A stretch of 64,000 bases of DNA from Porphyridium purpureum (Eukaryota), in NCBI GenBank assembly GCA_008690995.1, contig VRMN01000001.1, positions 2,604,001 to 2,668,000 of the forward strand, in the 5' to 3' direction. The notes below the pieces were generated by a model, which saw nothing but the letters and a program-made list of their open reading frames with translations, had not been told where the DNA came from and ran no database searches. Below, piece by piece: positions 1-64,000 of the stretch (positions are counted from its first letter, which is position 1; every line of letters starts with the position of its first letter). The position numbers were made by a program, and so were the translations under genes.

Positions 1-1
1 T

Positions 2-2641
2 CAAGCTGGACGATTCAGCAACGCATACATGCTGCAGTATGTGCGAAAGGATCGATTGGGGGACATTCTTGCGGAGGTTGAGGACAGGGAGATCCCACCG
101 CAGCTGTCGGAAAGAATCAAACGCGAGATAGAGGAAGAAGAGCGGCGGAAGAAGGAGCGTGCAGAGCAGCATCTGTACGTCACTGTGGAAGTAGCATTTG
201 AGGAGGATCTGTTCGCGAATACGGAACCAGATTTGGTCAATTGGTCCAAAGTTCCGCGTTTGCGAGTCAACCGCGTGTGTACTTTGCGGGACCTGAAGGC
301 GCGCATCTTTGAGTTCTACGTTAACAACGTGCTCGGTGGTGGCCTTGCCGTTGCTCAGCAACAGCTACCGCGAACACGTGCAGAAGCGACTGACTTGGCC
401 AGCGACACGAACGATTCGGATAATGTTCAAGTTCAGCGCGCTATCGAACTCGAGGAAGGACGCAGAGCCGCAATGCTTCAACAGCTGCAGCAACACTATC
501 TGAGCAATTTCAACCCAGCGCTGGTTCGTTTGTGGAAGGGCGTAGAAAGACAAAATCATACGCACAGGCCAGAGACCTTGCTTGCCGATGGGGACGACGC
601 GGTTACGATCGCCGAGTTCATGTCATCGAAAGTGAATCACAACACGAACTCGTTCGGCACATACAATACGAACGTCAATAGCGAGTGTATGAAAATTTTC
701 GCGCAGATTTTCCTTAATGACGGAGATAATCGCCGCCACCAGGAGCTGATTGGTCGTCATGTCCAAAACGGCACGCTTGCCATGGAGGATGTACCGGTGC
801 AAGAGCGCATTCGTAAAAATCCGCGGACGTTGCTCAAGAATGAAGTTCTGATCTTTCTGAAGTACTTCGTGCCATCAGGCGTTGCGCCGGTACGTTTAGC
901 TGAGGGTGTCCGTCTGGTACGCACCCCACCAAAGCTCACTTACGTGGGGTGTATCGTGGTTGACAGGACGGAGCGAATCAGTAGCATTCGGCAAGAGTTG
1001 GATATTCGTTCTGGCCTCACGTCTGAACAGAAGATTTTGCTTTACGAAGAAGTCAAGCAGGATATGGTCGAGCCGGTGGGCTTTGACAAGACCTTTGAGC
1101 AAGCTGAACTTTCCGAGGGCGGCGACATTTTGATATTCCAGATCGATCCCGGGCATCTGACCAGTAGGAGCCGCAAGAAGAGCTCTAGATTGAATGGAAT
1201 CGAGACCAAGGCGCTAGCCCCGGGGCACGGGGATATGTACAATGCGGAACTGTGCGATGAGCAGCTGCATGACGGCGGGCTCGAAATGGCAGAGATGGAT
1301 TTGGAAAGTGGAGCGAAAACTGATGCCCCTGTTTCGGCTTCTGACGCCGTTACCGCGAGTCCGTTCGTTGACTCTTCCGGGGCGGAAGTGGAGATGTCGG
1401 GGCTTCCACTCGGTGGCAAACCCTTGTTATATGCACCAGAGTACATCAGGTATCTAATCGAACGAGTCATCGTCGAGTTTCGTCCCGTCGTTCGGGATGC
1501 CAGTGCAGGGATTTCTTCGAGAAGCATAGCAGGTGGCGGACCAGATCAAGCGCTTCCGATGCCTGCGAGCACGACGTTTGAACTCGAGTTGCTCCGTAGC
1601 GACTCGTACGAGGAAGTACGAGAACGCGTGGGGCGCGTTATCGGTACAAGTCCAAATTACTTGAGATTATACGGGCCGGACGAGCTTACCAGCGCTACTT
1701 GGAGCGCCGAGCCGGTCAAGTATTCGTCCAGGTACGCTCTCGAGCATTTGCTTCAACCGGGGCCCTACTCAATGCACACAGCAATGCCGTTGTCGAACAC
1801 CACGCGCATCATGAATAGCGGTTCGGATGGCGGGCGGAAAGCGAACGTTCTGTGGTATGAGCGCATCGAGTACCCGATTCAAGAATTCGAGAACATGGAA
1901 GAAGTTCGAATTGTGTGGCGTCCAGATGGTGGTGCACCAGGTAATCGTGAGTGGCTGGACCGTTATGCGGATAAAGACGCCGACGCACTGAGAGCTGCGA
2001 GCGATGCGCCGCCGTGGACTAGCACGCGTGCTCTCTCATGCCTGGTTCCGTTTAACTCTCTTTACTCGGCTGTCGAGAAGGAACTGCGAAGTCGCTTGGA
2101 GTTGCCAGATGAAATGGGCGTGCACTTCTTACGAATTGTGGACTACAACATTGTTGCGCAGGTGGCGGTGAACGAGGCTGTGCAGCGAGCGGGATCCATG
2201 TTTGCGGTTTCGGGTGGCGCGATTCCAAGAGACGAAGGATCTTACGAGCTGCGGGCAGAGCCGCGTTTCGACGCGCTTCCAGGTTATATTGCCGTGGCTG
2301 TTTTGCACTTGACGAAAGAAAGGGATCGTCGTGCTAATGGAAACTTGGTATTTTTCGGTGTTCCCTTCATCATGCAAGTTCAGAAACAAGGCGAGGCGGT
2401 GTCTGAAATTCGTAGTCGCATGCGCGCAATGCTAGGTGCCACGAGTGCAGCTGAGTTTGATGAGTGGGGTCTCTATGAAGTGGCCTCCGGATATAAGCTG
2501 GAGCCATTGTCGGATCCCGGGGTGATTTGGATCCCACCCACAGGTATCAAGGCGACGCTCGCACTCGAGCATCGCAATGCGGCACCACCTACATCTCGAA
2601 AGGCGGCTAACTTTTATTCGAAGCCGCTGAAGATCCGGTGA
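2..2641 (+). CDS. USP7: Ubiquitin-specific protease USP7/UBP12-like, C-terminal part (5' truncated by window)
   Basis: Frame is open from nt 2. End-of-catalytic-domain motif SNAYMLQYVR is followed by IPPQL..R...E.EE.ERRKKERAEQHLY, and by Ubl-region motifs LIFLKYF, LYEEVK, ELSEGGDILIFQ and FGVPF. C-terminal LEH...KPLKI is typical of USP7. Confidence 0.9.
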   Translation, partial: QAGRFSNAYMLQYVRKDRLGDILAEVEDREIPPQLSERIKREIEEEERRKKERAEQHLYVTVEVAFEEDLFANTEPDLVNWSKVPRLRVNRVCTLRDLKARIFEFYVNNVLGGGLAVAQQQLPRTRAEATDLASDTNDSDNVQVQRAIELEEGRRAAMLQQLQQHYLSNFNPALVRLWKGVERQNHTHRPETLLADGDDAVTIAEFMSSKVNHNTNSFGTYNTNVNSECMKIFAQIFLNDGDNRRHQELIGRHVQNGTLAMEDVPVQERIRKNPRTLLKNEVLIFLKYFVPSGVAPVRLAEGVRLVRTPPKLTYVGCIVVDRTERISSIRQELDIRSGLTSEQKILLYEEVKQDMVEPVGFDKTFEQAELSEGGDILIFQIDPGHLTSRSRKKSSRLNGIETKALAPGHGDMYNAELCDEQLHDGGLEMAEMDLESGAKTDAPVSASDAVTASPFVDSSGAEVEMSGLPLGGKPLLYAPEYIRYLIERVIVEFRPVVRDASAGISSRSIAGGGPDQALPMPASTTFELELLRSDSYEEVRERVGRVIGTSPNYLRLYGPDELTSATWSAEPVKYSSRYALEHLLQPGPYSMHTAMPLSNTTRIMNSGSDGGRKANVLWYERIEYPIQEFENMEEVRIVWRPDGGAPGNREWLDRYADKDADALRAASDAPPWTSTRALSCLVPFNSLYSAVEKELRSRLELPDEMGVHFLRIVDYNIVAQVAVNEAVQRAGSMFAVSGGAIPRDEGSYELRAEPRFDALPGYIAVAVLHLTKERDRRANGNLVFFGVPFIMQVQKQGEAVSEIRSRMRAMLGATSAAEFDEWGLYEVASGYKLEPLSDPGVIWIPPTGIKATLALEHRNAAPPTSRKAANFYSKPLKIR

Positions 2642-2797
2642 GCGGTTCCCTTTCGCAACGAGTAGTCGACCTGGATTGAGCCCAAGCACGCTGCTCCAGG
2701 CGTTCTTCGAAGACGGTCAGAATGAAGGGGCATGGTGGCTGTGCTGGCAGTATGTATTGACGAACTGAATTGACGAACTGCATTTACTCTTAAAGAC

Positions 2798-3115
2798 CTA
2801 CATGTAGTGAGCTGTATAATCTGGCTCCCCGTGGTCGGAGAAAATACTGTTTGTCGTTTCAGTATCTGATCTCGACGTGCCCTCAAAGGCTGGTCTTGCG
2901 TCAGGCTGATGCTTTGTCCACCTGTTCTGCTTTCTTTGAAATAATGTGTTTGTCTTCCACCGCGTCGCGTCCCGACGCACGAGAGGTTTGTGCTCTTCGT
3001 TGCTCGGACTCCAGGCAGGGCGACGATTTCCCGCTGAACTCTGATACCCCATGGGCACGATTGGAATAGGTGCGGAGAACTGCATGACCATTGGCGTAAC
3101 CGGCTTGGAGCTCAT
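2798..3115 (-). CDS. Small hypothetical protein (105 aa)
   Basis: ATG-initiated ORF convergent with USP7. TATA-like GTATAAGAGG ~160 nt upstream (plus strand ~3271-3280). No recognisable domain. Confidence 0.4.
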   Translation of the reverse strand: MSSKPVTPMVMQFSAPIPIVPMGYQSSAGNRRPAWSPSNEEHKPLVRRDATRWKTNTLFQRKQNRWTKHQPDARPAFEGTSRSDTETTNSIFSDHGEPDYTAHYM

Positions 3116-3448
3116 GTTTGCGACTGGATTCTGCGGATAAAGTGTCGAATACTTCGGAACCGATACAGAGTCAACACTTCAGATTTCTTTTGCTTTGCCT
3201 GTTTTTGCGCCGGTTGAATCTGCTTTGCCGGCGCTGCAGTCGGTCAGGTGTGGCCCGCGTCCCCCTCGCGCCTCTTATACATCGCACGCATCGCCACATC
3301 GGCGCGCGTCTTACATTTGATGTCAGCGCCCATGCGCAAGTCCATGGCGCGCAAGTGTAAGCTCATGTAAGGAGTTCGCTGTACTACTTACAAATCACTG
3401 TACTTCTTTTTGGGGGAAACGTTGGGGGTACAGTGCGTCCAAACAAAC

Positions 3449-4245
3449 CTTGGAATTTCTCCCTTTCTGCTTTGTAACCGAATCAACAAAACCGGATCGC
3501 TTCACCGATAACAGGAACTGGAAACCGCCACACCCCGGAAACTGACAAACCGACGACGAACCGACACACCGAAACGAACGGAAGGACAAGCAGGACAATC
3601 AGAGAAAAGTGGCTAGAAAGGAAGAGAGGACAGAAAATTCAACTTATAGGGGACTACGAGAGGGAGTGGACCGGTCTTGACAAGTGAAGGGTGATGGAAG
3701 GTACGTTTAAACCCCAGCTGCCTTTTTAAAAACACTCCAGACCGATATCCGCTCGCACAACACGCTAGCGTGCCTCTCCCGCAAATCCAACCCAAGTCTT
3801 CCAACGACTGCCTCAATCCAACTAACCAATTCTCTTTTTATTCTATTTGCCCTTACCTCTTCTTCTACCTTGACCTGGAAATTCCTGGGAACCAGCTTGC
3901 CCCTTCGTCCTTTTATACCCTTCGTCCTTGCTCTTTCCAGCAAGGACGGGAGAACAAATTTCTCCAACAGGACGAATTTCCACCACAGGTTTTGATTCGT
4001 TCCACAACTCGCAACCACAGCCGGCCACGTATCCGGAAAATGGCCGGGAAGGCGCGTCAAGAACGAATCCAGAAGCTTCGGCCGGCCTTTGACCTTTGCA
4101 CAAGGTCACACAAAACGACAATGACAAACATTTCGCAGGTCCGAGATCATCACGCTTCTCGAACAATCTTTCATCATAGAACTTTCTAGGGTTTTGTACT
4201 CAAAACCCTACGGCGTCTCTCGGGGCGGAACCCTAAAATTCCACG
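3449..4245 (-). repeat. 3' LTR
   Basis: Direct repeat of 8412-9207. Core TGGAATT...AATTCCA spans 3451-4243. The only difference I saw is one extra A in the TTTTTAAAAAC run near 3730. Confidence 0.95.
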
Positions 4246-7200
4246 CTCCTCCTTCCGGTCTGAGGGACGCGTAACTTCTCCCAGCACTTAATGTGGCCCT
4301 CCGGAAATAAGGCCTTGGTCATTAAGTCCGCCACATTTTCGTCCGTCTTCACAAATGCCAGTTTCACAAGTTTCTGCTTTTCGCACACCTGATGCAACCA
4401 GGCCAAATCTGTTGCTCGGGTTATCGCCATATGATGCAACTTTGGCGAGTACCCCATCTCTATTGCTCGCATCACAGCTTGATTATCACACATCAAAATC
4501 ACCGAGAACTCTCCGTCACGTATACTTCGCAAGAAAGACAATGCAGGAAACAACGAGAGTTGCACAGTTTCCTCTAGGGCGGCCAGCTCCGACTCTGAAG
4601 TCGACGAGCTCACGAAACGCTGCTTTCTTGAAGACCAATCCACTAGGTACTTGTAATCTCCAGCAACTAAGTACGTTGCTCTTCCAGAAGTCGACACACG
4701 ACTCTCTGGACAACCAGCAAAGTCAGCATCCGTGTATCCAAGAATGTTCACCCCTCTGATGCCTTCCTTGAGATTCCCCAACACGTGATACTCCAATGCT
4801 TCCCGAGGTGTTTTCAAATACTGCACGACTCGTACGAGCAGCCTTTCTGCTGCCACATTCCACTTGTCAACGTACCGGGCAATCATACCGACTGCATACG
4901 CAATATCAGGTCGAACCGTTCTGGCGAGCCACACAGCCTCCCGACGTGTTCTCTTACTTTCAAAGTCTTCCAGATGACTTGATAATTCAGAACTTCCTCG
5001 CCATCTAGCTTCTCAGATGGTGACTTCACGGCACGCAATACGCGTCTAATATCCTGCTCGAATTCCCGAATGACCACATCTTGATACTCTTGATTCGCCA
5101 AACTCACGTTCCCATTTTTGAGGGAAATGCTCGTCCCCAGGAATCTCAAGGATCCCCCTTCCGTCAATAGTTCTGGTGCTTTTTCTATGAGAAACTCTTG
5201 TTTCAATTCTTCGATGATTCCTGGGCGTTCCTCCTCTCGACAGGCTAATAGACCATCATCCACGTACAGAGCCAACAACGCAACTGACGAACTTGCAGCA
5301 TTTCTCCGGACGTACACATTCTTTTCACCATGCACGAGCTTCCACTGGAACTTTTGCAATCTCCTCCGAGCATCTTGTGAGAAATCCGAGCCGCTCCTGG
5401 GCAAGCCATACAGCGCCTTTCTCAGCCTGACTACTGTGTCTTTTGAATCACAAATTTCACGCGGTAAATATGCAAACGTAGGTGGCCCAGACAGGTCCGC
5501 ATGGAGGTATGCCGAGCTGATGTCGAAGCTAACAATCTGAAGGCCCAGAATTGCAGCCACAGCTATTATCATTCGGATAGCTGACAAACCAGCAGGCGTC
5601 TCATAATCAAAAATGTCATTCGTCGCAGCTCCATCGGACCCCCATATCCTGTTTCCCCCGGCCACCAAGCGGCACTTCACCTTGCGAAATTCTTCCGGCA
5701 TCTCAGCAAATTTCAGATCGAAAATGAAATGTGTGCGTACGAAACGAGCACCAGGTTGCCTCCGGGCCTCCTCCAGCGTCAAGGGACTCTCATCCCATAC
5801 CCCAAATTTCAGCATGGATTTGACTTCTTTTTCCATCGCGGCTCGTCCTTGCTCAGACGCCAACGCCGCTCCAGTTTTCATCAAAGTCGTCAAGTTCAAC
5901 TGTGGGATCGTCACTGGACCACCCGTGCCTGCTGCCCGTTCCTCGTCAACCACTCTCACTTTCAATGCCTCGATCTCTTTCTCAAGCTCCGCTTCTCGAG
6001 CTCTGAGAGCATCGATACGACGATCCAAGTCCTGCACCGCTTCAACCGCGGATGGTTCGTCCACTTCTGGCAACTCTTCCTGCTGGCTCAGGCTCACCAT
6101 CTCTCGTTCGATTCCCTTTAAAGGGAACTCATGGGGAAATGCCTTAAAATCCTGAGTGCGAATTACTTTTGGGGTCTCACTCGTCCAGTCATCCCGAGGA
6201 AGCACCAAAATTGCCATCGGATGCTCTCCAACGCCGACGAGAATGCCAACTTTTCCTCGCGGTGCATACTTATTGTCAGGCTGATCATCTTCGTAGACCA
6301 CCTTGCACCCGAATGGCAAACCAAGATTTTTCGGCGACCATTTTTCACCATGTCGTAATTCAAACGGCGTCTTTCCAGACTTCCTGCCCACGTGCAGTCT
6401 ATTCGTCATGAACGCAAAATGCTGCGCGGCGTGCATGAACCAACGCTTCCCGAGCCCGGCCTGCACAAGATTCGCACGGATTCCCTGATTCAGCGTGTGG
6501 TGAAACCGCTCCTGTTCAGCATGACTGTTTGGCCTGTACGGAATCCCCACCTCGTGCTTTATGAGGTGTTCACGCACCAGTCTCCCCACATCTCCCTTGA
6601 ACTCATTCCCATCATCCGTTCGCAAAACCTTCGGCCATCCTCTCCCGGCTTGCACACTTTTCCAAGCGTCCGCAACCGCCGTGTGAGTTTTCGCACGTAG
6701 CCCCGCCAATGTCACCCATCCTGTGGCTCTGTCGATATGCGTCAAAATAAATTTTGAACCATCTACCGACTTCACATTTCGCCCAGGCTCCACCAAGTCA
6801 ATTCCGACTTCATCATTGAATGACAATGCACTGACATCTTTCTCCAGCCTTCGGGCCGGGCGTCGCTTTATCTTCGCCACGACACACGTCTCACAGTCTC
6901 TTTGCATAGGCATGTGAGTCAACTCGTGTTCCGAAGCAGCCACGCTCTGATTTTTCCCGTCAAGCTCGGGAACCACTTCTTCAACATTTTCCAACGTGCA
7001 TATTTCCTTCCCCTCGGGCCTCGTTTCCATCAGTCCCTTCTGCCAATCAATCTTAGGATTCACCATCTTGAGCCATTTCCACCCTAAGATGGCATCCATA
7101 CGAATGGGACCGATATAAAACTCGACGTTCCCTATCCAGAAACCGAGGTCCACCGCAAGCACAATGGGGCCGTGCACCTTCATTCTCTGTCCTCCCGCAA

Positions 7201-7438
7201 GCTCGACCATGCATTCATCGCAACTGGACTTTACGCTTGCGTCCAAGAATCGGGACCCCAGGAAATTATGCGACGCTCCACTGTCAATCAAGAAGTCGAT
7301 TTTTGAACCACTCACTTTCCCATGTTTGTAGAAGAGCCTTGACCTCGCACCCTCGTGCGCAACACCTTCCACAACACCCATTACAGGAGGCTCCATTCCC
7401 CTCGAGATCTCCTCCTGTCTTGGCTCTCGAGGTCTTAG
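4233..7438 (-). CDS. pol: Pol polyprotein PR-IN-RT-RNaseH (Ty1/copia order), broken by a 1-nt frameshift near 4935
   Basis: Protease LIDSGASHNF / DAILG. Integrase HELTH..C..C, GIDL, RTDDGNEF, QERF, GKTPFE, PFGC. RVT_2-type RT KCRLVAGG, FDISSAYL, LRKALYGLPRSG, LYVDD. The ORF at 4233-4934 carries RPDIAYAV, YTDADFAG, SSTSESE, CDNQA and NVADLMTK (copia RNase H). Confidence 0.92.
4246..4256 (-). promoter_or_regulatory. Polypurine tract
   Basis: GGAAGGAGGAG lies immediately before the 3' LTR. Confidence 0.85.
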
Positions 7439-7444
7439 TTTTCC
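7383..7444 (-). promoter_or_regulatory. -1 programmed ribosomal frameshift signal (slippery heptamer plus H-type pseudoknot)
   Basis: G GAA AAC (7444-7438) directly precedes the gag TAA, and pol is open in the -1 frame. Stem 1 is CCTCGAGA/TCTCGAGG and stem 2 is ACAGGAGG/CCTCCTGT. Confidence 0.8.
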
Positions 7445-8382
7445 GGCTCTGGCGGACCACCTGCCAAGCGCTCCTTCAATTTAGGGCATTTGGGCTTAAT
7501 GTGTCCACGTTCTCCACAATGGTAACACTTCACTTTGGTCTTGCCAGACTTCCGCTTGTCCATGGCTCCCAAATCCATTGGTGCGCTACCAGAATGCGAC
7601 GAGAACGCCCTGCTATGAGTCGATGACGAGTTCTTGATCACTTGACTCATATCTCCTCCGAACTTTGCAACCTGCTCAGCTGCCAACGCAACTTTCAGTG
7701 ATTCTTCCAAGGTCCTTGTGTCCTGACGGGCCACCTCAATACGCAGTTTCTCCTTCAAGCCCAGCGTGAAGATGGTGTTCAGTTCTGCATCTGTCACATC
7801 TTCAACTGATAACGCTGTCATCCTGAGATTCTGCTCAAATTCTGCGACCGTCATTTTCCCTTGCTTCAACTGATACAGATTGGTGCGCGCTGTCAAATGC
7901 GCCTGCGGCGGCTCAAACGCTGTGCGCACGAAGTTTGCGAACGCATCCCATCCGGCCTCTGCAAGGCCCTTTCTCTGCTCCTCCGGACGAGCTGCCCAAA
8001 GCAGCGCTGCGTCCCTCTCGAAAAAGCGACTTGCAACAATCACTTTCTGCGAGTCCAAAGCATCTGCGGGCATGCAGATATCCAGGTCGCTCTTCATTCG
8101 CATCAGCCATTCATTGACAACGAGCTTGTCACGCTGACCATCAAACTTTCTCAAACTGCGCCCAATTAACGCGGCCATGGCACGATCGTTGTCACCAGAC
8201 CCAGACGCCACGGTCTGCTGGCGCAACAAAACATGCATCATTTCATGGAGGTTACGATTCGCTTCCTGCACTTGTGCCATCATCATCTCCTGTCCCGCAA
8301 TGCGCGCATGCAGCTGATTAGCTGCCTCAATCCATGCCGCATTCTCCTGCGGGACATTCATTTCCATTTCATGGCTTTCCAT
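7435..8382 (-). CDS. gag: Retrotransposon Gag (Ty3/gypsy-like capsid plus CCHC zinc knuckle)
   Basis: KFDG...WL, LYQLKQGKMTVAEF, F..GLKEKLR.EV, APMDLG, and CYHCGERGHIKPKC. First ATG is at 8382. Confidence 0.9.
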   Translation of the reverse strand: MESHEMEMNVPQENAAWIEAANQLHARIAGQEMMMAQVQEANRNLHEMMHVLLRQQTVASGSGDNDRAMAALIGRSLRKFDGQRDKLVVNEWLMRMKSDLDICMPADALDSQKVIVASRFFERDAALLWAARPEEQRKGLAEAGWDAFANFVRTAFEPPQAHLTARTNLYQLKQGKMTVAEFEQNLRMTALSVEDVTDAELNTIFTLGLKEKLRIEVARQDTRTLEESLKVALAAEQVAKFGGDMSQVIKNSSSTHSRAFSSHSGSAPMDLGAMDKRKSGKTKVKCYHCGERGHIKPKCPKLKERLAGGPPEPEN

Positions 8383-8393
8383 TTTCTCCAAAC

Positions 8394-8411
8394 AACCGGG
8401 CGATGATACCA
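8394..8411 (-). promoter_or_regulatory. Primer binding site (tRNA-iMet type)
   Basis: TGGTATCATCGCCCGGTT lies immediately after the 5' LTR and resembles the canonical iMet PBS TGGTATCAGAGC. Confidence 0.85.
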
Positions 8412-9207
8412 CTTGGAATTTCTCCCTTTCTGCTTTGTAACCGAATCAACAAAACCGGATCGCTTCACCGATAACAGGAACTGGAAACCGCCACACCCCG
8501 GAAACTGACAAACCGACGACGAACCGACACACCGAAACGAACGGAAGGACAAGCAGGACAATCAGAGAAAAGTGGCTAGAAAGGAAGAGAGGACAGAAAA
8601 TTCAACTTATAGGGGACTACGAGAGGGAGTGGACCGGTCTTGACAAGTGAAGGGTGATGGAAGGTACGTTTAAACCCCAGCTGCCTTTTTAAAACACTCC
8701 AGACCGATATCCGCTCGCACAACACGCTAGCGTGCCTCTCCCGCAAATCCAACCCAAGTCTTCCAACGACTGCCTCAATCCAACTAACCAATTCTCTTTT
8801 TATTCTATTTGCCCTTACCTCTTCTTCTACCTTGACCTGGAAATTCCTGGGAACCAGCTTGCCCCTTCGTCCTTTTATACCCTTCGTCCTTGCTCTTTCC
8901 AGCAAGGACGGGAGAACAAATTTCTCCAACAGGACGAATTTCCACCACAGGTTTTGATTCGTTCCACAACTCGCAACCACAGCCGGCCACGTATCCGGAA
9001 AATGGCCGGGAAGGCGCGTCAAGAACGAATCCAGAAGCTTCGGCCGGCCTTTGACCTTTGCACAAGGTCACACAAAACGACAATGACAAACATTTCGCAG
9101 GTCCGAGATCATCACGCTTCTCGAACAATCTTTCATCATAGAACTTTCTAGGGTTTTGTACTCAAAACCCTACGGCGTCTCTCGGGGCGGAACCCTAAAA
9201 TTCCACG
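8412..9207 (-). repeat. 5' LTR
   Basis: Direct repeat of 3449-4245. Core spans 8414-9205. Minus-strand TATAAAA at ~8873-8879. Confidence 0.95.
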
Positions 9208-10037
9208 CAAACACCAAGCGATTCCGTGAAGGTGGGCTAAGCGCGTAGAAACGGCGCCTATGGCTGCGCGTTTCCATGTTGCGAAACGCGGATTTGCGAC
9301 GTGTGCTGAGAATGTCTCCGCGAAATGGGCTCCGGGAATGGGTCATCCACAGGCAGCCATGAGGCACCGATTTGTGTTCAGAGCGCAAGCCGTCGTGCTT
9401 TCGTCTGCGATTTGAGATTTCCTATGCAAGTGATGCCGATTTGGAGCGGATGCCGAAACGGCCAAAGACAAATGTCGCGCTGGACAGAATCACGTACGGC
9501 GTAGACGCAGCGCATATAAAGCGCGACCACACCGAAAAGTGCCAGAAGTGCCAGACGGAAGGAGCAAGGAAGACGCAAGAGTGAAGACATACACGGCGAC
9601 CAAGCCAAAGCCAGAAAAGGAGAGGAACGTGCTTTCATCATGTGGGACTTTGCAGGATTGTTCGGGGATGAGAAGCGTCGAGCTCTAGACGCAACAGAGT
9701 CGCAGAGGATGCTCTCTGCGAACAAGGGATTGTTTCAAAGTCAAGACGCAAAGGCTGTAGGGAATCAGCAAGGCTTGAGGCCGGCCCGTGGGATGAGAAG
9801 GTCATTCTTCAATCGTTCGCAGCGCAAGACGGGTACCGCCGTGAGAATGAACTCCCTGTCTTCTCCGCGGCTTCAGCAGTACGATCGCACATCGAGCCTC
9901 GGGCATGTGGTATGCCTAGAGCGTTGTCTGTCCGTAGAGGAACATCGCAGTTCGCTCTTACAGCTGAAGCAGTCAGGGTTAATTTGAAGCTATGCTCTAT
10001 GTAGATAAAGTCCAATCTGAATTTCATTTCCTTAATA

Positions 10038-11009
10038 TTATTTCGCACCATCCGCAAATGACATCCAGGCTGCTTGAAATTCTTCGGTCGGGCGGAGCCA
10101 TTTGGTGACGATGCGTTCCCTCGACGGAACGCCTTCCGGCATTTTCAATTCATTAATCGCGGAAATGAGCAGCGGGTCGACGAAAACACACCATGAATGG
10201 CCCTGCTTTGCGACTGCGTCCATCACCGACTTGATATGCTTCCCAACAAATTCCGGCTCGAAAGAGCGAAAGGGACAACCAACGGACCTTTTCGCACGGC
10301 CCCGCACGCTTGTTTCATCGGCATCTGGAAACTCCGCAAGAAACACGTTTACGATCAGACTACGGACACCTAGCTCAGGGCCGTACAACCACGCCCACTT
10401 GGACGACCCTTCAACGTCGCACGCCGTTCGCAGGTCATCGAAGCGCAAGTTATCACCAGCTGCCAAGGCTGCAACGTTGAGGAGTTCCTCAGTCTGTTGC
10501 CAAACTGCATGCGAGGACCTGCCACCAAGCGAACCGGATTCAGAATGTTCCTGAATCCAACTGGGCAATACAACATGTCCAATTCGGTCAGATGAATCAG
10601 CAGACAGGTAGACTGCTACTCGAAGGAACGCCGTGGTGAAATTCATATATTGTTCAACGGTTCCATTGATGGCCGACACAAGAACCATTTCTGCATTAAG
10701 ATTCTCGACGTCGCCTGTGCCAAGACGACGGTTCTTTTCCGATTCACTGGCCCTGACACTTTGACGATCATCTCCGCGGTTACCGGCGGAATCGGACCCG
10801 TAAGTTTTGCGGAGGGCTGCGCGACCAACAAGCACCACAACAATGCCCGCGATAATCACGAAAAGCATCTGCAGCCTTCGCTTGCGGTTCCGTCGATCAT
10901 GAAAAGCGTGTGTTGTGGGTGAGCTGGCATACTTGCGCTGAGCGACTCTTGGTGAAACTGGTTCACCGAGCGCGCCTGTTGCCATTTTTCCAGCGGGGCG
11001 CTTCGACAT
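10038..11009 (-). CDS. Hypothetical type II membrane protein
   Basis: Long ORF with a basic cytosolic N-terminus (RRNRKRR), one hydrophobic helix (LQMLFVIIAGIVVVLVG) and a globular C-terminus. No family recognised. Confidence 0.7.
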   Translation of the reverse strand: MSKRPAGKMATGALGEPVSPRVAQRKYASSPTTHAFHDRRNRKRRLQMLFVIIAGIVVVLVGRAALRKTYGSDSAGNRGDDRQSVRASESEKNRRLGTGDVENLNAEMVLVSAINGTVEQYMNFTTAFLRVAVYLSADSSDRIGHVVLPSWIQEHSESGSLGGRSSHAVWQQTEELLNVAALAAGDNLRFDDLRTACDVEGSSKWAWLYGPELGVRSLIVNVFLAEFPDADETSVRGRAKRSVGCPFRSFEPEFVGKHIKSVMDAVAKQGHSWCVFVDPLLISAINELKMPEGVPSRERIVTKWLRPTEEFQAAWMSFADGAK

Positions 11010-11345
11010 TGCTCGCCCAGACTCGGGAGCGGAGGTTTGTGGCACAGCAGATCAGCAGCACCTCCACCTGCGCATCGGGAATCGTGTACCAAGCTTCCCT
11101 GGTCACAATGGGTCCGAGGATCTCGTGCCAAGCTTCGCAGTTCCAATTTTCTCCCGAGACGAAAATTTCAATTATTTAGGAGCCATGGATGCAGAGTGTG
11201 TCGTGGGCGACGCAGTGATGAGAAGGCGAGCGCTTTTGATGAGTGCTGATGTCCAGTGATTGCAAGCATGTCCCAACCATCTCTTCAATAGTTAAAAAGT
11301 AAAGAACAAGACACGACGCGCAGATTCAATCTTTTCTCGGGCAAA

Positions 11346-14300
11346 TCAATAGCGCTTGTAATTTGTGGTCTTCCTGTGCTTCTGCTGCTCCTCTCTCTGT
11401 CGCGAAGGAGCCGGGGCCGGCCCCCGCACATCACGCTCCGTCTGCAGCGAAGCTCCCGCAGTCGGACGCGCTAACCAGCTAGATTGTAAACCAAAGTCAA
11501 GCGTCGCGGGGTGGTCTACCACACTCGGCATGGCAGGGACGCCTGCGATTCCGGTACCGCTAGGGGAGACAATGGCAGTCGGATCGACCGCCGTGACTTG
11601 CGTCATAACAGGCACAAAAGAGGGTCCGAACAAGGAATATTCGGATGCAAATGCTGGCGCGGGTGCTGCTGAGCTCGCGGTCGACAAGCCACCGCCGTCC
11701 CCGAGCCCAAGCATGTCCCTGTAAGGCAAAGCAGCGTCTGCCGCCGTATAAGCTGGTGTAGCGCTTGTCGATCTCACTGTCATTCCAATATTCAGGCCAG
11801 ATGAATTTCTGCTCGTGGCGGACGCACTGTTCAAAGGCTCGTCCGCGATAGCCCGATCGGTTCGAGCCGACACGTTATTCGCATCAGAGAAGAGCGACGA
11901 TCCGAGAGATAGCGACGAATCGACCACCATGTTCGTCATTGACTCCGCCAACAAGCGCGCGCTTTCCAGGTCTTCGAATGACTCCTGCCCAATGCTGTGC
12001 CGTTGGTATGCACTGTCCGCTATCGTGCTGGCACTCCCGGGGTACTCGAATCCGCTTCCAACCTTTTTCGTGATGAAAGCCGAATCAGGGCTTAAAGTTG
12101 GGCTTCTCCTTGCTGAAGCCCCAGACCATGGCGCATCTCTTCTCGCAACTGGTGAAACGCGCACGCCTGGGCTCGAGGACACGTGCATTCGATTTGACAT
12201 TAACGGTGAAGAGAAGGGGCTCTGAGCCGCAGTCCCTCGCCATGCAGAGCTGTCACCGCCGCCACTTCCACTGCCCCCTGAACTCCCAAAGCTTGCGTTT
12301 GGCGTGCGATCAGTATCACAGGAACCGCTTGTCGTCTCCTTCGGAGACGGTAAAACGTGAAAAGGACCAAGTGGTGCCCTCGGAAGGGTCGCAGTCGACA
12401 ACGAAGGCACGGCACCGCGCTTGCTCGAACTGATAGCCTGCCCAGGCACACCGGAAGATCCAGACATATCGACAGCAGCAGAGCCGACACCGCCGTCATC
12501 GCTCAAAACAGAACTGAAAACTTTCTTCTTCCCTGAATGAGTATGATCAGCTCGACTGGCAGAGCCACCATTTGCAGCGTTCCATTGCTTATTGATGGTA
12601 CGCTGCTGCTGCGACGGCGATGAGGTTGTCGCCGCCAGCTCGCCAGACGCGGGAGACTCGAAAACTCTTGTCGAATGCATCGCATTCGACAAGTTCGCTG
12701 TCTCCGTCACCATGGCATTGGACCTATCACGATGATGGTGATGCAGCTGCTGCTGTTGCTGCTTGACACTGCGGCCATCCGAATGCTTCTGGAAAACCTG
12801 CCCGCGACCACTGGAGCCCGCAGCATCGACACGATCTTCGTTGTCCTTCCCGCCTCTGCCGCGCGATCCCCGCGTGATCACATTCGTGCTCGCTTCCTTA
12901 TTAACCGACACCAAATGACTCTGGCGAAGATCTCCCGCATGAGGGTTTAGCGGAGAAAGAGACTGCGGGGCGGGCCTTGGCTGTGTATGCATCTTGTTTT
13001 GGTTTGCATGGTTGTGTGGCGAAGACAGCGGGTTCGAATCAGAGAGGATCGTTACAGTCACGTCATTCTTGTGTCCTCGCGATCGCTGCTGAAGAACGAA
13101 CTTGCGCTCTTCCGCTTGCGGTCGTGTTGCCGTGGCTTTCGGCGATACCTGTGGCTGCCCGTCCGGCACGAATTGCTCTCTTCTTTCCTTCTCCTTGCTC
13201 GCACTAAAGTCACGTGCACGGATATTCTCATCCGCCGAATTTTTCGCATTCCCCGCTTCATCAATCGCTGGGTCTGCCCCTCTGCCATAGCTTCTACCAC
13301 CCAAGGCTACCGTTGGACTAGCTTCCTGCAATAGAGTCACTGTTGTATCACTCTTGTGTCCGCGCGAGCGCTGCTGCAAGAGAAATCGGCGTTCCTCTTG
13401 GAGCCGGTTAGCACCATTATTAACTTCACCAGCCTTTGACCCTGACGAGGATTCGTCCTCGCCAGCCGCCGATAGTTTGTGCCGCGGCTTCACGGATGCA
13501 GGAATTCCCTCAGTCTTCCGCGAGCCCTCGCTGCGTTTCACTGGAGATGAAGCAACATGCGCGTCACATTCATGAGCCGCGGGGACCACAGAATCGTTCT
13601 GTACCCGTTCGGCAGCATGAAGACATTCACCAACGCGGTAACCGTCAGAATGCCACCCAGTCACTCCTCCGACTTCAGCTGCGCGCTCAACGACAAGAGG
13701 CGAAACACACTCTATTACTCCACTTTCACCTGCATTGAACGTCAATTCTGACACCTTTGCTCTTGTCTCATCCTGCCGAGTCCGAATCGCTCCGGGAATT
13801 CGCTGGAATGCCTTCGGTGGGAGTGCCTCCACTGATCGTGCCTCCACTGATCGTGCCTCCGCTTGTTCGTTATTTCTCATACGTGCTTGCTCCAGTACTA
13901 CCTTTTGCAATTGCTGCCCCGACTTTGCAACAACGAAGAGGAGCACCAATGCGCATTGTACGACCGCTGCCACAATGCCTGCGAGTATACCTGTGCGTGT
14001 AAATCTACGCACGCACATACGACGTGCCCCAAACCACGCCAACCACTTCCTCCAAAAGCCGTCTCTACTTAGCTTACTGTGACCACCCGTTGCGCGCGCT
14101 ACTTTGCCGAACAAATGCACGTGAATCTGTTGCACCCCAATCTGAGCGCTGAGAAGCCAGTGCGTTCTCAACATGCCACTCGAATGTAAATTACCGCTCA
14201 CCATTCTCGGGTCTTTTTCGAAAAGCTCCTGCCTCATGCAGAACTCTACGTCCAGCTCAGCCTCCTGACCGGCTTCAACTCGACGATACGGTATGCGAGA

Positions 14301-17300
14301 CGCCGCGCCCAGACGAAATAGTGCCAACGGCATGCGGCGCCGCGCCAACTCTGATGATGTGGCAAAAGATCCGATCGAGACCGATTCAATGGGGTGCAGA
14401 GACGCGTGCAATACTGGACGCACAGAAATGTGAGAGAGGGGTTGCCATAGAGGACTGAGATTGCGAAACCTCACGCTCTGGGCGCCGCATACTGCAAAAT
14501 CGCTACTGCGCTGGTTTCGCAGCCGTGCGGGACGTAGTCCAGCGGAGCTTGTCACATTCTGCGCGTCGCGTATTCGACTCATGCCGGGGAAAAACAGGAA
14601 ATTCCACGACAGCGATGAAACGTGCGCTACCCGCGCTTTTGTTGGTGCGATTGCTGCGCCCATGCCAGACTGGTGTAGGTCAAGATCTCGTGCTACGCCA
14701 GTACGGTCTGCGATGGTAAATGCCACACTATCAGGGTCAATCCTAATCGTTCGAGTCTCCAAACCAGTCAAGTTTGAGATGACTCGAAGTTGCGCAGCCA
14801 CCGAGAGCCCAGAAATCGGATGATAGAACAAAGTGCCCAGTCTGACTTTCCTTCGCTGATCGGCCGCTTCTCGTGATGCCTCCGGCGAGAATGATGAAGG
14901 TGATGATGCAGAAGCCGACGGCTGTAATGTTCCGTAACCCTGCGTCCGGAATTCTTCTGCCGGCTTGAATTGCAATATATTCTTACATAATCTGCCAACG
15001 GAAGGCACCAAACAGACCAGCGATACCTGCACCATGGCTACTTCGTCGGACGGATTCTGCGCGAATACATCATATGCATACGCGACACTGCCCGGCACCA
15101 CACGCATGTGCATAGTGTCAATGACGTCGCCGCTGTGCAAGAGCAAAGAGGGCTTGCGCGTGCGCAGCAAAAGCGTGGATGCGGGGCCGCGGGCGGGAGC
15201 TGTAAAGCCAAGTCGGACTATCAGCTCATCGGGCACGGACTTCCAGACATCATCTAAAGCGCGACACGCCGCAACGCACAAACCTGCCGCAATATTTGAG
15301 TGCCCTTCTATTCCTGCCAGCTCAAAGCATTCGTCTGCGATGCGAGACATGGCGGATACGACGTGCCTGAACGCAGGCAATGTTCTACCTTGCACAAGAA
15401 GCGCATGCGTACCAGCTGCGGACCGTTTCGACACGGGCCCTGTCCGCTTACCAGCAAAGAGCGTGACGCCGGGACTCACCACATGGCCGCCCTCACTCTC
15501 GTCTGCTTGTGCCTCTGGCAAAGAAATTTCGCCGGCGAGTTGCAAGTGCAGCAATTTTCCGGGAAAAATTCGCGTTGGCGTGCTACCATGATCCTCACCT
15601 GCGCTTGAGATTATTGAAGCGCTTTCCGCGGAATGGAACGTGACAGACACTGGAACCTTCAACTCCAGCAAAGTCATTTGCCCATCACCATACTCGTCAG
15701 CGGACATATCTGACGAGGACGGACTTCGGAATGCAGAGTATCGCACGACAAGAAGTGCCCTCGCGACACCGAAAGGAAGGCTGTCTCGGTCCGCTGGCAC
15801 CGCCGCGGAGCCCGTACTTGCTCCTGCCGAATCCGCAGAAGCTTGCACCTCCTGCTCGGCGGCCGAGGACCAAAGAGGGGGCAAGAGCCGAAATTGGACA
15901 GTCCACCCTGGCTCCAGAATCACTGCCACCGAGTTCTCATCCATACCACGCGGAAGCGCTTCATCACGCTCACTCTCAATATCGTGTTCATGCTCGTGCC
16001 GAATCGAGATGATATTCGCACAGTCAGCCAACATGCGGTTGGATCGCAGTAGCAACTGCTGACGTTCACTCATCGAGCGTCGCCGCACAAGAGACGATGG
16101 CATGCGTTGCAGAGCTTCTGAGACCGGCGCACGCCAAAGAACGTTATATGCCATGTTTTGGTTCCGCGCCGCCGCGCTGCGCACCTCATTCTCATCGGTA
16201 TCGTCGTCATCGTCCAAAAGCACAAGTTCAATGGCATGCAGTTGTTGCGCAAACCCATTCGGGTTGCTCAAATTCCACAAGATGCCCTTCCCTTCATCAG
16301 CTGTCCCGGCTGTCGTTGCCAGCGCCTCATCTGCGTGATTGATAGAAGCCTCAAAATGCATGCGCGAATGCGATGCGCGCAAGTTTCCGCGGGACACTTT
16401 TAGCTCGGCTCGCAACGAGCTCACGTTCGTCTTGAACTCGACAAATGTCGGAAGACACTTGTGGATGATTGCGTGCGGCGGTACCGTTTGAGCGCTCCCG
16501 CCTATGTTCCTAGTAGGCCGCTGAAACGTATACTGCGCTACAACACGTTCCTCCCCAGGCAGCAAGAGTGCATTTTCAAATGATAGCACGTCCAGCATGC
16601 TGCAGGGATCATACACATCCAAACGCAGCAACTGGATGGGAACATCTGCCGCGTTGAGCACTGACAACGGACGACGCCTTCTCCGTTCACCACTGCGGCT
16701 TCCAGCGTGCCTAACGTTCTCCGAAAGGGTCGAGTCTCGTTCTGGTGGCAAAATATCAGAATCGCGATTCGATTCAGAGCCAGCATCCAAATCACCGCAG
16801 AGTACGCATGCCTCAAAAAAAGGCTCAACCAGCATCAATGTGCCCCGAAGGGTAGTCATGTGCAGTTCTCCCACAGACGTGTGGTGGATTCTTTGCACTG
16901 CGGCGCTCCTACTATCATAAACTTCTGCCTTGACTGTGCAGCCCGCCGTATCTAGTCGCGTGCGTACCTCGGACGGGACTTTCACGCGTACTTCGCCAAT
17001 CGCATACAGCGCGTCTGCTTCATGTACCTCGTGCTGGCCACACATCGAAGGTAAAATGGCGCAAGTCTCCGTGTGACGCAGTCGTCGCGGAGCAAGGGGC
17101 CAGGTCTCAAACAAGACGCCTTGGACGCGCGCACCCGGCGGGGCCGAGAAGCCCAAATTCGACAGGAAAAAGCTCTCTGGGCGATGGCCCACAGCCACAA
17201 CCAGTTTCCGCAAAACCATGGCCTCGCCCTCGGACCGCAGGACTGGGCCAAAGTCCACAGGCAGAATATCAAAGTTTTGGACAGAGAGCGTGAAACTGGA

Positions 17301-19187
17301 ATTTGCGCTCATCAACGTAAAATTTGCTACCACCGGGACCACCATTTCGACATGAAAGCCATCAGATTGGTGAATGTCAATCTCGCCAGTTGCATCATCT
17401 TCTGTGTCCGCGCCACCAAACTGAAGGTGCAAGTAGGAAACCAGCGTGCCCGCTTGCGGCGCAGGAGAGAAAGAAAGCGATAACAACGGCTCTGCACCTT
17501 GCCGAGAAACGAACCGAGGAAGCGGAATCAAAGAAGGCTCGGGAGTGCTTCTATCGACCCGCGAGACTGCATTGTCGGCACCGCCGATCTTTGGCCCGAC
17601 CCCAGAAAATAAATCAAGCGAGTGAATCCTTACTTCGTCGACACCAACTAGGTGCGCGCCTTTGAGAGGGAGCAATCGCGTCGCAAATACTGTTTGACGA
17701 AGCGTAACAAGATCTATGCCGTCTTGGTGAAGATGCTGACCCACCAAACTAATTGGACACGGCAGATCAAGCGGGTTTGGTATCGCTTCGCCGTTCAAGT
17801 TCACGCGCAGACTGAAGTGCGTCGTGCGAATAATGGCGTGTGAGGTGTGCCCCCCAGCAGCAAGAGGATAGTACACGGCACGCATTCGAATGGACGCGCC
17901 TTGTCGCAGGACACGAATTGGCATCGCATCCGTCTTGTGCGTCCGTCCGAGTCCACGTATGCTTTCGTTCTCGTCGTTGAGAAGAAAAATGTCAAATGTG
18001 GGGTTCCGAACTTCCGTGCCGATTGAAATTATCTCAACATCAATTTCCAGCGCATTCCGCAAAACCACATCCTCGAAAACCGGGGTACAAGTCCATGTGC
18101 TTTCAAAACGAACGGAAACCGTCATGAGCGATGCCCGGGCAAATACTTCATGTGGACTCCGCCTCTGCTCTATCTGGGGCCTGCGCACCAGGTGATGCTC
18201 AGCATCAAATGTCGCGCCCGTGCTCCTGCTTGCGCGGTCCGTTTTGCTACCCTCCTCACTCTCAGACCGCGAGCTGCTGATACTTCGCAACGTGACTTCG
18301 GTCGACGCCATTCCTGACGCGCCTTTTTCACAGCCATCCAGCGTGTACTGTTCTGCAGTAATAAACTGCCGTTCGTCGTCATGCACGATCAAGCTGTTCA
18401 TCAAATCTTGGAGAGCGCTACCCATACTAAATCGCAGCATGGGCGGCGGTGGTTCACCGCGCAGAAATCGGTCGTCTTCGGTTCGTCTCGACGTTCCCGA
18501 AATGCTTGCCTGAAAATCTGACCATAAGGTCGTCCGGAAGCCAGCACGATGTCGTTCACCGTACATGTTCACGACACCCACAAGCCCCGCGCTATGCCAA
18601 ACAGTTGACAGATCAGCGACTCTGCGCATACTTGCGTCCATTTCACAATCGGGTGAGGTCCATAAGATTGCCTGCTGTTCACCTATCCACGCACATGGTG
18701 GACGCCGGCCATCGCTCCTTGCAACAGAACCAGCCGCATCTGTATCAACAGGCGCATGGAGCTGAGAATTCATCGGCTTTGGAAGAGGCTGCTGCCGCTC
18801 ATGAAGCGCTGCTGCGTCGACGCCTTCCCCCGTGTTGGCTCTGCGTTGCTGTTCCGCGGTTGACAATCCAGCGCTCATTGCCATCGAATCCATGGCCGCG
18901 CCAGATGCCATGTGGGCCGCATCAGATGCGCCGGCTTGCATGACAGACGCAGACTGGAGATGTGACGAGACAGTTAGAACGAGCAACACGAGCAGCAAGT
19001 AATTTCTCCACGACACGCGCGTGAACACGCCCTGAACGTCTGCGTGTACGCTCCTCGGCGCCGACGCCACCGACGGCGGAGAGACAAGTGCGCTAGCACC
19101 GACGCTCGCGCCGCGCAAACCCAGCGCTCGCCGCGCACAACCCTGCGAGCCGCGTACTCTCCCCATGTCTCCTCCTGTGCATTCCAT
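11346..19187 (-). CDS. TMEM131 (RW1)-like large type I membrane protein
   Basis: 2613 aa with a signal/anchor helix. The segment AVYYPLAAGGHTSHAIIRTT...LNGEAIPNPLDL resembles the TMEM131 N-terminal domain. Repeated Ig-like N-P motifs, a TM helix (GILAGIVAAVVQCALVLLFVV) and a long Ser-rich cytosolic tail with YSLF follow. Confidence 0.7.
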   Translation of the reverse strand: MECTGGDMGRVRGSQGCARRALGLRGASVGASALVSPPSVASAPRSVHADVQGVFTRVSWRNYLLLVLLVLTVSSHLQSASVMQAGASDAAHMASGAAMDSMAMSAGLSTAEQQRRANTGEGVDAAALHERQQPLPKPMNSQLHAPVDTDAAGSVARSDGRRPPCAWIGEQQAILWTSPDCEMDASMRRVADLSTVWHSAGLVGVVNMYGERHRAGFRTTLWSDFQASISGTSRRTEDDRFLRGEPPPPMLRFSMGSALQDLMNSLIVHDDERQFITAEQYTLDGCEKGASGMASTEVTLRSISSSRSESEEGSKTDRASRSTGATFDAEHHLVRRPQIEQRRSPHEVFARASLMTVSVRFESTWTCTPVFEDVVLRNALEIDVEIISIGTEVRNPTFDIFLLNDENESIRGLGRTHKTDAMPIRVLRQGASIRMRAVYYPLAAGGHTSHAIIRTTHFSLRVNLNGEAIPNPLDLPCPISLVGQHLHQDGIDLVTLRQTVFATRLLPLKGAHLVGVDEVRIHSLDLFSGVGPKIGGADNAVSRVDRSTPEPSLIPLPRFVSRQGAEPLLSLSFSPAPQAGTLVSYLHLQFGGADTEDDATGEIDIHQSDGFHVEMVVPVVANFTLMSANSSFTLSVQNFDILPVDFGPVLRSEGEAMVLRKLVVAVGHRPESFFLSNLGFSAPPGARVQGVLFETWPLAPRRLRHTETCAILPSMCGQHEVHEADALYAIGEVRVKVPSEVRTRLDTAGCTVKAEVYDSRSAAVQRIHHTSVGELHMTTLRGTLMLVEPFFEACVLCGDLDAGSESNRDSDILPPERDSTLSENVRHAGSRSGERRRRRPLSVLNAADVPIQLLRLDVYDPCSMLDVLSFENALLLPGEERVVAQYTFQRPTRNIGGSAQTVPPHAIIHKCLPTFVEFKTNVSSLRAELKVSRGNLRASHSRMHFEASINHADEALATTAGTADEGKGILWNLSNPNGFAQQLHAIELVLLDDDDDTDENEVRSAAARNQNMAYNVLWRAPVSEALQRMPSSLVRRRSMSERQQLLLRSNRMLADCANIISIRHEHEHDIESERDEALPRGMDENSVAVILEPGWTVQFRLLPPLWSSAAEQEVQASADSAGASTGSAAVPADRDSLPFGVARALLVVRYSAFRSPSSSDMSADEYGDGQMTLLELKVPVSVTFHSAESASIISSAGEDHGSTPTRIFPGKLLHLQLAGEISLPEAQADESEGGHVVSPGVTLFAGKRTGPVSKRSAAGTHALLVQGRTLPAFRHVVSAMSRIADECFELAGIEGHSNIAAGLCVAACRALDDVWKSVPDELIVRLGFTAPARGPASTLLLRTRKPSLLLHSGDVIDTMHMRVVPGSVAYAYDVFAQNPSDEVAMVQVSLVCLVPSVGRLCKNILQFKPAEEFRTQGYGTLQPSASASSPSSFSPEASREAADQRRKVRLGTLFYHPISGLSVAAQLRVISNLTGLETRTIRIDPDSVAFTIADRTGVARDLDLHQSGMGAAIAPTKARVAHVSSLSWNFLFFPGMSRIRDAQNVTSSAGLRPARLRNQRSSDFAVCGAQSVRFRNLSPLWQPLSHISVRPVLHASLHPIESVSIGSFATSSELARRRMPLALFRLGAASRIPYRRVEAGQEAELDVEFCMRQELFEKDPRMVSGNLHSSGMLRTHWLLSAQIGVQQIHVHLFGKVARATGGHSKLSRDGFWRKWLAWFGARRMCVRRFTRTGILAGIVAAVVQCALVLLFVVAKSGQQLQKVVLEQARMRNNEQAEARSVEARSVEALPPKAFQRIPGAIRTRQDETRAKVSELTFNAGESGVIECVSPLVVERAAEVGGVTGWHSDGYRVGECLHAAERVQNDSVVPAAHECDAHVASSPVKRSEGSRKTEGIPASVKPRHKLSAAGEDESSSGSKAGEVNNGANRLQEERRFLLQQRSRGHKSDTTVTLLQEASPTVALGGRSYGRGADPAIDEAGNAKNSADENIRARDFSASKEKERREQFVPDGQPQVSPKATATRPQAEERKFVLQQRSRGHKNDVTVTILSDSNPLSSPHNHANQNKMHTQPRPAPQSLSPLNPHAGDLRQSHLVSVNKEASTNVITRGSRGRGGKDNEDRVDAAGSSGRGQVFQKHSDGRSVKQQQQQLHHHHRDRSNAMVTETANLSNAMHSTRVFESPASGELAATTSSPSQQQRTINKQWNAANGGSASRADHTHSGKKKVFSSVLSDDGGVGSAAVDMSGSSGVPGQAISSSKRGAVPSLSTATLPRAPLGPFHVLPSPKETTSGSCDTDRTPNASFGSSGGSGSGGGDSSAWRGTAAQSPFSSPLMSNRMHVSSSPGVRVSPVARRDAPWSGASARRSPTLSPDSAFITKKVGSGFEYPGSASTIADSAYQRHSIGQESFEDLESARLLAESMTNMVVDSSLSLGSSLFSDANNVSARTDRAIADEPLNSASATSRNSSGLNIGMTVRSTSATPAYTAADAALPYRDMLGLGDGGGLSTASSAAPAPAFASEYSLFGPSFVPVMTQVTAVDPTAIVSPSGTGIAGVPAMPSVVDHPATLDFGLQSSWLARPTAGASLQTERDVRGPAPAPSRQREEQQKHRKTTNYKRY

Positions 19188-20136
19188 CCATCAACAACGT
19201 GCGAACATGTCCCTGCCCCCAACACGCGTCGCCCTCAGTCCCAACTTGCGCCATATCCCGCCCGCGCGCTTGTCCAGCTCATCTCCTTTTCTCTAATAAG
19301 TTCAAGCTCGAAGCGAATTCCGTCGGGCCGGCAGAAGGAATTGGGTTCCTTCGAAGGCGTTGGCTTACGGCGCATGAATGTTTTCGGAATGCCAGCGACG
19401 GTTCACTTTTCGCAATCGCGTCGAGAGACAGCTTGCGCTTGCGCAAACTGCCGCTCAGAGCGCGACGACGAAGGCTACCGCACCCGTTTGCGGAAGTGTA
19501 GCTGAGGAGCCCCTCAAAGAGCGTGGCTTTTTTTCGCAGTGCTTCGTGTGGTGGTTCATTCGATGGAAGAACGCTTCGGCTTTTCCGTGGCATGTGTGGC
19601 ACGTGCAAGACGTGTTTGTCTCCTACTGCAAAGACACGTGGTAGTCATCTCGGCGTAGGATGTTCTGAACTCCCTTTCCGCCATTCGTCCGCTCCTCTCC
19701 ACACGGATAGCCTGGAAGTCTTGAATAGTGGTATACAGAAGCTGCCTCGAAAGAAAGAGACGAAGCAGGTAGAGCAAGAGAAAGAGTCTTGTATGCAGTA
19801 TCACTGCTTGGAGTCCGGAGGACGGCATCTGGAATCCGGTCGTAAATCCTTGGATTGGCTCAAAGCACGTGTCTTGATGGCTGTTTTCTTGACACACACG
19901 ACGTGCCTTGACTCGAATGGCTTTCGGCCGGTAGACCTGGTGTGCTAGACCCGGGTGAGAGTCTCCGGTATCACGGCGACCGCTTCTCTTCTTACCTCTG
20001 CCGCCACAACACCTGGCTTACCATACGATCTCATGCGTAAAAAAAGCAATGTGCCAATTCCATCTTTTACTCAGGCGCATGTGCTAAAGTACGTCTAGCC
20101 AGGGATCCCGAACAGGTTACCATGCCCCCACATCAC

Positions 20137-22257
20137 TTAGTCGGTACGTACGGCAGCATAGATGCTCGTGACAAATGCCAGACTGGCACCCGTTCCGACA
20201 GCGCCCACGATCAGAGCAAATGTGATGGAGATGACGGCCATGTAGCACAAGTACAGCACCGTCGAGACGAAAAAGTACTGACCCTGCCCGAGATTGATGA
20301 GGTAGTATACGCCATACAGAAAAACGTACAGCCCAGACGACGCCGACGACAAAAAGCTGGGCCACCACCATCGGTAATCCTCCAGAATCAGCTTAAGGTA
20401 CACCACCGATATGCTGGTTTCGGCAGCCGTGACCAGCAGGACTGCATACACCAGCAAAAGCATCCCAAACATGAGATAGTATTCGTTCTGCCATATACTA
20501 TTCAGCACGAACAGCAGCTCCACGCACACAACGCCGAACGGCATCCCACCCGCAATCAGGTAGAGTGGTGCACCCATCATGCCCGACTGCTGCGGGATTT
20601 GACGCGGAACCTGGTTCACGCGCGAAGGGAAGCGGGTCTGCGCGTCCGACGGAAAGCCGAGCTTCGCGCCTACGAATACCAGAGGGCACGAAATTCCAAG
20701 CCAGACAAAAAGCAAAAGTAAAATCGTGAAAAAGGGCGTGACGCTGATGGAGCCGCGCAACCAAAGCAACACGTTTGTGAACAGAAAGACAATGAAGACA
20801 AAGCCAGGATACGCAAGCGACGTGCCCAGCGCCAGTCCCTTCCAAGTACTTGCACCGAAGAGCTTCACCATTCGAGCTATCACAAAGCCGGCCACAATGC
20901 TTGAAATTGGGAACATGAACAGCAGCGCCGTCAAAAGCGCGCCACGGTGCACGACCGACAAGAAGCCGAGCACGCACATGACCAGAGCCGCCACAGCCAC
21001 GATCGCGATTTGAACACCCGTGGCGCACGCTATCGCAAGCACGGGCCAGTTTTGCGGCGGACGGAAAACATCGCCGCCGACCAATTTCCAACCGGTCTCG
21101 AAAAGCGCCTCGTCTGCCTCGTCATGGTCAGCGTAGCGCTTCAAGTCTTTGCGCAGTGTGCGCAGAAGGACGAGCGCCAGCGCACCTGTCAATAAGAGGC
21201 CCAGCAGCAGTGAATTCCCCAATGCCATGAGCTGCAGGTCATGTTGGTTTCGAGATACTTTCAGGATTGGATCCCAACGTGTGGCCCAAGACAGGTCGCT
21301 CGGCTCAAATTTGACCGAGTACGTATACAGAACGGTCTGGAACGGACGCGTGCGGTCTAAAGCAAAGAACGGTACGGGCGCTGCCGCGGTCGCTCCAACA
21401 CTAGACGTTTCCGAGTACTTGAGACACATGTCTTTCGCCTTTTGCGGATCGAGGGTAGGGTTATCCACACTGTAGTCGATGGACATTGGGCGTGCACGAA
21501 ATCCGACCACGCGGAACATCTTGTCTGATACGGAGAGCGAATCGCTGAGCGAGATCTGCGGTGTGTTGACAAGTACAGTAAACATCAGATGGTTGAACAA
21601 CACCAACGTCCGTTCTTTGCCCAAATCGTACTCTGCAGCCTCGGCGGAACCCGGGCCTGGCGATCCCTGCCCTGGTGAGCTTGGGCGGCGATGTGTATGC
21701 TGAATCATTTCGAGCGTTGTGGTCTTGCCAATATTCAGGGTCTGGCCCAGCGGAATGCCTTGCGTGAGGCGAGGTCCGAACAAGTTGGACTGCGGGGTCA
21801 ACTCGGACACTAACGGCATCTGGTCAAGAGACATGCGCACATGGTAGCGCTCCTGAATCCGCTTCGCCATCGTACGCAATTCCGTTGCGGTCATGTTCTT
21901 CTCACACAGCACCGCACAGTCCTCGTTGACCATCATGTGCACGTTGTACGCTGTAGGATGTTCGCGCTCACCGAGCAGGATCTGGCCAAGGCTGACGTGC
22001 GTTAACGCGCGCGGAGAGCCATCACGCTGTACGGGTACATCTGCGGGGACGCACTGCGCAACCGAGTAGTACGCATACGGCACCTTGTTGCGATTCGACG
22101 TGAGCTTGCTCGCGACGATCTCGATGGGCGCGCCCTCCTCGTAGTCTGTGGGGACACCGGGGACATACAGCGCACGTACAGTGCTCGCTAGAAGCAGCAC
22201 CAGCGCTAGCGCCAGCACTAGCGCAGGCAGTCCAACACCAAATCGCTTCCTACACAT
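20137..22257 (-). CDS. Transmembrane 9 superfamily (EMP70/nonaspanin) protein
   Basis: Signal peptide, LYVPGVP, SLGQILLGE, WATRWD, ETGWKLVGGDVFRPP, EDYRWWW, nine TM helices, and a C-terminal VRTD (KxD/E-like). Confidence 0.96.
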   Translation of the reverse strand: MCRKRFGVGLPALVLALALVLLLASTVRALYVPGVPTDYEEGAPIEIVASKLTSNRNKVPYAYYSVAQCVPADVPVQRDGSPRALTHVSLGQILLGEREHPTAYNVHMMVNEDCAVLCEKNMTATELRTMAKRIQERYHVRMSLDQMPLVSELTPQSNLFGPRLTQGIPLGQTLNIGKTTTLEMIQHTHRRPSSPGQGSPGPGSAEAAEYDLGKERTLVLFNHLMFTVLVNTPQISLSDSLSVSDKMFRVVGFRARPMSIDYSVDNPTLDPQKAKDMCLKYSETSSVGATAAAPVPFFALDRTRPFQTVLYTYSVKFEPSDLSWATRWDPILKVSRNQHDLQLMALGNSLLLGLLLTGALALVLLRTLRKDLKRYADHDEADEALFETGWKLVGGDVFRPPQNWPVLAIACATGVQIAIVAVAALVMCVLGFLSVVHRGALLTALLFMFPISSIVAGFVIARMVKLFGASTWKGLALGTSLAYPGFVFIVFLFTNVLLWLRGSISVTPFFTILLLLFVWLGISCPLVFVGAKLGFPSDAQTRFPSRVNQVPRQIPQQSGMMGAPLYLIAGGMPFGVVCVELLFVLNSIWQNEYYLMFGMLLLVYAVLLVTAAETSISVVYLKLILEDYRWWWPSFLSSASSGLYVFLYGVYYLINLGQGQYFFVSTVLYLCYMAVISITFALIVGAVGTGASLAFVTSIYAAVRTD

Positions 22258-22699
22258 TCCCCGTTTCGTTCCCGTGCCTCTTGATGCATCTGGTTGCTCC
22301 GTATGTAGCCTTACCCAAGAAACATCTGGTCTAGCTCGTGCGGCATACGATCATCGAGAAGGTCACGCGCTGCATAGTAAAACACAACTTGTTTATTAGA
22401 TGCTTCACGCAACCGATCACATGTCCGCTGACCGCACACGAAATGGTTCGTGTTCCCTCGATGCGGTCGGCACGGGAATACGCTAGCAGTAGCGGGCTGC
22501 ACTCATCCATTGAGTCCCCTTATGGTGAACAATTTGACAACGTCGCCTGTATCATCACAGAAAAAGAACCATCCGGCCACGCGGAAAGCTTGCCTGCATG
22601 CGTTTTGTAAGGCACGAAACCAGTCAGCAGAATCGGCAGTGGTAGAGGCGGCCAGTTTGATGGCGCTCTAAAGTGCGCCATATTCTCGTATCACGTGAC

Positions 22700-24580
22700 T
22701 ACCATGTCCCAGCGAAGCGAGTCATTCACTGCCGTGTTCATCCGAATCATTTTCTGGCTGCAGTGAAAGCCTTCATTCACAGCCACTTGCGTTGAGTACT
22801 CGAGCAGCTGCTCGAACGGCGCCATGTTCTCGCTGTCCTTTGCGCTTTCAGGCTCCAATCAAACACAAGCGTCTTCGTCATGCGGCCGAATATGTCTAGA
22901 ACAAACGAGTCGCTGGTGCTTTGAAAGCGACTGTCATGTTCAATGTTGTTGAGCAGTAGTTCCGCGCCGCGCGGATGGTGCAAACCTGCTGCGCCGTTGT
23001 GGGAAGGCAGATGGTTAACATTGCTCAACTTTGCAGAAAGGAACTGTGTTCGCACATGAACCCGAGAGCCCGGAAACCTGCATTCCAGCGAAAAGTTCTT
23101 CGTTCTCGTTGTTGAGCAGCAGTGCATGTCGTTGGACTGTTCTCTGAATCTCATCATGTATAAGCGCAAATATGGCATGATGTACTGGTTGGTCCCGTTA
23201 TGGTAAATCTTGACAAGCGAAAGGTCGCACGCTCGGCACATGCCTTCACTTTCAACGCGAGGCTGGCCAAACTTGCAACGTAAAATGTCTTAGCGAGGTA
23301 AGCTGGTCAGCGCGAGAGCAAAAGTCAAAAGCGTCGTCCAGGCTCCTCCGGGCGGGTGACCTTGTACAAATACTCAAAGTTCGAGGTCCTTATCGCATAG
23401 GGATAGAATCTCTTTCAGCTTGTCTTCCTTGATCGAATGAAGTATGTAGAGTAGAACCAAAGCGATTTTTAAACGATCTGGCAAATTTCTGTTAGAGGAT
23501 CCCTTTACACCCTGCTGCTTGTTCGCATCAATTAAGACGGCCTTTCTGCAGTTCATCCAGGCCTTCCATGGCGCTGTCCGGCGCATGCCCGCACGTTTGC
23601 ACTGGTTCTTCATATTACATGCCGGGAAGCCGAAGTCACCTGTTTGCGAGCGTACTTGGTGGATAGTGCAATCAAACCCAAAAACGCGCGTACCGCACCC
23701 ATTTTCAAAGGCGGATGACCTGCGTACACGGCACTTGGCCAAATCGGTACCCTGTCTCTACGGTCAGCGTGGTATCTTCGCGCGAGTATCAAGATGGAAA
23801 CCGGAAGCTTTCATGGGCCTGCAAATATTCAGACAAGTAGGCTACGTCTGCTGCATATCAACCTTCATGCGCTTCGCGATATCCACGTGAGGCGCTTCTT
23901 TTCTGTCAAAAAAGCAATTTTGCCATCACAAGAAGGCGCCCAATTCATCTTGCGAGCAGACGAGGCGCCCTTTGACGAATTTCGAAACATTCGCGGCGGC
24001 CCCTGCACGGTGTCGCTACAATCATTTTAACGTCACCACCATTCTCCCGTACCGTGAGCTCCAAATTAAACTCAATTAAACCCTCCTTCACGTCATGGTT
24101 CTACTCGCGCTCGATGTCGCCGAGCATTTTCTGCAGTTTCAGCGACGATGGGGTCGACCTCTTGTCCAAGCCTGCTGGCCATAGCAGCAAAGTTGTGGAC
24201 CCAGCGGGAGTATGTTTCACGATGGGCAGCACCTATGCGCCAATGTCAGTACGTTCGTTGCAATACTCAATAAACACGACAGTCGGCGGACCAGCTTCTG
24301 GGGTCCCAAAATTCTTAATCTTTCTAAATTTCTCATACCTAGCGAGCTTTTCAAACAAATGGCCGCTCTACATCTTGCTTACTGCGCTCGTGTCCAGAGA
24401 ACGATCCTCACCTCCCGCCATGCCCATCACCACTGCCGCTCCAGACACATAAAGACCATAGCGCCGACCTCTGTTTTACACTTTCCCTCCGTCCAAGATA
24501 TCAAAATGTCTTCCGAACTCAACGAGTCTCAGGAGTCTCTGCAGCATACATGGAAGCGCATAAGCATCCATGTCATTCAT
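22700..24580 (-). pseudogene. Decayed coding-like segment, family unidentified
   Basis: The minus strand reads as protein-like stretches from ~24580 interrupted by scattered in-frame stops and frameshifts. The region is ORF-poor compared with its neighbours. Confidence 0.3.
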
Positions 24581-25203
24581 TGCCTCCCTGCCTCTCGCTC
24601 TTCCTGTGCGTCCGGCTGAAGCACTTCAATTCCACTGGAACGTTTTGGCCACGCGCCTCTGTTCAACATCGCTGGGCTCGCAGCTGCGAAACTGAATTTT
24701 CCCGCTGCATGACGACACTTGTGGTGTTGCACGAAAAGGCCTTACGCGGAACGGGACCCGTACTTCTGCGCGCAGGCGCGCCACGGCCGCGCCAGGGGGT
24801 TGCGCAGCACACGGGTGGTCTTCTTACAACGACGAGGGTGCGATATCCTGCGCCCCGCTCCACACTATTTGAGATCAAGAGAAGCCTTTATGAAGACAAG
24901 CCTCCAAAGACTCTTGGCTAGAAGCGGCAAAGGCGGACGGCACAGCCTGCACCGCTCGTCTCTTACGTACCCAAACCTAGTCCATCACGAATCTGACGAG
25001 ATGCGCTGCACGAGATGGTCGCAAGTCACTCCCACAACAGAGGCTCGAGTCTCTTGATCTGCAGTAACGTTGTCCGTCAGACGCACCTCTTCCGTTGGAG
25101 GCGCAGTCGCATTTCGAGGGGAGTTGGAGACTGATTTGTGGCTTTGGCGTTCGCTTGGTCGTGCGTGAGACTCCAAGCGCGTGCAGACGAGAAGAGACTG
25201 AAC

Positions 25204-26004
25204 ATGGGGAGTTGTCTGGGTAGAGAGGAAACGAAGCCTGCGGGCGCTGGGACGAAGGCCGCGACAGAGAAGGATGTGAAGTCTACGGCTGCGGCACCGG
25301 CATCGAGCGTGAACGCAGCAGCTTCTGCGGCTCGCGTGGAGAAGGCGCCGCCACCTGTGAGGCCGAAAGTGACCGTCACGCCAAAGGACCAGGCAGTCCT
25401 GGACGTGAAGAATGGCCGTGATCAGCTCGAACAGTACAGGAAGAGGACGGACGTGGCCATCGCTCAGCAGGATCAAGTGGCGCGACAGCTTGTAAAGGAA
25501 GGCAAGTTGGAGCGCGCGAAACTAGCTTTGGAGATGAAGCAGTTGTTGCAAACCAAAGTGAACCGCGCAGACAAGCAGCTGCGGAACGTGGAGAAGCTTC
25601 TCGCGGAGATTGAGTCCACGGCTTTGTCCAAGGAGATCATTGAAGGCATGGAGCAAGGCAATTTGGTTCTCAAAGAGCTGGCAAAGGATTTGACTGTCGA
25701 GCGGGTTGATCGGCTGCTGGAGGAAACAGAGGAGCAGGCACAGCTCCAGCGTGAGATTGGAGACCGACTGGCGGCGAACCCGTTGTCCTCAGCAGAAGAG
25801 GAGAACCTGGAGCGCGAACTGGACCAGCTCATGGCGTTGAACGCGCCGGTGCCAGCTGTTGCGAACCCGTCGACTTCTGCTGTGAAGAATGCGTCGAATC
25901 CAACAGGCGAGAAGAATGTATCATCATCTATGTCGCATCCCCCAATCGACGGTTCGGCCAAGACCAAGGCGCCGAAAGTCGCGGCCTCCCCCGTGCCGGC
26001 GTGA
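25204..26004 (+). CDS. VPS20: ESCRT-III subunit VPS20/CHMP6 (Snf7 family)
   Basis: MGSCLG myristoylation start. VTPKDQAVLDVKNGRDQLEQY, AKLALEMK, QLRNVEKLLAEIE and GMEQGNLVLKEL..LTVERVDRLLEET match CHMP6. Confidence 0.88.
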   Translation: MGSCLGREETKPAGAGTKAATEKDVKSTAAAPASSVNAAASAARVEKAPPPVRPKVTVTPKDQAVLDVKNGRDQLEQYRKRTDVAIAQQDQVARQLVKEGKLERAKLALEMKQLLQTKVNRADKQLRNVEKLLAEIESTALSKEIIEGMEQGNLVLKELAKDLTVERVDRLLEETEEQAQLQREIGDRLAANPLSSAEEENLERELDQLMALNAPVPAVANPSTSAVKNASNPTGEKNVSSSMSHPPIDGSAKTKAPKVAASPVPA

Positions 26005-26867
26005 AAGGGGACTGGTATTCCAGGCCCCGTGACGAGACGTGTGAACGCAGGCATCGCAGACATACCGTCAAGGTGTCGGGCGGTGCAGCGGTTTTACAGA
26101 TCGGCGGGAGGAAGGAAAAGCACGTGCGATTGAGCAAGCGTATGCGTGATTCCAGACGATAATGGCAATCGCTCGAAACGATTAACACTAAAGAGCGGTG
26201 CGACATGCTGCAGGCAAAGTGCGGTCCGCGCTAAAAGATAGGCACAGCACGCAGCTCAAATATACCCGGACTCTTCAAGCCATGACGTCGTGCTGAATGA
26301 GAGAGCTATTTTCTAGCAAAGTCTTGCGGAAAGTCGTGATGCACTCGAATAGCTGTGGCTTGCAAATTTAATGCTTGTTTCGAAGACGTCTAATGAAGTT
26401 TAATCATACGTACTTTGACTTTGACGCCACGAAGCGCCATACTGCAGATGGAGCTAAAGCAAGAGCCAGCCAACCGCGACACGGGAGCAAACCGAGAGAC
26501 GCATCAATCCTTCGAAAAGAAGCAAGGTGTTCCGACAAGTGCCGCTGCACTGACGGTCTGTTTGGAAAGAGCGAGCGGCACTCAGCGAGAAGATCTTGCT
26601 GGCTAGAGGATGAGCGCCTAGCAAGATAGATGTTTCAGAACCTGAGCGGCGCGAGTAGACAGCGCCGCGGTGCTCAAAAAATGACATACGGCCGAGTATG
26701 AATGTCTCCTCAGCCAGACATTACAGACCTGATTCATACACGGGTCTGACGAGCGTCGCTTTTTCTTGCTCTTCTTTTCACGACACAGGATGCCCTGGAC
26801 GTCTTCTCGGACCAAAATAGCAGTCAAATTCAGAGTCACCAAAGATGTTTAGCCTGTGTAAGTCATC

Positions 26868-27620
26868 TCAGCTATTTGTCTTCCATTCATCTGTCTGTTT
26901 TGGCGAGTCGGGAAGCACTCCGTGAGACTTCATGCGCTCCTTGAAGGCAGCATGTGCGTAGCTCCACGCTTCTGCGAATCTCATTCCATCGGCACCCTTG
27001 CGCTCGATACGTTCTGGGATGTCGTCCAGACTAATTTCAGAATGACCTTTGCCGGCACATGTCCACCAAACATGTGCATTGGCGATTGGTACCTTTTTCG
27101 TGACCTCGAGCTCCACGACCTTGTTCCCATCTTCTGTCGTTTGCACACTCCAATCAGCCATCCCGTCCTCATCAATTTCAACGTCGTACGGAAAGTCCAT
27201 CTCATGCAGTGTGCTCCCACTAACTTTGACGCAAACGTAGCAGTCCTTGTGGTCTGTATCACCTCGCTGTTTCACTATAACCAGCACATGCTTGCCACGC
27301 GTATTCGAAGGCAGTCTGAATCGAATCCACACTTTCTTGGCATCCTGCGTCCACTCGTACTCTGACTCGTGGGGCCACCAGACGCGCTGGTGACGACCTT
27401 CATTGTCGGGCGGCGGGCATTTCTCTTTCGCGAGTTCGACGGTCTTTTCCGGCTCGTCGGTAACCCCAACAGACAATGGTGCACCGTCACCAAATGTGAC
27501 CGACGTCGACTTGTCAAACTTGGTCACTCGCGGGCGCGTACGAGCCTTCATTTCTTGCGGTTCTTCTTCTTCGTCAGAAAGCAGCGCACCTAGCCTGTCC
27601 CAGCGCGAGTAATCGACCAT
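26868..27620 (-). CDS. CS (p23/NudC-like) domain co-chaperone
   Basis: YEWTQDAKKVWIRF.LP, W......V.LEV.K....WW CS-domain pattern. N-terminal MVDYSRWDRL..SDEE motif. Confidence 0.8.
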   Translation of the reverse strand: MVDYSRWDRLGALLSDEEEEPQEMKARTRPRVTKFDKSTSVTFGDGAPLSVGVTDEPEKTVELAKEKCPPPDNEGRHQRVWWPHESEYEWTQDAKKVWIRFRLPSNTRGKHVLVIVKQRGDTDHKDCYVCVKVSGSTLHEMDFPYDVEIDEDGMADWSVQTTEDGNKVVELEVTKKVPIANAHVWWTCAGKGHSEISLDDIPERIERKGADGMRFAEAWSYAHAAFKERMKSHGVLPDSPKQTDEWKTNS

Positions 27621-27881
27621 CTTGGAGGTCACAAATGAGCGCTGCGTGCACCGTGCTTCGTTTCATCGATCGGCCGCGGTTTCTCAAACTGGTATGGGCC
27701 AGGGAAAAGCATCCGCCTCGAATCCGCCTCGAGTCCAGGAGCGCCCGTCTTGAAAAGTGCAAGACAATAGGTGATTCAGGCGAACGGGACAAGTGGTGAT
27801 TCACATACTTTAAGATAAAATAAACAAGTTGAAGGACCAGTCTCGAATTCTCCTTTCCTCGCACATCACTGTGGCTTAAAT

Positions 27882-30776
27882 CTATGCGCGTTCGGCCCAC
27901 AGCACAAACTCTTCAAAGCTAAACGAGTCACTAGGGTGGGATTCGAGGTTGTCGACCAGCATCATGAGATCTGCCGTGTCGTGGCCGCGGTCCTGTTCCT
28001 CATCGACAAGGGCCTTCAGGTTTGTACAAAAATCGCCCAGCTCGCTGGCATCTAGTACGCCATCCCCGTTACTGTCCAACGCACCAAATACAAGCCGCAG
28101 CTGTGCGCGATCCTCTTTCGACACCAGACTTTCCATCTGCTTCACAATGGAACGCGAGCGCCTTGTAGTCGAGTCCATAGACTCATGACTGCGAAGCAAG
28201 CTCGACAAAGAAGCATCTTCATCATACTCGTCAACCATGACCGTAACGTCAGGTGGGCTGGCACTGCTACCGGACATTAGCTCATTTTGAACTTCTGCTT
28301 CCTCTGCCTGTTGCTGCTTTTGGTCCTGTCGCTCTCTCTGGATTCGGTACACCAGCTGAATGATAATTTTTAGACTCGCACGGAGACTTTCCCAACCTGG
28401 ATGCAGCTCGGCGGCAAGCAAGTCGCCGGCAGATGACGACTGATTTCGCTTGAACGTTCTTGCTTTCCCTGGAGATGCATCGCTACTCGAGCCATCACTG
28501 GAGCCGAGCGCAACAGCAGCGAGCTGCTGAAAGGATGCACTTTTCCCCGACGGAGTCACAACGTCATCATAATCCTCAATCGGTCTACCAATCTTGATGA
28601 CGAACTGGGCGCCGTCTTCCGAGATCTTAAGCAGAGCCCCGCGATTGCTGTACTGACCGCAGTAGTTTGGTGCTGTAAAAAGAGTAGTAATCATCGGGTA
28701 CTTGAATGTTGTGGTCCGACTTCTCGAATAATGGTACGAAACACCAGACTTCGCGACCTGGTGGCCCCGAATGACGCCAGACAATTCGTTTGCCTGAAGA
28801 AAATCTTCAACAAGGGCAAACCCGATCAACCACGAGCATCCACGCGCTTCATTGCGCTGGTAGCGGCACGCCAAGAAGGTTGAATAATCCTTCTCACTCA
28901 TAGTCAAAACGCCGCGCTCCGGTAAGGGATCCGACCACAGCAGATCGCAAAACGGACCAGCCAACGGTGGTTCACGGAAGCGGTCAATCTTGTCAATCTG
29001 CTCCAGTTTCTTCACGCCCGGTGACAATCCTGCGTGCGCGCAGAAAAATCGTGGTGGCGGCGCCTCGTCCAGCTTTTGGCCGTTCGTGGACGGAGAGGGT
29101 ACGTCACTACACGTTACCAAGGCACACAACGGCATCTTGTCAAAACACTCCAGCAATGATGCGTACACAGTCGCGTCATACTTGACTGCGCACTCCTGGC
29201 TAAAACTGATGCCTTCCAAATACGTCTTGAACGTCATGGCGCGACTCTCATGATTGCCGCGAAGCAAAGTGATCTGCGAGGGATACCGCAGCTTCATGCA
29301 GAATAAATACATTGCGATCTCAAACGAGTGACACCCGCGGTCCACGTAATCGCCAAGAAAGAGCCATTTGCTTGCAGGCTTCAAGCAATGTGTGTGCTCG
29401 TGAATATCCTCACTCTTGTACGCTGCGTTGAGCAAGTCAATAAACTGCCCGTGCAGGTCGCCAAAGATGGTGACGGGGGCCTCCACTCGCACCATGTTCG
29501 GTTCGCTTTCAAGCAGCATTGCCGTACTCGACACAACGCGCTCCACAACGGCGACGGGCAGCAGTGCGCCCGGAACCAGTGGCACATAATGGGACACCAA
29601 GCCAGTGGTAGAAGATCTATTCGGCGAGCTGCGCGGACCATCATCGCAGTTAAGTGTCTCATTCTCACCTAGAGAAGTCTTTTTCGGCTCCTGCGCCGGC
29701 AGCGGCTTGGACTTGCTCTCAAGAATAGGACTCTCGTCAATGTCCGAATCTGGATTCACGGGACCCGTTGGAAGCTCCACAGATGCATTTTTGATCCCCC
29801 ACTGAGACTTCTCTCGAAAGGGCTGCTGAGCAAGCTTTCTGAGTACACGAGACACGATGGGCAGCCCGTCTGCATCAAAGTAGTAGTCCGGGTCAGAATC
29901 ATCGAGCACGTTGACCGATGCGGCTTTTGCGTGGTCTCCATCAGCATCCGAACCTCCAAAATCATCCGTTGAGTCGTGCTCAACCAGCGAATCGTCACAT
30001 CCTATGCTCTGCGCGTCCATGCTTCTGCTTTCATCTGCAAAAGACGTGAGCTCCTGCGACCATGACTCTGTGTCGCTTTTTGTTTCTGTCAGCACGGAGC
30101 GGGCCGCTGATCCGGTGGCAGATGGCTGCCTCTTGTGCTTCACATGTGGAGAAGGCAACTTCACATCGCTCACGCTGCGTGGCATCTCGTTAATTCTTCG
30201 CGAGCCCGTCTTCGCTGGAGAAAATGCAGACGAGTCGGAGTAGAGATTCAACTCCTTGACACCAGAGTCGACTCGTACCATGCGCATGGGAAATAATGAC
30301 GTTGATCTACCTCGTACTCGCATTGGTTGGATCACTTTTGTCGATGACGAGGTAAGAGATCCAGTTCCTGAAGAGCGCTCGGTCGACGGATGTCGCGGCA
30401 CACCAGCGCCCGTGCGGGCGCTGAGCCGTATTGGGGCCGCTGAATGTCGCACGCTCACTCCCTTCATTGCCGCGATATCTGCGGCCAATTCGTCGGTGTC
30501 CGGCTGCAACATGAATTCCAGAATTTCAGACACCTTACTCCTCTGCGAATTGATACTCGACATTCTTCTGCGAGGCACCAATCTGGGCGTGGGCCCAGGC
30601 GTGGGCCCAGGCGTGGGCCCTGGCGTGGGCCCCGGCATGGGCCCTGGTTTGGGCTGTTCGGAGCCGCCGCCGACAATCGAGTCTGCATTCAAATTCATGG
30701 TGATCTGCGGTGTTGCATGCTTCTGCGTGATATGATCATGATCCCCTCGACCGTCCATTCCCAAATTCTGCGCCAT
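27882..30776 (-). CDS. PPP-family Ser/Thr phosphatase, calcineurin A (PP2B)-like catalytic domain with C-terminal EF-hands
   Basis: GDLHG, GDYVDRG, LRGNHE, IDRFREPPLAGPFCDLLWSDP, RGCS and TLFTAPNYC. EF-hand DSNGDGVLDASE plus a degenerate second hand ending FSFEEF. Long disordered N-terminus with PGPT repeats. Start uncertain. Confidence 0.9.
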   Translation of the reverse strand: MAQNLGMDGRGDHDHITQKHATPQITMNLNADSIVGGGSEQPKPGPMPGPTPGPTPGPTPGPTPRLVPRRRMSSINSQRSKVSEILEFMLQPDTDELAADIAAMKGVSVRHSAAPIRLSARTGAGVPRHPSTERSSGTGSLTSSSTKVIQPMRVRGRSTSLFPMRMVRVDSGVKELNLYSDSSAFSPAKTGSRRINEMPRSVSDVKLPSPHVKHKRQPSATGSAARSVLTETKSDTESWSQELTSFADESRSMDAQSIGCDDSLVEHDSTDDFGGSDADGDHAKAASVNVLDDSDPDYYFDADGLPIVSRVLRKLAQQPFREKSQWGIKNASVELPTGPVNPDSDIDESPILESKSKPLPAQEPKKTSLGENETLNCDDGPRSSPNRSSTTGLVSHYVPLVPGALLPVAVVERVVSSTAMLLESEPNMVRVEAPVTIFGDLHGQFIDLLNAAYKSEDIHEHTHCLKPASKWLFLGDYVDRGCHSFEIAMYLFCMKLRYPSQITLLRGNHESRAMTFKTYLEGISFSQECAVKYDATVYASLLECFDKMPLCALVTCSDVPSPSTNGQKLDEAPPPRFFCAHAGLSPGVKKLEQIDKIDRFREPPLAGPFCDLLWSDPLPERGVLTMSEKDYSTFLACRYQRNEARGCSWLIGFALVEDFLQANELSGVIRGHQVAKSGVSYHYSRSRTTTFKYPMITTLFTAPNYCGQYSNRGALLKISEDGAQFVIKIGRPIEDYDDVVTPSGKSASFQQLAAVALGSSDGSSSDASPGKARTFKRNQSSSAGDLLAAELHPGWESLRASLKIIIQLVYRIQRERQDQKQQQAEEAEVQNELMSGSSASPPDVTVMVDEYDEDASLSSLLRSHESMDSTTRRSRSIVKQMESLVSKEDRAQLRLVFGALDSNGDGVLDASELGDFCTNLKALVDEEQDRGHDTADLMMLVDNLESHPSDSFSFEEFVLWAERA

Positions 30777-31328
30777 GCGCCACGCCGCGCTTTCTAAGTG
30801 ACGAGCTCCGATGCGCGCGCGCCACCATACCGCGAAGGCCAATCACGCCGCCGCGGCAAACTCCTCTTTTTCGATTCCGCCACGCACCCGCCGAGTTGGG
30901 CCCGCCCGAAACTGGGCAGCAGGCGTCGCGCACGGCTGTGTCCAGTGTCGCGGCGTCGCCGTCGCCACCCTTCCCCGCGCCCCGCCTGTGCCAACCCGTC
31001 CAACACGCACGTCGCGCCGCCCAGAGTCGCGACGCAGTGATGCCCCAACTGCGCGACTGACCCGCGCGCGTTCCGCCACGTTGTCAACAGCGCGTCGTGA
31101 GCATTCGCACTGAACACCCAGCACTGAACCGCCGCACTCAGTTTTCACTGTACATCTATACTGTACGGTGTTCGTCCTTCGAAGATGACCATGGAATGGC
31201 ACACCACCAGCGTGAGTCGATTGCGGTCGAGTTGCAGCGCGAACCGGCAAGGCGGAGTGGATCGCAAGTGGGTAATCTCTTTGCCAGGGGCTTGCGTGCT
31301 TGGAGGAAAGGAGTCGCCCTGCGAGGAA

Positions 31329-32342
31329 ATGGACGCGGCGACCGTTGACGCGCGCGGGCGGTCGCCGAGTGAGGAGCTCCGCGCGTTTGTGGTGTCGACA
31401 GTGTCCAATGTGCCGTCGGGAACGCGCGTCGCACTGGCCAGCTTGTTCGTCGGTTACCTCCTCGCCAGTCTTCCCATCCTGGGCACGGCCATCATCAAGA
31501 TCTTTGCGCTCATTCCGTCAAACACCTTCTCAAAGATGATGCTGTGGAATGTCCTCACTCACTGCCTGATCGAGAGTTCGTTCATCAGCTTTGTGCTTAC
31601 AAGTGTGGCTCTCCTGTCCATTGGCCGGTGGGTGGAGCCGCTGTGGGGTGCGCGAGAGATGGCCCTGTTCTCGGCCTTCACGCAGGCCACAGCAGGTTTC
31701 ATGGCATGCTTCGGGCTCTTTTTTATGTATTTCGTAACGACCATACCGGAGTTCTTATTTCTGCCGCATTATGGCGCCCTGCCACTTGTCGCGGCCTTCG
31801 GAGTGGCCGTCAAACAGCTGGGCGCCGAGCTGCAATTTATTTCAATTGGGCCGTTCCAAGTACAGGCGCGATACTTACCTCTCCTGTATATCGGAACAAA
31901 CGCCGTGCTGTGTTCTTTCCAGCTGATTCCTGTCGGAGCCTTCTTGCTTGTCTTTGACGCCACGCTCACCGCGTGGTTCTATCTGCGCTTCCTCCAATCG
32001 AGCGGCAACGGTGCGACAAGAGGTGACGCATCAGGTTCTCTCGCAGTGCACACATTTTTCCCAGAACCTCTAAGCTCCTTCGTGGAAACATTGACAAAAG
32101 CCGCCGAAAGGTTGGCCACTCCCACACTGAGTCGATACTCACGTGTCGCCGTGTCCGGTGGCTCTGGAAGGCTGGGCGGCGACGCAGCTGGAGCGGATAG
32201 TGGGAGCCTCCCAGCAGCGCACAAGCCACAGGACGGAATGGACGTTGATCGTCGGCGCTCGCTCGCGCTTAAATCGCTCGAGGAGCGCATGACACATGAG
32301 ATCAGTGCGTCTTCGCAAGACGGTACGGAGGACAATGTTTAG
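31329..32342 (+). CDS. TMEM115/DUF1751 rhomboid-like pseudoprotease
   Basis: LWNVLTHCLIE, GRWVEPLWGAREM..F, VAVKQL, WFYLRFLQ, RGDASGSLA..TFFPEPL, and RRRSLALKSLEERM. Confidence 0.88.
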   Translation: MDAATVDARGRSPSEELRAFVVSTVSNVPSGTRVALASLFVGYLLASLPILGTAIIKIFALIPSNTFSKMMLWNVLTHCLIESSFISFVLTSVALLSIGRWVEPLWGAREMALFSAFTQATAGFMACFGLFFMYFVTTIPEFLFLPHYGALPLVAAFGVAVKQLGAELQFISIGPFQVQARYLPLLYIGTNAVLCSFQLIPVGAFLLVFDATLTAWFYLRFLQSSGNGATRGDASGSLAVHTFFPEPLSSFVETLTKAAERLATPTLSRYSRVAVSGGSGRLGGDAAGADSGSLPAAHKPQDGMDVDRRRSLALKSLEERMTHEISASSQDGTEDNV

Positions 32343-32365
32343 CAGCTTCAAACAATCAGAACGTT

Positions 32366-35300
32366 TCAAACCGGCTGCAGATCATGTGTGTACGCAGTCT
32401 GAGCACGAAGAGGATGAGGAATCTCCGCATCCGAAAACATTCCGAGGCTACCGGCGTCCGGATTCAACACGCGAAGCCGCCCAAACAGTTCCATCCCAGC
32501 CAGTACCAACTTCCCTGATCCGTTATCCGGGACCGCGCGGATGCGAAAGCGCGAGAAGGACAATTTACGCGGGCTTGCGTCAGTAATCTCCCAAACCGCT
32601 CGCTGCCGCGGAAAAGTCAGCGAGCTGTCGTTGTGCATCTCGCATAGACGGGTCCATTCCCCGTCGATCTCGTCGCTGCTCTTTTTTAAACTCGGGTCTT
32701 CATCGGATTGCTGGGCTTCAATAATCCACGAACGAAGAAAATCCTTCGCACTGTCATCATGGAGCAAACTAAAGCCGTACAAACTCAACTGCAGATTCGG
32801 GCCTAGATCAATGCTTATCCACTTGAGCCCACTCTTATCGCTCACAACGTAGCTCTCACCAGGCGCACCTTGCGGCCGGACGAACCCAAGCGCAGAAAAG
32901 TGCGCTCTTGACGAGGCCCGCACGGTCACGAGGCCATACTGAACCGGATTCATCCATGCGCCTGGCAACACGCTGTGCTGCGCAAGAAACTGAAGCACAC
33001 CGGAAGCTCCTTGCTCCGGAACATACGGAATGCAAATTTCCAGCGCCTGGTCCAGCGAGTGCCTTGTGTGGCGGCATGACCTTCGGCCGCGCAACCTCAA
33101 GAGTTTAACATACTCTGCGAACCTCCAACGGCGCTCAAAGGTCGTGCGAAACACCTTAGGCTGCCACAAAAGAGGTGCGACATCCACGAATAGAAGAGGA
33201 TTCGACTCGTTAGGCATCACAAACCAATTTCTGTCTTTCGCGTCGGCAGCGCCGGTTATCCCAACTGTGTGTGTTTGTCTGCCTTCACGTGACGCTTCGA
33301 CATCTGACCAAGCCTCACCGAAAAGGCGGCCCACTTCCAAATCCTCGCCATGCTTTCGCAATAATTTGCAGAGCATATCGGCAACCAGCGCCAATTCCTC
33401 GTCGGCAAGGCGACGGATGTGCAGGCAACTCAGAAGGTCAGAAAGAAAGACCGGCCCGTCTGCATCTGAGAGGAGAAGACTTGTAGTGTGTTTGCGCGTA
33501 GGGCAGCTTAAGGAGCCGCTCCGCGGTGAGGAAGAATCAGTCCTACAAGCACAGTCACTGCCCTTGCTAGTGGCCTCTGTGCTTAATGCTGCTTCCACAC
33601 TGCCAATTTGAAACTCTTCGCGCTGCAGCGCCCGCAAAATCATGTCACGATGAACGGTAGACTCTGCAACTTGTTTCACCTCATCCACTTTCGCAGATCC
33701 ATCGTGCATGGCCTCATCCGCCTGCGCTTCGAAAGTCGCACTCGAATCTGGCTGCTGGCCTACGATCCATGCCCACATGAATCGAAAGACCGTCAATTCG
33801 GACGACGTACAGATGTCGGCGCGCAGCAGGATATGAAAAAGGAAATCTTTGTGCATGTCTGATATTCTACTTCCCTGCACACAGTCCCCGCTTCGTCGAC
33901 CCATGTCCAACAGGGCTTCGAAGTGGTCAGTCAGAAAATCTGCACATCGCGCGAAAAGAATGGGAGCGTTCAAAAGCAAAGCCACATTGCCAAGCGCGAC
34001 AACGTTCTCCGTGCTGATTCTTGCATACGTCATACACAATGCGAGCGTACGAAGAGCACCGAGATTTTGAACCTCCGCCAGCACAAGTAGAGACACCAAT
34101 TGCTCCAGGCGGAGCGCCTCGAGCGCATCTGCCTCAAGCCTGCAGTACAAGTACTTGACCAGTGTGGTGCACACATTGACGTCAACTGCTGCATCGAGTA
34201 AGACTATGCTGTCACGCGATTCGCACATACAACTGGTAAACATGGCCTTGAAAAAGGAGCTGCGGTGCGCTAAGAGGGCTCGATTGCATGCAGCCGCTCC
34301 TGCCATTTGACTTCCAATGCGCATGTTTCTACGCTTGGTATCGCGATTGCTCTGGCGTGGTACGAGCCAAACATTCGAAAAGCTTTGAGAGTCAAAAATA
34401 CGTCTAAAGTGCGCTTCCAAGGCCAATTGATCTGCGATCGCGATTTCCCAATTCACATTTGTTGCGTAGCTATCTTTGTTGCGGGCGAGTGAAAACTTGA
34501 GCCAGCACGTGTTGCCCCGTGTGACGGGCAAGACCGTCAGAGCAAAGTCATCTTCGCAAGAAGCCCCAGCGTTCCGGCTCTGACTCCAAACGTTCCAAAC
34601 CCAATCAAGGGCCTCCAACACGCCCTGAATGTCCCACAGGCGCGCCAAGTCTGTTATGGCAGCGAGTGATTCAATATTCGGCAATCTTTCTACCTCGCCG
34701 TACAAAATACGTACAAGAAGATTAACATCTTGAGCTGCGTAGCCTTGAGGAAGTTCTACGACCGTGCGTGCATCCTCCGGTCTCCATCCGTCAATTATCT
34801 CGCGTGCTAATCTGCCTCCGAAAAACGACAAGTACGCGGCATGAAAACGCACGACCGCAAGTTCCGATTTCGCATGAGCCCTGCAGCTGCTACCGCTGTC
34901 TATCGTGTCCCGCACCCTAAACTCGCCATCAAACAACTCACGCGAGCGGAATAGACTGGTAAAATGGTGGCGCGAGAGATGGCTAGGCGTGTCCAGCTGC
35001 TCCGTCCAACCTGCACCAAATAGCGTGTTGTCAACAGGGCTCAGCTTCAAGTCGGAAAACACAGCACGCTGATCCCAGCAGCTCAGCCCGAAAATGTCAT
35101 AGTCTTGTGGGTCTGGATCGACCCAGCGCAGCAAGCACTGGTCACCCGGAACCTCACCTTGGCCCATGGCAAACATGCCGTTCCGCGCTGCGACCCAATA
35201 AGCACCGAAGCACCATTGCCGCCTGGCCTGTTCGGCCGCCTTTCTAGAAGGACCGGAGGGTAGCTTTCCGCTGTTCGTCTGAAGCGATTCCGCAGAGGGC

Positions 35301-35644
35301 ATGTCATACGCAGGCGTCTTGCAGGAGGCACGTACAACGCCGTGCTTGCGTAGCAGCACTTTGGTGTTACAGTGTGAGCCCCACACAAACTCATACTCTG
35401 CACGGCTGCTCGACTCCATAAATTCATCCTGCGCATCCCTACGTATGCAATTCGCTCGCTCCAAGCGGCTCACCAGCACTATAATGTCTGCGCTTGAGCG
35501 CGCGCGGAACTGCAGGACGCCGCCATGCTGCGCGCTCAGCCTGTGAGTCGCCAACCACAACGGCTGGCCCAGACGCGGCGCCATGCACAACAAGCCATCG
35601 CGCGAGGCATAATACGGCTGGCCCGGCGGCACGTGCGCGGCCAT
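32366..35644 (-). CDS. BTB/POZ-BACK protein with N-terminal Methyltransf_FA-like and C-terminal F5/8-type-C-like domains (At2g30600-like)
   Basis: YEFVWGSHCNTK.L.RKHG N-terminal domain. Two BTB-like segments (LLAHRSSFFKAMFTSCMCES), BACK-like SELTVF...WAW, GVLQFL...W.NP, WISIDLG, FLRSWIIE and L.G.ELFG. Confidence 0.85.
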   Translation of the reverse strand: MAAHVPPGQPYYASRDGLLCMAPRLGQPLWLATHRLSAQHGGVLQFRARSSADIIVLVSRLERANCIRRDAQDEFMESSSRAEYEFVWGSHCNTKVLLRKHGVVRASCKTPAYDMPSAESLQTNSGKLPSGPSRKAAEQARRQWCFGAYWVAARNGMFAMGQGEVPGDQCLLRWVDPDPQDYDIFGLSCWDQRAVFSDLKLSPVDNTLFGAGWTEQLDTPSHLSRHHFTSLFRSRELFDGEFRVRDTIDSGSSCRAHAKSELAVVRFHAAYLSFFGGRLAREIIDGWRPEDARTVVELPQGYAAQDVNLLVRILYGEVERLPNIESLAAITDLARLWDIQGVLEALDWVWNVWSQSRNAGASCEDDFALTVLPVTRGNTCWLKFSLARNKDSYATNVNWEIAIADQLALEAHFRRIFDSQSFSNVWLVPRQSNRDTKRRNMRIGSQMAGAAACNRALLAHRSSFFKAMFTSCMCESRDSIVLLDAAVDVNVCTTLVKYLYCRLEADALEALRLEQLVSLLVLAEVQNLGALRTLALCMTYARISTENVVALGNVALLLNAPILFARCADFLTDHFEALLDMGRRSGDCVQGSRISDMHKDFLFHILLRADICTSSELTVFRFMWAWIVGQQPDSSATFEAQADEAMHDGSAKVDEVKQVAESTVHRDMILRALQREEFQIGSVEAALSTEATSKGSDCACRTDSSSPRSGSLSCPTRKHTTSLLLSDADGPVFLSDLLSCLHIRRLADEELALVADMLCKLLRKHGEDLEVGRLFGEAWSDVEASREGRQTHTVGITGAADAKDRNWFVMPNESNPLLFVDVAPLLWQPKVFRTTFERRWRFAEYVKLLRLRGRRSCRHTRHSLDQALEICIPYVPEQGASGVLQFLAQHSVLPGAWMNPVQYGLVTVRASSRAHFSALGFVRPQGAPGESYVVSDKSGLKWISIDLGPNLQLSLYGFSLLHDDSAKDFLRSWIIEAQQSDEDPSLKKSSDEIDGEWTRLCEMHNDSSLTFPRQRAVWEITDASPRKLSFSRFRIRAVPDNGSGKLVLAGMELFGRLRVLNPDAGSLGMFSDAEIPHPLRAQTAYTHDLQPV

Positions 35645-36184
35645 TCACATTCAAGCCCGGTCTTCCCCGCCTCCGTTCACCAGAGAGACAGCGCGACCAA
35701 AATGGCACTTCACGAGGCAACGACGCCCCTGCCCACCTACACAGCGCGACTTTCCCACCACGTCATCGTTCCTCAAAACCCCCCAAAACCCTCAAACTAA
35801 CCCGCCGCCCTAGTTAGATCCAGGGTCTTCCATTCTTTCATGTTTGGCACCAGCGCGTGCAGAATGGCAATGGAATGCGTCATTTCACGGGACCGTTGGC
35901 GCGGGTGTCCACTTTCCGGGGGTTTGTGGTTTGCTGGCGCGCCGGACCTCACAAACACAACACACGCGCGCTCTCACAGTTGGGCGCGGGGGTAATCTTT
36001 TTCTCATCCTTTTTTTTTCTTTCTTTTTCTTCGGCTATGTTTGAACAGGCGCGATCGATGTATTCGAGTCAGTTCGAGACAGCGCCCGTTTGTGAGGTTT
36101 TGAGCTGCTCGGAGCACGTTCATAATAAACCAGAGCTGTTTTATAATGCGTTTGTGCCGGGGGAAAGAGAAGGAGAAGAAGTGC

Positions 36185-36204
36185 GATGGACACGCGTGTC
36201 CATC
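36185..36204. promoter_or_regulatory. Perfect 20-bp palindrome GATGGACACGCGTGTCCATC in a divergent promoter
   Basis: Read directly. The half-site ATGGACACGC recurs at 36224-36233, and TATAAA lies at ~36326. Confidence 0.5.
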
Positions 36205-36531
36205 AAAAAAAGCTGCGAAAACGCATGGACACGCTCAAGCGCCAGTTACCGCTAGAACGTGCGTGTTTTGGTAAGAGAGCGGACGATTTGTGGACGCGGA
36301 AGAAAGCTTTGCTACGGCTGCCAGTATAAAGAGGCAGGACGTTGCTGGTGAGCTGGGGAAGGTGGAACGGTAGGAAGTTCGCGACGGAGGGAGGAGGAAG
36401 TGCTAAGCTCCGGGTGCAAGCGAGGGAGCCGAGCCAAGTGGCGCGTGAGGTCGAGGTGGAGCGGGGAACCGAGCTCCAGCGCGCAGTGCAGGTGGGGATC
36501 TTGGACCGGTCGTGGAAGCCCGGCTGAGACC

Positions 36532-39500
36532 ATGGCGGCCGGCGTGGGATCGAGGGTGCCGCTAACGGCGGTGCTGCTTTCGATTCTGCTCGCGCTCTTG
36601 GTGGGTGCGATCAGAAACCGTGCTGACGCCGCAGCGGCAGGCGCGGCAGTAGGGCACTATGACGCAGACGCAGCGTCGTTGATGGCCGAGGGCGAATCGC
36701 TGGATGAATGGATCCGCATGGCTAGGGACCAAGGAATCTCGCTGGAAGAGCTTCTAGAGCGCCCGTTCGAGAACAGGCCTGACCCTGGCTGGACAGGCGA
36801 CAACACGGTCAAGTTCTTGCTGCAGAATAACTCGGCGCTGGTCCAGTACCAGATCTCGTTCCGACCGGAGAGACCCACCGACTCGATCGACAATTACACC
36901 TTTTCGTACACAAGCAGCAACAACCTCGTGCTCGACCTGATGGAAGGCGTCAATTTTAACCTGTCGGCAATCACGTCGGAAGAGATCTCGCCGCCGTTTA
37001 ATCCGCCAGTGACGGTGTATAACCTAACATTCCTCATTTTGTTTGACGAGTACACGGGCATCACTGACATAGGCTTCACGGCAACGAACACCGCGTCGTA
37101 TCCGGTTCGTGTGCCTGAGAACTATACTTTTGTGACGGAATTCACGGCAGCGGGCTTTGTGCTGTACAGTCCCATCGACCCATTCAACGGACTGGGTTTC
37201 AATCTCGTGAACACTGGTGCTGACCGTAACAACGTATTGGATGCGTTTACGAGCGAGGATTTCCCTGGCAAGTATGACTTTGGCGTCTTTGTGCAATTCT
37301 TCAACGGAACGTCGACCAACTTTACCGTGAGCGGCATTCCGATGGACCCAGTCACGGCCGTGGTGGATCAGAACAATCTTCTCGTGAACCAACCTCCAGA
37401 GTGTACGCTGACTTCTGGTGAATGGACAGGTACTGAAATGGACTTGGGCAATTGTTCATACTCTTTCAATTCGAACGTTGCACAGGGTGAAAACTATTTT
37501 GGGTTGCAGCTGGAGTTCCAGCGCGAAGGAGATATGCTCATACTCTTCACATGGCCTGACTTTCCGGACTTTGAAGAGGGTATTGACATGGAGCCCGATT
37601 TTCAGAACTTCTATGAAGCAACGGTGATCGCACGGGAAGACATCGGCCCGGTGGTGTTCAACATCGACCCGGATGGCTTCTTGAGAGTGTGCGGTGGCGA
37701 GGAGCTGATTATTGACCTGTACAATGCCGATGGAGCCGAGCAAATTCGCTTCTTTCTGCAGCAATCGCCGCAAGCCCCGTTTCCATTTATTAGCGTCGTG
37801 GACGTTCCAGAAACGTTTTCACAGCGAGCAGTTGTTACAACTCTGCCGTACGACGCGGCATCCGGAGTCGGGCGCTCGCAGACCTGGGTAGTGCGCGTGG
37901 CCTTCCCGGGAAGCGTGCAGCTGGCGACGGATATCACGGACCCAACGTATGTGTTCATGTACGCACCTGAGCCGATGATCGACACAATTGCACCCTCTTC
38001 CAGTGACAGTCTCGACGGCGGCTTTACAGTGACATTGACGGGTACTTTTGACACATTCAATCCTGTTGATTTTCCGGATGACAACCTACTGATTAACAAT
38101 CAGCCGATTGATAAGGAGCGCATCACATTTTTCAACTCGACGACGGTACAGTTTACTATGCCCTCTCTAGTGGAACTTGACCCGACAGAGACGCAGTTTG
38201 AGTACCTTATCAGCGTGCAAATCTGTACGGAGACGTCAAACCAGGTCTCGTTTGTGTTCAATGACCTGCGCGTCATGATTGTCGTCTTTGGAGCTTCTCA
38301 GAATCCGAATACTGGAGCATGGGAGTTTACCGGCGGGGCTGTGATTACTTTGCAAGCAATTGTGACCGGGAATGTGGACGGACTTACATATCAGTGGACC
38401 TTCAACGCAGATACACCCAACGGGCCGGCTGTTTCTTTCGTTCCGGCGCTGTCGAGCACCACAGTACAAACCATTGAGTTCACGTACGAGCAGATTGACC
38501 CGGATGGTCCAGTCCCGAGAACTTTCTTTGCTACAGTTGACGTGATGAATGCGCTTGGAGCTACAGCAGACGATACGGTGGAGTTGCTCAAGCTTGACCC
38601 GGATGAGACCCAGATTGTCGTAAATATCATCGATAACGCACAGTCTGGCCGTTCGCGTGCCTTCCCGGTGGCGCCGCTTGAATTTGTATCTGAAGTTGAA
38701 GTCTTGAATCCGCCGACAACAGCGTTTACGTTGACATACGAGTGGACGTACATCTCGGGTCCTCCGTTCATTTTTACAGTGGACACCCAGGCGCCTGACG
38801 ACGCAACCACCGCCTCACGTCTTGGACGCGTCTTTACGGTGCCGCAGCCGGATATCATGGCAATTGAAGGGGGGATCAACCCGATCAGCCTGAGGGTGTT
38901 CATTACTGAACAGCCTGATGTTGTTGCCACGGCCTCGTCGAACGTTGTTATCACCGAGGCGCGCCTGGTTGCTGTTATTCGCGATGGCTCACAGGAAACG
39001 AGCTTGGGTGGCACGTCGGACTTTGTCATGACGGCGGAAAATTCGTACGACCCGGATATTCTGGCCGTTGATGGCATCCCTCAGAATACGGGACTCATTT
39101 ACGATTGGGTGAACGTGACAAAGGCAGACAATCCGAGCTTTACTGGTGCGCAAGTCGCGACTACGCTTTTCCCATCGGACGAGGGCGACGAATCATATAC
39201 GATTTCAGCAGCGACGTTTGACGGGGAGCAAATTGCTGCCACGACATACTATCGATTTTCGTTGCGTGTGCTCAAGCCCTCGATAGTGTCGCCTGGTACG
39301 AACCGTCGCTCGAATGTAGTAACCTTGACGGTGATCCGTGACGCTGACGTCCAGCAGGAATTTGTGCAGCTGGAGGACGTTTCTTATCTCTACTTGGATG
39401 GAGCAGCGGTGAACCTCGCTGCAGTCAACCCGCTCGAGTCCCTGGTCATCACGCCTATCACGGATGACCCAGAGACGACTTACGAGTATGTATTCATTGG

Positions 39501-41595
39501 CCCGCCAGCTGCTGCAGAGATTACGGAGAACTTCATCTTTACAGGCACAGGGTTCTACAACCCGCTGAATGGAGCGTCAAACCTGCCTCTGCGCATCGCG
39601 GCTGGAGGCTTGGGGCTTGGCGACTTTCAGGAAATCGGGTTCACGACCACGTACACACTGGAAATTACTGTGTTCAATCCAAATCTCGAGACCAATGTGG
39701 TCGTGGTCAGCTTCAGTACGATTCCGCAGCCGAGCATTTTGAACCTGCAGTGCAACCGATACGAGGCGACACAGGATCAACAGCTCCGTTGCTCTTCTGA
39801 ACTCTCCTTCTTTGGTGATCGAGGAACGCTGGCATACCAGTACACGTACACTGAGATCGTGGGTGGAGATGCGACTGGTGCGCCATACTGCGCCGGTGGT
39901 TGCAGTAATGATTACTTTGTGATCTTCCAGATTTCACGAGCTGGGACGTACCGTCTGCGTGTCGCGGTAATTGATCCCAAGTCGGGCATCCAGTTTGTTG
40001 CGTCGGACTTTCCGGAGGACATTGTGATTACGCCGACCTATGACAGCATTTTGACCTATTCGAATACCCAGCTGAATCTGTGTGCGGACGCGGGTGATCA
40101 CGAGTGCGTTGAGCAGATTTCGTACAATCTTGCCAAGGAACTGACGGGCGGTCGCCGCCGCCGCCGTCGTAGCCTGATGTTGGGGGGCATCGATGAGGCA
40201 ACGGCAGACCGACAGGTTGACGCCCGGGAAGATGTCTCGTTGACAGAGCTGGTGCAGCACCAGACGCAATCTGAGGTTGTGGCGAATGCACTCGCACGTG
40301 TGCGCAGGTCAAGTGGAAACTCTTTCCCAACCACCGAGCTGCTGAACAACTATTTGGAAACAATTCAACTGTTTTCAGAACTTGAGGATGATATCGTGAT
40401 TTCCACCATGCTGAGTGATATGTTGCTCATTTCGCGAACGGCTCTTTCTCGCAAGCCTGATTTCACGACAATATCCGACTTTGCAATTCAAAGGTTGCAG
40501 GTGATGTACGGAAATTTGCCTCCGATAGCACAGAATATTGGCGAAATCGAGGGGCCGACTGAGCGCCTGCAAGGAGGGTCAACGAGAAGACGGCTGCTTC
40601 AAGAAACGGGCGATAACCCGAATGACAGGAACATCAACCTAGCGAACGTGTACGCATCTCAGGGAATAGACCTGACCTTTGCTTCTGCCGACAATAGCGC
40701 ATGTGGTTTCTTCCGTGAGGTTGATGTTACTGTGACAGGTGGGTCATTTGATGATTCTATCGTATTCGTTTCCACCCGCTGCTCTGTAGACCAGAATACT
40801 GTCGACGGCCCGGTGGTTGCTGGAACCAACACATTGACAATTTGCAACGAAGTGTTTCAGAGTGGTCTTCGAACGCTTTCGTTCTACCTGGTGAGCACAC
40901 CGGAGTTTGCGTGGCTTTCAGGGTACGAGAACTCTGTGATTCCGTCCTCGAACTTGCAGTTGCCGCAGGTGTACATTGACACGTCGCGAGGTGAATTGCC
41001 AGCTGGTTTGCCGGAGGACTGCTTCACCCTGACCACGCAATTGAACATGTCAGGTGCGCCGACAGACCTCATGGTTGACACCTTCCAGCTCACTCCGCAG
41101 ACATTGGTCACCACGACGGATGTTCCGAGCGAGCTGTATCTGCGTTCGGACACCGGCCAGACAGCAGGTGAGTTGATCGAGGACGGTGATAATGTCTTCC
41201 AGGAAATTTTCATTATTCCGTCTTCTGCGCAAGGTGATCAAGGGATTCTGTTGGGCGCTGCCATTCGCGGCATCATAACGGAAGGACCGATTACAACTCT
41301 GCCGTCAGAGCCTCCAACGTCCACCGTACCATCAAGTACAACAACAGAATCACCGCCAGGGCCCCCAGGCGGGCTTTCGGGAGGAGCGATTGCTGGTATT
41401 GTTGTCGGTATTCTTCTTTTCATCATCATTGCCGTCATTATCGCGTGGTTGATAGCGACACGATGCTTTATTGTGGCTGCCCCGCCACCAGAGGAGCCGT
41501 TCGACTATGTTGAGCGTGATATCTACGGGCGTGGTTTCGTTGTGGAGCAGTCCGTCTTTTCAGAAGGGTCGGTCGCAGAGTCTGGCTTCGAGTGA
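36532..41595 (+). CDS. Large acidic type I cell-surface protein with IPT/TIG-like and PKD/REJ-like domains
   Basis: Signal peptide, many NxS/T sites, IAPSS..LDGGFTVTLTG (IPT-like), LTYQWT, LTYEWT, LVAVIRDG....SYDPD (REJ-like). TM helix LSGGAIAGIVVGILLFIIIAVIIAWLI and a short acidic tail. Confidence 0.85.
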   Translation: MAAGVGSRVPLTAVLLSILLALLVGAIRNRADAAAAGAAVGHYDADAASLMAEGESLDEWIRMARDQGISLEELLERPFENRPDPGWTGDNTVKFLLQNNSALVQYQISFRPERPTDSIDNYTFSYTSSNNLVLDLMEGVNFNLSAITSEEISPPFNPPVTVYNLTFLILFDEYTGITDIGFTATNTASYPVRVPENYTFVTEFTAAGFVLYSPIDPFNGLGFNLVNTGADRNNVLDAFTSEDFPGKYDFGVFVQFFNGTSTNFTVSGIPMDPVTAVVDQNNLLVNQPPECTLTSGEWTGTEMDLGNCSYSFNSNVAQGENYFGLQLEFQREGDMLILFTWPDFPDFEEGIDMEPDFQNFYEATVIAREDIGPVVFNIDPDGFLRVCGGEELIIDLYNADGAEQIRFFLQQSPQAPFPFISVVDVPETFSQRAVVTTLPYDAASGVGRSQTWVVRVAFPGSVQLATDITDPTYVFMYAPEPMIDTIAPSSSDSLDGGFTVTLTGTFDTFNPVDFPDDNLLINNQPIDKERITFFNSTTVQFTMPSLVELDPTETQFEYLISVQICTETSNQVSFVFNDLRVMIVVFGASQNPNTGAWEFTGGAVITLQAIVTGNVDGLTYQWTFNADTPNGPAVSFVPALSSTTVQTIEFTYEQIDPDGPVPRTFFATVDVMNALGATADDTVELLKLDPDETQIVVNIIDNAQSGRSRAFPVAPLEFVSEVEVLNPPTTAFTLTYEWTYISGPPFIFTVDTQAPDDATTASRLGRVFTVPQPDIMAIEGGINPISLRVFITEQPDVVATASSNVVITEARLVAVIRDGSQETSLGGTSDFVMTAENSYDPDILAVDGIPQNTGLIYDWVNVTKADNPSFTGAQVATTLFPSDEGDESYTISAATFDGEQIAATTYYRFSLRVLKPSIVSPGTNRRSNVVTLTVIRDADVQQEFVQLEDVSYLYLDGAAVNLAAVNPLESLVITPITDDPETTYEYVFIGPPAAAEITENFIFTGTGFYNPLNGASNLPLRIAAGGLGLGDFQEIGFTTTYTLEITVFNPNLETNVVVVSFSTIPQPSILNLQCNRYEATQDQQLRCSSELSFFGDRGTLAYQYTYTEIVGGDATGAPYCAGGCSNDYFVIFQISRAGTYRLRVAVIDPKSGIQFVASDFPEDIVITPTYDSILTYSNTQLNLCADAGDHECVEQISYNLAKELTGGRRRRRRSLMLGGIDEATADRQVDAREDVSLTELVQHQTQSEVVANALARVRRSSGNSFPTTELLNNYLETIQLFSELEDDIVISTMLSDMLLISRTALSRKPDFTTISDFAIQRLQVMYGNLPPIAQNIGEIEGPTERLQGGSTRRRLLQETGDNPNDRNINLANVYASQGIDLTFASADNSACGFFREVDVTVTGGSFDDSIVFVSTRCSVDQNTVDGPVVAGTNTLTICNEVFQSGLRTLSFYLVSTPEFAWLSGYENSVIPSSNLQLPQVYIDTSRGELPAGLPEDCFTLTTQLNMSGAPTDLMVDTFQLTPQTLVTTTDVPSELYLRSDTGQTAGELIEDGDNVFQEIFIIPSSAQGDQGILLGAAIRGIITEGPITTLPSEPPTSTVPSSTTTESPPGPPGGLSGGAIAGIVVGILLFIIIAVIIAWLIATRCFIVAAPPPEEPFDYVERDIYGRGFVVEQSVFSEGSVAESGFE

Positions 41596-42047
41596 TCCAA
41601 GCTGTGATTCATTTTTCTCTCTTCTTTGTGCTCTCCCGCACAATACGTGCATCGATATTTTCTCGAGCAGTCTTTCTGCGTCTGGAATCAATCGTGCTCG
41701 GCGAATGGCCGTCCTTAGTTCTCCTGCACTTTTGAATAAACGAAAACTGTGCATTTCTAGCGCAGTGCTTATTCCGCACCCCGGTACGAAAGCTGGAAAT
41801 TTTCTCGTGTGCGGCCTGTTCGAAGCGCGCGCGTAAAACTGTGATCTCCGCCCACCACGAATTCATGGCTTGGGCCAAGAGCCACCTTGGGCCCGCGTCC
41901 ACTGCGGCGTTCGGCAAACCGACGGACTGGACGCATACGCTTGCCGCACGAGATGAAATGGCTGCAACGCATGAATGGCCTTCCCAAAGGATGTGACGAG
42001 ATTGGGCAGCAGCCGTACTTAATTTCGCTAGGTGGGTGCATGTCATT

Positions 42048-43205
42048 TTATTTGTTCAGTTGCACGATCCCGGCACGCTCCAGTTGCACAAGGCGTTCCC
42101 ACACCATGATGGCCTCATCCGCAAAGCTGAACGCCTTGCGGTCGGCCATTCGCGCCTCGAGGACTTCTCGCGAAACAGTTTCAACCGCGAGCACTTCCTC
42201 GGGGTTCCTTGTCTCTTGCACGTCACTGAAATTACCCAGAGCAATGTAGACTTCGACCACACAATTCACGCTGGGCGACGCAACGATGCAACGATCGACT
42301 TTGCGAATTCTAGCGTCCGAGACTCCCAACTCCTCGGAAATCTCACGGATCGCCGCCATGGTCTCGTCCTCACCGCCACGCACTGCACCAGCGACGAACA
42401 CGTCCCACGCGGCTGGAGCGCGTGCTGAGCCCGCCGCGCGCTGCAACAATGCAATCTCTCTGGACTTGCGGTCGCGACACAGGATGGCCACACAGCGATG
42501 CAAGACACGATTTTCGCGCACAAGCCACCGTGGCAGCACGAGGATGGAAGTGCCGTTGTCTGCAACCACGTCGATCATCTCGCCCACGTCAGACTCGACG
42601 AGCCCGTCTGCGGCGGCGCCGAGGACGTCGCTGCCATTTCCCTCGCGCTCGCCCTGACGTTCCATCAGCAAAGACAGCAATGCTTGTGTGTTAATGGACG
42701 AACGAGAGTTCTTGAAGCCGAGTGCACCGCAGCAGGCCTGCATGAGCACGCAGAAAATGGCCAAGGCGTACTCATCATCCAAGGCGGTATTTTCCAGCAC
42801 AATCTCGGCTGTGTCCTGCGCTCCAGCAGCCTCACAAATCATACCGCGCAGAAGTGGAGCGGCCTCGAGCCGAGTTCCGTCGTCCAGTGCAGGTGCCCGT
42901 GTGACGATCCACCGCTCTGATCGCCCCGGCCCGACTTGCTCCCTTCGGAATACCAGGTCCTTAACCATCGTTTGCACTTCATGGACCTCATTCAGCTCCG
43001 TCGCCACCAATCTTCTCGTTCCGGCCCCCGCACTCGCGGCGCAAGCCGCAATGTGCGCACCTGGCCGACGGCGTGTGCGTAGAGAAGCGCCCAAGGCTGG
43101 GCGCCCAGTCAAACACCATGTGCGGCAGCCGCGCGGCTCACATGTCGCCACGGCTGCAGCCGTGGCCGCCGGCAACGGAGATACCCAGGCCGATGTCATG
43201 GACAT
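42048..43205 (-). CDS. Nudix hydrolase (YfcD/IDI-like fold), probably plastid-targeted
   Basis: Nudix box GAVRGGEDETMAAIREISEELG, VLHRCVAIL and QRA....P..WD. N-terminal MSMTSAWVSP transit-like peptide. Confidence 0.8.
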   Translation of the reverse strand: MSMTSAWVSPLPAATAAAVATCEPRGCRTWCLTGRPALGASLRTRRRPGAHIAACAASAGAGTRRLVATELNEVHEVQTMVKDLVFRREQVGPGRSERWIVTRAPALDDGTRLEAAPLLRGMICEAAGAQDTAEIVLENTALDDEYALAIFCVLMQACCGALGFKNSRSSINTQALLSLLMERQGEREGNGSDVLGAAADGLVESDVGEMIDVVADNGTSILVLPRWLVRENRVLHRCVAILCRDRKSREIALLQRAAGSARAPAAWDVFVAGAVRGGEDETMAAIREISEELGVSDARIRKVDRCIVASPSVNCVVEVYIALGNFSDVQETRNPEEVLAVETVSREVLEARMADRKAFSFADEAIMVWERLVQLERAGIVQLNK

Positions 43206-44276
43206 GGTGCGCGTCGAGAATGCTTGCTTCTGTCGCACGTCAAGACGCAACCGTTCGCAAGCACTGCCGCCACGCTGCCAATGAACGCCGTAATCTCGTG
43301 AAGATTTTTGCTGTCGCGGAGGTTTTGTGTGCGCACGCGTGGCGAGCGTGCGCGGAACCGTGCGCTGTACCAAGTAAAGTCTCAGCTGTACCTCTCCACC
43401 AGTTCGACGGTTCGAATCGCGTTTCGTTTGGTTCTTCTCATTTGGGTCGTGCTCGCCGCGAAAGCCGAAGCGCGCCGTCTGCACGCGAGCCACAGAGTTT
43501 TTCCAAGACAGTGACTTGCGTTTAAGAAACTTGCCGCCCAGACTCCACCCTCGCCGAACACGGTATGATTCACGATTTCTTTGTTTTATTTCTCCTGATG
43601 CCTCCACAAATAAACAGCGCAAGTTACCGCCTCGTGTTTTCCTCGGCCATCGCGTCTTGCTCCCTTCCCTCTACCATGCATGCCGACGATACAGCCGCAG
43701 AAGGGCGTAGAAACAGATCACCCTTCAACTTGGCGACACGTTGCAGTGCGATGGGGCGAGTGCCAAAACAGAGACCAGACGTCCGAAAATCCGCTCAAGA
43801 TCTCGTCTTCGACACCACCGCGAGTCCACCGTAGAGCAACCTGACACGCACAGGCCCACTGCCTGGTCCCGTCCGCGGCAATCTTCCCAAGAGACACACG
43901 AAAGGATGGCTCAAGCGGCCGCAACCCAACACCAAAAACGAACGTGCTGGATGACAGTTTTCGGAGTCCGCAAAAATCAAGCCACCTGGAACACACGCAT
44001 TCACGGAATCCAAGCCAATCGAGGATTGGCGGGGAAGAGCGATCAGAGCAGGCGCCGGGATCGCGAGAGCAAAGTACTCGCAGTAGATCCGGGAACGAAG
44101 ACACCGAGGCTGCCAAGTCGGGAGCAAAAGTCAAAGCGAGATGCAACAACAAACAAAACAAGCATAGAAGAAAGAGCAATGAAGCAGGAAACGATTTGCG
44201 CTGAGCAGTCAATGAAAAAGAAAGTAGCTGGAATAGATCAAGCTGAAATTACAAATGAAAAAGGGACGATCCATTT

Positions 44277-45257
44277 TCAAGCAATCACACAGCAACCACC
44301 CTTCTTCTCACCCCCGCCCTGCTTGCCGCCTTGCCCTCCTTGCTGCTGCTGCTGCTGTTGCTTCGGCGGGCCGCGGATAACTCGAATGTTATTCATTGTC
44401 TCTTCGTCGTCGCCGACCGTAGGGTGTCGTGTGCTGTGCCGCCATTCACCATCAACGATGAATTTGAACTCGTGCGTGCCCGTCGGCACCGGTGTCACGA
44501 CCGACCACATGCCTCCACCTTCGTGGTACATCTGCACGGGCATCCAGCCGTTCCACGATCCAGACAGCTTGACGTCATTTTCCGCACCGTCAGCCCACAC
44601 AAACTCGGTCTTCACCATAACTTCTTCCTCTTCGTCTGGGCGCTCGTAAGTTCCGTGCATGACAGGCACGTCACCGCCTCCTCCGCCGGCCATTGCCATG
44701 CCTGCACCCCCTGCGGCCATGGTTGTGGTCGCTCCCATAGGCTCGGGCTCTTCAACAAACTCTGCGTCCGGTACCATTTCGTCCTGACGCATGGCCTCGG
44801 CTTCCATAGTCTCGGCTTCCATGGGCTCCGCAGCCGGCGGCGGTGGCGGAGGTGCCATTTCCTCATCCATTTCCATACCCGGCGGTGGTGGTGGCTATGG
44901 AAAGTCAAGCACACGTTCACAACAGGATCCACGACACACATGCACACAAAACAAAAAAACGGGTCCACATAAAGATGAGACAGAAAAGAAAAGGAGATCA
45001 ACTAGTCAGCAAAACCATTCCGCGCGCGCGAGCGAACACAACTTGCGGGCCGAAAGGCCCAAAGACTCCTAGCCGAGATAGAAAGGTCCTTGAACCTTCC
45101 TTCGCTTCCTCTCCTCCGATCATCTCGGCGTTCTCCATCGCGCAAAATCCAAACAAGGTAGCAAGCAAGCGCGAGCGCAACGTACCGGTGGCGGTGCTAC
45201 TTCGCCGCCCATCATGGGCGGCGGCGGCGGCGGCGGCGGAGGCGCAAGTTCAGCCAT
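44277..45257 (-). CDS. CBM48 (AMPK-beta-type glycogen-binding) protein with C-terminal CaaX; two exons, 45257-45186 and 44894-44277
   Basis: FVWADGAENDVKLSGSWNGW...GTHEFKFIVDGEWRH and terminal KKGGCCVIA. Predicted phase-0 intron GTACG...TTGAC.TTTCCATAG (45185-44895) joins two poly-Pro segments in frame. Confidence 0.85.
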
Positions 45258-46254
45258 GATCGCACGTTTGCTCTTCTCTCCTCCCCTCTTCCCCCCCTTC
45301 CCCTACTTCCCGCCTTCCTTCCTACCCCGTCGCCACACCTTCTCTCTTTTCCTCCTCCCCTCTCTACCTTTGACCCTAGCGCCCTTCAGCGTGTGAGCGC
45401 CCAGCACGGCACGTCTGCACACCCAGGAAAAAGTGCCCACCTGCCTACCTTCCAAAAGACGACCTACTGCCCAACCCACCAGACTACTAGAACGCCTGCG
45501 TTTTAGTAGAGAACTTGCGCATGCTCGTATGGAGCAAGTGCGCCCGCGTGCATAGATGCGCGCGCCCGCCTCGCACTTTCGGTCTTCATAATCCAGCGTG
45601 TCTGTTTATAGCGAGCGGCCTCAAAAAAGCGGCTTGTGGTGGGTCTTGTCCGTTTCGATCCCACGAAATCATCCCCGTCTTGTGCGTACGGTCCTACCCA
45701 AAGCTCTCCGCTTTACTTGTTCCGCGTCAAGACACCACCTCCATAGCCACCACTAGCAACACTGCGCCACAAACCGTAACAAACACTCCCTTTGCGCTAT
45801 AGAAACAATGTCGGTTTACCACACTCCACATCGACACATCCTTGACCGCAGGTGTCACGTGTGCGCAGAAAATAGGAAAAGGTGGTGGGGGGGCGCTGTT
45901 TCCCGTTACGCGTTTATCCTACTTTTCCTACTTTTCCTATTTTTGTACCAGGCTTGCTGTAAGACCGTCTTTGCCGCGACGCGCTCTGGCTCCACACCGC
46001 GCCACATCGGACCGGGTCATCGCAAAGGATGCCGATGCAATTGCGCATTGCCGCCATTCCAGGCAAGAGGATCGGACTGTAGCTGTACACGCAGGTACAG
46101 CAGATTTTGGTTGTGTACAGTGACCATTGTGCCACGCACGTGTGGCGGACCAAATCGGATCTGGATGGAAGCCGTTGGTGGTGTGGTGCCACGGTGGACG
46201 GCAGCGTGTGTCGAGTGTGAGGCGGTCTGGTGAAGTTGCGGGGAGATAGGCAGC

Positions 46255-47151
46255 ATGGGAGTGGTCACGCTGCGCGCGACGCTGATAACGTCCAGCAAGG
46301 ACGTGCGCTTATGCGTGGTGGGTTCGTGCGACGCGTTGGGCGCCTGGCGCGTCGGCGACGCGGTGCCGCTCACGCCAGTGAACGAGTCCCAGTTTGAAGT
46401 CACGGTGGACGTTGAACAGCCGGCAGAGTACAAGTACGTGCTCTTGGACAAGTCGAGGCCAGGTCAGTTTAGGTGGGAAGACGGCGGCAATAGAAAACTG
46501 CACCCAGACGTCGGCTTTGTCAGCGACCCGCTGCAAGCGTGGGGCGTCAAATTCCGCGAGTGGGAGCACCACGAGCCTGGCTCGCTGAACCTGAACGACC
46601 CGGCGTACGAAGAGGGACGCTTCTTGCTTGTACCGCTCGCGTCGGGGGTCCTGCCGAGCGCGTACTCGCTCACACAAACCACGGCAAAGCAGTCGCAGGG
46701 CGCCCTGTCGGCTGTCACGGTGGCGTCGTCTGGTGAGAACAGCCCAGCCATATTCGCACGCTCGGGACCCGCGAGCGCAGCTGGTGTTGTTCCTGAAGAG
46801 CCTCTGCTCGTGGTCGAGAGCAACGACACAGAGCCAGCACCCTCGGCAGGTCCCAAGGACGGCGCACTATTGCCGCAGGAAGCCACACAGACCAGTGCTT
46901 CGGATGTAGATGAGACGCCCGCAGAGACCCAAACGATTCAAAGCAGCCGCGGAGAACCCTGGGCTGGGCCAGACGTTGCAGAGCCAGCAGCTGGGGAAGC
47001 GAAAAGCTTGGACAAGCCAACGTTGGAAGAACCTCGCGTTGCGGATTCAAGCGGGCCGATTATGGTCGGGGCTGCCGCCGCGGGCGCCGCTCTTCTCATT
47101 CTTTCTTGCTTCCTCCGGAGCGGGCCCAAGTTTGTTGCCAATCCGGTCTAA
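46255..47151 (+). CDS. CBM20 starch-binding protein with C-terminal transmembrane anchor
   Basis: VVGSCDALGAW....AVPL, EYKYV, WEDGGNR CBM20 signature. Acidic Pro-rich linker and hydrophobic tail IMVGAAAAGAALLILSCFL. Confidence 0.88.
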   Translation: MGVVTLRATLITSSKDVRLCVVGSCDALGAWRVGDAVPLTPVNESQFEVTVDVEQPAEYKYVLLDKSRPGQFRWEDGGNRKLHPDVGFVSDPLQAWGVKFREWEHHEPGSLNLNDPAYEEGRFLLVPLASGVLPSAYSLTQTTAKQSQGALSAVTVASSGENSPAIFARSGPASAAGVVPEEPLLVVESNDTEPAPSAGPKDGALLPQEATQTSASDVDETPAETQTIQSSRGEPWAGPDVAEPAAGEAKSLDKPTLEEPRVADSSGPIMVGAAAAGAALLILSCFLRSGPKFVANPV

Positions 47152-47417
47152 GACGTGCTTCTTCGCGCCCATCTTGCGCGGAAAAAATGGGCTTTGGACC
47201 ACACTGTGTCACATTTCTTGTTCATCATGGCAACATTTGCACCCTTTAAAGTCACGCGAACCACAAGCGCAGAGACGCTGCAGCAGCCCGAAAGTGCCCG
47301 GCATACAATCCAATCCAACTTTCTCAGGCGCCTAGGCTCTATCGTGTGAATAAAGGAACAGGGCGAGCGTCTCACGCGGCGCTTGGCTTGTATCAATTGG
47401 AATACCACTCCCTCGCG

Positions 47418-48509
47418 ATGCGCGTGTGTGTAGTCGGCGCCGGCGCTATCGGGGCTCTCCTCGGTGTGAAGATATGGCACGCGGCAGGCGGTGAGCACGC
47501 CGTGACCATGGTAGGGCGGGCAGGAAGTCACTTGTCTGCCATGCAGCGAGATGGGCTTCGTTTGTGTGGTGAAAGTGTAGCCGACGATGTGAGCGCCTCG
47601 GGGGATAATGGCGGTGAGATTTGTATGCGCACAGGAGAGCGCAACGCAGCATTCTTCTCGAGCTTGGAAGACGTGCCACAAAAGCAAGACGTGGTATTTC
47701 TGGCGCTGAAGGAGAACCAGCTCGCGCAAATCATGCCAGGCTTGCCAAGCGTGTCGCACGCGGAGACGGTGTATGTGACGCTGCAGAATGGCATTCCCTG
47801 GTGGTATTTCCAAATCTATTCGGGTCCGAATGAGTATGCGAACAAGGTGGTGGAGAGCGTTGATCCGCAGGGTGTGCTGTTCCATGGCATCGATCCATGC
47901 AGAGTGCTGGGCTGCGTAGTGTACCCTGCAGCTCGTAAGAAGGAGCCCGGCGTCGTTGAGCACGTAGAGGGCATCCGGTTCCCGCTCGGCGAGCTGGACG
48001 GCTCGCACTCGGAACGCGCAGAGCGGATCTCGCAGCTACTTGTCACAGCTGGCTTCAAGGCGCCCGTGGTAGAAGACATCCGTTCCGAACTGTGGCTTAA
48101 ATTGTGGGGCAGTCTCGCTTTCAACCCTATTTCTGCGCTGTGCCATGCTACGCTTGGGGAGCTGTGCACGTTTCCTCCTTCGCGCGAACTAGCCGTGCGC
48201 ATGATGCGCGAGGCAGAGCAGGTCGGCATCGCACTGGGCGCGTCCTTTCGAGTCCCGCTCGAACGCCGCCTCGATGGCGCGGCGAGTGTGGGTGCGCACA
48301 AAACATCCATGTGTGCGGACGTTGAGGCCGGGCGCCCGATGGAAGTCGATGCCATTATGGCAAGCGTCGTCGAGCTCGGCGCGCTCACAGGCGTGTTTAT
48401 GCCATCCGTCTCAGCCGTTTACGCGCTCCTTCAGCTGCTCAATCGTCAGCTGGATCAAGGCGTCTCCTTCCCTGCCGTCCCAGCGCCACTACCGGACCCA
48501 AAAATGTGA
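47418..48509 (+). CDS. panE: 2-dehydropantoate 2-reductase (ketopantoate reductase, ApbA/PanE family)
   Basis: MRVCVVGAGAIG, QNGIPWWYF, LWLKLWG..AFNPISAL and HKTSM..DVEAGRPME.D. Confidence 0.92.
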   Translation: MRVCVVGAGAIGALLGVKIWHAAGGEHAVTMVGRAGSHLSAMQRDGLRLCGESVADDVSASGDNGGEICMRTGERNAAFFSSLEDVPQKQDVVFLALKENQLAQIMPGLPSVSHAETVYVTLQNGIPWWYFQIYSGPNEYANKVVESVDPQGVLFHGIDPCRVLGCVVYPAARKKEPGVVEHVEGIRFPLGELDGSHSERAERISQLLVTAGFKAPVVEDIRSELWLKLWGSLAFNPISALCHATLGELCTFPPSRELAVRMMREAEQVGIALGASFRVPLERRLDGAASVGAHKTSMCADVEAGRPMEVDAIMASVVELGALTGVFMPSVSAVYALLQLLNRQLDQGVSFPAVPAPLPDPKM

Positions 48510-49398
48510 AAGTCGATAAATCGTGTATCGCCGCTTCTCACACAATTCATGGACACTTCCCCAGACGAACCAGAGATAAACGGTTCACATCTCGGAATCA
48601 GAACGTGACGTTTTGAACCTGTTTTGCGACGCTTTTTCACGGTTAACCTCGCGCCGAATTGACATGAACCGATACTGAAACCGTTTTGGCGGGCGCCACT
48701 TAACCGTGAAAACATTCGGTCAAACCGTTGAAGAGCACGCATCGAACGACAGAGCGAATATGCAGACCACACTGTGATGTGTGCGAAGATTGCGAAAATT
48801 TGGGGGCTGTCCGAGCATAAAGCAGCGCAGTATGCAGCGTAGCATTTCAGTGCAAAAGAGCGTCAGGCATCTCTGCGACGATCGAAGAGAAATGCACAGA
48901 CTTCCAACGAGTGGAGTCCACACGCGGACAAACGAAGGCGCCTGATCCTGCCTGAGGCGAAACTCTTCCAGAGCGCGCAGCGAGGTAGTGCTCGATAGAC
49001 CTTCGCTCCGGTGAATTCTCACGGCGTAAGAACCGAGCCTCGCACTCTTGTGCGGAACGCCCACGAACGATGTTGTTCAGATTGACTGCTCTTGAGAAAC
49101 CGTGCCTCGACACATTGACGGCACATGTTTATATGAAAGCGGCTTGGTTTTATAGAAGTTACGGTAAAAGCACATTGAAGATAACTGTACTTACGAACTC
49201 AAATACGTCATCTTTAAGAGGACAACGTTTCATTGCCAAAATAAAAGTACAGTGCATTCTGTCATCTGTCATCTGTCATCTTTGAACACGGGCGCGAGCT
49301 CAGGATGGATGTAGCTCGTGTGGAATGAGAAAGCAATTGTGGAGGAGGAAGGTGCGGACGAAACGCGCCGATCACAGCGCGTTGCGGTGGCATACAAA

Positions 49399-50643
49399 AT
49401 GGCGAATGTGAGCAGCGCGTTTGTGGCATGCCCAGGTATGCCTCGGCTAGGAGTGCGCAGCTCCTCCAATCGCGCGTGGCGAGATGTGGTGCGGTTTTCC
49501 CCGCCGATGTGTCGACGAGCGCGACCCATCGCCACGCCGCCGGTTCCTCGTTGTAGCAGTGTCGAGATGGACGAAGCGCTTTCTGAAACTGGTGAGCCGT
49601 CCTCCATGTCGTCGTCCGAGTCTGGGACAAAGAGGAAGCTGCGCGTGCTGTCGGGCGTGCAACCGACAGGCTCGCTGCATTTGGGCAATTACTTTGGCGC
49701 TATTCGAAACTGGGTTCTGACGCAACACCAGTACGAGTCTTTTTTCTGCGTTGTGGATATGCACGCGATCACAATGCCATACAAGGCTAAGGAGCTATCG
49801 GAGGTGACTTACAAAACCGCGGCGCTCTACCTTGCCGCCGGCATTGATGCCAACACGTCAAAAGTTTTTGTGCAGAGCCATGTTAAGGAGCACGCCGAAC
49901 TCACATGGCTGCTCAACTGTATCACGCCCATGAACTGGCTCGAGCGTATGATCCAATACAAAGAAAAGGCGCGGAAACAGGGCGAGAACGTTGGCGTCGG
50001 GCTGTTTGACTACCCAGTACTGATGGCGGCTGACGTGCTGCTCTACCAGACTGACGTGGTACCCGTAGGCGAAGACCAGAAGCAGCACATTGAACTGGCG
50101 CGAGATATTGCTCGCCGCTTCAACGACCAGTTTGCAAAGCGCGCGCGGCCGCGCGTCCTGAGGGAACCAAACCCGCTGATCCAAAAAGATGGTGCGCGGC
50201 TCATGTCCCTGGAAGACGGCACGAGCAAGATGTCGAAAAGTGCTGAAAGTGACTTTTCACGTATCAACCTGGACGATGATCCAAAGCTCATCGAGAAAAA
50301 AATCAAGCGCTGCAAGACCGACTCGCTGAAGGGGCTGACATATGACGACCCGAATCGACCGGAAGTACGCAATCTGCTCACCATTTATCAATTGTGCACA
50401 GGAAAGAGCAAGGAAGAGGTGATCGCAGAGTGTGCGGACATGAACTTTGGCACCTTCAAGCCACTGCTCACGGATGCCATTATTGAACACCTCTCTCCGA
50501 TTCAAAAGACTTACAATGAGCTGATTTTGGACCGCGCATACCTCGACGAAGTACTTACGAAAGGCGCCGCTGAGGCGCGCGAAGTCGCAGCTGCGACAGT
50601 AAGTGAGGTCAAAAAGTACATGGGCTTCACACAACCTCTTTAG
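49399..50643 (+). CDS. trpS: Tryptophanyl-tRNA synthetase, organellar (bacterial type)
   Basis: LSGVQPTGSLHLGNYFGA, YPVLMAAD, VPVGEDQKQH, KMSKS. N-terminal transit peptide MANVSSAFV. Confidence 0.96.
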   Translation: MANVSSAFVACPGMPRLGVRSSSNRAWRDVVRFSPPMCRRARPIATPPVPRCSSVEMDEALSETGEPSSMSSSESGTKRKLRVLSGVQPTGSLHLGNYFGAIRNWVLTQHQYESFFCVVDMHAITMPYKAKELSEVTYKTAALYLAAGIDANTSKVFVQSHVKEHAELTWLLNCITPMNWLERMIQYKEKARKQGENVGVGLFDYPVLMAADVLLYQTDVVPVGEDQKQHIELARDIARRFNDQFAKRARPRVLREPNPLIQKDGARLMSLEDGTSKMSKSAESDFSRINLDDDPKLIEKKIKRCKTDSLKGLTYDDPNRPEVRNLLTIYQLCTGKSKEEVIAECADMNFGTFKPLLTDAIIEHLSPIQKTYNELILDRAYLDEVLTKGAAEAREVAAATVSEVKKYMGFTQPL

Positions 50644-50900
50644 GGGGGGGGAAAAGGGCGCACAACGCTGCTATTTCTTTTAGTTACTTAGACAACGCAT
50701 ACAGAGCCTTGTATTATCCGGGTCAAGCAGTCGGCTTCGGCCTCAACCGCACAACAAAAATAGGAAGGTCCAGTATGATATTTCAGCGACCAAGCACAAG
50801 CGGGTCGTGGCCACAAATTTTCTCTTTCTCTCCGGGTGCTCATGGGGGCTTCGTACGACCCTCTTGCGTCCCCCAGGAGCCATGCGATGTGGATCCAGGC

Positions 50901-51338
50901 CTAATCCGAAATCTCACTGGCAAAGCGCTTGGCCTTCTCTTCTGGCGCCGCGGCGAATGAAGCCAGCACAGTGATGGCTATCGTCAGGAACAGCGACAGG
51001 AAGCCAAAGCCTTGTTCGAGTGGATTAAAATTATAGGTGATGGTGGAAAGCACCGCCACGACCGCGCTCCACCAGCACACGAAAAATATGCCTCCAAGCA
51101 ATTCCAGCGCACCGGGCACGACAAAAGGGTTATCCATTAGAATCCACAGAATTGAAAGCACCGCAAAGTATGCCGCGCTCACGGCGCCACCAGTGATAAT
51201 CCACGCGTTGACACCCGAGCACGCGGTACCAGGAAGACGCGAGCAGATATCGACCGTCTGACCCAACACCACGCTGCTCGACACGACGAGGGACACGCCA
51301 AGGAAAACCTTGGAACCCCACAAATTCTCTGTGAGCAT
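50901..51338 (-). CDS. Small four-TM (MARVEL-like) membrane protein
   Basis: Four hydrophobic helices, with a C-x6-C loop after TM1 and ELLGGIFFVCWW. Confidence 0.7.
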   Translation of the reverse strand: MLTENLWGSKVFLGVSLVVSSSVVLGQTVDICSRLPGTACSGVNAWIITGGAVSAAYFAVLSILWILMDNPFVVPGALELLGGIFFVCWWSAVVAVLSTITYNFNPLEQGFGFLSLFLTIAITVLASFAAAPEEKAKRFASEISD

Positions 51339-51742
51339 CTTTCTTCTCCTTTTTTCTCTTCTTCGCCAGCGACCTCTTCCTCGCGCCACACGGGTTCTCC
51401 TCTCAGTCTGCGTGGGCCTCAATTGCGCACGCACGCACGCACGCACAGCACTCAAGTGTCCGCCGCGCGCCGACAACATGATGTGCGCTCCGTTTTATAC
51501 CCATGCAGAGGTGCAAGGCCACTTGCATTCACGCGCAGACACACGCGCAAGTGAGATGCCCATCTTGTCTTCCAGGAGTTGTAGAACACGCGCGCACGCA
51601 CCAAGTCGCACGCACTTCTTGCTCGAACGCCCGCGTTTGGTGCGCCAGCTCGACGCGCGACGCAGCAAACGCTACACCGCGCGCCCACATCCGCAACTGC
51701 CATCCGGAACTGGCATCGAGCTCGCGCCCAATCGCGAGTGTA

Positions 51743-53213
51743 CAGTGAATAAGTATAAAGTGCGACCAGAATGGATAGGACCCCCCACAATTTTATACTC
51801 AATTTCAAAGTTTTATATTAAAAATAAAGTGTTTTAGTATGAAAAGGACAAGAAACGGAAGAAGGGCACGGAAAAAGGACAAAAAAGAGGGTCAAATAGG
51901 ATAGGACCCCCAACTTTGTGCGTGCAATTACGCAGCAAGGCGCAGGCGAAATCGACTCGGATTGCCTCCCACCTATGCACGCTGACGTTGCGCACATCTC
52001 CACATTCGATTTTCCACTGACAAATGCAGTATGTTGAAGCTAGCCAGCTCAACAGCGCCTTGCGCAGCAAAAACAGCACTCTTTAGCCGATCCACGGTCG
52101 CGTACTGCCTTTGGTCCCCAATAATCTTGCGGTCTGTATTCCTCAGACGTTGGCAACCATGCTGAAGTCTGAAAAGTACTCAAACCACTCCATAATGTGG
52201 ACATGGCTGCTTCGAAAATGCTGCCTTCTTGGTCAGTAGTTTGCCGCTTCGTATTTTCTTTCACCCATATGAAGCCATGGTTCTCTAAATCGCGGCATTT
52301 CTGAAGCTTCTCTTTGCCCTGCAACATGAGCACGTACCTATCTGCACTCACTCTGCCTTCACCAATGTGCAAACAAAAACGTCTACAGCTCAAAAGTTTG
52401 CCCCAGATCATGATGCTTCCCCCGCAGTATAATTAGACCAGCACGAATGAGTATCGTCCACCGCATTTGACCAGGCGGCGTGAAAGACATCTGAGCACAT
52501 CGAAATCGAACATTTTCTCGTCAGAAGAAACAATCTTTTTTCATTTCTCACAGAACGACGTTTGAGCTCTGGCACAATCAAGTCTTGCTAGCTTTCGGTC
52601 GAGTGTCAAAAAACAGATTATTCACCACACGATGGAAAGCATATTGCTGGTGCATTGCGCTCCGGACTGTGGTCCATGATGCAACAGTTTTTCCTCCGCA
52701 GGAGCAGATCCTCGGCTAGTAGTCACGCTTTTTGAAAAGCTCGCTCAAACTTTCACTGTTCATGATCCTTTCGACAACGGCCGGCGTGAGCTTAGACGGG
52801 TTGGTGGAAGTGTACTTGAGACTGTAGGCATCAGTACCAGCTGAGAAGCGGCGAATTGCGCTACCGGGGCGGTTTATCTTACGCGATATTCCCTACAGAG
52901 CGTCGCATGCTGCCTTGAAGGCCAAAATGGCTCTTTTTCCGCGCTCTGAGAGTCCGCATTTGCGTCGCATGGTACCTGGGCGATGGTGTCGCAGATGAGC
53001 GCACACGAAGATCAAAATTCGTGCCGCCTGTCCACGCGCAGCCTTGGATTGTCGCTGATATTGTTCCCGGTCCTATCCTTTTTGTGCGCGCTTTTCACTG
53101 TACCTCCAGTGGAGAACACCGCCTTACATAGTAAAACGATCGAATTTATTATAAAGTCCAGAAAAACTTGGGTGGGTCCTATCCTATTTGTCCGCACTTT
53201 AGTTTCTATGATG
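51743..53213 (-). mobile_element. Decayed Tc1/mariner (Tc3-like) DNA transposon
   Basis: Imperfect ~50-bp TIRs sharing TAAAGTGCG...GGATAGGACC, flanked by TA (51741-42 and 53214-15). Internal copies of GGATAGGACC at ~51899 and, inverted, ~53069. The right boundary could instead be 53100 or 53227. Confidence 0.8.
51973..52970 (-). pseudogene. Tc3-like transposase pseudogene
   Basis: Fragments MRRKCGLSE...ISRKINR (cf. Tc3 MSRKISR), IVSSDEKMFDFD (cf. VFSDEKKFNLD), GSIMIWG, IMEW..FSDFSMVANV*GI (cf. WPARSPDLNPIENLWGI) and YATVDRLK. Several stops and frameshifts. Confidence 0.82.
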
Positions 53214-53462
53214 TACAGCGTGCACTGTACTTCTACGTGAGGTTTCGGCGCGGGATGACAGATGCGGCTTTGAGGATGACGTGGCATAGTTCATTCATGA
53301 CATCGACTCCATACTAAAATCGCATCGCTTTCATATGAAATGGAAACACCGCAAACCATGCGTGGAACCCTAGCGACGGTACACTCTGTGTACACTTCTG
53401 GCTCCAGGCCGGGGTACGGAGTAGTGGATGAAAGCGGGGAAGGGAAGGAGACATCTGTGAGG

Positions 53463-54887
53463 ATGGCGGTGGTGTGTTGGACTGCGCCTGTGGCGTGCGA
53501 CGTGTCGCGCAGGCGCCGATATGTGCGTCAATGTCGTGAACAGATTTGCACCAGGCGCAGGGTTGGATCGACTCGCAGCGATGGCAGAGCTGGGAATCTA
53601 GCACGCACACAGGTCGTGGGTGCGAGGCACATGATGACTCTGAATGAAGAGTCCTCGCGCGACGGCATGCAGCAGGAGGATTGCAACCGCCACGAGTACA
53701 AGGTGCTTGTCCTGGGCGGAACAGGACGCGTCGGGGCTTCGACCGCCCGTAAATTGGCGGCCTTGGTGGCGCGCAAGAACCGCGAGCATCCTGGAATGGG
53801 CGCGACAAAAGTGACATTGCTGGTGGCCGGACGGAACCAGGATCGTGGGGCACGCGTGGTGGAGGAACTATGCCGCGACTCAGATCCATTGCTCGTTGAG
53901 CCTCGCTTTGTTTCGATCGACTACACAAATACGTCCGCGCTCGTGGAGCTCCTAGAGCAAGTAGATCTTGTCATCCATACCGCTGGACCTTTCCAGCAAC
54001 GGCTTGAGCGGTGCGAGGTACTGCGCGCCGCAGTTCAGGCACGCACAAGGTACTATATAGATGTCTGCGATGATTTAAGCCATTCACTTCTGGCCAAGCA
54101 GATGCACGATACTGTAGCTGCTGCTGGCGTGCGCGCTGTCGTTAGCACGGGGATTTATCCGGGTGTGTCCAACCTTATGGCGATAGACGCCGCGCGATTG
54201 CTAGATCATGGTCCTGCAGAAGCGGTCCAGTTTTCATACTTTACATCTGGCACGGGGGGCGCTGGGGCAACGATCCTAGCCTCCACATTCCTACTTCTTT
54301 CGGAGGACGCTTTGACGTACAAAAATGGCAAAGAGCAGTATGTGTACCCGGCAAGTCAAGTCGAAACGGTGGATTTTGCCGGGCAAACGGGACGTCGATC
54401 CGTGTACGTACTGAATCTACCCGAAGTGTTCTCCATCCGTGAGAAGTTAAACCTGAAAGATTGCCGTGCCAAATTTGGAACCGAGCCAGAAATCTGGAAC
54501 TGGCTTCTGCGCGCCACGCCGCGCATTGTGCCGCGCAAGTACCTCCGGAACACGTCGTTTATTCGGGCATTGTCGGAACTGTCTCTGCCTGCTGTGCGCT
54601 TCACAGACGCGATTTTTGGAGCACGCACTAGTATGCGCGTGGACGCGAATGGGCGTGCGGGCGGAGACGGCACCGCGCAGCGCGCGTCAATTTTCTACGA
54701 GCATGACAACCTGGAAGAATGCGTCGGCACGGCGACTGCGGCTTTTGCATGGCACATGCTGGCGACAGGCGACAACTTGAGAACGGGCGTGTGGTGGCCG
54801 GAAGAGGCATTCGACGAGGACACATCTCGTGAGGCGATGTTGGCCGATGCCGTCTATGATGCTGCGATGTATCGATCGAGCTTTTAA
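53463..54887 (+). CDS. Saccharopine dehydrogenase-like NAD(P)-binding oxidoreductase (At1g50450-like), probably plastid-targeted
   Basis: VLVLGGTGRVGASTA, VAGRN, LVIHTAGPFQ, YIDVCDD, GIYPGVSNLMA, FSYFTSGTGGAG.TIL and GVWWPEE. Confidence 0.88.
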   Translation: MAVVCWTAPVACDVSRRRRYVRQCREQICTRRRVGSTRSDGRAGNLARTQVVGARHMMTLNEESSRDGMQQEDCNRHEYKVLVLGGTGRVGASTARKLAALVARKNREHPGMGATKVTLLVAGRNQDRGARVVEELCRDSDPLLVEPRFVSIDYTNTSALVELLEQVDLVIHTAGPFQQRLERCEVLRAAVQARTRYYIDVCDDLSHSLLAKQMHDTVAAAGVRAVVSTGIYPGVSNLMAIDAARLLDHGPAEAVQFSYFTSGTGGAGATILASTFLLLSEDALTYKNGKEQYVYPASQVETVDFAGQTGRRSVYVLNLPEVFSIREKLNLKDCRAKFGTEPEIWNWLLRATPRIVPRKYLRNTSFIRALSELSLPAVRFTDAIFGARTSMRVDANGRAGGDGTAQRASIFYEHDNLEECVGTATAAFAWHMLATGDNLRTGVWWPEEAFDEDTSREAMLADAVYDAAMYRSSF

Positions 54888-54921
54888 AATCACACTGTAC
54901 AAATTGTTTTCCGAACCACCC

Positions 54922-57900
54922 TCACATATCTTCTTCAACCTCCTCTTCATCTTCGACGACACCATCTGCTCCAAAGTCCCGAAAGTCCAGCAGAGCATCG
55001 TCTTGTGTATGATCTGGATCGTGATCTGACGCCTTGCTTGTGTTCGACGTTACCCCATCCGACTCAACGACGACATCGACATTGTCTGCCCCGCCAAACT
55101 CATCCATTTCATCGCGAAAAACGTCGTCATTCTGCCGATCGAAAGTCTTCGCAGAGAATGATGGGATGACTTGCGGAGTGCTTTCCTGAGCCACTGAAAA
55201 GTCCTGACCACTCTGCCCGCGACCACTGAAATCAAGCAAAACATCATCCTGACTCGAGCTTGGCTCGCTCAGGACCATCTCAGCAAGAGCTTCGTGCACA
55301 GACATTTTTTCGACCGTCTCTGTCTTCGTCGCCGCGCTTTGAGTGAAGAGAGATTCATCAAAATCGAGCAGCGGGGGAGGGACGAATGCTTGGAGCTCCG
55401 CGATGCGCGCGAGTGCAAGTTCATCCTCTTCAGTTTGCGCTTCCGGTTCAGATCCAGCATTCATGGGAAAAATATCAAAATCATTCATTTCGTCAAGCGA
55501 GAAACGATCCTCATGGTTCTGACTGACGTCCGCGGGCAGGCCCTTGATTTCGGAACGGTCGAGTCGAACCTCATCCTCAGAAACGGGATCAGCCGAGAGT
55601 GAACGATCGTGACCGTACAGCTCCCTCTTCACCGTTCCGTCTTCAAGCCCAGCATCAAAGCTCATCTCGTTCTCACGGTGAACAGACCAAGCGTGTGGCG
55701 GATCACTTATAGCCTCAATTTCGACATGGTCGGCTGTACGTCCGACCGCGGTTTCGTCATCTAATTCTTGACTGTCATTTCGTCTGCTCCTCAGGTCATC
55801 TCCCGGTGGATCCTCCGCAAGCGACAAGTCGACGCGTGCTGCGGAAATGTGGTCCTTTGCACCTGCGCTTGCGGCAATGCTGTAAAAGTCCGGAGGGAAT
55901 GCAAGGGTTTCCCCAACATGTCCCGCATATACACTCGTTGGCGGAGAGTCGAGCAGTGATGGAATCCTTGGAACCACGGCCAGCTTAGAAACGTTCCCAG
56001 CATCACCACGAGAATTCTCTACCACCGTATCGGCTCCGGCATGTGCTCCCGCATCACGCATTTCCGGAAAGGTTTGTACTACGTTCGATGATCTTTGGGT
56101 GCCACTCAGGTGCAGGCGGTCCCCAAAGCCTTCCCCCGCAACAGCACATGGGTCTTCTAAATCCCCCCCAACCTCATCCATCTCGCCAGTCGGTTCCTCC
56201 AACAGATTACCAGTACTGGCAATAGCTGCATTGCTATGCTCCGGCAATCGCTTATCACCGGGTGTGCTGATCGGTGGGATAGACGGAGAAAGTGCCGCTA
56301 CTGATGATGGTACGAAACTGGTCCTTCCTTCACTTCTAACCCCATCCCCGGCGGAATGCAATTCATCACTAAGATTCGGCCCCACTGAGTTCTGATTTTG
56401 TGTAACGTCTGATGATTTTGTGGATCTTGCTCCATCATTGGTACCTGCTTGACGAACCTCCGTACCGTGCTGGTTTACAGCGCGATCGTTTCCTTCCATG
56501 CTTAATTCGCCCTCGTGCGGGTCAGAAGATTGCAGAAATTCGTCCTCTTCTTGGTCTGCCGGCTTCCTGACGACACCATCCATAGTATCTTGAGTGCTTG
56601 GAACCGCAGTCGTAGTATTGGAGGAGATACCAAAAGAAGCAGAATCATGTTTCTTGGCTTCCTCGCGTAGCCTCCGTCGATCCTCACGCTCACGCTGCAA
56701 TCGTGCTTTTTCGTCAGCGGCGATGTTATCAGCAGTGCACTGTTCGACGGCCTTGATGAACCCACCAAATGTGGCAAACATTTCTTGCACTTTGGCGTTT
56801 TTTGGATCTTCTCCCAAGTACTCTGCCAGATTATGAAACTCGTCCACCATTTTGTCGAGGTCCCTTTTAAGAGCTTCCACCATTTCCTCTGCTTTGATGA
56901 AGCGGCGATGTGCCACAGACAGCTCAAAATGATGGTCCACGTCACCATCAATATCATCGTCACCACCACCCTCACCGAGCTCTTTGCTACCACTGCTGAA
57001 CTGACGATCGGGTTTGCTCTGATCCCTACCATCTAGCAATAGTGGCGTCGCTTTCGAGCTGAGACTGAAACCAAAACCTGAACCTGATCCCGACCCTGAT
57101 CCCGACCCTGAACCCACGCCCTGCCCTCGAGATTTCATTTTCGACAACGTTTTTGAACCAATCTTAGTTTCCAGATGCTGACGATGGCGCAACGCATCGG
57201 CCTGTTCCGGGTGATACTGCTCTTCCGCGACCTGCTCTCCTACATCTTCAAGATCATCAACTTGCGCGTGCGACGCAGATGCATTCGATAAGACGGACCC
57301 CGTCCCGGCCTGATCATTTTCGCTGCCAATTGATCGCCGGCTTGCCCGGTGACTCAGGCCATCGCTGAGCTCGCTAACATTTTGAAGCAAACGACGGTGG
57401 AATGATTTTTGTTGACTTGGACGCCGCGCAAGTGAGCGCGGTGTCATTCCCGTCTCTTTCAATTGCATTGTGACCTCGCGGCCCAGCAGCGCCACCGCGG
57501 CCTCGAGCGCATTTACGTCTGCAATCAACTCTTCCTTGACCACTTTACTTGCACCGGAAACGCTCGGAAACTGCTTTGCAAAAGCGTGCTCCTCCCGCAT
57601 CTGCTGCTTCTGACCGTCGGGCGCCTTTTCCTCCAGCTTACGCAACACATAATGCAGCAAAGTCATATTTTTGTCCCTTGACCGCGTGTCTGTAAGTTTC
57701 AGCAGCGCGTCCAATCGGAAGCCGCGCGCGCTTCCGCGCTTCGTGCCCTCGTTTAAGAAATTACCGATCGACAGAACCGCACCCAGCAAAAGCTGGAGAG
57801 TTTGGCTACTGCGAATCTCGGCACATGCGGAACGCACGCGCTCAATCACAATGCGGCAGTCAGTGCAAGCGCTCTTGTACGTGCGGAGCGTGAGCATGGC

Positions 57901-60900
57901 ACGCAACTTATTATTCCATCGCGGCACAGTGCCTGCGAAAACCACGAGCGCTTCGCAAGCAAGCATACTCTCTTGCACACGCTTTTGGACACGCTTCTGC
58001 ACAAAAGCCTGTCGAGCGTCATCATCGTCTGCTAGTTTCTCGAGTTCATCCTTGTTGTCGAGCTCCACTTGCTGCACCAGCTGTGTATAGTGCTCGCGTC
58101 CGAGCGCCATTTCCTCCTCTAACACCGGATTTGTTGCGAGCGCATTCACATTATCGTCGCTCAGCTTCCGATGCAACGGGTCGAGGCGGTAAACCGCCAG
58201 CGCGATTCCGTTGGCGTCTACATGGAACTGCTTCAGCATGATCTCAGCGTTCTGCAGCTTGCGAGGCTCGATTATTCCTGCAGGTCGCTTAAAGCCCAAA
58301 CCTGCCCCCACACTGGGCACAGCGGCGCCATCGCCGTCCGTGCCTTCCTCCGCCCCCGTCGCGCGTGCAGGCTTGGTTGAGAATAACTCGAGCAATTCAT
58401 CCTCAACGTCGTCCGCGACATGCACGAGGTCCGGGTTCGCCTCCTGAACTTTGGCGAAGATTGTCTTGTTGGCTTGTGCTTCCGGAATCGGGTTCCAGTG
58501 GAACTGCTTCAGGTCCTTGTGCTTTCGCTCCGGCACAACGGGCGGTGGCGCCGGCACTGCAGCTCCTCCACCTTTACCAGTGATTCCTGCTCGACGCATC
58601 ACGCGACCAACCCCACCAGGTCCAGGCGGAGGCGGTGGCGGCATCGGCGGTCCACCTGCCTTACCGCCCAAACCAGGGACAGGCGGCGGCGGAGGTGGCT
58701 TTGGGATAGCTTTTCCACTGCCTGCGCCTGTTCCAAAGACGGGTGTCGGTCCAGGCGGTGGTGGCGGGGGAGGTGGAGGAGGTGGTGCCGCGCCGCCCTT
58801 CGACGCTGGTACAGCTGCTCCCGGAGGTGGAGGAGGCGGAGGTGGTGGTGCCGGAGCATTACTAGAGCCCGCCGTACCAGATGCTAACCGACTTGGCGGT
58901 GGTGGCATCGGTGCCGACCCTCCTCCACTTCCTCCAGAAACTGTGAAACTCTTGAAGTCAGCTTCGAATGGTTCTAGGCTCATAGCGGGGGGAAACAGCT
59001 CCATACCAGCAGACACCAAAGTGTCGTTCTGATTCAAAGTTGACCCCGCGCTATCAATTGAAGCTCCGCCGCGATCGACAAGCGACTCTGTTGCAAGACG
59101 TCGCCGATCCAAGTGCAGAATAAGCTCACGCCGAGAGCATTGCCCAGATTCTGTCTTCGCCAATGTCATCAAACCATTCCGAATTTCAGCAACAAACTCG
59201 GCTAGTTTGTCTGTGTTTCCATCTGCTCGTGCATTCAGTGCGTCGAGCTGAGCAATCAGGGCTGAGACCTCAAACCTCCCAGTCTGGCCAATAATGGCGC
59301 TTTGAAGTTGCACTTCTAGAAACGCATCAAAGTCGTCCACCACGCCAGCGGAATCCGGCGTCGTGGAGCTTTCCCTTCGAGAGCTGTTCTTCAGGAAGTG
59401 ATCGTGCACTTCTTCCTCTATACCTTCTTGCTCGTCGTCATCATCAATAACATCGTCGAAGTCTTCTTCTTCCTCCTCCTCCTCGTCCTCCTCCTCATCG
59501 TCGTCTACAAAATGCACGTCATCCCCAAGGCTTCCGTCTCTCAACAGGCCGTCGATCGCATCCATATCCTCACCAGTATCGTCGAGCGCGGCGGTGAACA
59601 TGACAGATTTTCGACGGATCAGCTCTCTCGCCACCTCAGCACCGCCGGGCACGTACTTGGGCCCTGCGCCGGCCGCAGTGTCGTCATGCGCCGCTGATGC
59701 CGATGCTTCGGCCTGCAGATCTCGAAAGGCGTACACAAAGTCCTTCAAGTCATCCTCCGGCACTTCCTCCAGCATTTCTCGCACTAATGCTGCACGCTTA
59801 TCATCTGGATCGCTGAGGTGGCGAAGCTCGAACGCTTGATGGAGCTCGCTCATGAGACTCTGCTCCTGTGCGCGCGCAAAACCCAACGCGTCGTTATTTA
59901 GACCTAGTTGAAGCGCGTGATTCTGCGCCGTCTCGCGATGCGCCTCACGCAAATACAGCGGTTTATCCAGAAACTGGATTGCCGAGGCGCGCTCGATGGG
60001 GGCTTGCGCCATCATGCTCTCCATGGAATTCAAACCGCGCAGAATCTCACCAATGCGGACCATCTCTTCAGGTGCATGGCGTTCTGCCAACTCATCAAAA
60101 TCCTCACGGATCGCCTCGCTGTAGATGTGCAAGTCACAGTCCATACCGTCAGGAAGACCGTACCGCTGAAAGTCGGCTGCATGCAAACGCATCACAGGCC
60201 CGCGCATAAAAGCCGAGTGCATCCACACTGAAAACAGCGTTCTCGCCATTTGCGTCGACGTTCTAGCAGAATAGATATCCTTCTCGGCGTCAAAAAGCTC
60301 CAGCTCGTCTTCATAAAGGACGTGTTGGAAAAGCAGGCGAATTTGACCATATACCAACGAGTCGATCTGGAAAGCCGCAAACCCTTCCGCAACGAGCGAT
60401 TCGTCCATGGGGGTGAACACTTCCTCTGCAGAACCCTCTTCCAAGAGTACTAATCGTGGGCGCCAGCTCTTTCCGTTCGGCATGCGAATTCGTATTTGAA
60501 GCGTCACGCGCTGCAGAGACTGCGGCGAGAGATTTGGCAGTACCTTCTTGAACCGCAGTTCCTGAAGGTAGTGAAGGAAGCGCATAAAATCGGCGGACGA
60601 TATGAGCTCATGCAGCCGACGTTGAGCGACTGTCTCAGACGATACCATCAGCGCAGCATTAAGCGCTGTCGAAAATCGTTTCCGAAGACGGCGACAAATT
60701 TCTTTGCCGTCTAATTTTTGCATCACGTACGACGCAAACGCAGCACATACCAGCAGACCAGGTAAAAGCACGTCAAGATCTCCTATTAGAAGCACCAAGC
60801 GAAACTCGTATTCTTCCTCCACGTCAACCGAGCTGCCTCCGCGCATGGTCTTGTTCATATTCCCCAAAACCCTACCTCGCTTCGCCCTCGTCTTGGGCTT

Positions 60901-61767
60901 GGCGGTGTGCGTCTGTCCTGTCGGATTCGACACAATCCAGTCGTACATGTCTGCGCAGGTCTCCACGACCACCTGCAAGGGAGGCAGCTCGTACGGCACG
61001 AACGGGCCTAGCGGGCACGGCAGAACTTCGGCATCTGCAAGGCTGAGCTGTCGCGTCACAAGGTCCTCGATTGATGCTAACGGCGTGGGAACAGACCCTG
61101 TGTCTACGACCATGACGCGTGCTTTGGCGTGCTCAACAGCAGGCCGCCGCTTCACCATCTTATCCATGCATGCTCTGAGCTCTGAACGCAGCGAAGGAAT
61201 GGCCGTTTCCGGCATACACGCAAGATCTGGGTATTTTCCGTGCGCGTGAACATTAGGAAACTCAGCATCTGGAGCCCTTGTGTTTGTTGGACTTGCCGCC
61301 TTTCTCGTTAACACCAGAAATGCGTCATACAATTCGAAAATCGTTGCGCCCTCGTTCGGCCTGCCCGCGTGAGCTGCGCCCGTGCCAGGCACTCCCGCCA
61401 ACGCGCTGCTGTCTGCCGCTGAACGTTTCACGGCCGCCGCATCGCTCTGAAGGCGAGGAGGCCGCGGCGCCACTTCGTGAGACGGTGCGGCCCCAGCGAC
61501 AGGACTCTCGCTTGGTCGCGCACGCTGCGGCAGCGACGGCGCCGCGGACGACGAGTTGGTTGACGCACCATCAACATCACGCAGGTTCGCGCGCGCATTG
61601 CTTTGTTCTTCTGCCTGGCCCTGACTGCGGCTCTGACCGCGCGCCTTTTCCTTCCTGCCGTCAGTTTTCGAACCGCTGCCGCTGCCGCTCGCGCTGCCCG
61701 AAAAGTCGCGCGCGGCCGCGCCCTGCGCGTCCTTCGAGATGTAGAACGAGCTGAACAGTTTCTTCAT
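54922..61767 (-). CDS. Formin with N-terminal PTEN/C2-like region, FH1 poly-Pro and FH2 (class II-like)
   Basis: Poly-Pro FH1. FH2 motifs LKQFHWNPI, QNAEIML, VLSIGNFLNEGT.RG.A.GFRLD.L.KL.DT, TLLHY and YLGED. N-terminal PPL......C..M..W and WRP segments resemble PTEN-C2. Confidence 0.93.
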   Translation of the reverse strand: MKKLFSSFYISKDAQGAAARDFSGSASGSGSGSKTDGRKEKARGQSRSQGQAEEQSNARANLRDVDGASTNSSSAAPSLPQRARPSESPVAGAAPSHEVAPRPPRLQSDAAAVKRSAADSSALAGVPGTGAAHAGRPNEGATIFELYDAFLVLTRKAASPTNTRAPDAEFPNVHAHGKYPDLACMPETAIPSLRSELRACMDKMVKRRPAVEHAKARVMVVDTGSVPTPLASIEDLVTRQLSLADAEVLPCPLGPFVPYELPPLQVVVETCADMYDWIVSNPTGQTHTAKPKTRAKRGRVLGNMNKTMRGGSSVDVEEEYEFRLVLLIGDLDVLLPGLLVCAAFASYVMQKLDGKEICRRLRKRFSTALNAALMVSSETVAQRRLHELISSADFMRFLHYLQELRFKKVLPNLSPQSLQRVTLQIRIRMPNGKSWRPRLVLLEEGSAEEVFTPMDESLVAEGFAAFQIDSLVYGQIRLLFQHVLYEDELELFDAEKDIYSARTSTQMARTLFSVWMHSAFMRGPVMRLHAADFQRYGLPDGMDCDLHIYSEAIREDFDELAERHAPEEMVRIGEILRGLNSMESMMAQAPIERASAIQFLDKPLYLREAHRETAQNHALQLGLNNDALGFARAQEQSLMSELHQAFELRHLSDPDDKRAALVREMLEEVPEDDLKDFVYAFRDLQAEASASAAHDDTAAGAGPKYVPGGAEVARELIRRKSVMFTAALDDTGEDMDAIDGLLRDGSLGDDVHFVDDDEEEDEEEEEEEDFDDVIDDDDEQEGIEEEVHDHFLKNSSRRESSTTPDSAGVVDDFDAFLEVQLQSAIIGQTGRFEVSALIAQLDALNARADGNTDKLAEFVAEIRNGLMTLAKTESGQCSRRELILHLDRRRLATESLVDRGGASIDSAGSTLNQNDTLVSAGMELFPPAMSLEPFEADFKSFTVSGGSGGGSAPMPPPPSRLASGTAGSSNAPAPPPPPPPPPGAAVPASKGGAAPPPPPPPPPPPGPTPVFGTGAGSGKAIPKPPPPPPVPGLGGKAGGPPMPPPPPPGPGGVGRVMRRAGITGKGGGAAVPAPPPVVPERKHKDLKQFHWNPIPEAQANKTIFAKVQEANPDLVHVADDVEDELLELFSTKPARATGAEEGTDGDGAAVPSVGAGLGFKRPAGIIEPRKLQNAEIMLKQFHVDANGIALAVYRLDPLHRKLSDDNVNALATNPVLEEEMALGREHYTQLVQQVELDNKDELEKLADDDDARQAFVQKRVQKRVQESMLACEALVVFAGTVPRWNNKLRAMLTLRTYKSACTDCRIVIERVRSACAEIRSSQTLQLLLGAVLSIGNFLNEGTKRGSARGFRLDALLKLTDTRSRDKNMTLLHYVLRKLEEKAPDGQKQQMREEHAFAKQFPSVSGASKVVKEELIADVNALEAAVALLGREVTMQLKETGMTPRSLARRPSQQKSFHRRLLQNVSELSDGLSHRASRRSIGSENDQAGTGSVLSNASASHAQVDDLEDVGEQVAEEQYHPEQADALRHRQHLETKIGSKTLSKMKSRGQGVGSGSGSGSGSGSGFGFSLSSKATPLLLDGRDQSKPDRQFSSGSKELGEGGGDDDIDGDVDHHFELSVAHRRFIKAEEMVEALKRDLDKMVDEFHNLAEYLGEDPKNAKVQEMFATFGGFIKAVEQCTADNIAADEKARLQREREDRRRLREEAKKHDSASFGISSNTTTAVPSTQDTMDGVVRKPADQEEDEFLQSSDPHEGELSMEGNDRAVNQHGTEVRQAGTNDGARSTKSSDVTQNQNSVGPNLSDELHSAGDGVRSEGRTSFVPSSVAALSPSIPPISTPGDKRLPEHSNAAIASTGNLLEEPTGEMDEVGGDLEDPCAVAGEGFGDRLHLSGTQRSSNVVQTFPEMRDAGAHAGADTVVENSRGDAGNVSKLAVVPRIPSLLDSPPTSVYAGHVGETLAFPPDFYSIAASAGAKDHISAARVDLSLAEDPPGDDLRSRRNDSQELDDETAVGRTADHVEIEAISDPPHAWSVHRENEMSFDAGLEDGTVKRELYGHDRSLSADPVSEDEVRLDRSEIKGLPADVSQNHEDRFSLDEMNDFDIFPMNAGSEPEAQTEEDELALARIAELQAFVPPPLLDFDESLFTQSAATKTETVEKMSVHEALAEMVLSEPSSSQDDVLLDFSGRGQSGQDFSVAQESTPQVIPSFSAKTFDRQNDDVFRDEMDEFGGADNVDVVVESDGVTSNTSKASDHDPDHTQDDALLDFRDFGADGVVEDEEEVEEDM

Positions 61768-62844
61768 CCTGTCACCCGAGCTCGCCGCCCGCAACTGCCC
61801 GCCGCCCAGGCGCGCTCACGCACTCACCCAAACCGCGCGTCGCACGTCTACGCACCGCTCCCTCCTGCTGACCCACACCACTCGCCTCTCGCGCTCACCA
61901 TCGCCTGTCATTTCCGGCGCACTGTACCTCGGCCACTGTGGTACAGTGACCGTGCCCATAACTGTACCTCACTTCTAATTTTGGCGCGCGTGCTTGCCTC
62001 CAGAGGATCATCAGCCCACATGGAAAATCCAAATCCTCCGCGCCAATTCAAAATCGCACGCCTTCTGGTTGGTCATTTAATTTCATGAACGGAATTTTTC
62101 TCGATGTTGGGCTTCTGTACTTTTTCCACAGCGCGCTCGCTCTGAAATCGGTGTGGAACCACGTATTCAATGTCTGCGGTCATTGATCTACGTGGTTGAC
62201 ATGGGCGGGGCGGGGTGTCAATCCTCATGACATGACGATACACAGAACCTCCGAAAATCAAAACAACCCTGTTCTGGAAATCGAAACGGAGCGGGCGTGA
62301 CGGCGCGTTTGTGCGTTTGTGTGTGTAAAGAGTTTATGTAGGTGTTTCGAATTTGGAGTCGCTCGTTCATTTGGATGGCATGTTTTCTCTCTCTAGTGGC
62401 TCCACGTGTTTGTTGTATGTGATCTTGCGCGGTGGGTGTGGCGGGGTCGGGGTTGCGCTGGACACCGGACACGTTTCGTTGAATCCAGTAGCGGGCGGGA
62501 GGTGTTCTCTGGCCAGACGCGACGTGACGTTCGATTTCTTTGGTACGTTTCGATTCAGATGCTTTTGCAGCGGTTTAATGGTTTCATGTTGATGATCATC
62601 AACGCAAATGAAGGAGTGTGAAATTCAACACGCGACACTGTGCGCGATAGTGGAACAATGGGAAGGCGTATAAAGCGCGAAACAGCACTCGTGGGTGTAG
62701 ACGGCGAAACAAGTTGTGAAGGTGGGTACGAGAGAAGCATATTCGTCGCGACGCGAGGGCGCAGTGCGAGAAGAGGGCTTACTTGCTTGAACACGTCCTT
62801 GAGGCGACTTGGTTGAAAGGGTTTAGATAGGGGAAAAGGAAGCC

Positions 62845-63450
62845 ATGGAGTGTGCTCTTCTACACATGGGATTTGTCGGCGGGTCGACGGGGCCTGTATC
62901 GACTCCACCGCGAGGGTCGACCTCGGCCGCCCGGCTCAGCGGTCTGTCTCCCGCAAGAAGGCTCTTTGACATGAAGGATACAGATCGCGAGCAGCGATTA
63001 CGACGCACGTGGTCGAGGGCGGCGACGGTTGAATCCGGAGCCCCACCGGCGGTGGTGGCGACGGCAACACCGTCGCCTACCGAGACGGTGATGGACAGTA
63101 ACGACAACGCCGGTTCTTTCTGCACACCGCTGAAGGCTTCCACGGCTGCGCTTTACGGAGATGACCAGGATCTCATGACATTCGAGCTGCTGCCCGGGAT
63201 CGAGACAGATAGCATTGAAATGATTACGGCGTTCGATGACATTGGGAGTGATGTGGCGTCTTTCTTTTCGGACGAGAACGCGCTTGCTTTTGAGGAACAA
63301 AGCTGCAGCAGCGTGAATCAGTCTTCTGACGCAACGCCAGTGCTCAGTGAGAATAGCCGATTCTTACCGGTCTCGTGCTCTCGTGGGATCGGCAAGAGGC
63401 GACCGGAGAAACGCGCAGGTGCCAAGGCACAAAAAAACGTACCCGTGTGA
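62845..63450 (+). CDS. Hypothetical protein (201 aa, acidic/Ser-rich, basic C-terminus)
   Basis: ATG-initiated ORF divergent from the formin, with TATAAA at ~62669. No domain recognised. Confidence 0.5.
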   Translation: MECALLHMGFVGGSTGPVSTPPRGSTSAARLSGLSPARRLFDMKDTDREQRLRRTWSRAATVESGAPPAVVATATPSPTETVMDSNDNAGSFCTPLKASTAALYGDDQDLMTFELLPGIETDSIEMITAFDDIGSDVASFFSDENALAFEEQSCSSVNQSSDATPVLSENSRFLPVSCSRGIGKRRPEKRAGAKAQKNVPV

Positions 63451-63783
63451 CGCCCGTCGGTGTCCATGGTCGGGTCTCGATTATTATAGCACTTCGCTTG
63501 CGCTGGAGTGGCTTGGCATCCGATATAGCATACGGAAACGCTCTAATCCCTCTTATTGCATTTTGTATAGATATAGAACTTAAAGCCATGAGCTGCATTA
63601 ATTCAGTATCATTTTTACGCCTCTGATAGCTGGTGGGTTTTGAGCACTATCAGCCCTTTAATCAAACAAAGCTTGATAAGAAATAAGCACTCGTGCCACG
63701 GTGCCCACGCAGTCGCGCTGAGGCGCCTGCCCAAAATCGTATACGCCGCTGCCACAAAGTTGCGACTCCGAATCTCCTGCGCT

Positions 63784-63999
63784 TCAAAGCTCTGTCGCGA
63801 CTGGCTTTCGTGCCTGAAACGGTCCGTACGGGTTCTGGACGAGCCGCGAATAAAGCCAGTCCCCGACCCATCCGGGAACCAAGCTGCGCACTGCCACAAA
63901 TGCGCGATTAAGCCAGCTGACGCCAATCCAGTGGTGGTATGCCAACGTTCGCCCTTCGTATCCCACGTGGTCGACGATTTTCTGAAAGACGTCAGCGTC
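63784..63999 (-). CDS. 3' end of a gene truncated by the window edge (possibly a short-chain dehydrogenase C-terminus)
   Basis: Open frame from the window edge: DADVFQKIVDHVGYEGRTLAYHHWIG...LVPGWVGDWLY...TEL*. The family assignment is a guess. Confidence 0.45.
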   Translation of the reverse strand, partial: DADVFQKIVDHVGYEGRTLAYHHWIGVSWLNRAFVAVRSLVPGWVGDWLYSRLVQNPYGPFQARKPVATEL

Positions 64000-64000
64000 A

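Follow-up and report, generated by a model that had tools for sequence, protein, structure and literature searches.

The question raised by this locus in Porphyridium purpureum is whether an LTR retrotransposon has been integrated together with the two bases that normally lie outside its TG...CA termini and are clipped off. The window (the whole stretch of DNA analysed, 64,000 nucleotides) carries the element on the minus strand at 3449-9207, and its ends on the element strand read 5'-CG TGG...CCA AG-3'. In the same orientation the order is target site duplication (TSD), CG TGGAATTT...AAATTCCA AG, primer binding site (PBS) TGGTATCATCGC ... polypurine tract (PPT) GGAAGGAGGAG, CG TGGAATTT...AAATTCCA AG and TSD. 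The features that define the ends are as follows.

3444-3448, no strand: left TSD copy, CAAAC, a single copy of which stands in the empty allele
3449-4245, minus strand: 3' LTR, 797 bp when its retained 2-nt ends are counted
3449-3450, minus strand: retained U5-end dinucleotide outside CA, AG on the element strand, the same as the LTR-PBS spacer at 8412-8413
4244-4245, minus strand: PPT-LTR spacer CG, also coding (the pol frame crosses it, with the stop at 4233-4235)
4246-4256, minus strand: PPT, GGAAGGAGGAG, with a predicted exact cleavage site
8400-8411, minus strand: PBS, TGGTATCATCGC, its letters adjoining CT 8412-8413
8412-9207, minus strand: 5' LTR, 796 bp when its retained 2-nt ends are counted, from the letters and run contigs
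9206-9207, minus strand: retained U3-end dinucleotide CG outside TG, followed by G in another insertion
9208-9212, no strand: right TSD copy, CAAAC, from the letters

On the plus strand the left boundary reads CAAAC (3444-3448), CT (3449-3450) and TGG from 3451, and the right boundary reads CA up to 9205, CG (9206-9207) and CAAAC (9208-9212). On the inner side of the 3' LTR, CA extends up to 4243 and is followed by CG (4244-4245) and the PPT; on that of the 5' LTR, the PBS extends up to 8411 and is followed by CT (8412-8413) and TGG from 8414. The coordinates in the sequence-only reading of this stretch were all correct when checked against the letters, as was its claim that the two extra nucleotides shared on each side are the PBS and PPT spacers. 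The integrated edges are thus flush with the PPT and PBS, and the two ends of the element form a 10-bp inverted repeat in which 9 of 10 bases match, with one mismatch. The PBS presumably corresponds to an initiator-Met tRNA primer site; no tRNA gene, no other LTR copies and no related pol were found in the 64-kb window.

Analysis of all end pairs with the left end at 3445-3454 and the right end at 9201-9211 revealed no repeat of 3 bp or more for TG...CA ends (3451/9205), a 5-bp repeat for 3449/9207 and a 4-bp repeat for 3449/9208. Hence the proposal that the TSD, absent at TG...CA, becomes a perfect CAAAC once the extensions are included was borne out. The probability of a 5-bp match by chance is 0.13% with the ends fixed and 2.4% across 25 offset pairs. 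The canonical features of an LTR element (a TSD of 4-6 bp, here at one site, a PBS, a PPT and two LTRs) are present, and canonical TG...CA termini next to the TSD are absent, judged by the ends of this element, the empty allele and the listed edges of other copies.

A total of 24 public runs were listed, of which 20, from 8 studies, contain the stretch; five were examined as assembled contigs, and the assignment of all five to DNA or RNA type is a guess. The letters of three of the four runs (X2, X17 and X13) show a contig that diverges from the left flank at 3448 into window positions 9213-9242, and in the fourth (X19) the contig match ends at 3448 and the contig runs on beyond. The empty site in X2, X17 and X13 holds a single CAAAC and lacks both CT and CG, contrary to the possibility, raised with the sequence-only reading, that these bases were already in the target; therefore CT and CG are part of the element. 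X13 and X17 also contain the filled junction, and occurrence of filled and empty junctions in the same runs indicates that cultures are polymorphic for the insertion. Because one run may be the source of the window itself, the filled junction does not count as independent support.

Edges of other copies were surveyed in four runs for the 5' LTR, with every loose end listed, and for the 3' LTR, with 20 of 33 loose ends listed; contigs conceal flanks that share the edge letters, and flanks at one place are merged. At the U5 edge, the 5' LTR survey identified 10 contigs with a foreign flank, nine of which match through CT, with breaks at 8409 (two), 8410 (two), 8411 (one) and 8412 (four). The two at 8409 represent one flank in two runs, and one of the four at 8412 is the junction of the 3449-9207 insertion itself. 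The tenth contig represents a diverged copy that matches from 8418 and begins with CT when read in register. No break falls at 8413 or 8414 in any of the 10. Five foreign-flank contigs at the U3 edge break at 9207, four representing one insertion with a GGTGT flank and one representing another, and none of the five breaks at 9205 or 9206. The 3' LTR survey adds at least six X19 contigs at 3445-3448, all from one run and possibly including library chimeras, and at least one X17 flank at 4247. Copies ending at TG...CA, the counter-evidence that the sequence-only reading had named, were therefore found in 0 of 15 foreign-flank contigs in the 5' LTR survey and were absent among the 20 of 33 loose ends listed in the 3' LTR survey. 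A collapsed LTR contig spans exactly 3449-4245 / 8412-9207 in X2 and X17, which counts against TG-starting copies because such copies would split the contig. Since the empty site lacks CT and CG and no TG...CA copy edge is listed, spacer retention is a family trait.

These results leave hardly any credence for a one-off aberrant insertion, an assembly fault or a chance match in a family whose normal copies end in TG...CA. The left flank is repetitive and contains CAAAC twice, which, with the chance value over nearby offsets given above, favours such a reading; against it stand the presence of both the empty allele and the filled junction in public contigs and the uniform break positions of the 15 contigs. 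The alternative offered in the sequence-only reading, a 4-bp AAAC duplication with the element ending at 9208, may hold at the 3449-9207 site alone. As a family rule it fails, because GGTGT directly follows CG in another insertion in five of five examined runs, so that the end of the element is CG and not CGC. The length of the TSD rests on one site, because left and right flanks of the other insertions are unpaired: they were not matched among the loose ends, the listed X17 flanks do not pair, and decoding of merged loose ends by hand gave no 5-bp pair and one ambiguous 4-bp compatibility in X6. No joint between two LTR ends (2-LTR circle) was found among the 5' LTR loose ends, which proves nothing. 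The same PPT-CG-TGGA junction occurs in a sister family, with loose ends at 4240.

The sole difference between the LTRs is one base in the A run at 3728. The extra A was present in all four public runs of the 5' LTR survey, and an assembly error may account for the difference; because the LTRs differ by this one A-run base, contradicted by all four runs, the insertion is very young. Gene models point in the same direction for the family. Among 202 proteins, 17 match the element pol at a level of at least 95% across 150 residues or more, and because there are at least 17 such near-identical models the family has spread recently. Protein labels indicate P. purpureum as the host, through model P0001, which is 98% identical and whose cluster has 16 members. 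A frameshift near 4934 interrupts the pol of the 3449-9207 copy; of the 17 proteins, 14 read through this place, one is interrupted in the same way, one stops at that point and one is without the region. The coding features are listed below.

4233-5012, minus strand: ORF with the end of reverse transcriptase (RT) and RNase H, past the frame break near 4934; 193 of 194 residues identical to P0001
4883-7480, minus strand: pol ORF with protease, integrase and RT in copia order, integrase before RT (RVT_2, E 9.6e-19)
6161-6943, minus strand: integrase with a short HHCC zinc finger and intact D,D-35-E, the spacing taken from the translation
7010-7393, minus strand: aspartic protease, Ty3/ASPRV1-like (best PDB match retroviral-like aspartic protease 1, E 0.005)
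7435-8445, minus strand: gag ORF, ATG at 8382 (Retrotrans_gag E 2.4e-9, Ty3_capsid E 1.5e-8, zf-CCHC)

In the textbook scheme, linear cDNA spans the region between the PPT and PBS edges, and integrase trims whatever lies beyond CA (PMC2829016; PMC5408687, section 6). Observed here are the terminal sequences, their recurrence in other copies, the 5-bp TSD and the empty allele, and from these we infer the enzymology. We consider it probable that blunt cDNA is joined by the integrase through a 3'-terminal G, with no 3' processing. Priming by tRNA and PPT would give a linear cDNA whose termini lie exactly at AG and CG; integrase would bind the 10-bp inverted end; the 3'-OH of the terminal G (..CCAAG, ..CCACG) would attack the target with a 5-bp stagger; and the inner TG...CA, two bases in, would now serve for subterminal recognition or survive from an ancestor that processed its ends. 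This is the simplest reading because the integrated DNA equals the whole predicted cDNA from PPT edge to PBS edge, and in this respect the earlier proposal of integration without processing holds as the best, though inferred, account. Several points count against it: a cDNA longer than predicted would leave processing invisible in integrated copies; Ty1 integrase requires a terminal CA, so the nearest precedent does not accept a G end; a TSD pair is closed at one site only; and the pol of this copy is frameshifted.

The first of these points corresponds to processing at a shifted site, in which one or two bases derived from the primers remain on the cDNA past AG/CG and integrase trims them after the G; we regard this as unlikely. 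The integrated sequences would be identical under this reading. It has parallels in retroviruses, where retention of the last tRNA base and asymmetric processing occur, and in Ty1, for which Mules reportedly described 'untidy ends' in 1998. It needs extra bases at both ends, yet the U5 end already adjoins the TGG of the PBS, and it leaves the CA lying exactly two bases inside both ends unexplained. Shifted-site processing would amount to new terminal motifs as in errantiviruses or Troyka, with the processing enzyme kept.

Insertion of unprocessed cDNA without integrase, by recombination or end joining, appears very improbable. Signs of tandem copies that share an LTR (depths in X2; chained gene models P0006 and P0154) favour it and resemble the integrase-independent pathway of Tf1 (PMC11042837). 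On the other hand, the 5-bp duplication is exact with nothing lost at the empty site, the edges are base-precise at many unrelated flanks and D,D-35-E is intact. Integrase-independent insertion may explain the tandem copies and not the clean 5-bp duplication.

Feuerbach is said to have described in 1997 a 'retrovirus-like end processing' for Tnt1. In Sireviruses, which are copia elements, the dinucleotide between PPT/PBS and LTR is AT/TG and is removed by integrase (PMC2829016). Both resemble the present element in having a dinucleotide spacer between PPT/PBS and TG...CA; in contrast, their spacer is removed before integration. Two parts of the sequence-only reading are thereby withdrawn: the spacers are not 'gypsy-style', since copia-type elements ordinarily carry them, and copia-type integrases are not non-processing in general. 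Ty1 of Saccharomyces cerevisiae (Pseudoviridae) joins blunt cDNA without 3' processing and has a 5-bp TSD; it is like the present element in these ends that need no processing, in TSD length and in its copia-type integrase and RT, whereas Ty1 ends in TG...CA with a required terminal CA and the present element joins G, with TG...CA two bases in (PMC8487063, PMC2939329). For non-processing integration, an evenly balanced extension is that a copia-type integrase lineage has given up 3' processing as well as the requirement for a terminal CA and joins raw ends through G, the old TG...CA surviving inside. The loss may extend to the whole gypsy-gag/copia-pol radiation in Porphyridium, and on this view ragged ends, with left-over tRNA or PPT bases, may also be integrated unchanged.

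Troyka elements have family-wide non-TG...CA termini with a 3'-terminal G, confirmed by empty sites (Kojima 2025, PMC12440569). They are animal elements of a separate lineage near gypsy, with CGCCA..TGGCG ends and a 3-bp TSD, in contrast to the CGTGG..CCAAG ends, 5-bp TSD and copia RT found here; the CG..CG termini described in section 14 of that paper thus differ from the CG..AG of the present element. The terms PBS, primer, tRNA and processing do not occur in PMC12440569. Drosophila errantiviruses (gypsy, ZAM, Idefix) have non-canonical AGT..AnT ends, but they have a gypsy-type pol and another motif, and no inner TG...CA is described in section 6 of PMC5408687. Plant non-TGCA copia elements (Tos17, TARE1, AtRE1, TGTT/AACA) have altered terminal dinucleotides; the first T is invariant in the LTR_retriever survey (10.1101/137141), and AACA is an exception to this (PMC5659011). 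These are substitutions within the motif, versus an extension outside an intact TG...CA. A shrimp gypsy consensus has CT..AA ends, and the PBS quoted for the GalEa clade, reported in Porphyridium cruentum (CoPorcru1/2), differs from TGGTATCATCGC (PMC3587641).

The sequence-only reading had attributed the unprocessed ends to a chimeric origin. Integrase and RT are of copia type and gag and protease lean towards Ty3/gypsy, likewise in sister families; the same layout was found in four more Porphyridium proteins of 25 scanned (P0002, P0007, P0010 and P0019). The domain order PR-IN-RT-RH, with integrase upstream of an RVT_2-type RT, is that of Ty1/copia (Pseudoviridae), and the RT-RH-IN order and RVT_1-type RT of Ty3/gypsy (Metaviridae) are absent. 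Instead of the single ORF with copia-type gag and protease of Ty1/copia, there are two ORFs overlapping at 7435-7480 in the -1 frame, and in the Pfam domain search Retrotrans_gag and Ty3_capsid scored above the cut-off, as did RVT_2, with no match to Retrotran_gag_2 or Pol_BBD in the element. Weaker pol matches lie below the cut-off (Asp_protease_2, E 1.9e-4; SH3_retrovirus, E 0.021). Ty3-type capsid and protease are supported by Pfam and motifs; counter to this, gag has its best PDB sequence match in the Drosophila copia capsid (E 2.6e-4). The gag model has a pLDDT of 61 and no Foldseek match at E <= 0.001. Judged from sequence, the chimeric layout is likely to be real.

That gypsy LTR ends came with gag and protease and were adopted by a copia integrase unable to process them is doubtful; this account concerns origin only and is compatible with non-processing integration. 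It is favoured by the mixed affinities of the proteins, by the copia-type protease motifs seen by eye in the integrase relatives P0027 and P0032, and by the PPT-CG-TGGA junction of the sister family. Against it, copia elements themselves have and process 2-nt spacers, the copia capsid is the best match of gag among PDB sequences, and the U3 end is encoded inside the copia-type RNase H tail. Furthermore, gypsy-like gag and protease are common to Porphyridium families only ~30-45% identical in integrase; the swap is therefore old, and these data do not tie it to the LTR ends. The chimeric composition is thus likely, and chimerism as the cause of the unprocessed ends is weakly supported.

Non-TG...CA ends (Troyka, errantiviruses) and a non-processing integrase (Ty1) are known separately in the cited sources. 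In the open-access literature consulted, no description was found of this family, of that combination, or of an intact TG...CA lying two bases inside the integrated ends. To our knowledge, nearly all retroviruses and LTR elements have a terminal CA that 3' processing exposes. A natural family that is actively spreading with the usually removed bases still in place offers a direct test of the role of processing and of CA, feasible with a simple oligonucleotide assay, and its integrated copies would preserve a record of raw cDNA ends. Tools that require TG...CA beside the TSD would miss or mis-trim such elements.

No relatives were found in prokaryote genomes or in viral contigs, where nine motif matches were all without a pol match; three metagenome matches were rejected as chance matches of 20-26 bases, and the plasmid search gave two matches at 24%. 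The integrase frame is intact and aligns with retroviral catalytic cores, and the protein groups with unnamed environmental proteins in a divergent clade; a midpoint-rooted FastTree tree of 66 RT sequences, built without named references, likewise gave a divergent clade, and a protease row that was out of frame was excluded from use. In the loop that precedes its catalytic E, the integrase departs from the common PQQNG motif, as do many relatives.

Analysis of contig depth in X2, a public sequencing run, over window positions 3000-4500 and 8385-9235 revealed a depth of 116.6 for the LTR contig, against 90 for the internal part of the element and 24.5-30.3 for the outer flank. Depth at the LTR approximates the sum of internal part and outer flank and not twice the internal part, contig depth being a weak measure. 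Two or three integrase-reverse transcriptase-RNase H blocks were found in a chain in the gene models P0006 and P0154. The X2 depths and the chained gene models together hint at tandem copies with common LTRs, or at circles carrying one LTR. In X19, a DNA or RNA run, the host flank contig is ~50-120 times shallower than the element contigs; this excess of the element may reflect strong expression or abundant free cDNA.

Comparison of contig ends that run past the match to the window revealed foreign flanks at both LTRs. At 3445-3448, four of six X19 flanks share the AAC or AAAC adjoining the LTR at this site, a possible target preference in a sample biased by which flanks could be placed. At 8409-8411, some flanks agree with the PBS side over its CCA, CA or A. 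Such bases may be remnants of the tRNA end that entered the genome together with the cDNA; chance or ascertainment would explain the matches equally well. The flank at 8409 also carries TTCCACG, which resembles an LTR end, 24 bases upstream. Contig ends at 4240 (X2, X17 and X19) showed that the PPT-CG-TGGA junction is common to a different LTR family, on the junction side only.

Across 4233-4256, the pol frame stays open from the PPT through the spacer CG and on through TGGAATT, stopping inside the 3' LTR; hence the end of U3 is also protein-coding. Near 4934, pol of this copy is frameshifted between reverse transcriptase and RNase H, either by mutation or by assembly error; most sister gene models lack this break and read through. 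Pol overlaps gag at 7435-7480, in the -1 frame. The stop codon of gag is immediately preceded by G GAA AAC, a candidate slippery site, and a hairpin is predicted downstream.

Related proteins P0002, P0007, P0010, P0016 and P0019 represent a radiation of Porphyridium elements combining copia integrase and reverse transcriptase with Ty3-like gag and/or protease. A Myb-like domain occurs between integrase and reverse transcriptase in P0002 and P0011.

Follow-up and report, generated by a model that had tools for sequence, protein, structure and literature searches.

A recently inserted LTR retrotransposon of Porphyridium purpureum pairing a Ty3/gypsy-type Gag and protease with copia-type integrase, reverse transcriptase and RNase H

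Introduction

Copia and gypsy elements (Pseudoviridae and Metaviridae) are held separate and are classed by reverse transcriptase (RT) and domain order. A -1 shift between gag and pol is atypical for copia elements. The expression strategies given for copia in PMC5580714 are the Ty1 frameshift, readthrough in Tca2, a single ORF and splicing. In the Ty1/copia reference table of PMC2774666, the protease motif ILG occurs in 0 of 69 entries, with LLS present in 62 and lost in 7. Chimeric-looking elements were removed from the REXdb reference set as probable errors, according to the paper describing it (PMC6317226).

The element analysed here lies in a 64-kb window (64,000 nucleotides of contig VRMN01000001.1) of the Porphyridium purpureum genome. 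It resembles Ty1/copia elements in its order of protease, integrase (IN), RT and RNase H, its RVT_2 RT, its copia-type integrase tail, the ADxxTK motif of its RNase H and its 5-bp target-site duplication (TSD). Unlike them, it has a Gag of families PF03732/PF19259 rather than PF14223, an ILG rather than an LLS protease, a compact H-X3-H-X6-C-X2-C zinc motif, a pol in the -1 frame relative to gag, and CG...AG ends. With Ty3/gypsy elements (Metaviridae; Ty3, dArc and PEG10 capsids) it shares the capsid family, the ILG protease and a gag-pol overlap with a candidate -1 slippery site and a predicted hairpin, whereas its RT, RNase H and integrase are of copia type and stand in copia order.

Three further groups of described or deposited elements also share features with it. 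A copia lineage with the compact zinc motif (P0186, P0197, P0198, P0204, P0334 and P0061, drawn from ENA, JGI, Logan and MMETSP) has integrase, RT and RNase H of the same lineage but bears a copia-related Gag and an LLS-like protease. The Symbiodinium SmTCL elements (PMC5776459) may be equivalent to this lineage. The GalEa elements (CoPorcru1/2, PyRE10G) share the copia order, a red-algal host and the motifs YVDD and RPDI, with CoRex1 having two ORFs, but differ, by their published descriptions, in primer-binding site (PBS), LTR ends, protease motif and zinc-motif spacing. PyRE10G has a gypsy-like integrase according to the title of its report, whereas the gypsy portion of the present element consists of Gag and protease. 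Gmr1-like gypsy elements likewise have an ILG protease, integrase and RT in that order, but PMC2774666 classes Gmr1 as Ty3/gypsy, and the RT and integrase here are copia-type.

Results

The element is an LTR retrotransposon of 5,759 bp on the minus strand (window 3449-9207), with boundaries made exact by the TSD and an empty-site joint. The duplication reads CAAAC on the left (3444..3448) and on the right (9208..9212). The 3' LTR (3449..4245, minus strand; 797 bp; 5'-CGTGGAATTT...AAATTCCAAG-3') and the 5' LTR (8412..9207, minus strand; 796 bp) show zero substitutions and differ by one homopolymer base only. One Logan contig has precisely the span 3449-4245, and contigs terminate or have loose ends at 3449, 4245, 8412 and 9207. 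The empty site was seen in four of eight public runs as a joint 3443->9208 that skips 5764 bases with a 5-base overlap. Contigs of runs X7 and X19 show the filled site but enter the LTR by 29-30 bases only, which is below the bridging limit, and are counted as hints. Because the LTRs are free of substitutions and empty alleles occur in public runs, the insertion is supported as recent, which bears out the recent transposition proposed in the preliminary description.

A single LTR pair, PBS, polypurine tract and TSD are present. The polypurine tract GGAAGGAGGAG (4246..4256, minus strand) adjoins the 3' LTR and the PBS TGGTATCATCGCC (8399..8411, minus strand) adjoins the 5' LTR. The PBS presumably matches initiator-Met tRNA; no tRNA genes were found within the 64-kb window. 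The termini read 5'-CG...AG-3', with TG...CA placed two bases inward at both ends. The preliminary description had overlooked these ends, along with a break between RT and RNase H. The non-TGCA copia elements (Tos17, TARE1, AcCOPIA1, TGTT/AACA; PMC5659011) depart from TG...CA as well, but they alter the terminal bases, whereas the present element keeps TG...CA two bases internal.

The gag ORF (7435..8382, minus strand; ATG at 8382, stop at 7435) encodes 315 aa with an N-terminal coiled coil, a capsid of Ty3/gypsy type and one CCHC knuckle, and contains QLKQGKMTVAEF and APMDLG. Pfam assigned PF03732 (Retrotrans_gag, E 4.5e-9) and PF19259 (Ty3_capsid, E 1.3e-8), both above cut-off, and no match to the copia Gag family PF14223 at E<=1; the copia Gag profile scored at most 2.5 bits on the Gags of the families with this mixed architecture. 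With the knuckle removed, profile comparison matched Gag to gypsy at a probability of 99.1, versus 24.4 for canonical copia. A whole-database search with Gag-protease returned two non-self matches, both gypsy polyproteins, and the ESM Atlas rows listed Retrotrans_gag, Ty3_capsid, PNMA and knuckle families, the copia Gag family being absent. Foldseek ranks 1-10 were dArc, Ty3 or PEG10 only. Structure discriminates weakly here (PEG10 Z 13.3 vs copia capsid Z 11.2, with a model pTM of 0.35), and a single-sequence PDB search placed a copia VLP protein on top, across the knuckle region. By family and profile assignment, Gag is of Ty3/gypsy type. Of the Gag signatures that had been called typical of gypsy, APMDLG was dropped as a diagnostic by itself, since the copia-type polyprotein P0076 carries one like it.

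The aspartic protease (7031..7336, minus strand; pol, -1 frame) reads LIDSGASHNF...DAILGWKWL..VNPKIDW. Its ILG-type tail was found in all five mixed families and all three gypsy references, and in none of 12 sister-lineage, three Porphyridium copia-Gag and 33 canonical copia proteases (the motif was unfound in five more). In the protease tree, support of 100/100 joins the five mixed families to gypsy; their grouping with their IN/RT sisters was rejected, marginally, in an AU test (p=0.036). The Pfam scan of the window copy gave no copia protease family (PF22936); its own matches are mostly under cut-off, and the same generic families weakly match the copia-type P0061 and P0249. Motif and tree indicate that the protease is of the Ty3/gypsy-retroviral type. 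The three gypsy protease and two gypsy Gag references were picked by similarity to the element, a bias from which Pfam, PDB and Atlas are free.

The pol frame is -1 relative to gag, and the two overlap. Programmed -1 ribosomal frameshifting involves a slippery heptamer, a 5-9 nt spacer, a downstream structure and a pol in the -1 frame, all of which the junction has. The candidate heptamer G_GAA_AAC (7438..7444, minus strand), immediately 5' of the gag stop, is the sole X_XXY_YYZ-type match in the overlap. A predicted stimulatory hairpin (7400..7432, minus strand) with an 8-bp stem lies 5 nt past it, at -14.1 kcal/mol (z -2.81; equalled by 4 of 200 shuffles), while a longer folding window gave a different fold (z -1.73). 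The Gag of a sister family (P0049) likewise terminates P-E-N-stop. The junction was covered with no indel in seven of eight runs, and no splice joint was found there in the eight runs, though splicing may occur. From these features we infer -1 frameshifting at G_GAA_AAC.

The integrase (6146..6928, minus strand) precedes the RT and has, in addition to its compact zinc motif, a D,D(34)E core and a copia-type SH3-like tail; its Pfam scan gave no chromodomain and no gypsy IN-tail family. It is followed in order by KCRLVAGG, LYGL, YVDD, RPDIAYAV and ADLMTK. The pol order and the copia, Gag and protease motifs listed in the preliminary description all lie on the minus strand. The RT (5057..5746, minus strand), with YVDD intact, matched PF07727 (E 9.6e-19; 68 bits vs a cut-off of 31.6) and had no RVT_1 match at E<=1. 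The C-terminal part of pol (4233..4932, minus strand) comprises the RT tail (RPDIAYAV) and a copia-type RNase H (core about 4748-4263), and its stop codon sits within the 3' LTR.

Trees were built under LG+G4, with no mixture model, from a reference set without GalEa, Ty1 or CoDi sequences; two bootstraps (one integrase, one protease tree) were unsettled. The RT tree, which lacks three rows missed by the motif pattern, separated the element from gypsy at 100/100. One integrase tree placed gypsy outside at 100/99 and another split it off at 100/100. In the RT-RNase H tree the element sits on a divergent branch next to canonical copia (100/100), with about 24-31% identity to it. Concatenated integrase and RT nested it among copia-type sisters (90/97 and 98/97), and AU testing on this alignment rejected, marginally (p=0.047), both grouping with gypsy and a basal root; with single domains a basal position was not rejected (RT p=0.128, integrase p=0.202). 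Motifs and trees thus place integrase, RT and RNase H within a divergent lineage of copia type.

Between RT and RNase H the window copy carries a copy-specific one-base frameshift (4932..4934, minus strand), identified against run contigs and sibling proteins. Near 4933 it has lost one base that is present in family contigs of all eight runs, and siblings P0001 and P0031 read through this point uninterrupted; the C-terminal pol segment matches the intact P0031 at 232 of 232 residues. The change may be a true lesion or may have arisen in long-read assembly. Unless it stems from assembly, this private frameshift likely leaves the window copy unable to make RNase H; some siblings are intact.

Five P. 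purpureum families, at about 35-73% pol identity, have the same mixed architecture. Sibling protein clusters comprise 16 and 17 members; copy numbers here are protein-cluster members, and siblings, which databases list under P. purpureum, are known from annotated proteins and run contigs. Many siblings have protease, integrase and RT in one ORF, and single contigs from independent runs (X1, X8, X5, X11, X17) extend from gag to RNase H. Three further Porphyridium families combine the same RT-RNase H lineage with a canonical copia Gag, protease and integrase. The evidence for this second chimera is branch support and Pfam, since the AU test for its canonical integrase was not significant (p=0.106). 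No relatives were found in a metagenome scan with P0031 or in a viral-contig scan with a gypsy polyprotein.

Discussion

The chimera of gypsy-type Gag and protease with copia-type integrase, RT and RNase H that the preliminary description had proposed is upheld by Pfam, profiles, ESM Atlas, the ILG motif and trees. Scanned domain by domain, Gag passes as Retrotrans_gag and Ty3_capsid and RT as RVT_2 rather than RVT_1; in separate trees the protease goes with gypsy (100/100) and integrase and RT with copia-type elements; and sibling families of the same architecture were found. That description had left the choice between a recombinant and an undescribed lineage. Because five families have the mix, an old lineage that began with an exchange of modules is favoured over a fresh recombinant. 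We consider it probable that the element is a recent copy of a multi-copy family whose gypsy Gag-protease was joined to copia IN-RT-RNase H most likely by an ancient replacement of the ancestral module. In the sister lineage both Gag (probability 95.9) and protease (probability 96.8) are related to those of copia, so the copia type is likely ancestral. The mixed families are not monophyletic in the RT-RNase H or protease trees, which would fit one swap or several. No gypsy donor of Gag-protease was identified among the references compared.

A relict lineage with no swap, branching before other copia elements and retaining an ancestral Ty3-like capsid and ILG protease, is unlikely. ILG is found in nearly all non-copia proteases according to PMC2774666, a root on the mixed-family branch survives the single-domain AU tests, and the RT-RNase H lineage is distant from canonical copia. 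However, integrase and RT together nest the families among elements with copia-type proteases and disfavour the basal root; the Gag and protease of those sisters are copia-related; and the distance to gypsy is about half as great for the protease (2.69) as for the RT (5.23), whereas the protease distance exceeds the RT distance in all eight other group pairs.

We regard it as somewhat less likely still that the element has already been described, as CoPorcru1/2 of the GalEa clade, a PyRE10G-like element or a Repbase entry of known build. CoPorcru1/2 came from ESTs of P. cruentum, the same species, and is GalEa by RT-RNase H in PMC3587641; the gypsy-like integrase of a red-algal copia element also recalls this mix. 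Yet the integrase here sides with copia-type elements, and the GalEa hallmarks given in PMC3587641, PMC5445492 and PMC2774666 (PBS TGGTAGCAGAGC, TG...CA, LLS, HX4HX30CX2C) are absent. The P. purpureum genome paper reports RepeatModeler class counts only. Titles and abstract starts listed in searches of the open-access literature gave no gypsy Gag-protease on a copia IN-RT-RNase H.

That the element is a product of misassembly, or of nesting or recombination between a gypsy and a copia element at this one locus, is highly improbable: the assembly is a Nanopore hybrid and the window copy has a private indel, but this reading is refuted by the contigs spanning the element in independent runs and by the sibling families, with protease, integrase and RT in one ORF and the same build in four more families, and the element has one LTR pair, PBS, polypurine tract and TSD. 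That the element is entirely gypsy, with its integrase relocated ahead of RT as the ILG protease followed by integrase in Gmr1 might suggest (PMC2774666), has next to no probability and is refuted by the RT and integrase trees (both separated from gypsy at 100/100), the RVT_2 assignment with no RVT_1 match and the copia ADxxTK motif of the RNase H.

Under the preferred module replacement, an ancestor would have exchanged its copia Gag-protease module for a gypsy-derived one, with the swap point between protease and integrase, so that each protease stays with its own Gag. Gag would be made from one LTR-driven RNA, and the few ribosomes that slip -1 at G_GAA_AAC, assisted by the hairpin, would make Gag-Pol. 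RNA packaging would fall to the gypsy-type capsid, and cleavage of the polyprotein, copia-type enzymes included, to the gypsy-type protease. A host tRNA at the PBS and the polypurine tract would serve as primers for RT, and the integrase would join the DNA ends with no trimming of the last two bases, producing the CG...AG ends and the 5-bp duplication.

That a lineage combining a gypsy shell with copia enzymes is present in multiple copies and has moved recently indicates that the structural module is exchangeable across the divide and still functional. P. purpureum, a small, culturable alga, thereby becomes a system for asking how a capsid takes up a foreign Pol, how a protease adjusts to cleavage sites that are new to it and whether an integrase can function without 3' end processing. 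Annotation pipelines may be expected to report an element of this kind as separate, spurious 'Gypsy' and 'Copia' fragments. More tentatively, at somewhat under even chances, capsid-protease, integrase and RT-RNase H may be modules exchangeable across copia and gypsy, in an active red-algal radiation of five gypsy-shell families and three with canonical copia Gag, protease and integrase on the same RT-RNase H lineage, with an integrase that joins unprocessed CG...AG ends; such hybrids may be a recurrent class masked by RT-based classification.

Structure and insertion of the element

The minus strand of window 3449–9207 contained a complete LTR retrotransposon. Sequence comparison placed its LTRs at 8412–9207 (796 bp) and 3449–4245 (797 bp), both on the minus strand and differing by a single homopolymer base with no substitutions. 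In the window sequence, a primer binding site (PBS) adjoined the 5′ LTR and a polypurine tract (PPT) adjoined the 3′ LTR, and CAAAC was present at both flanks. A contig linking 3443 to 9208 was recovered in four of eight public sequencing runs, from four studies, leaving out the 5764 bases between these points and overlapping by 5 bases at the joint; the element is therefore 5,759 bp plus a 5-bp duplication, and its insertion site was empty in other samples. The LTRs, PBS, PPT, flanks and empty site agree that the LTR element reported in the preliminary description is real. Near-identical proteins were labelled Porphyridium purpureum by their source databases. According to the available text of the P. 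purpureum genome paper, which gives only class counts, LTR elements have expanded recently (PMC6811547). The remainder of the window (10038–63450) was dense in long uninterrupted eukaryotic ORFs of up to 2614 aa, including formin-like, phosphatase-like and tRNA-synthetase-like proteins recognized by eye only.

We infer putative −1 frameshifting at the gag/pol junction. The gag ORF (8382–7435, minus) overlapped pol, which lay in the −1 frame, and the sole slippery-type heptamer within the overlap, G_GAA_AAC, was immediately 5′ of the gag stop. An 8-bp hairpin began 5 nt 3′ of the heptamer (z −2.81; 4 of 200 shuffles equally good), while a longer folding window gave a different fold (z −1.73). 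The junction was crossed without an indel in seven of eight runs, and in a sister family with 72% identity Gag likewise finished in P-E-N-stop. Near 4933, at the RT/RNase H boundary, the frame is broken a second time, and this break is private to the window copy or to the assembly: family contigs had one additional base there in all eight runs, and siblings of the element read through the position. One database protein (P0035) had a break identical to that of the window copy. At 4233–4245 (minus), the pol frame crossed the PPT and reached a stop codon within the 3′ LTR. Deposited models P0002, P0047, P0048, P0053, P0035 and P0331 joined gag to pol at varying positions, often losing the zinc knuckle; these joins look like invented introns bridging a frameshift.

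Gag and protease

Assignment of both Gag and protease to the Ty3/gypsy type was borne out by several comparisons. Gag is gypsy-type: Pfam returned Retrotrans_gag (E 4.5e-9) and Ty3_capsid (E 1.3e-8), both exceeding the cut-off; at E ≤ 1, copia Gag families gave no match. Of the three matches to a database search with the sister-family Gag–protease, one was the query and the other two were full gypsy polyproteins. When six Gags were combined into a profile, its capsid part matched Ty3, dArc1/2 and PEG10, and the Copia VLP protein was matched at the knuckle only. Comparison of a knuckle-free Gag profile yielded probabilities of 99.1 against gypsy versus 24.4 against canonical copia. ESM Atlas rows agreed with the gypsy type. 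Structure was weaker evidence than sequence: Foldseek ranked gypsy-derived capsids 1–10 and Copia 14, but VIA-align, on a Gag model with a pTM of 0.35, gave Z scores of 13.3 for PEG10 and 11.2 for Copia.

The protease is gypsy/retroviral-type. Proteases have been divided into LLS (copia) and ILG (others), and among the 71 integrase-after-protease elements listed in the available text, ILG occurred in two Gmr1 gypsy elements only and in 0 of 69 copia elements (PMC2774666). Here, an ILG-type tail was found in all five mixed families (Porphyridium families combining gypsy-type Gag–protease with copia-type IN–RT–RH), in 3/3 gypsy references and in 0/48 copia-type proteases scored. The protease tree united mixed families and gypsy at 100/100, and the AU test rejected a union of the mixed families with their own IN/RT sisters (p = 0.036). 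Atlas rows comprised RVP, RVP_2 and related families and included no copia protease family; Pfam matches of the protease, taken alone, were weak and generic.

Integrase, RT, RNase H and the origin of the mix

The integrase, RT and RNase H are copia-type, as first proposed, but divergent. Pfam gave an RVT_2 match to RT (68 bits) and no RVT_1 match. Relatives sharing about 30–39% identity were recovered by a sensitive search; in many of them the zinc motif was a compact H-X3-H-X6-C-X2-C. RT–RH trees placed the relatives on one branch separate from canonical copia (support 99; second tree 100/100). In gypsy-outgroup trees of IN, RT and IN+RT, the mixed families were copia-side and nested among these relatives (IN+RT 98/97). 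The Gag and protease of the relatives were copia-related (probabilities 95.9 and 96.8), so a copia-type Gag–protease was likely the ancestral state of the lineage.

The preliminary interpretation of a gypsy-type Gag–protease on a copia-type IN–RT–RH is thus supported, and we consider that the mix quite probably arose by a module swap. That no swap occurred and the mixed families branch at the copia root is improbable: single-domain AU tests were compatible with a root on the mixed-family branch (RT and IN, p = 0.128 and 0.202), but the IN+RT test rejected it narrowly (p = 0.047), all under simple models, with two to three gypsy references found by their similarity to the query and a reference set containing no named GalEa, Ty1 or CoDi sequences. 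Distance to gypsy also argues for the swap, at 2.69 for protease versus 5.23 for RT, whereas the protease distance was the larger in all eight other group pairs.

The integrase (6146–6928, minus) had a very compact zinc motif, and by hand count its D,D(34)E spacing fell one residue short of that in canonical P0004. In several related families the stretch separating integrase from RT held a Myb-like DNA-binding domain (P. purpureum proteins P0048 807–856, P0182 315–361, P0200 83–129 and P0335 722–748; best E 3.3e-5, slightly below the Pfam cut-off), which may be a targeting module; the window's family had a coiled-coil-like stretch at this place. Relatives P0169, P0197, P0210, P0212, P0213, P0215 and P0326 showed extra domains (weak Tet/JBP-type oxygenase, AAA-type NTPase, CCCH and CW zinc fingers), and the gene model of one relative was fused to a cyclin.

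LTR termini

Both LTRs read 5′-CGTGG...CCAAG-3′, with two bases outside TG...CA at each end (3449–3452, 4242–4245, 8412–8415 and 9204–9207). The empty site, a contig of exactly 3449–4245 and contig ends at 3449, 4245, 8412 and 9207 place these outer bases inside the element; further loose contig ends 1–6 bases outside the termini may be chance matches to the flanks. Retroviral and Ty3 integrases trim two such terminal bases, and the element's integrase therefore likely joins unprocessed ends. Runs X1, X7, X9 and X19 contained a related element that shared the first six LTR bases and diverged at 4240; in X1 it also matched the PPT. Non-TGCA copia ends are known (PMC5659011), including 3 of 26 CoDi families (PMC2806351), but in the available text of these sources the bases themselves are changed, whereas here TG...CA is retained inside.

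Relation to known elements and distribution in Porphyridium

Identity with Gmr1 was ruled out by RT type. The element lacks GalEa hallmarks and is set apart by the available text of published descriptions (PMC3587641, PMC5445492); identity with CoPorcru1/2, from the same species, is improbable, and PyRE10G is known here by title alone. Searches of the open-access literature turned up no description of a gypsy Gag–protease on a copia IN–RT–RH. According to the available text of the REXdb paper, recombination occurs within copia, and apparent chimeras were removed (PMC6317226).

Searching for sibling copies recovered the same architecture, and the element belongs to a lineage of five P. purpureum families with the mix: its own (16 cluster members), one 66–72% identical to it (17), and the three to which P0179, P0181 and P0331 belong (4, 4 and 5). 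Gypsy-type Gag or protease occurred in 44 of 341 collected proteins (3 true gypsy elements and 41 of mixed families), and no mixed-family member came from outside Porphyridium among the 341. Three more Porphyridium families (P0335, P0337, P0338) had canonical copia Gag, protease and integrase, with RT–RH on the same divergent branch (represented in the tree by cluster mates P0193, P0190 and P0199). This arrangement suggests a putative second exchange, at the IN/RT border, for which the AU test was not significant (p = 0.106). The mixed families did not form a single clade in every tree, and several separate captures of a gypsy Gag–protease are therefore possible.
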